This document shows positions 1-13,241 of a stretch of DNA of 13,241 nucleotides, piece after piece. The notes under the pieces were generated by a model that saw only the letters and a program-made list of their open reading frames with translations, ran no database searches and had not been told where the DNA came from. The stretch covers positions 1 through 13,241 of the forward strand of contig JBFMGU010000287.1 in NCBI GenBank assembly GCA_040752415.1. The letters run 5' to 3'. The DNA comes from Myxococcota bacterium. Its GTDB lineage: Bacteria; Myxococcota; JACRCW01. The position numbers were made by a program, and so were the translations under genes. Numbering within the stretch: position 1 is the stretch's first letter; each line of letters opens with the position of its first letter.

Positions 1-1
1 C

Positions 2-127
2 CCCATGCACTTCGGGACCTTCGGCCTCCTCAAGGGCACGCCCGACGAGCTGCGCGCCGCGCTCAAGACCGAGAACCTCACCACGAAGGTGGTGGAGATG
101 AAGCCGGGCGAGACCACCTCGTTCTGA
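2..127 (+). CDS. 3' end of a metal-dependent hydrolase (metallo-beta-lactamase fold, UPF0173-like); partial, starts upstream of window
   Basis: Frame 2 reads PMHFGTFGLLKGTPDELRAALKTENLTTKVVEMKPGETTSF-stop (TGA 125-127). PMH(Y/F)GTF and the terminal KPGE are typical of the C-terminus of UPF0173/UlaG-like MBL-fold hydrolases. Confidence 0.8.
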   Translation, partial: PMHFGTFGLLKGTPDELRAALKTENLTTKVVEMKPGETTSF

Positions 128-151
128 CGCGGGCGGGGCCGCCCCTCGTCA
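125..151. terminator. GC-rich hairpin between convergent stop codons; possible bidirectional terminator
   Basis: TGACG-c-GGGCGG-gg-CCGCCC-ct-CGTCA; the two convergent stop codons (125-127 +, 149-151 -) form the stem base. No U-tract. Confidence 0.4.
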
Positions 152-874
152 CAGGCGCAGGCCGAGCGAGAGGTTGTACTGGGCCTGGAAGACGCGCGTG
201 GTGAACGGCGGCGGCCCCACTTCCACGTCGGTGAGGACGTCCATGCGGAAGAAGATGGGGCGCAGGCCCACGCTGAACCCGGCGCCCAGGTAACCGCCGA
301 CGGTGGGATGGGGACGGAGCGTGGGGAGCTGGGCGGGGAGCGTGTAGAGCAGGGTCCGCATGGACGTGCTCAGCCCACCCATCAGGAACGGCTCGACGAA
401 GAAGTCCATCCGACCGAGCTCCAGCCCGGCAATTCCTCCCAGCGCCAGCTGGTTGCTCTGCCTGACCGACTGCATGCTGAACGGTGCCGCCAGCGGTGCG
501 AGCGGTCCCGGCGGGCCCCCGATGTTCGCCGCCATCGTCGAGCGGGCCGCGGCCTCGCCACCCAGCCGCAGCTTCCACACCCGGTAGCGGCCGCCCAGGC
601 GCACGCCAACGTAGCGGTCGGGCGTGAAGAGCTGCTTGTTGGCCGGGACGGGAATCCCCAGCACGCCGCCCAGCAGATCCACGTCGACGTCAAAGGGACG
701 GCGCTCCTCCGACGGGGAAGTCAGCACCTCGGGAGCCGGTTCCGCTGACGACGAGGAACGCTGCTGCGTCACCTTGGCGGCGCGGGGCGACGAAGTCTCC
801 GCCCCGACGGAGGAAGCGGCCAGGAGCGCGGCCCCCGCCGCCAGCAAGCCCAGAACGCGCGTCACAACGTGCAT
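149..874 (-). CDS. Signal-peptide protein, probable small outer-membrane beta-barrel (241 aa)
   Basis: Start reassigned to ATG 874 (GAGGT upstream): MHVVTRVLGLLAAGAALLAASSVGA signal peptide, low-complexity linker, alternating amphipathic strands (VGVRLGGRYRV, LALGGIAGLEL, GGYLGAGFSVGL), beta-signal-like C-terminus YNLSLGLRL. Overlaps the upstream gene by 13 nt. Confidence 0.7.
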   Translation of the reverse strand: MHVVTRVLGLLAAGAALLAASSVGAETSSPRAAKVTQQRSSSSAEPAPEVLTSPSEERRPFDVDVDLLGGVLGIPVPANKQLFTPDRYVGVRLGGRYRVWKLRLGGEAAARSTMAANIGGPPGPLAPLAAPFSMQSVRQSNQLALGGIAGLELGRMDFFVEPFLMGGLSTSMRTLLYTLPAQLPTLRPHPTVGGYLGAGFSVGLRPIFFRMDVLTDVEVGPPPFTTRVFQAQYNLSLGLRL

Positions 875-2346
875 GGGAAGGTGACCTCGGTCTTCAGGTT
901 CTTGCCGGTGAACCCGGCGCATTGCGCGTCTGCGGGGAAGCCCGCGCGGTCCACCGGCGTGATGGGCATGTCGCCAAACCGGTCGCACAGGGCCTGGCAC
1001 GCCGCGCTCTTCACGTTGGAATGCGGCGTGATGCCGCCCTGGGGCTGTCCCAGTTGCTGCAGGTAGCGTCGGACCAGCTGGCGCGGCTCAAACCGGAAGT
1101 TCACCACGAAGTCCTCGCCCTGCTCCCGCAGCGCACGCAACAGCGCCCGGCCATGGAACTCCCGCGCCGCCGCCACCCGCGCCTCCTCCTCGTTGCTTCC
1201 CAGCTCCGCGCCGCTGCGGGGATCCACGATCCCGGCGCGGAATCCCCGGCTCCACAACGTGCCGAGCCGGTAGTGGTTCCACCCCTGCTCCTTGGCCAGC
1301 AGGGGAACCGGCTCGTAGAGGTGCAGCCCTTCCTCGCCGCTGGGCGCGGCCGCCATATCACGCTGCTCCAGCTCGGAGGCGGGGAAGGAGAACGGCAAGA
1401 GGAAGTCCGGCGTGCCGATGTAGAGATACGCGAAGATGTCCGCGGTCCCCTCGTTCATGCCGGAGAGGAGCTTGGCGCTGATCGCGCAGTCGTCGACGTC
1501 GTCCTCGGTCTGGTCCTCGCATTGCTTGGCCTGGTCCTCCACGGAACCGTAGGTGTCCACCACCAGTCGACGGAAGGCCGCGTCGGAGAAATAGACATTC
1601 TGGGCAAAGAGGCGGTGCCCGAACTCATGCGCGATGATTCCCGGGTTGATGCCGAATTCCACGCCCGGAGGCGTTGCGGTGGAGAAGGTGTTGCGCAGGA
1701 GCACGAACATGTCCGCCTGGCCCGCATAGGCCGCATTATCGGCAATGAGGATTGGCAGCGAAGGCCCACCGCCCCACGGCGCGCGGCATCCCACCGCCGC
1801 CTCGGTGTCAAACACCGCCACCACCAGCGTGGTTGTGGCGCGCGAGTCATCTCCCAGCGTGCTGCGGAAGAAGTGACGGACCCGGTCAAAGTGGGTGTAG
1901 GTGGAGAGCAGGAACATGCTGTCGTGGTCCGAGGCCACTGCCACGCCCAGCGGGTTGACGTTGTACTGGATCTCCACCGGCCCCGGCTCGCTCAGGATGT
2001 TGGCGGCGTAGAACTCCTCGCGCGTCATGTTGGTGGCGCCCGCGCCGCCGCAGAGGTTGGAGCCAAAGGAGCCGCCCCCGCGGATCTCCACGTGGATGCC
2101 CTTCAGGTTGGTGATGTTGGGGCTGTAGGGCAGCTCCACGGTGGGCTCGGGTTCTCCCACCGGGTCCTGGCCGAAGGGGACCTCATTGCGGAAGGTCTTC
2201 ACCGTGGCAACCTGGAACGCGAAGGTCTGCTGCGCCCCGTCGTAGTCGACGATCTCGACCTGCGTGTCATTGGAGAAGGCGCAGCCACCCAGGGTCCCCA
2301 CCACGGCAAGTGCGGTGGCACGACGACGGAAACACGAGCGGTTCAT
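862..2346 (-). CDS. Lipoprotein zinc metallopeptidase, gluzincin (M4/M36-like), 494 aa
   Basis: Start ATG 2346 with GGAG 6 nt upstream (alternative 2358); signal MNRSCFRRRATALAVVGTLGG-C lipobox; HEFGH (1615-1629); third-ligand motif GMNEGTADIF (NEGTAD 1438-1455); upstream DNAAY (cf. thermolysin NNAFW); downstream HYRLGTLWS. Confidence 0.8.
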   Translation of the reverse strand: MNRSCFRRRATALAVVGTLGGCAFSNDTQVEIVDYDGAQQTFAFQVATVKTFRNEVPFGQDPVGEPEPTVELPYSPNITNLKGIHVEIRGGGSFGSNLCGGAGATNMTREEFYAANILSEPGPVEIQYNVNPLGVAVASDHDSMFLLSTYTHFDRVRHFFRSTLGDDSRATTTLVVAVFDTEAAVGCRAPWGGGPSLPILIADNAAYAGQADMFVLLRNTFSTATPPGVEFGINPGIIAHEFGHRLFAQNVYFSDAAFRRLVVDTYGSVEDQAKQCEDQTEDDVDDCAISAKLLSGMNEGTADIFAYLYIGTPDFLLPFSFPASELEQRDMAAAPSGEEGLHLYEPVPLLAKEQGWNHYRLGTLWSRGFRAGIVDPRSGAELGSNEEEARVAAAREFHGRALLRALREQGEDFVVNFRFEPRQLVRRYLQQLGQPQGGITPHSNVKSAACQALCDRFGDMPITPVDRAGFPADAQCAGFTGKNLKTEVTFPCTL

Positions 2347-2360
2347 GGCGGGCTCCATGT

Positions 2361-3041
2361 TCAGTGGGCCTGGGCGGACGGCGACGGTGAGGTTGCGGAC
2401 GCCGGTTTTCCCGCGCCGGCGGATGGAGGTGACGGTGCACCGGCCGGGGCGGGCGCGGCGGCGTCGGGGAGGCGTTCCAGCTCCACCGTGACCTCGTTCC
2501 GGGGGACGGGGAGCACCGCCGGCACCAGCAGTCCCAGCAGCGGCCAGGAGCCCAGGAGCGAGCAGCCCCCCATGGCGCAGAGCATGGACCAGGGTGCGGC
2601 CATGTCGGTGAGCGCCTGGAGCGTGAACACGCCAATGAGGAGCACCAGCGGCGCCAGCACGCTGAGGCCGCCGTTGCCCACGCAGAAGCCGGCCTGCGTG
2701 CGCAGGTCGCCACGTCCGGTGAAGGTCGCGGCCAGGCAGCATGCATTGGAAGCGGAAATCATGGCGCAACCCAGGCTGCCCAGCAGCGCCGCCACCTTGA
2801 GCCCCGGGTGCATCTGGTCGCGCGGCAACACCACCTTCCGGGAGCGGTAGCCGTCCCTGCTCACGGTGATTTCCTGGTCCGCGAACCCCGGCCCGACCTG
2901 GAGCTCCCGTTGGTCGGAGATGTCCTCGCCATCCGCGTGCACCCGCGCGTCGGGCGGCGTGGTGGCCACCTTCACGGTGGTGCACCCCAACCCGGCGCTC
3001 GCCACGGCGCACACCACGACGAGAAAGACGCGCAACTTCAT
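2361..3041 (-). CDS. PEGA-domain lipoprotein with C-terminal hydrophobic segments (226 aa)
   Basis: Start ATG 3041 with AAGGA upstream; MKLRVFLVVVCAVASAGLG-C lipobox-like; VKVATTPPDARVHADG...ITVSRDGY is a PEGA pattern; then about 3 hydrophobic stretches and a Pro/Ala/Ser tail. Confidence 0.7.
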   Translation of the reverse strand: MKLRVFLVVVCAVASAGLGCTTVKVATTPPDARVHADGEDISDQRELQVGPGFADQEITVSRDGYRSRKVVLPRDQMHPGLKVAALLGSLGCAMISASNACCLAATFTGRGDLRTQAGFCVGNGGLSVLAPLVLLIGVFTLQALTDMAAPWSMLCAMGGCSLLGSWPLLGLLVPAVLPVPRNEVTVELERLPDAAAPAPAGAPSPPSAGAGKPASATSPSPSAQAH

Positions 3042-3074
3042 GACCGGCCCATTCCTTTCCACTCCGCCAGGCCG

Positions 3075-3089
3075 CGGCACGCTACCACA
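3075..3089 (-). promoter_or_regulatory. Candidate extended -10 promoter (TGnTAGCGT) for the PEGA-protease-barrel cluster
   Basis: Minus strand TGTGG-TAGCGT-GCCG about 40 nt upstream of ATG 3041; the same TAGCGTGCCG 10-mer lies in front of the methyltransferase gene. Confidence 0.35.
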
Positions 3090-3152
3090 GGGTTGGTCCA
3101 CGCCCCGCGCCAGCAACACCGGACCTTGCCTGCAGGAACGCCGTCCCGTGCA

Positions 3153-3503
3153 TCACGAGAGGGGCGGGAGCTCGGGAAGCGCAAACGTCCCATCCAACCG
3201 CGGCGCGAAGGGGAGCACCGCCACCACCGCCGACGTGGGCAACGCGCCGTAGATGTGTGGGAAAGGTTCGCTCCCGCCCTCCAGGTTCTCATGGACCACG
3301 CGCGCGGGGACCTTTCTCTCGTCAATGGCCAGGAGGACCAGGTCCTTCCGCGCTCGGAAGCGAGCGTTGGCCACGCGCACCACCTGCGCCGGCGTGGAGC
3401 AATGGATGAAACCCTCCGTGTGGAGCGTGTCCCCCTCGTAGCGGCCAAGGGCGCGGGCGACCTCCCAGGCGTCCTTCCCGGTGATGTGCAGGATGAGGCT
3501 CAT
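3153..3503 (-). CDS. DUF952 family protein (116 aa)
   Basis: Start ATG 3503 (AAAGG upstream); ILHI...W...G.Y...TL..EGFIHCST..QV...ANARF...LVLLAID...V..E....E.FPHIYGALP is the DUF952 signature. Confidence 0.9.
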   Translation of the reverse strand: MSLILHITGKDAWEVARALGRYEGDTLHTEGFIHCSTPAQVVRVANARFRARKDLVLLAIDERKVPARVVHENLEGGSEPFPHIYGALPTSAVVAVLPFAPRLDGTFALPELPPLS

Positions 3504-3540
3504 GTTCGCCTTTGAGCGCGAACCCCGGCCCGCGCACAAG

Positions 3541-3831
3541 GGGCTGCGTCAAGACAAGTTGCCCACCTGGTCCTGACCGCCTCCCGCGGACCACGACCTG
3601 GAGTGCGGCGGGCCCTCGCCGCCCTGGTCAGCGTCGAGCGGTTTGGACAACCGTCAAGGGTCCAAGCGCCACGAGGCAGGGCCTCACCCGACGTCATTGA
3701 GCCCCGGGGCTGTTCGGCCCGTTGTGAACGCGCTCGGCGCCGACCAGGGCGGCGAGGGCCCGCCGCACTCCAGGTATTGGTCCGCTCACGACGTCTGCAA
3801 CCCCACTGGGCATCTTGTTCTGACGCAGCCC
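3541..3831. mobile_element. MITE-like non-autonomous element, 291 bp, 25-bp imperfect TIRs, 4-bp CAAG flanking duplication
   Basis: Left end GGGCTGCGTCAAGACAAGTTGCCCA (3541-3565) matches the reverse complement of 3807-3831, GGGCTGCGTCAGAACAAGATGCCCA, at 22/25. CAAG lies at 3537-3540 and 3832-3835. No credible ORF inside. Confidence 0.7.
3596..3775. repeat. Inverted REP-like doublet (REPIN/BIME-like) nested in the MITE
   Basis: Perfect 34-bp inverted repeat ACCTGGAGTGCGGCGGGCCCTCGCCGCCCTGGTC (3596-3629 / 3742-3775). Each unit is GGAG plus a palindrome GCGGCG-n6-CGCCGC. Imperfect pairing extends outward (GCGGACCA) and inward to ACAAC/GTTGT (3650/3721). Confidence 0.8.
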
Positions 3832-4083
3832 CAAGCCCCGCCCCCCGGGCAAAGCAAAGCAACTGGCGCGAGCGGCATTTCGCGGCAGGGACGTTGGCCG
3901 CGGCCACGCGCGGTTCGGGCAGCGGGCAACCCGCCACTTTCCCTCGGCCGAACGGAGCGCTTAGGACGCGTAGGAACAGGGCCGAAGTGGGTCGGATTCA
4001 CGCATTCCCTTCGTCCCCGACGGGGCATGAAGGCGCAGATTGTTGATCCGCGGATCCCACGCAGAAAGCAACTCTTTCTGGAT

Positions 4084-4274
4084 TGGCACGAAAAGCGCAC
4101 GCCCCTCCGTCAGCAATGCGTTTCTCCTCGTGACTCGTTGTGGAAGGCACGAAAACTTTCCACGCAACGAAAAAATGTTTGCGTTGGTGCGCATCGCCTG
4201 CGCGATTTCCGGCTCGAAGAAAACGCGAAACTTCCCGTGAAAGGTTTGCGTTCTCCGACGACATTTCGCGTTTT
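4084..4274 (+). promoter_or_regulatory. AT-richer upstream regulatory region with repeated and palindromic sites
   Basis: GGCACGAAAA at 4085 and 4146, GGCTCGAAGA at 4211; TGCGTT at 4117, 4180 and 4247; ACGCAA-n11-TTGCGT (4162-4184); perfect 11-bp IR AAAACGCGAAA/TTTCGCGTTTT (4220-4230/4264-4274). TGGCACGAAAAGCGCA (4084-4099) also fits sigma54 GG-N10-GC. Confidence 0.55.
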
Positions 4275-4295
4275 GGAGCGTCCAAGCGGGGACTT

Positions 4296-4311
4296 GGGCA
4301 CGCGGCTTGAA
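4296..4311 (+). promoter_or_regulatory. Candidate sigma54 (-24/-12) promoter for the multiheme cytochrome
   Basis: GGGCACG-CGGC-TTGAA vs consensus TGGCACG-N4-TTGCW: correct spacing, GA instead of GC at -12; just downstream of the repeated sites and ~200 nt before ATG 4507. Confidence 0.4.
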
Positions 4312-4506
4312 CCTTCCCCAACCTGTGCATGTCGACCCTGCAGGTAGGAGCAACCGGACCCGGTTGTGTCCTGACGCCGCAAGGAACAGGTCCGCTGCGT
4401 GGCGGAGCCTGGATTCTCGCCGTGCCCAATCCCCCCCGGGAGCCGCTCACCCCGCCGCACGCGGCGTGGCCAAGCACCGCCCCATCCGCGACCAGGAGAC
4501 ACCGCA

Positions 4507-7500
4507 ATGAAACATCCTCCCTTCCCACGTGTCACATGGCTGCTCATGGCTGCGCTGGCTGCGCCGGTTGCTTCCGTGGGCTGCACCCAGCCATCCGGTG
4601 AGGAATGTCCGGACGGCAGCGCCCCCGACGAGGACGGCAACTGCCCGGACACCGGCGGCAACAACAACGGCTCCACCAGCAGCGGTGGTGGTGGCTCCTC
4701 CACCAGTGACGTCTCCAGCAACGGTGGGAGCACCAGCACCGGCGGCAGCACCAGCAATGGCGGCAGCACCAGTGGGAGCACCAGCACCGGTGGCAGCACC
4801 AGTGGGAGCACCAGCAGCACCAGCAGTGGGGGCGGAGACCTCCAGTGTCGGCCCGGCTGCGTGCCCAACTTCGACAACACCGAGTGCATCGACTCGTTGA
4901 CCGGCGGGGAGTGCGTGGACAACGGCACCTCCACCAGCAGCAGCGGCGGGATTGACACGCCCTACTGCCGCAACGGCGAAACCGCGCTGTACAACGGCCA
5001 GGAGATCGACTGTCGTTCCGAGGCCACCTGGGGCGCCTGCAACGGGCCCACGCGCAGCGGCGGCAATGACCAGCACCGCGCGGCGTGCCAGCTCTTCTGC
5101 AACGTGGATGAGATTGCCTCGGGCCTGCCCCCGTGCGACCCGGCCCCCTCCGAGAACAGCAACTGCATGCAGTGCCACAACGGCGCCGGTCCCAATGACC
5201 CGCGCTACAGCGGCGGCGGTCTGGAGGATCCGCACCCCTGGCGCTCCGCGGGCGGCCAGGCCCTGAGCTGCGTGAGCTGCCACGGCGGCGACGCCGAGAG
5301 CGGCATGTACAAGGACCGCGCGCACGTCTGTCCCCCGCCGGACATCGAGCAGATCCGCGACAACGGTGAGCCGCGCTGGGAAGGGGTGATCCTGGACCAG
5401 TACGGTCCGCGCGCGTGGAGCCGCTACCTGCACAAGAGCGGCCTGGACAAGAGCCAGACGGACGGCATCCTGGGCATCCCGGACTCCTGGACCTGCCTGG
5501 GCCGCGACGGCTCACCCACCCGAACCGTCACGAAGACGGACTATCTGCAGTTCCTGGCCCCCGGTGACCTGCGCGTGGTGGAGACCGGCAAGAGCTGCGG
5601 CGCCTGCCACGTCAACCAGTCCAAGGCCATGCCGCGCAGCGTGATCGGCACCAGCATCGGTCTCATCTCCGGCTCGCGCTTCGTGTTCGGCATTCCCGTG
5701 GCCGTCGTGGGCCGCAACCCGTGGGCGGTGGACTACGGTGTGCGCGACATCACCGCGCTGCAGAACCCGCAGGGCCCCTCCACCATGGACTTCATCGAGG
5801 CGGGCCAGGTGACCAGCCTGATGGAGCCGCGCTTCGTGCAGGACTTCGAGAGCAACGTCAATGTCCAGACCGTCACCGTGGCGCAGATGGCCCAGGGCGT
5901 GGAGTCCAACGCCAACCTGGACCAGCAGGCCTGGATCACCTACGGCTACAACCGCATCCGCGACCCCAACAGCGACCTGGCCAAGGCCATTGGCGTCACC
6001 TTCTACAAGCAGTGCGGTGACTGCCACGCCGGCGACAGCGGCCAGAACAACACCACCGCCGACTACCGCGGCAGCGGGTGCGCGGCGTGCCACATGGAGT
6101 ACGGATTCGAGGGTCGCTACCGCGGCCTGGATCCCAACCTGAACCGCGGTGAGCCCATCAACCCGGACTTCATCTACCCCGGCGAGCGTCCCCACGTGCG
6201 GGAGCACGTCATCCGCGGCAAGTACCGTCGCGTGGCGCGCCAGGGCCAGGCCGACCAGATCATCTACGGCATCAACTCGGTGCGCGCGTGCATTGGCTGT
6301 CACCAGGGCTCCAACCGCACCGTGCTGCAGTACGTGGGCATCCGCCTGGACCAGAACCAGGACGTGGTGAACAACCGCCAGTTCCCCGGCAATCCCATCG
6401 TCGCCCGCTTTGCCAATGAGTTCCAGGGCCGCGACGGCGTGGAACTGTACAACATCCCGTACGGTCAGAACGTCAATGACCGCACCACGCTGGTCAACAA
6501 CCGCGCCGCCACCCAGTACGTTCTCTATGAGGACTATGGCTGGCGAAACATCTTCTATGACATCAACCTGGGTGGCACCCCCAACGCCAATGACTTTGGC
6601 AACCGCGCCGCCACCAACCGTGACGACACGCCGGCGGACATCCACTACGAGCGCGGCCTGGAGTGCTACGACTGCCACACCTCCGGGGAGCTCCACGGCT
6701 CGGGCCGCATCTACGCCCGTGCGGACCACGCGCTGGCGGTGATGTGTGAGAGCTGCCACGGCAACGCCGACTCCTATGCCGCGCTAAGCCAGAACGGCTT
6801 TGCGGTGGACCGCTTCGGCACCGAGCTGAAGCACGTCTACAAGGACCAGACCGGCCGCTACTACCTGATTGGCAAGCGTGACGGCGTGCCGCACTTCATC
6901 CCGCAGGTGAAGGACCTGGTGAACAGCAACAGCCAGGTGACCAACCCGCGCAACAACCAGCCGCTGTATTCGGCCAACGCGGACTTCGCCATGGGGCGCA
7001 TGGACTTTGACCCCACCAACGGCGACGGACCGCTGCAGAACGTGGCCCAGCTGGACCAGGCCCTGCGCGCGCGCAACTTCAGCCACCTGGGCTCACCCAC
7101 CAACAAGGGCGGCGTGGCCTGCCAGACCTGCCACACCTCCTGGCAGAACCAGTGCGTGGGTTGTCACCTGGACCTGCAGGCCCGTCCCAACGTCGACGCG
7201 TACACGCAGATCTCCGCGCACTACGCCAACAACAACACCGGCGGCGTGCCCAACGTGGGCTTCCCCTGGGCCAATGACATCAACCAGAACTTCGTCAACA
7301 ACGTGAACGGTGAGTACGTGTTCACCACGCAGAACGCCAACTTCACGTACATTGACATCACCACGTTCTACATCGGTGTGGGCAGCCGCGGGCGCATCGT
7401 TCCCTTCACGCCCATGCACCAGTGGTACAACTACATCGACGCCAACGGTGACCGGCTGCAGGACGTCATGGTGATGCTGGGCGTGCAGCAGGCGGCCACC

Positions 7501-8223
7501 AATGCCAACTACACCTACGGCGCGGTGGCGGCGGCCAAGGGCCTGTTCTCCGACCGCATGGGCGCGGGCTCTTCGGCCGGCAACCGCAACCGCATGACGG
7601 CGTCCGGCGGCTACCACCAGTTCATGCCGCACACCCAGCGTGGTCGTCCCACCAGCCAGTCCTGGGGCGGCTTCGGCACGGCGTGCTTCCACTGCCACCT
7701 CACGCAGGGCACGGCCAACAACACCAGCGCGGTGGACCTGGTGCGCACCACCACGGGCCTTGGCGCCATCACGTACAAGAAGTTCGCCGCCGACAAGTGG
7801 GGCTGCCCCATGAACTTCACCAATTGCGCGGCCAACGCCACCGTGAACCAGCCGGCCGGCATTGCCGACTGCACCAACGGCACCGCGCTGGACAACCAGG
7901 CCCGCCTGTTCCTGTTTGACGGCAACGCCAACCTGTGCCCGCCGTCCACCGCCAACAACAACCCGCAGAACATGTTCGCGGATTATGACCAGTGGGTGAC
8001 GGCCTCGGGTGTGGCCAATGCCAAGAACAGCCACAAGATGGTGGAGTTCGGTGGCGTGCAGCGTCAGGGTGCCATTGACCCGGAGGCCGCCGGTCCGCTG
8101 GGTCTGCAGACGCTGCAGCTCCTCAACAACCTCAACAACAGCGGCATTGTGCTCACGCAGTGGGTGGACTGGAACGGCGTCCGCTGCAACGTGAACACCT
8201 GCCCCAACGGCTTCTTCCAATAG
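4507..8223 (+). CDS. Large multiheme c-type cytochrome lipoprotein (1238 aa, 11 CxxCH)
   Basis: AGGAG at 4494-4498 before ATG 4507; signal MKHPPFPRVTWLLMAALAAPVASVG-C. CxxCH starting at 5164 CMQCH, 5269 CVSCH, 5596 CGACH, 6013 CGDCH, 6079 CAACH, 6289 CIGCH, 6664 CYDCH, 6745 CESCH, 7120 CQTCH, 7153 CVGCH, 7684 CFHCH. Strong third-position C/G bias in this frame. Confidence 0.93.
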   Translation: MKHPPFPRVTWLLMAALAAPVASVGCTQPSGEECPDGSAPDEDGNCPDTGGNNNGSTSSGGGGSSTSDVSSNGGSTSTGGSTSNGGSTSGSTSTGGSTSGSTSSTSSGGGDLQCRPGCVPNFDNTECIDSLTGGECVDNGTSTSSSGGIDTPYCRNGETALYNGQEIDCRSEATWGACNGPTRSGGNDQHRAACQLFCNVDEIASGLPPCDPAPSENSNCMQCHNGAGPNDPRYSGGGLEDPHPWRSAGGQALSCVSCHGGDAESGMYKDRAHVCPPPDIEQIRDNGEPRWEGVILDQYGPRAWSRYLHKSGLDKSQTDGILGIPDSWTCLGRDGSPTRTVTKTDYLQFLAPGDLRVVETGKSCGACHVNQSKAMPRSVIGTSIGLISGSRFVFGIPVAVVGRNPWAVDYGVRDITALQNPQGPSTMDFIEAGQVTSLMEPRFVQDFESNVNVQTVTVAQMAQGVESNANLDQQAWITYGYNRIRDPNSDLAKAIGVTFYKQCGDCHAGDSGQNNTTADYRGSGCAACHMEYGFEGRYRGLDPNLNRGEPINPDFIYPGERPHVREHVIRGKYRRVARQGQADQIIYGINSVRACIGCHQGSNRTVLQYVGIRLDQNQDVVNNRQFPGNPIVARFANEFQGRDGVELYNIPYGQNVNDRTTLVNNRAATQYVLYEDYGWRNIFYDINLGGTPNANDFGNRAATNRDDTPADIHYERGLECYDCHTSGELHGSGRIYARADHALAVMCESCHGNADSYAALSQNGFAVDRFGTELKHVYKDQTGRYYLIGKRDGVPHFIPQVKDLVNSNSQVTNPRNNQPLYSANADFAMGRMDFDPTNGDGPLQNVAQLDQALRARNFSHLGSPTNKGGVACQTCHTSWQNQCVGCHLDLQARPNVDAYTQISAHYANNNTGGVPNVGFPWANDINQNFVNNVNGEYVFTTQNANFTYIDITTFYIGVGSRGRIVPFTPMHQWYNYIDANGDRLQDVMVMLGVQQAATNANYTYGAVAAAKGLFSDRMGAGSSAGNRNRMTASGGYHQFMPHTQRGRPTSQSWGGFGTACFHCHLTQGTANNTSAVDLVRTTTGLGAITYKKFAADKWGCPMNFTNCAANATVNQPAGIADCTNGTALDNQARLFLFDGNANLCPPSTANNNPQNMFADYDQWVTASGVANAKNSHKMVEFGGVQRQGAIDPEAAGPLGLQTLQLLNNLNNSGIVLTQWVDWNGVRCNVNTCPNGFFQ
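4723..4836 (+). repeat. In-frame 15/18-bp tandem repeats encoding a (G)GSTS(T/N) Ser/Gly/Thr linker
   Basis: Units of GGN-(GGN)-AGCACCAG(C/T); 4759-4788 and 4789-4818 match at 28/30. Confidence 0.85.
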
Positions 8224-8233
8224 GTTCGCGACC

Positions 8234-8278
8234 GACGGCGTCGCGGGGGCGGTTGGCAGACCCTCCCGCGACGCCGTC
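8234..8278 (+). terminator. Strong stem-loop after the cytochrome gene (terminator or mRNA-stabilising hairpin)
   Basis: Perfect 14-bp IR GACGGCGTCGCGGG (8234-8247) / CCCGCGACGCCGTC (8265-8278), 10 nt after TAG; followed by ACCTCTCT rather than a U-run. Confidence 0.65.
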
Positions 8279-8508
8279 ACCTCTCTCCGCGCTTCCGTCG
8301 CATCCACCTCCGCCAGGAAGCCCGGCTCACCTCCGCGAAGTCATCCCTAAGCACCTTCCCGGACGACGTATCCGCGCGTAACGGACGGTACGCCGCGCCC
8401 TGGTTCGCATTCCGGGCTGCGGCGTCGTCGCATCGCTATACCTCTGGGGTGTCGGTGCCGTTCGCACGTACGCGTTGCAGGACGGGCGCCGCATCCCGGA
8501 GAAAGGCG

Positions 8509-9003
8509 ATGAAACACACGGAAGCCCTGTGGTCCGGCATCATTGCCGGCGCGGTCACCACCCTGCTCATGGCCCTGGCCCGCCTGGCGGGAATCCCGGT
8601 TGACGTCGAGATGGCGCTGGGCTCCCTGCCCTTCTCCCGCACCGGTCCGGTGATCTGGGTGTTTGGCGTGCTGCTCTTCCTCCTGGGCTGCGGCATGGTG
8701 GGGCAGCTGTACGCGGCGGGCTTCGAGCTGGTTTCCCGTCGGTCGGGATGGCGCGTGGGCGCGCTGATGTCGGTGGCGCACATGGCGCTCTCCGGCGTGC
8801 TCCTGGGCGCGCTGTCCGCGGTGCATCCGCTCATTCCCGCGAAGATCGCCGCGCCGGGCGCGTTCATGGCCAGTCTGGGCGTGGGTGGGATCGCGGTGTT
8901 CCTGGTGACGCACGTCGTGTTTGGCGCGTTGATGGGCTCCCTGTACGTGCCGCGCGCCGAGGAGCTGGAGGAGGAGCTGGACGCCTGGGTTGGGGAGCCG
9001 TGA
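8509..9003 (+). CDS. Four-helix integral membrane protein (164 aa), possibly DUF6789-like
   Basis: GGAGAAAGG before ATG 8509; four hydrophobic segments; SGIIAGAVTTLLM, AHMALSG, VHP, THVVFGALMGSLY; acidic tail. Family name recalled from the motif pattern only. Confidence 0.75.
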   Translation: MKHTEALWSGIIAGAVTTLLMALARLAGIPVDVEMALGSLPFSRTGPVIWVFGVLLFLLGCGMVGQLYAAGFELVSRRSGWRVGALMSVAHMALSGVLLGALSAVHPLIPAKIAAPGAFMASLGVGGIAVFLVTHVVFGALMGSLYVPRAEELEEELDAWVGEP

Positions 9004-9041
9004 CCACCGGGCAGGCATGACCGAAGGGAGCGCTGCCGGGT

Positions 9042-9053
9042 TAGCGTGCCGGC
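9042..9053 (+). promoter_or_regulatory. Candidate -10 box for a leaderless transcript
   Basis: TAGCGT (TANNNT) at 9042-9047, 6 nt before ATG 9054; no Shine-Dalgarno at normal spacing. Confidence 0.4.
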
Positions 9054-11252
9054 ATGAGCACCGGCCAGGACCCCTACGCCAGACAACACCGCGGCGACGC
9101 TGCCGCCTACCAGGCCTACTTCGCCGGCATGGACGCCTCCATGCAGCAGAAGGTGGCGCTGACCACGGCGCACTTTCCGCCCCGCGGGCGCATTGCCGAC
9201 ATGGGCAGCGGCTCGGGCCGGGGCACCTACGACCTGGCGAGCCTGTATCCCGCGCTCGAGCTCGTCGGGGTGGACATCAATCCCGTCTCGGTGCGCGCCG
9301 CGCAGGAACGCTACCAGCGACCGAACCTGAGCTACGTCGTCGGCGACATTGCCGACCCGGTCTTCCCGCCGGAGTCCCTGGACGGAATCCTGGACTCGTC
9401 GGTGCTGCACCACGTGACCAGCTTCAACGGCTTCTCGCTCGCCCGCCTGGAGCAGTGTCTGGACAACCAGGCCGCGGCCTTGAAGCCCGGTGGCATCATC
9501 ATCATCCGGGACTTCGTGATTCCCCACGGGCCCGAGCTGGTGCATCTCGACGTTTCCGTCGTCGACGGAGCCGACACCGGCCCGGTGGAGCAGCTCTCCA
9601 CGGCGGCCCTGCTGGAACGGTTTGCCGCGGAGTTCCGCTGCAGCGTGAACCGTGACGGACCGGTCCCGTGCACCCGGCTCCCCTCGCCGCATCCCGGCTG
9701 TGCGCGCTTCCAGCTCACGCTCCGCGCGGCCCAGGAGTTCATCCTGCGCAAGGACTACCGCGCGGACTGGGCCGCCGAGCTCCTCGAGGAATACACCTAC
9801 TTCACGCAGGCGCAGTTCGAGGACGCGTTCCGTCGACGGGGGCTGCGCATTGTCACCGCCACGCCCATCCGCAATCCCTGGATCGTGGCCAACCGCTACC
9901 TGGGGCGCGTCCATCTCCACGCGCTGGACGGAACGCCGCTGCCGTTTCCACCCACGAACTTCCTCGTCGTCGGGGAGAAGGTGCGGGCGGGGCAGGGCGT
10001 GGCGCTGGTGGAGAAGCAGAGCGCCGCGCTGACGGAGCCGCGCTTCCTCCGCCTGCACTCGTACCGTCACAAGGAGCAGGACCAGCGCCTGGACCTCGTG
10101 GAGCGGCCCGGTCGCACCGTCGACGTGCTGCCCTGGTTCGAGCGGGAGGGCCAGCTGCTGGTGGTGGCCAAGAAGGGATTTCCCCGTCCCGTGGTGAACG
10201 CGTGCGCGGACCATCCCAACCTGGGTGGCGCGGGCGTGTCCGGCTACATCACCGAGCCCATTGCCGCCATCCTCCCCGACGACACACCGCCACACGAAGG
10301 CATCCGTCACGTGCTGCGCGAGCGCGCCGGCATCGCCGCGGACGACGTCATCTCCAGCACCGGGCCCATCACGTACTTCACCTCGCCCGGCGGCGTGGAT
10401 GAGTGCGTGTCGGCGTACCTGGTGAATGTTCGGGAAGGCGGCGCGGGGCAGGTGCGCGACTACGTACCGTTCAGCGAAGTGGGCACCGTGCGTGAGCTGG
10501 ACGCGTTGCAGGTGCTGCGCGCGTGCCAGGTGGGCGGCATGTTCGACGCGCGACTGGAGCTGAACATCTACCAGCTGCTGCGACGTCGTGGGCGCTCCGC
10601 GGGACCATGGATTGGCGCCACCATCTCCCCCACGGAACAATCCGGCACGCTTCCGCACTCACCCGAGGCCCTGCGCCCGCCCGCGCACGGGGCGTTCGAG
10701 CTGGTGGCCGGTGCCTCCGGTTTCCTCGACGTGCGCCAGGGCATCTTCGAGGAGCGCGATGCGCGCGGCGGGGTGTTGGTGGAGGTCCCGCGGGAGTACG
10801 TGCTCCCCAAGCAGCTGACGCGCAACACGGTGGTGGCGCTGCCGGTGGTGCGGACCTCGTCGGGGATCCACGTGGGGGTGGAGCACCGCGACCTGCCCGC
10901 GGTCCAACGCGCCACCGGCTCGTCAAGCATGGCCGTGGCGCCCGCCTGGCGGCTTCCCCACGACGTCACGGACCTGGGCGCGCTGCCGGCTTTCATGGCC
11001 CGCCGGATGCGCGTGCAGTTTGGCGCGGGCGTGTTGCGGAGCTGGGAGCTGGGGGGCGCGTACCTCCCCACGCCGGGCGTGACGCCGGAGGTGGTGCATC
11101 CCTACGCCGTGGAGGTGGCGCTGGATGCCCACACCGCACGTGCGCTGCGCTGGCTCTCCCTTGACGCGTTCCTCGCCGGTCTCGACGACGTCCACGACGC
11201 GCACCTGCTCACCGCGGGTTGCCGGCTGGCGCACGCGTTGGGGAAGCTGTAG
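9054..11252 (+). CDS. Class I SAM-dependent methyltransferase fused to two degenerate Nudix-like domains (732 aa)
   Basis: Motif I IADMGSGSG, LVGVDIN, VVGDI, SSVLHHV, LKPGGIIIIRDF. The C-terminal part has two repeats with ADP-ribose-pyrophosphatase-like YFTSPGGVDE (10374-10403) and YLPTPGVTPE (11061-11090) but no intact GX5EX7REUXEEXGU box. Confidence 0.85.
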   Translation: MSTGQDPYARQHRGDAAAYQAYFAGMDASMQQKVALTTAHFPPRGRIADMGSGSGRGTYDLASLYPALELVGVDINPVSVRAAQERYQRPNLSYVVGDIADPVFPPESLDGILDSSVLHHVTSFNGFSLARLEQCLDNQAAALKPGGIIIIRDFVIPHGPELVHLDVSVVDGADTGPVEQLSTAALLERFAAEFRCSVNRDGPVPCTRLPSPHPGCARFQLTLRAAQEFILRKDYRADWAAELLEEYTYFTQAQFEDAFRRRGLRIVTATPIRNPWIVANRYLGRVHLHALDGTPLPFPPTNFLVVGEKVRAGQGVALVEKQSAALTEPRFLRLHSYRHKEQDQRLDLVERPGRTVDVLPWFEREGQLLVVAKKGFPRPVVNACADHPNLGGAGVSGYITEPIAAILPDDTPPHEGIRHVLRERAGIAADDVISSTGPITYFTSPGGVDECVSAYLVNVREGGAGQVRDYVPFSEVGTVRELDALQVLRACQVGGMFDARLELNIYQLLRRRGRSAGPWIGATISPTEQSGTLPHSPEALRPPAHGAFELVAGASGFLDVRQGIFEERDARGGVLVEVPREYVLPKQLTRNTVVALPVVRTSSGIHVGVEHRDLPAVQRATGSSSMAVAPAWRLPHDVTDLGALPAFMARRMRVQFGAGVLRSWELGGAYLPTPGVTPEVVHPYAVEVALDAHTARALRWLSLDAFLAGLDDVHDAHLLTAGCRLAHALGKL

Positions 11253-11255
11253 CGC

Positions 11256-11648
11256 TTACTTCGCTTCCAGCTCGACGTCGCACTTCACCGTGCCGTTGGT
11301 GTCGTGCTCCCAGTCGCCCTTGAGCGTGCCGTCCGGGCCCCGGTCCAGGGTGACCTCCACGCGCATGATGTCGCTGCCGAGGTCGAACTTGGCCTTGAAC
11401 GTGAGTCCGGTGGGCGTGTTCTGCGCGTCCTCGATGGGGGCGAGCGTCCACGTGTCGTCGGCGGAGGTGCTGGCCACGCCCAGGTAGCCGCTGGGCACGG
11501 GGGAGGTGGGCGCGTCCAGCAGCAGGAGGACGTCCCAGTCGGGATGGTTGTTGGTGCAGTCGTCGGTGGAGCCCTCGTAGCGCTCGTCCATGAAGAGCCC
11601 GCAGGAGCCCAGGAGGAACGTCAGCAATCCCAGCACAATGACCCGCAT
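11256..11648 (-). CDS. Small hypothetical lipoprotein (130 aa)
   Basis: GGAG 6 nt before ATG 11648; MRVIVLGLLTFLLGS-C lipobox; beta-rich acidic mature domain with two further Cys (possible disulfide); stop 3 bp from the convergent methyltransferase stop. Confidence 0.8.
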   Translation of the reverse strand: MRVIVLGLLTFLLGSCGLFMDERYEGSTDDCTNNHPDWDVLLLLDAPTSPVPSGYLGVASTSADDTWTLAPIEDAQNTPTGLTFKAKFDLGSDIMRVEVTLDRGPDGTLKGDWEHDTNGTVKCDVELEAK

Positions 11649-11682
11649 GTGTGTCTCCGCCCCACGCCGTGGAAGGCGCGGG

Positions 11683-11711
11683 ATGTGACCGCCCGGAGCC
11701 GGGACTGTCAA
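11683..11711 (-). promoter_or_regulatory. Possible sigma70-type promoter for the small lipoprotein
   Basis: Perfect TTGACA (minus, 11706-11711), 17-nt spacer, weak -10 TCACAT (11683-11688). Confidence 0.3.
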
Positions 11712-11754
11712 GGCGCTTCCCGACGATGCGGGGATGTGGGCTAGATTCCGCGGC

Positions 11755-12876
11755 ATGGCGTTGCTGGGGCGCACGCTGTGGGGCCTGCTCGTGGTGGTGT
11801 GCGTGGCGCGGGAGGCGCGCGCGGACGCCAGGGATCCGGGCGCGGACTTCGACGGGCCGCTCGGCGTGCTGCAGCTCCATCCCATCCGGCAGTCGCTCCT
11901 GGACGTGATGAACCGCGGCTCGGTGGCGCATCCGTGGCTGCGCGCGGAGCGCAACGTCGGGAACATCTGGAACTCCGAGACGCATCTCTCGCTGGGGTCG
12001 GGACGACGTGCGCTGCACATGGTGGATGGGCAGCAGGAGAGCCTGGTGTTGGACGCGGGCATTCCCGTCGGGAGGTTCCTGGCGCTGGGCGTGCGCGGCG
12101 GGATGAGCCGGATGTGGGGCGGCGGACCGGTGGACCAGTCCATCGAGGACTTCCACCGTCAGTTCGACTTCTACAACTTCTCGCGCCACCACGCGCCGGC
12201 CAACCGCACCAGCATCATCCTGGAGTCCGACGGGAAACGGCTGCTCACCTGGCACGGCAACGTGGCGTACCTGCAGAACGTGGTGCTGACGACGTACCTG
12301 CGCGCGCTGGAGAACCGCACCACGCGCGTGATGGTCCGCTCCGACGTGCGCGTTCCCACCGGCGACATCTCCCGCGCGCTGGGACTGCTCCGCCCGGAGG
12401 CGGCGGTGGGCATCAGTGTGTGGCGCCGTTTCCGTCGGGTGCTGGCGTTCCACCTGGCGGGCGCGGCCATCTGGCACGGCAACCGCGAGCTGGCGGGATT
12501 GAAGGTGGAGGAGGTCCAGCTCGACGGAGAAGTGTCCCTGGAGCTGCGCCTCTCCCCGTGGCTGAGCCTGGTGGCGGAGGACAAGCTGCAGAGCCCGCTG
12601 TTCCAGCGCACCAAGACGCACGTGCTGGCGCAGGACTCCCTGCCGCTGCGCGCCACGGCGTGGAACGGCTATTTCACGCCGGTCAACATCATCACCGGCG
12701 GCGCGCGCCTGCGCCTGCCCGACGGCACGCACCTCTCGGTGTTCGTGGGTGAGGACTTCATGTTCTGCACCGCGTGCTGGCGGGAGCGGTACAGCCGGGA
12801 GACCAACTCGCCGGACATCTCGCTCTCCCTGGTGGTGGCGAAGTCCCTGTCGGTGACGACGGGGGGCCCGCCCTGA
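11755..12876 (+). CDS. DUF3187-like outer-membrane beta-barrel protein
   Basis: Signal peptide MALLGRTLWGLLVVVCVAREARA (start 11755; alternative 11734); GGGPVDQSIEDFHRQFDF resembles the DUF3187 GG.LD..I..FH..F motif; amphipathic strands; C-terminal VGEDF...SPDISLSL. TAGATT lies 7 nt before ATG 11755. Confidence 0.7.
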   Translation: MALLGRTLWGLLVVVCVAREARADARDPGADFDGPLGVLQLHPIRQSLLDVMNRGSVAHPWLRAERNVGNIWNSETHLSLGSGRRALHMVDGQQESLVLDAGIPVGRFLALGVRGGMSRMWGGGPVDQSIEDFHRQFDFYNFSRHHAPANRTSIILESDGKRLLTWHGNVAYLQNVVLTTYLRALENRTTRVMVRSDVRVPTGDISRALGLLRPEAAVGISVWRRFRRVLAFHLAGAAIWHGNRELAGLKVEEVQLDGEVSLELRLSPWLSLVAEDKLQSPLFQRTKTHVLAQDSLPLRATAWNGYFTPVNIITGGARLRLPDGTHLSVFVGEDFMFCTACWRERYSRETNSPDISLSLVVAKSLSVTTGGPP

Positions 12877-12961
12877 GCGGCTCACCCAAGACAGCACCTG
12901 GGCCCGGGCGAGGGTTCAAGCCGCGTAGGTCACGAAAAGGGTGACCGGGGTGACCGGCGCC

Positions 12962-13130
12962 CTGGAGTGCGGTGCCAAACGCGCTCCGTCGTGAAAGCGG
13001 CCCAGCACCGCCCTGGCTTGGGCATTCCCGGTCAGGGATTCCACGTTGGAAACCCCATCACCGGGCGCCCCGATCCAGGGCGGTGCTTGACGTCGTGGAG
13101 CGTTCATCCGTGGGTCGCACCGCACTCCAG
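12962..13130. repeat. Second inverted REP-like doublet, same family as 3596-3775
   Basis: CTGGAGTGCGGTGC (12962-12975)...AGCACCGCCCTGG (13004-13016), then the inverted copy CCAGGGCGGTGCT (13075-13087)...GCACCGCACTCCAG (13117-13130). The central spacer is also self-complementary (CCCGGT/ACCGGG, TTCCA/TGGAA). Confidence 0.8.
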
Positions 13131-13241
13131 AGGGTGTCTCGGAATATCTGGCGGCGATTGAACCGGAAACCCCGGTCACCCGGCCGCGAGGCGGAGGAGA
13201 CCCTTGTTCCAGGCCGGGAGCAGCTTCCTCAGGTTGTGAGC
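13131..13241 (-). mobile_element. Downstream end of an IS1182/IS5-type insertion sequence (continues beyond window)
   Basis: Transposase-like C-terminus on the minus strand with its stop ~45 nt from an IR-like end (G)AGGGTGTCTCGGAATA at 13130/13131, preceded by CCAG. Only one end is visible. Confidence 0.65.
13176..13241 (-). CDS. C-terminal 21 aa of a DDE transposase (IS1182-like); partial
   Basis: Minus strand reads AHNLRKLLPAWNKGLLRLAAG-stop (TGA at 13178-13176). AHNLRKL is the characteristic terminal helix motif of IS1182-family (and related IS5/IS4) transposases. Confidence 0.65.
   Translation of the reverse strand, partial: AHNLRKLLPAWNKGLLRLAAG

Follow-up and report, generated by a model that had tools for sequence, protein, structure and literature searches.

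What is the role of a lipoprotein cytochrome with eleven hemes spread over 1238 residues, encoded by a gene that stands by itself in its surroundings? This question is raised by a gene in the DNA of a Myxococcota bacterium analyzed here, a stretch of 13,241 nt referred to below as the window. Through multiheme cytochromes of the envelope, bacteria pass electrons to and from minerals, electrodes, and partner cells, and nearly all of what is understood of their mechanisms comes from Shewanella and Geobacter. The initial annotation took the wide spacing of the hemes as a sign of catalysis, and proposed a tethered extracytoplasmic oxidoreductase of an uncharacterized family.

The reading frame (positions 4507 to 8223, plus strand) is genuine, encoding 1238 amino acids followed by a stop codon, and its third-position GC of 0.90, in a window with 68% GC, is what would be expected of a real gene. 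The start codon is preceded by a Shine-Dalgarno-like sequence (Table 1), and similar GGAG-containing sequences lie before the starts of the other paralogues. The hairpin reported downstream is also present, with a perfect stem of 14 bp and a loop of 17 nt, beginning 10 nt past the stop codon, and it was absent from the output of a scan for T-tail terminators. The complex promoter claimed for the gene was not reproduced, as the scan returned 0 sigma-70-like sites, and a script found neither a good sigma-54-like site nor, in the upstream regions of the five paralogues, a 10-mer common to three or more of them. No high-GC3 ORF passed the filter in the 967 nt upstream, where the GC content drops to 56% at positions 4050 to 4349.

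The description of the gene as stand-alone is valid for the locus, but not for the genome, in which it is one of five intact paralogues with 64–82% identity. This multiplicity, together with the failure to recognize a promoter, might point to a decaying or non-functional duplicate, that is, a redundant copy which is no longer made or heme-loaded. This is very improbable, however, considering the intact frame of 1238 codons, the retention of 11/11 heme motifs, the ribosome-binding site, the GC-rich third positions, and a dN/dS of 0.25–0.40 against every other copy, which is the range found across all 10 paralogue pairs. The presence of several diverged paralogues in one genome is also the pattern of MtrC, MtrF, and OmcA. 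The genome, which is 96.8% complete, is rich in multiheme proteins, with 37 ORFs containing at least three CxxCH motifs, one of which carries 30. More widely, over 120 metagenomic proteins match at E ≤ 1e-100, none of them named, and those with a stated source organism come from MAGs that carry the label Myxococcota, Bradymonadia, or Planctomycetota.

The N-terminal signal, with the lipobox ALAAPVASVGC and its Cys26, conforms to a PROSITE-like lipoprotein pattern, as do 60 of 82 homologues, and a comparable signal ending in Cys is found in all five of the paralogues. The region that follows contains cysteines at residues 34, 46, 114, 118, 127, 136, 154, 169, 178, 194, and 198. Residues 34–207 have no counterpart in the compact cytochrome family discussed below, and the Cys-rich part directly before heme 1 aligns with the long-type homologues P0003 and P0121. 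All eleven of the CxxCH motifs reported initially were recovered, against a chance expectation of approximately 0.04 for a protein of 1238 residues with 43 Cys and 30 His. These motifs, 11/11 of which are invariant in an alignment of 83 homologues, include close pairs, as had been described, with spacings of 35, 22, 27, and 11 residues. In 38 of the 83 family members, ten CxxCH motifs are accompanied by one CxxxCH or CxxxxCH, with the longer motif sitting at heme 3 in the alignment consensus. The 1238-residue protein itself has no CxxCK, CxxxCH, or CxxxxCH motif, and its two Cx11-17CH strings only bridge neighboring ordinary motifs or an upstream Cys. The same genome encodes ResB (PF05140, 202.9 bits, contig C220), and CcmE was not found in it, which points to System II cytochrome c maturation. 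These features sustain the tethered, extracytoplasmic part of the original reading, in the form of a lipid-tethered multiheme c-type cytochrome.

Table 1. Features of the undecaheme cytochrome gene and its flanks, by position in the window.
Feature	Residues	Positions	Strand	Remark
Extended upstream region, no convincing gene		3540..4493	.	Presumed promoter region, promoter not located
Shine-Dalgarno-like AGGAGA		4494..4499	+	7 nt 5' of ATG
Lipoprotein signal peptide	1-26	4507..4584	+	Predicted lipidated Cys26, Thr at +2
Ser/Thr/Gly-rich tether, then small Cys-rich modules	27-207	4585..5127	+	
Undecaheme domain	208-1238	5128..8220	+	Scaffold common to ExtM-like compact cytochromes
Heme 1, CMQCH	220-224	5164..5178	+	Invariant
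Heme 2, CVSCH	255-259	5269..5283	+	Invariant
Heme 3, CGACH	364-368	5596..5610	+	
Heme 4, CGDCH	503-507	6013..6027	+	Invariant
Heme 5, CAACH	525-529	6079..6093	+	Invariant
Heme 6, CIGCH	595-599	6289..6303	+	Invariant
Heme 7, CYDCH	720-724	6664..6678	+	Within H-x6-CxDCH ... CxxCH di-heme module
Heme 8, CESCH	747-751	6745..6759	+	Invariant
Heme 9, CQTCH	872-876	7120..7134	+	Invariant
Heme 10, CVGCH	883-887	7153..7167	+	Invariant
Heme 11, CFHCH	1060-1064	7684..7698	+	Invariant
3' hairpin, GC-rich stem		8234..8278	+	No T tail

The hemes are as sparse as had been claimed, at approximately 113 residues per heme (1238/11 = 112.5), but the step from this spacing to catalysis is not supported by the comparison of the family with compact cytochromes of 600–760 aa. 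The two profiles align end-to-end (hhalign probability 100%, E 4e-104, 599 columns), from columns 84–965 of the family to columns 37–635 of the compact profile, with the eleven heme motifs in the same order, and several flanking motifs in common. The shared core is 691 aa long, which gives 63 aa per heme, and the spacing is sparse because approximately 493 of the 1238 residues form the tether and the Asn/Gln-rich inserts added to this dense scaffold. The scaffold is broken by 20 inserts of at least 8 aa, totalling 319 aa, which differ among the paralogues, and in which N+Q make up 21% of the residues, versus 11.6% in the shared core, bearing out the Asn/Gln-rich character noted initially. These inserts are also the low-confidence parts of an AF2 model of residues 200–1238 (mean pLDDT 71.8, pTM 0.82).

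The compact cytochromes connect the window protein, in turn, with ExtM (GSU2935) of Geobacter sulfurreducens. In a set of 20 compact proteins, nine have 11 CxxCH motifs, six have 10, and one has 12, and they reach 137–276 bits (8 of 20 scanned) on the NCBIfam ExtM model (NF040943), while the window protein itself reaches 81.2 bits in two stretches, all below the cut-off of 800. Judging from these profile comparisons, the protein is a member of an ExtM-like undecaheme superfamily, a name used here for an informal grouping. The claim of an uncharacterized family holds in so far as no curated Pfam or NCBIfam family scores above its cut-off, but it must be qualified by the link to ExtM through the compact relatives. 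Both ExtM and the window protein are extracytoplasmic c-type cytochromes, with heme scaffolds that are homologous end to end via the compact intermediates. Unlike ExtM, for which the available text of the source gives 12 hemes in 68 kDa (PMC5877670), the window protein is an 11-heme chain of 1238 aa, in which approximately 319 residues are inserted, and which begins with a lipoprotein signal and a long tether. Its gene lies outside any ext-type cluster, where genes for Rieske, cytochrome b, and other Ext cytochrome proteins would be expected. ExtM is the nearest named protein, and any function of its own is putative (PMC5877670). Its neighbor ExtKL/MccSep is reported, in the accessible part of a preprint, to be essential for sulfur respiration (bioRxiv 10.1101/2025.11.18.688581).

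In the catalytic reading, one or two hemes would be five-coordinate or weakly ligated, and the inserts particular to this lineage would provide the site at which an N, S, Se/Te, or peroxide species undergoes a multi-electron reaction. This is considered unlikely, although the stand-alone gene would suit an enzyme fed by the general periplasmic electron pool. The initial annotation could not assign the protein to MtrC, HAO, or NrfA, and the family models likewise do not place it with MtrC/OmcA, HAO, or NrfA, with 13.3 bits on PF22113 (Pfam, MtrC/OmcA/UndA type) against a cut-off of 30, no match to TIGR03507 (NCBIfam) at E ≤ 1, and no octaheme/NrfA family model above its cut-off in NCBIfam or Pfam. 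The comparison with solved structures gave no match that would establish a known fold for either of the predicted models, which is also in line with the original view. The only solved chains that matched the models at all were those of OTR (1sp3, Z 3.7, rmsd 5.4, 269 aligned) and HAO (4n4j, Z 2.3, 57 aligned), enzymes of the octaheme/NrfA group, which speaks for catalysis, but these matches are weak and local, and involve heme-free models of a heme-rich protein, which are hard to match. A profile of NrfA (6v0a) also matched locally (E 4.9e-4, ~70 residues), through the di-heme module at heme 7, a local likeness to this group that is not accompanied by a global match in either sequence or fold. 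The active-site heme motifs of the group (CxxCK or CX15-17CH) are absent from the window protein, the long-spacer CX15-17CH being the special heme motif of MccA. The dense scaffold beneath the inserts, and the variability and low modelling confidence of the inserts themselves, also count against the catalytic reading.

The pattern of potential heme ligands is informative in both directions. Eleven conserved positions (H243, H273, H563, H567, H713, H730, H796, M829, H860, H1042, and H1176), each kept in 75–83 of the 83 family sequences and all of them present in the window protein, are candidate distal ligands on the grounds of their conservation, and could ligate the eleven hemes. As the candidates equal the hemes in number, no open catalytic heme is demanded by the sequence, although one may still be present. 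Among the compact relatives, 4/20 have His and 1/20 has Lys in the place of M829, and 2/20 have Met in the place of H730, exchanges that are, at the sequence level, the behavior of axial ligand positions. Other candidates are less conserved in these relatives (H796 in 12, H1176 in 11, and H563 in 16 of the 20), so that a five-coordinate heme is possible. The catalytic reading also draws on four residues that are conserved in most of the family, and have been replaced in the clade of the window protein, that is, H371 by Q (H in 76 of 83), H1120 by A (H in 75), M1121 by D (M in 74), and H1104 by F (H in 66). The position of H371 is occupied by I, T, E, or L in the compact relatives, however, and is not conserved there, and its loss thus need not free a heme. 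The surface cytochromes OcwA, with nine hemes, and OmhA, which resembles the window protein in having eleven hemes, and would resemble it in its location at the cell surface, retain two five-coordinate hemes, according to the available part of the source (bioRxiv 10.1101/2022.02.24.481543), which favors catalysis to some extent.

As described initially, no porin, NapC/NirT, or ccm family match was found in the eight neighboring ORFs scanned, and the neighbors include a DUF952 protein, a methyltransferase fusion, a DUF3187 protein, and unassigned lipoproteins. In 20 of 28 loci, the short-type homologue (an ORF of less than 1000 aa) is preceded, on its own strand, by a putative beta-barrel ORF (~570 aa), a c7-type (7-heme) multiheme ORF, or the two together. 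Metagenome loci, in which the gene calls are rough, were counted when they had at least 3 kb upstream. The barrel identity is putative, being based on the signal peptide, the C-terminal residue, which is F, W, or Y in 21 of 24 of these ORFs, and weak Atlas neighbors scoring 0.85. As far as this gene order and these assignments go, the layout is that of a porin-cytochrome conduit. The outer lipoprotein cytochromes of such conduits, namely OmcB/OmcC, ExtC/ExtD, MtrC/OmcA, and UndA, are likewise lipid-anchored, with 10–12 hemes, but the window protein belongs to none of these families, and there is no porin in the window, nor a partner cytochrome close to the gene. The long-type homologues, which share the architecture of the window protein, have a conduit-like context in only 1 of 17 loci, while none of the eight genome loci has one, and neither a one-sequence search nor a 10-sequence profile found the barrel-like protein of the short-type clusters in the 96.8%-complete genome. 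These observations count against the electron-transfer reading preferred below.

The absence of a porin adjoining the gene, the failure to detect a barrel-like homologue, and a tether that could span the periplasmic space would all be compatible with a periplasmic hub or store, in which the lipoprotein would remain on the periplasmic side of either membrane and have no function outside the cell, shuttling or buffering electrons that pass between the respiratory complexes and further cytochromes. ExtM provides a parallel, given that it was detected in the periplasm and both membranes, and is encoded alongside a Rieske/cytochrome b unit, according to the available text (PMC5877670). This role is nevertheless unlikely, in view of the porin-cytochrome-like clusters of the short-type relatives, the N-terminal Ig-like domains (Big_7, Glucodextran_B) of some homologues, and the divergent inserts of the five paralogues, which better fit exposure to varied partners. 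The +2 residue is, in addition, Thr, and not Lys, which would be the retention signal for the inner membrane by analogy with Myxococcus xanthus.

The reading preferred here, with moderate confidence, is that of an envelope or surface electron-transfer cytochrome, passing electrons along a heme chain, rather than a new type of enzyme. In this process, the protein would be exported and lipidated at Cys26, from which a flexible Ser/Thr-rich tether of approximately 90 residues would lead to small disulfide-type modules. The remaining 1030 or so residues would covalently bind the eleven hemes, attached by the System II machinery of the genome, on a compact ExtM-like scaffold that appears to have been enlarged in this lineage by the many Asn/Gln-rich surface inserts. 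The hemes would probably make up a single chain, in which most or all of them are six-coordinate. The protein may serve, at the outer membrane or on the cell surface, as an electron conduit or terminal, carrying electrons from periplasmic cytochromes to an acceptor outside the cell or in the envelope, or in the reverse direction. The five diverged paralogues might, in turn, differ in the surfaces that they present, each to its own partners or acceptors.

A bolder extension, which is decidedly improbable, is that the long stand-alone forms, the five paralogues of this genome among them, are surface-displayed redox proteins with no dedicated porin. The anchor, the long tether, and the Cys-rich modules would then take over the part that docking to a barrel plays elsewhere, and the lineage-specific inserts, together with the four lost His/Met residues, would form a binding or catalytic site, with mineral, humic, sulfur, or metalloid compounds as possible external substrates. 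If true, this would represent a porin-independent form of extracellular electron transfer, in a lineage that has been little sampled and has a large genome.

The window protein is now placed in a large, unnamed family of eleven-heme lipoproteins, tied to the ExtM scaffold, and occurring in two gene contexts, with the short form usually following putative barrel and small cytochrome genes, and the long form alone. The family offers a natural experiment on the capacity of a single heme scaffold to accept insertions that add up to hundreds of residues, and provides testable candidates for extracellular electron transfer beyond the model organisms.

The cytochrome gene of the window is a real gene under constraint, with a frame that is open for 1238 codons plus a stop codon and a third-position GC of 90% (the GC content of the window is 68%). 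The 11 CxxCH motifs reported in the initial annotation were all recovered by a motif scan of the 1238 residues, where about 0.04 would be expected by chance (arithmetic from 43 Cys and 30 His), and all 11 are invariant in an alignment of 83 family sequences. The same scan found no CxxCK, CxxxCH, or CxxxxCH in the protein. A pseudogene was rejected, because the frame is intact and dN/dS lies between 0.25 and 0.40 in all ten pairs of paralogues. The long open reading frames that run antisense to the gene, or across it in other frames, were dismissed as chance artefacts of high GC, given that the conserved motifs and the homologues occur only in the plus frame.

The N-terminus of the protein fits the pattern of a lipobox, as had been proposed, with Cys26 taken here as the end of the lipoprotein signal, and is followed by a tether rich in Ser, Thr, and Gly, and then by small Cys-rich modules, up to approximately residue 207. 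The hairpin described at the 3' end is also present, as a perfect 14-bp stem that starts 10 nt past the stop codon and has no T tail. The “complex promoter” attributed to the gene was not recovered: the promoter scan returned no sigma-70-like sites, a script found no good sigma-54-like site, and no 10-mer is common to at least three of the five upstream regions of the paralogues. No high-GC3 ORF passed the filter in the stretch that precedes the gene, and Rfam gave no match over the whole window.

Features of the window, of other contigs of its genome, and of metagenome loci
Feature	Location	Strand	Details
Lipoprotein, ~499 aa	window 862-2361	-	start MNRSCF..., lipobox ...LGGC, zinc-protease-like motif HEFGH
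DUF952	window 3153-3503	-	Pfam/NCBIfam scan
Upstream stretch	window 3540-4506		967 nt 5' of cytochrome gene
GC dip	window 4050-4349		56% GC; within upstream stretch
Ribosome-binding site	7 nt 5' of cytochrome ATG		AGGAGA
Cytochrome gene	window 4507-8223	+	lipoprotein, 11 CxxCH
CxxCH motifs	aa 220, 255, 364, 503, 525, 595, 720, 747, 872, 883, 1060		of window protein
732-aa protein	window 9054-11252	+	class I SAM methyltransferase domain in first ~160 residues
DUF3187 protein	window 11734-12876	+	signal peptide; 31 bits, cut-off 24
Paralogue	C60		82% identity to window copy
Tandem paralogue pair	C169:3234-10415	+	78% and 67% identity; ~120 nt apart
Paralogue	C495		64% identity to window copy
827-aa ORF	C39:9476-11956	-	30 CxxCH, c7-type repeats
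730-aa ORF	C334:57406-59598	-	11 CxxCH; 38-40% identity to parts of window protein
Putative new porin-cytochrome-type cluster	L106:5351-7699 and following gene		likewise at L101, L104, L125, L128

Eight flanking ORFs of the window were scanned against Pfam and NCBIfam, and none belongs to a porin, NapC/NirT, or ccm family, in agreement with the initial annotation. Apart from the domains listed in the table, these ORFs matched no family, including the lipoprotein with the HEFGH motif and the remaining ~550 residues of the methyltransferase-domain protein. The DUF3187 gene, of a family of possible outer-membrane proteins, lies 3.5 kb 3' of the cytochrome gene; two same-strand genes come between them, and an ORF on the minus strand comes before it. 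The System II maturation gene ResB is found elsewhere in the genome, on another contig; CcmE was not found in this genome.

The window protein is not an orphan, but one of a family with five full-length copies in its own genome (11 Mb in 520 contigs, 96.8% complete). All five are intact, and all have a lipoprotein signal and a tether rich in Ser and Thr; no gene common to their flanks was seen. In the alignment, the closest database protein (66% identity) and the C495 copy have the same sequence, so the nearest relative outside the genome is only approximately 41% identical over the matched stretches. The five copies form a single clade on the longest branch of a FastTree phylogeny (86 sequences, 910 columns, midpoint root), the clade being read without branch supports. 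A tandem pair of family members is also found in another genome, G034.

Other multiheme proteins are encoded in the same genome, which has 37 ORFs with at least three CxxCH motifs, including a group on contig C157 that carries 11, 10, and 5 hemes. The repeats of the 30-heme protein on C39 match a 7-heme protein of the metagenomic clusters described below. The 730-aa ORF on C334 looks like a compact form of the scaffold of the window protein.

A word-indexed protein search recovered 199 proteins at E<=0.001 (7999 candidates scored). The best 120 of these lie at E<=2.1e-100, and their matches span 82-100% of residues 200-1238 with 31-37% identity, the two exceptions being the query itself and the paralogue from its own genome. 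Every name given by a source among these matches is “hypothetical protein”, and the organisms named are Myxococcota, Bradymonadia, and Planctomycetota MAGs. An exhaustive search of representatives at 50% identity gave 688 matches at E<=0.001, of which 220 remained at E<=1e-10 and 44 at E<=1e-30. The family alignment comprises the query and 82 sequences picked from both search lists. Eleven CxxCH motifs are found in 41 of the 83 sequences, and 38 have ten plus one CxxxCH or CxxxxCH, which falls at heme 3 in the alignment consensus; four carry fewer motifs, two of which begin at heme 1 and look truncated. The lipobox pattern fits 60 of the 82 homologues, and in most of the others a Cys can be seen to follow a hydrophobic stretch.

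Within the phylum, a profile match at E<=1e-50 was found in 20 of 401 sampled genomes, including that of the window (two candidates scored per genome), and in only nine of these does the match begin before profile position 61. A single-protein search of the genome contigs returned only one spurious short match, and none of the fused longer forms (2168-5000 aa) scored, which is weak evidence by the search's own grading. A cluster look-up of ten homologues gave no names, and the Protein Atlas neighbours of the window cytochrome were generic c7/c3 and ExtM-like clusters with scores below 0.9. No description of the family was found in the accessible parts of the literature on undecaheme (11-heme) cytochromes, or on multiheme cytochromes and porin-cytochrome systems in Myxococcota and Planctomycetota.

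The nearest named relative of the family is ExtM. The window protein itself has only generic c7, c3, and c554 matches in Pfam, at approximately residues 710-757, and scores 81 bits against the NCBIfam ExtM model (NF040943), for which the cut-off is 800. The weaker matches among the representatives include proteins of ~600-760 aa, and the twenty of these compact relatives that were aligned have their motifs in the same order as the family, with many flanking motifs in common. Eleven CxxCH motifs are found in nine of them, 12 in one, ten in six, and fewer in four, and the ExtM model scored 137-276 bits over most of its length in the eight that were scanned. A profile-profile comparison of the family with the compact relatives gave a probability of 100% (E 4e-104), nearly end to end over 599 columns.

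In the alignment with these compact proteins, 493 residues of the window protein have no counterpart: residues 34-207, and 20 inserts of at least 8 aa (319 aa). Asn and Gln make up 21% of the inserts, in comparison with 11.6% of the 691-residue shared core. The spacing of 113 residues per heme is real, but it reflects the decoration of a scaffold with one heme per 63 residues; in MtrC, the figure is approximately 67 residues per heme. The initial annotation was largely right in its observations, but the catalytic function that it derived from the sparse hemes is not upheld, and a catalytic enzyme, for which the wide spacing had been the argument, is an unlikely reading.

The portions of the sources available describe ExtM as a cytochrome of 68 kDa with 12 hemes that is conserved in Geobacter, in contrast with the 11 CxxCH motifs in 1238 aa of the window protein; its gene lies with those for Rieske and cytochrome b proteins, and ExtM was detected in the periplasm and both membranes (PMC5877670); no functional test of ExtM was found in the same portion of that paper. 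Its neighbor ExtKL/MccSep is reported as essential for sulfur respiration in the part of a preprint consulted, where gsu2935 is named only as a polarity control (bioRxiv 10.1101/2025.11.18.688581). A periplasmic electron hub is a rather improbable role for the window protein.

Candidate heme ligands were chosen from sequence conservation outside the heme motifs. Seven His residues (H243, H273, H567, H713, H730, H860, and H1042) are invariant in all 83 sequences, and four positions are nearly so (H563 in 82, H796 and M829 in 81 each, H1176 in 75), which gives eleven candidates for eleven hemes, all of them kept in the window protein. In the twenty compact relatives, M829 is replaced by His in four and by Lys in one, and H730 by Met in two, swaps that would be expected at axial ligand positions. 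H563, H796, and H1176 are less constant there (16, 12, and 11 of 20). Four other positions, retained in most of the family, have been replaced in the five-copy clade (H371 by Q, H1104 by F, H1120 by A, M1121 by D). Of these, H371 lacks conservation in the compact relatives as well. With eleven candidates, some of them variable, the sequence allows, but does not prove, a chain in which all hemes would be six-coordinate.

The structural comparison was made with heme-free AlphaFold2 models. The model of residues 200-1238 has a mean pLDDT of 71.8 and a pTM of 0.82, with low-confidence stretches that mostly coincide with clade-specific inserts, and that of residues 482-899 has values of 80.7 and 0.78. 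For neither model did Foldseek return a PDB chain at E<=0.001; its best matches (E 1.4, to unrelated proteins, and E 0.98, respectively) were unusable, and VIA-align of its 103 chains gave Z>=2 in none. A wide VIA-align did recover weak matches, to the octaheme OTR 1sp3 only for the longer model (Z 3.7, rmsd 5.4, 269 aligned) and to HAO 4n4j only for the shorter (Z 2.3, rmsd 2.9, 57 aligned), and one weak chain per model is insufficient for assignment to either fold. Sequence and profile searches of the PDB gave a single local match, in which the family profile aligned with NrfA 6v0a at the di-heme module of hemes 7 and 8 (E 4.9e-4). All of these matches are local, between heme modules, and do not amount to a fold assignment; no new fold is claimed, since heme-free models of heme-rich proteins match poorly.

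Eight loci from other genomes had no neighbor in common. Of 227 loci confirmed on metagenome contigs, the best 80 were kept; rough ORF calling found the target in 79, with at least 3 kb upstream in 45. Where the target ORF is shorter than 1000 aa, 20 of 28 loci have a same-strand upstream c7-type multiheme cytochrome (17), a ~570-aa ORF (11), or both (8); such a neighbor is found in only one of the 17 loci with a target of at least 1000 aa. The upstream cytochrome is typically of ~216 aa with seven hemes and a lipobox-like start, directly 5' of the target (median gap of 263 nt for its whole ORF cluster). The ~570-aa protein carries a signal peptide and ends in F, W, or Y in 21 of 24 ORFs; it has no match in Pfam, NCBIfam, or the PDB. 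The named Atlas clusters closest to it are beta-barrel families, with a score of only 0.85, and it is read as a putative outer-membrane beta-barrel. A 20-23-heme protein is found further upstream in some loci.

In a porin-cytochrome conduit, the outer part is formed by the large lipoprotein cytochrome, and by analogy the layout of the short-type clusters, as at L106, with the barrel-like protein, the 7-heme cytochrome, and the 11-heme lipoprotein, is that of a putative conduit of this type. The window protein has an architecture like that of the long, stand-alone type. Searches of its genome for the ~570-aa protein, with one sequence and with a ten-sequence profile, gave no match, and the only match to the 7-heme protein there is the 30-heme protein on C39. 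The favored reading, held at about even confidence, is that the window protein is a lipid-tethered electron-transfer cytochrome on an ExtM-like scaffold, which probably acts at the cell surface or outer membrane and has expanded to five diverged copies in this lineage.

Follow-up and report, generated by a model that had tools for sequence, protein, structure and literature searches.

A probable IS1182-family insertion sequence at a fixed junction of a long palindromic repeat in a Myxococcota bacterium

We propose that the last 111 bp of the stretch of DNA that we analysed (the window: 13,241 nt, which is the entire contig C209 of an assembly of 11.0 Mb in 520 contigs) are the right end of an insertion sequence (IS) with at least 13 copies that has expanded recently and that targets a palindromic repeat, PE-A; we consider these claims, taken jointly, to be likely. 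At this locus, an IS1182-like IS has probably inserted into the right arm of a PE-A, 3' of a DUF3187-like gene, and the junction is at the same bond in every case. The features of the locus are:

11734-12876, strand not given: DUF3187-like gene (from a match to DUF3187), upstream of PE-A; its stop is 53 nt before the left outer arm
12929-12961, plus strand: left outer arm of PE-A (GTCACGAAAAGGGTGACCGGGGTGACCGGCGCC), recognised from arm homologues in other PE-A copies
12958-12972, minus strand: second copy of the target (minus-strand sequence CCGCACTCCAGGGCG), intact and unoccupied, within this PE-A's left arm, from the 15-mer search
12962-13130, no strand: core of PE-A, 169 nt, from CTGGAGTGCGGTGC to GCACCGCACTCCAG, from motif positions and inverted repeats (the "REP" of the original prediction)
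13120-13130, plus strand: left half of the occupied target, CCGCACTCCAG (empty sites read CACTCCAG then GGCGCC)
13131-13140, plus strand: terminal inverted repeat (TIR) of the IS, AGGGTGTCTC, the same in 13/13 right ends and 9/9 left ends
13131-13241, plus strand: right end of the IS, 111 nt, to the contig end
13176-13241, minus strand: final 21 codons and stop of the transposase gene (AHNLRKLLPAWNKGLLRLAAG, then stop), from translation

The core ends in ...GCACCGCACTCCAG at position 13,130 and the next letters are AGGGTGTCTCGGAATA (13,123 to 13,130 is CACTCCAG, then AGGGTGTCTCGGAATA), just as was first described. The IS might also be taken to start at G13130 or A13129 instead of 13131. A transposase tail with AHNLRKL had also been noticed at the end of the window, and it is there: the minus strand from 13,241 to 13,179 translates to AHNLRKLLPAWNKGLLRLAAG, and a stop codon follows at 13,178 to 13,176.

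When we compared the last 141 nt of the window to the rest of the genome with BLAST, there were matches at the ends of 12 other contigs. The 10-mer AGGGTGTCTC has 36 exact matches genome-wide; 22 of these run on as the IS, and the other 14 are unrelated. The 22 IS ends comprise 13 right ends, which continue as ...GGAATATCTGG and contain the transposase's stop codon, and nine left ends, which continue as ...AGTTTGATGTG and have an ATG 53 nt in, reading MPRVIEPDRTQQVLLPRAVEEWVG. Within each type, the sequences are identical over the 50-125 nt that were assembled. A matching inverted repeat had been expected at the far end of the element, and we found it (AGGGTGTCTC, identical at 10/10 positions).

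All 22 IS ends are at contig ends (each is 50-125 nt from one). C209 itself breaks off 111 nt past the junction of repeat and IS, still within the IS. There are 36 cases in the assembly of exact 127-nt overlaps between contig ends, so contigs break where the k = 127 graph reaches a repeat, and C209 breaks at 13,241 because the IS is a repeat that is longer than the assembly k-mer of 127. This one IS accounts for at least 22 contig ends of the 520-contig assembly, which explains a class of breaks. Could the junctions instead be artefacts, in which the assembler joined repeats into chimeras at the contig ends? The assembly is fragmented (520 contigs) and no IS end is more than 125 nt from a contig end, as an artefact might produce, but we give this explanation almost no credence. 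The contigs reach up to 126 nt into the repeat, which is what k = 127 should yield, so the junctions are spanned by k-mers from the reads, and the junction is identical in 22 independent contigs even though their unique flanks differ.

PE-A is a repeat of 250-290 nt with about 35-40 copies, which are intergenic. Its core of about 150-230 nt lies between CTGGAG on the left and CTCCAG on the right, and beyond each of these is an outer arm. Empty copies, without the IS, read ...CACTCCAG and then GGCGCC...CTTCGTGAC, and the empty version with ...GCACCGCACTCCAG and then GGCGCC...CCGCTCACCCGCTTCGTGAC is in many contigs. Because the empty copies run past the junction into a right arm, the IS splits a 250-290-bp palindrome at the point where the core meets the right outer arm. 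In the window's PE-A, this arm must lie beyond the IS, and it is probably on contig C440. The target junction is present twice in each PE-A, once per arm and in inverted orientation, about 40 bp up a hairpin stem of about 100 bp. Thus, the IS is not exactly at the boundary of the repeat, as originally described, but inside the stem of the palindrome. Three empty copies of PE-A are predicted to form near-perfect hairpins, with folding energies (dG) of -125 to -168 kcal/mol, versus -54 to -68 kcal/mol for shuffled sequences.

REPs and REPINs are short palindromes (about 20-40 nt) with high copy number that flank the gene for a RAYT (a Y1 transposase). PE-A is not a classical REP, because its units are too long and too few and because both of the genome's Y1_Tnp (RAYT-like) genes (C12:36-377 and C24:5900-6232) are flanked by other repeats (such as CAATGAGATTGGCAGGCAACA...) and not by the PE-A core.

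We also note some features of these repeats. In the palindromes that contain this core, the two arms of any one copy are always complementary (GGCGCC/GGCGCC, CCACGAC/GTCGTGG, GCGCTCGCY/RGCGAGCGC, or GGACACAACC/GGTTGTGTCC). The core's termini, CTGGAGTGCGG...CCGCACTCCAG, are common to at least three families of palindromes with different outer arms; examples of the core in differing families are at C224:35169-35263, C5:21951-22134, C300:4602-4763, and C231:6977-7164. One subfamily of PE-A is nested within a larger repeat that has runs of the heptad (GAAGTCA)n at its bounds (GGGGAATCCCCACAGGGA on one side and GGCAGGGAGGGAAGTGCC on the other). This nesting is seen at the contig ends C31, C80, C60, C293, C299, C310, C140, and C371, and the subfamily is home to most of the IS copies.

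Every one of the 22 IS ends adjoins CTCCAG or CTGGAG (or, in one case, the variant CTGGAAG) at the junction between the core and the outer arm of a palindrome. If the IS is turned to lie on the right, then the letters before it are CTGGAG 15 times, CTCCAG six times, and CTGGAAG once. The palindrome is PE-A for 21 of the ends; at C115, the palindrome is a related one whose arms resemble the arms of C5 and C224. Six of the flanks, including the window's, are core-type (...TTCGCACCGCACTCCAG and then the IS). The other 16 are arm-type (arm, CTGGAG, and then the IS): 15 of these, including C310 with its CTGGAAG, share the arm GTCACGAAG...GGCGCC in this or a variant form, and the sixteenth is C115, whose arm is different (...GCGCTCGCT). 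Core-type flanks adjoin the right end of the IS four times and the left end twice, as compared to nine and six times for arm-type flanks, so there is no bias in orientation (Fisher p = 1).

The 15-mer CCGCACTCCAGGGCG is found 57 times in the genome and 0 times if read backwards, and it is found at most once (0-1 times) in each of 40 relatives. The sequences that continue from CCGCACTCCAG across the genome are:

GTCG: 178 (MITE type)
GTTG: 18 (MITE type)
GGCG: 57 (PE-A type, empty)
AGGG: 6 (the IS)

None of the MITE-type junctions (CCGCACTCCAG and then GTCG or GTTG, 178 + 18 or about 196) are occupied by the IS, and neither are any of the approximately 190 CTCCAGGGCG 10-mers that lie outside the context of the core. 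If all core junctions were equally likely to be hit, then the chance of having at least 13 of 14 events in PE-A would be p = 7e-8, and if all 250 of the CTCCAGGGCG 10-mers (with about 190 outside the core context) were equally likely, p = 3e-8. With 22/22 ends at the core/arm junction and 57 such junctions empty, the placement of the IS in the repeat is strongly non-random: this is site-specific targeting. So, the original idea of a REP-targeting element holds up across all of the IS ends in the genome, with all 22 at a junction of a palindromic repeat, though that repeat is not a classical REP. As PE-A is occupied while the MITE-type junctions are empty, the choice of site would depend on bases to the left and right of the cut, on the hairpin context, or on both.

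The arms that adjoin the IS vary while the ends of the IS are identical, which implies independent insertions into older repeats. Alternatively, the outer arms (GTCACGAAG...GGCGCCCTGGAG) could be long terminal repeats that belong to the IS and move with it, in which case there would be no targeting. Eight of the arm-type flanks (C31, C60, C80, C121, C299, C485, C38, and C339) do have arms that are identical or that differ only at the first base. However, the same arms and core are present without the IS in many places, six of the IS ends adjoin the core instead of an arm, and other arms differ strongly (C488, C477, C117, C440, C209, C177, and C115) even though the IS ends are 100% identical. 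We therefore view co-mobilisation as extremely unlikely and we continue with insertion into pre-existing repeats.

The IS probably belongs to the IS1182 family, as was originally suggested. Members of this family have a DDE transposase that matches NF033551, or DUF772 plus DDE_Tnp_1 and DDE_Tnp_1_6. Our IS is known here from the two termini of its transposase, and both of these fit the family. A degenerate version of the pattern AHNLRKLLP matched at 10 places in 185,579 genomes, and seven of these are copies of one IS from Nannocystis radixulma (loci L032-L039). Its transposase (P0001, 460 amino acids) scores 360 bits against NF033551 ("IS1182 family transposase"; the cut-off is 270 bits) and contains DUF772, DDE_Tnp_1, and DDE_Tnp_1_6. 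AHNLRKLLP is identical, and at the same C-terminal position, in the Nannocystis transposase and its relatives. More generally, our IS has the conserved C-terminus of the IS1182 family (...AHNLRKL..., ending 10-15 residues before the stop). The Nannocystis IS is the closest full-length relative that we found: judging by the two termini, which is all that can be compared, it shares with our IS the C-terminal AHNLRKLLP, a collinear N-terminus, a TIR that starts with GAG, and a multi-copy state. In contrast to our IS, its insertions are at a plain CTAG, and no repeat is visible around them (its TIR is GAGCCTGCGC and CTAG is on both sides in 7/7 copies).

We also compared our peptides to 229 full-length proteins of the family, with 100 shuffles as the control. 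The N-terminal peptide had a median score of 30 at its own terminus, versus a maximum of 26 for the shuffles and a median of 22 for the rest of the proteins. For the C-terminal peptide, the corresponding values were 29, 26, and 21. The N-terminal IEPDRTQQVLLPRAVEEWVG aligns with P0257 and P0252, and by our own reading of those sequences, the family's wording is ..EPDQxxLLPxxLxEWV/LxxDH.. (the closest N-terminal matches have ..YEPDQLLLLPPSLHEWV.. where ours has ..IEPDRTQQVLLPRAVEEWV..). Among the top 150 representatives of P0001's family there was no obvious match to our termini, and P0257 and P0252 were the best for the N-terminus. With a home-made profile from 117 family proteins, the peptides fell where they should (positions 10-24 and 430-440 of 442), but with scores that were no better than for shuffles, and a search of the 23-24-amino-acid terminal peptides against Pfam and NCBIfam gave nothing. 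The TIR of at least 10 bp and the duplication of 2, 4, or 6 bp (which the flanks imply, and which is never on one contig) can be compared to the family's range of direct repeats, given in PMC7335449 as 2 to 60 bp from ISfinder.

Searches for the interior of the IS covered several collections. No contig of this genome holds it, according to tblastn with P0001 and with the transposase from C499, and DNA searches of 40 relatives had 0 matches. In 400 genomes of the phylum, the best match to the N-terminal peptide had E = 0.13; two matches to this peptide that we opened (L021 and L027) are not transposases. A degenerate N-terminal pattern had 0 matches in the genome and metagenome contig collections, a longer C-terminal pattern had 0 matches in metagenome contigs, and neither end of the IS matched a plasmid collection. 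Matches to PF13751, PF05598, and NF033551 within the same genome (C499, C342, and C279) were rejected as the interior since they are other elements. Two of the genome's other IS1182-family elements are at C499:5400-6611 (a 440-amino-acid frame) and C342:6063-6341 (a fragment at a contig end), and they differ at their termini from the IS that we studied.

The sequence of the junction is 5'-CCGCAC-TCCA-GGGCGCC-3' and the empty site reads CAC TCCA GGGCGCC. At occupied sites, one side is ...CACTCCAG and then the IS, and the other side, read from outside in, is GGCGCCCTGGAG and then the IS. The latter is equivalent to the IS followed by CTCCAGGGCGCC on the same strand, so together with the CACTCCAG side, it implies a duplication of the target. 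The length of the duplication depends on where the IS starts: it is CTCCAG (6 bp) if the IS starts with AGGG, TCCA (4 bp) if it starts with GAGGG, or CC (2 bp) if it starts with AGAGGG. We presume that the duplication is TCCA (13126-13129), with CC and CTCCAG as the alternatives. We favour 4 bp because the Nannocystis relative has CTAG on both sides in 7/7 copies and because IS1182-like MITEs from Paracoccus are described with 4-bp repeats (PMC11578231). A CCAG duplication had been predicted for the far end, and the flanks and the empty sites do imply a short duplication that would include CCAG.

We infer both the duplication and the pairing of flanks from separate contigs, and no contig has both flanks of one insertion. 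For 6/6 core-side flanks, the arm-side flank with the most similar arm adjoins the opposite end of the IS. These pairs are C209-C440 (the window's arm, GTCACGAAAAGGGTGA..., is most similar to C440), C177-C488, C289-C297, C17-C31/C80, C431-C117, and C508-C38/C339. This is the pattern expected from simple insertion with duplication.

Our model builds on what is directly seen: the constant junction, the empty sites, the insertions in both orientations, and the short duplication that the flanks imply. The transposase would recognise bases to the left and right of the cut, and it may also sense the stem or a cruciform. It would make 4-bp staggered cuts (TCCA), and the IS would start with GAG, as in the Nannocystis relative. 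Copies would thereby accumulate in non-coding repeats, as a "safe-haven" strategy.

Hairpins are the targets of IS1272 and TnSha1, which are IS1182-family elements from staphylococci, and according to PMC5678879 and PMC4923244, which both cite Siguier et al. 2015, some IS1182 members target palindromes. Our IS, which is probably from the same family, resembles IS1272 and TnSha1 as described there in that it inserts in the stem of palindromic or hairpin DNA and in both orientations. However, IS1272 is described in these papers as having no preference for primary sequence, as causing no duplication, and (like TnSha1) as deleting part of the hairpin. Our IS has a junction that is constant over at least 15 nt, an implied short duplication, and a core that is kept in at least six flanks.

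Nevertheless, simple insertion may not account for every copy. There are 15 arm-side flanks and only 6 core-side flanks (two-sided p = 0.08), which would fit with the loss of short contigs, with two IS in one PE-A, or with replacement of the core as for IS1272. If the last of these were the main mode, then the transposase would be directed by structure: both junctions of an extruded PE-A cruciform would be hit, the core would be replaced (giving arm-IS-arm), and simple insertions would be in the minority. PE-A is a very stable hairpin and the deletions by IS1272 and TnSha1 are a precedent, so the excess of arm-type flanks might be read this way. But in six flanks the core is complete as far as CTCCAG, and all six pair with an arm flank at the opposite end of the IS, which replacement of the core cannot give. 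The primary sequence is strictly constant, unlike at the targets of IS1272. The excess itself is not significant, and it could also result from lost short contigs (at least four left ends are missing, given 13 right ends versus nine left ends) or from pairs of IS in one PE-A, as the piece between them would be shorter than 1 kb and would have been filtered out. Overall, we think it is unlikely that core replacement is the main mode.

A mixed mechanism seems slightly less doubtful, and we offer it tentatively: the transposase might read PE-A as a cruciform and attack either one junction, leaving a TCCA duplication, or both, swapping the core of about 170-210 bp for the IS. Replacement of the core via both junctions would explain the 15:6 excess of arm flanks. 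If this is correct, then the IS would join sequence-specific targeting of a repeat to the stem-loop replacement of IS1272, which have so far been seen apart. A further point against simple insertion in every case is that we found only four contig ends that dangle in PE-A without the IS (C82, C140, C353, and C371). The ends of C82 and C140 (as reverse complement) have an exact 127-nt overlap; together they rebuild an empty PE-A site, and they break exactly at CTCCAG. A break at the insertion point hints that an occupied and an empty version are both in the sample, or that there is a paralogue.

The window also contains a MITE of 293 bp at 3540-3832 with the TIR GGGGCTGCGTCA(R)RAC. The original prediction proposed a three-tier system in which the family of this IS generated the REP-carrying MITE and mobilises it. 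The MITE does have the same core termini as PE-A (at 3598-3773), and its end at 3817-3832 (as reverse complement) matches the tip of the IS at 10/16 positions (GAGGGTGTCTCGGAAT versus GGGGCTGCGTCAGAAC), with 9/16 for its left end in the same register. The count of 10/16 is as originally given, but its significance is not compelling: p = 0.004 against random genomic 16-mers becomes a borderline p = 0.04 if we allow for two ends and five registers, and nothing matches beyond the tip. When we aligned 110 nt of each end of the MITE to each end of the IS, three of the four alignments scored below the mean for shuffled sequences, and the fourth had p = 0.02 (we did not inspect the alignment itself). 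The flanks disagree as well. Among the 21 complete copies of the MITE that were recovered by a strict pattern, TNA is found on the left of 13 and on the right of 13, and eight have identical 3-nt flanks. This implies that the MITE's duplication is 3 bp, TNA, unlike the (C)TCCA(G) of the IS. So the parallel that had been drawn between CNAG tetramers at the two elements fails, as the MITE is flanked by TNA instead; in addition, the G would be counted as both flank and element. Finally, the approximately 196 MITE-type junctions are never hit by the IS, and the TIR of the MITE is found on a different multi-copy element, also at contig ends. We conclude that the three-tier system is very unlikely and that the MITE, although it shares the core, probably belongs to another transposon system.

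The second element with the MITE's TIR (GGGGCTGCGTCAGAACAAGTTGGCCAATTCGG...) has a different interior. It is seen at the contig ends C139, C145, C162, C163, C168, C212, C265, C401, and C427 and also in C108. In C108:13257-14094 (838 bp, with the MITE's TIR) we did not find a convincing transposase frame, so the parent IS of the MITE was not found there.

A link of the kind that was proposed between IS and MITE is described for Paracoccus yeei in PMC11578231: ISPye18, of the IS1182 family, has derived MITEs (MITEPye1) and 4-bp direct repeats. Here, in contrast, the MITE shares no TIR, duplication, or target with the IS.

Insertion of an IS at a fixed site in repeats is already known from other elements, and our IS adds a real, site-specific case. 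The REP-targeting IS that are named in PMC1525189 include IS1397, ISKpn1, and ISPsy8 (IS3 family); IS621, ISPa11, ISPpu9, and ISPpu10 (IS110); ISRm22 (IS4); ISRm5 (IS256); and ISNm1106 (IS5). Like these, our IS occupies a fixed place in intergenic palindromic repeats, with 22/22 ends; for comparison, Tobes and Pareja 2006 (PMC1525189) give 7/7 and 10/10 among their ratios. Unlike our IS, the systems named there come from five families that do not include IS1182, and their targets are short REPs, where ours is a core/arm junction in a palindrome of 250-290 bp that has only about 35-40 copies. In a literature search, we did not find a report of a repeat-specific member of the IS1182 family. An IS1182-type element with a strict choice of sequence would be a sixth family beside these five, and it could readily be studied in contrast to IS1272, for which the shape of the hairpin is all that counts. 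Transposases that choose one 15-nt site in harmless repeats also illustrate how mobile DNA can increase in number and still leave its host alive, and the use of repeat-targeting transposases for site-directed insertion has been suggested (PMC1525189).

As for the rest of the window, Rfam identified 0 families in it. Positions 4399-8223 are a frame of 1274 amino acids that matches multi-haem cytochromes c (Cytochrome_C7, c3, and c554), and this frame includes a repeat region that is rich in Ser, Gly, and Thr (around 4650-4830).
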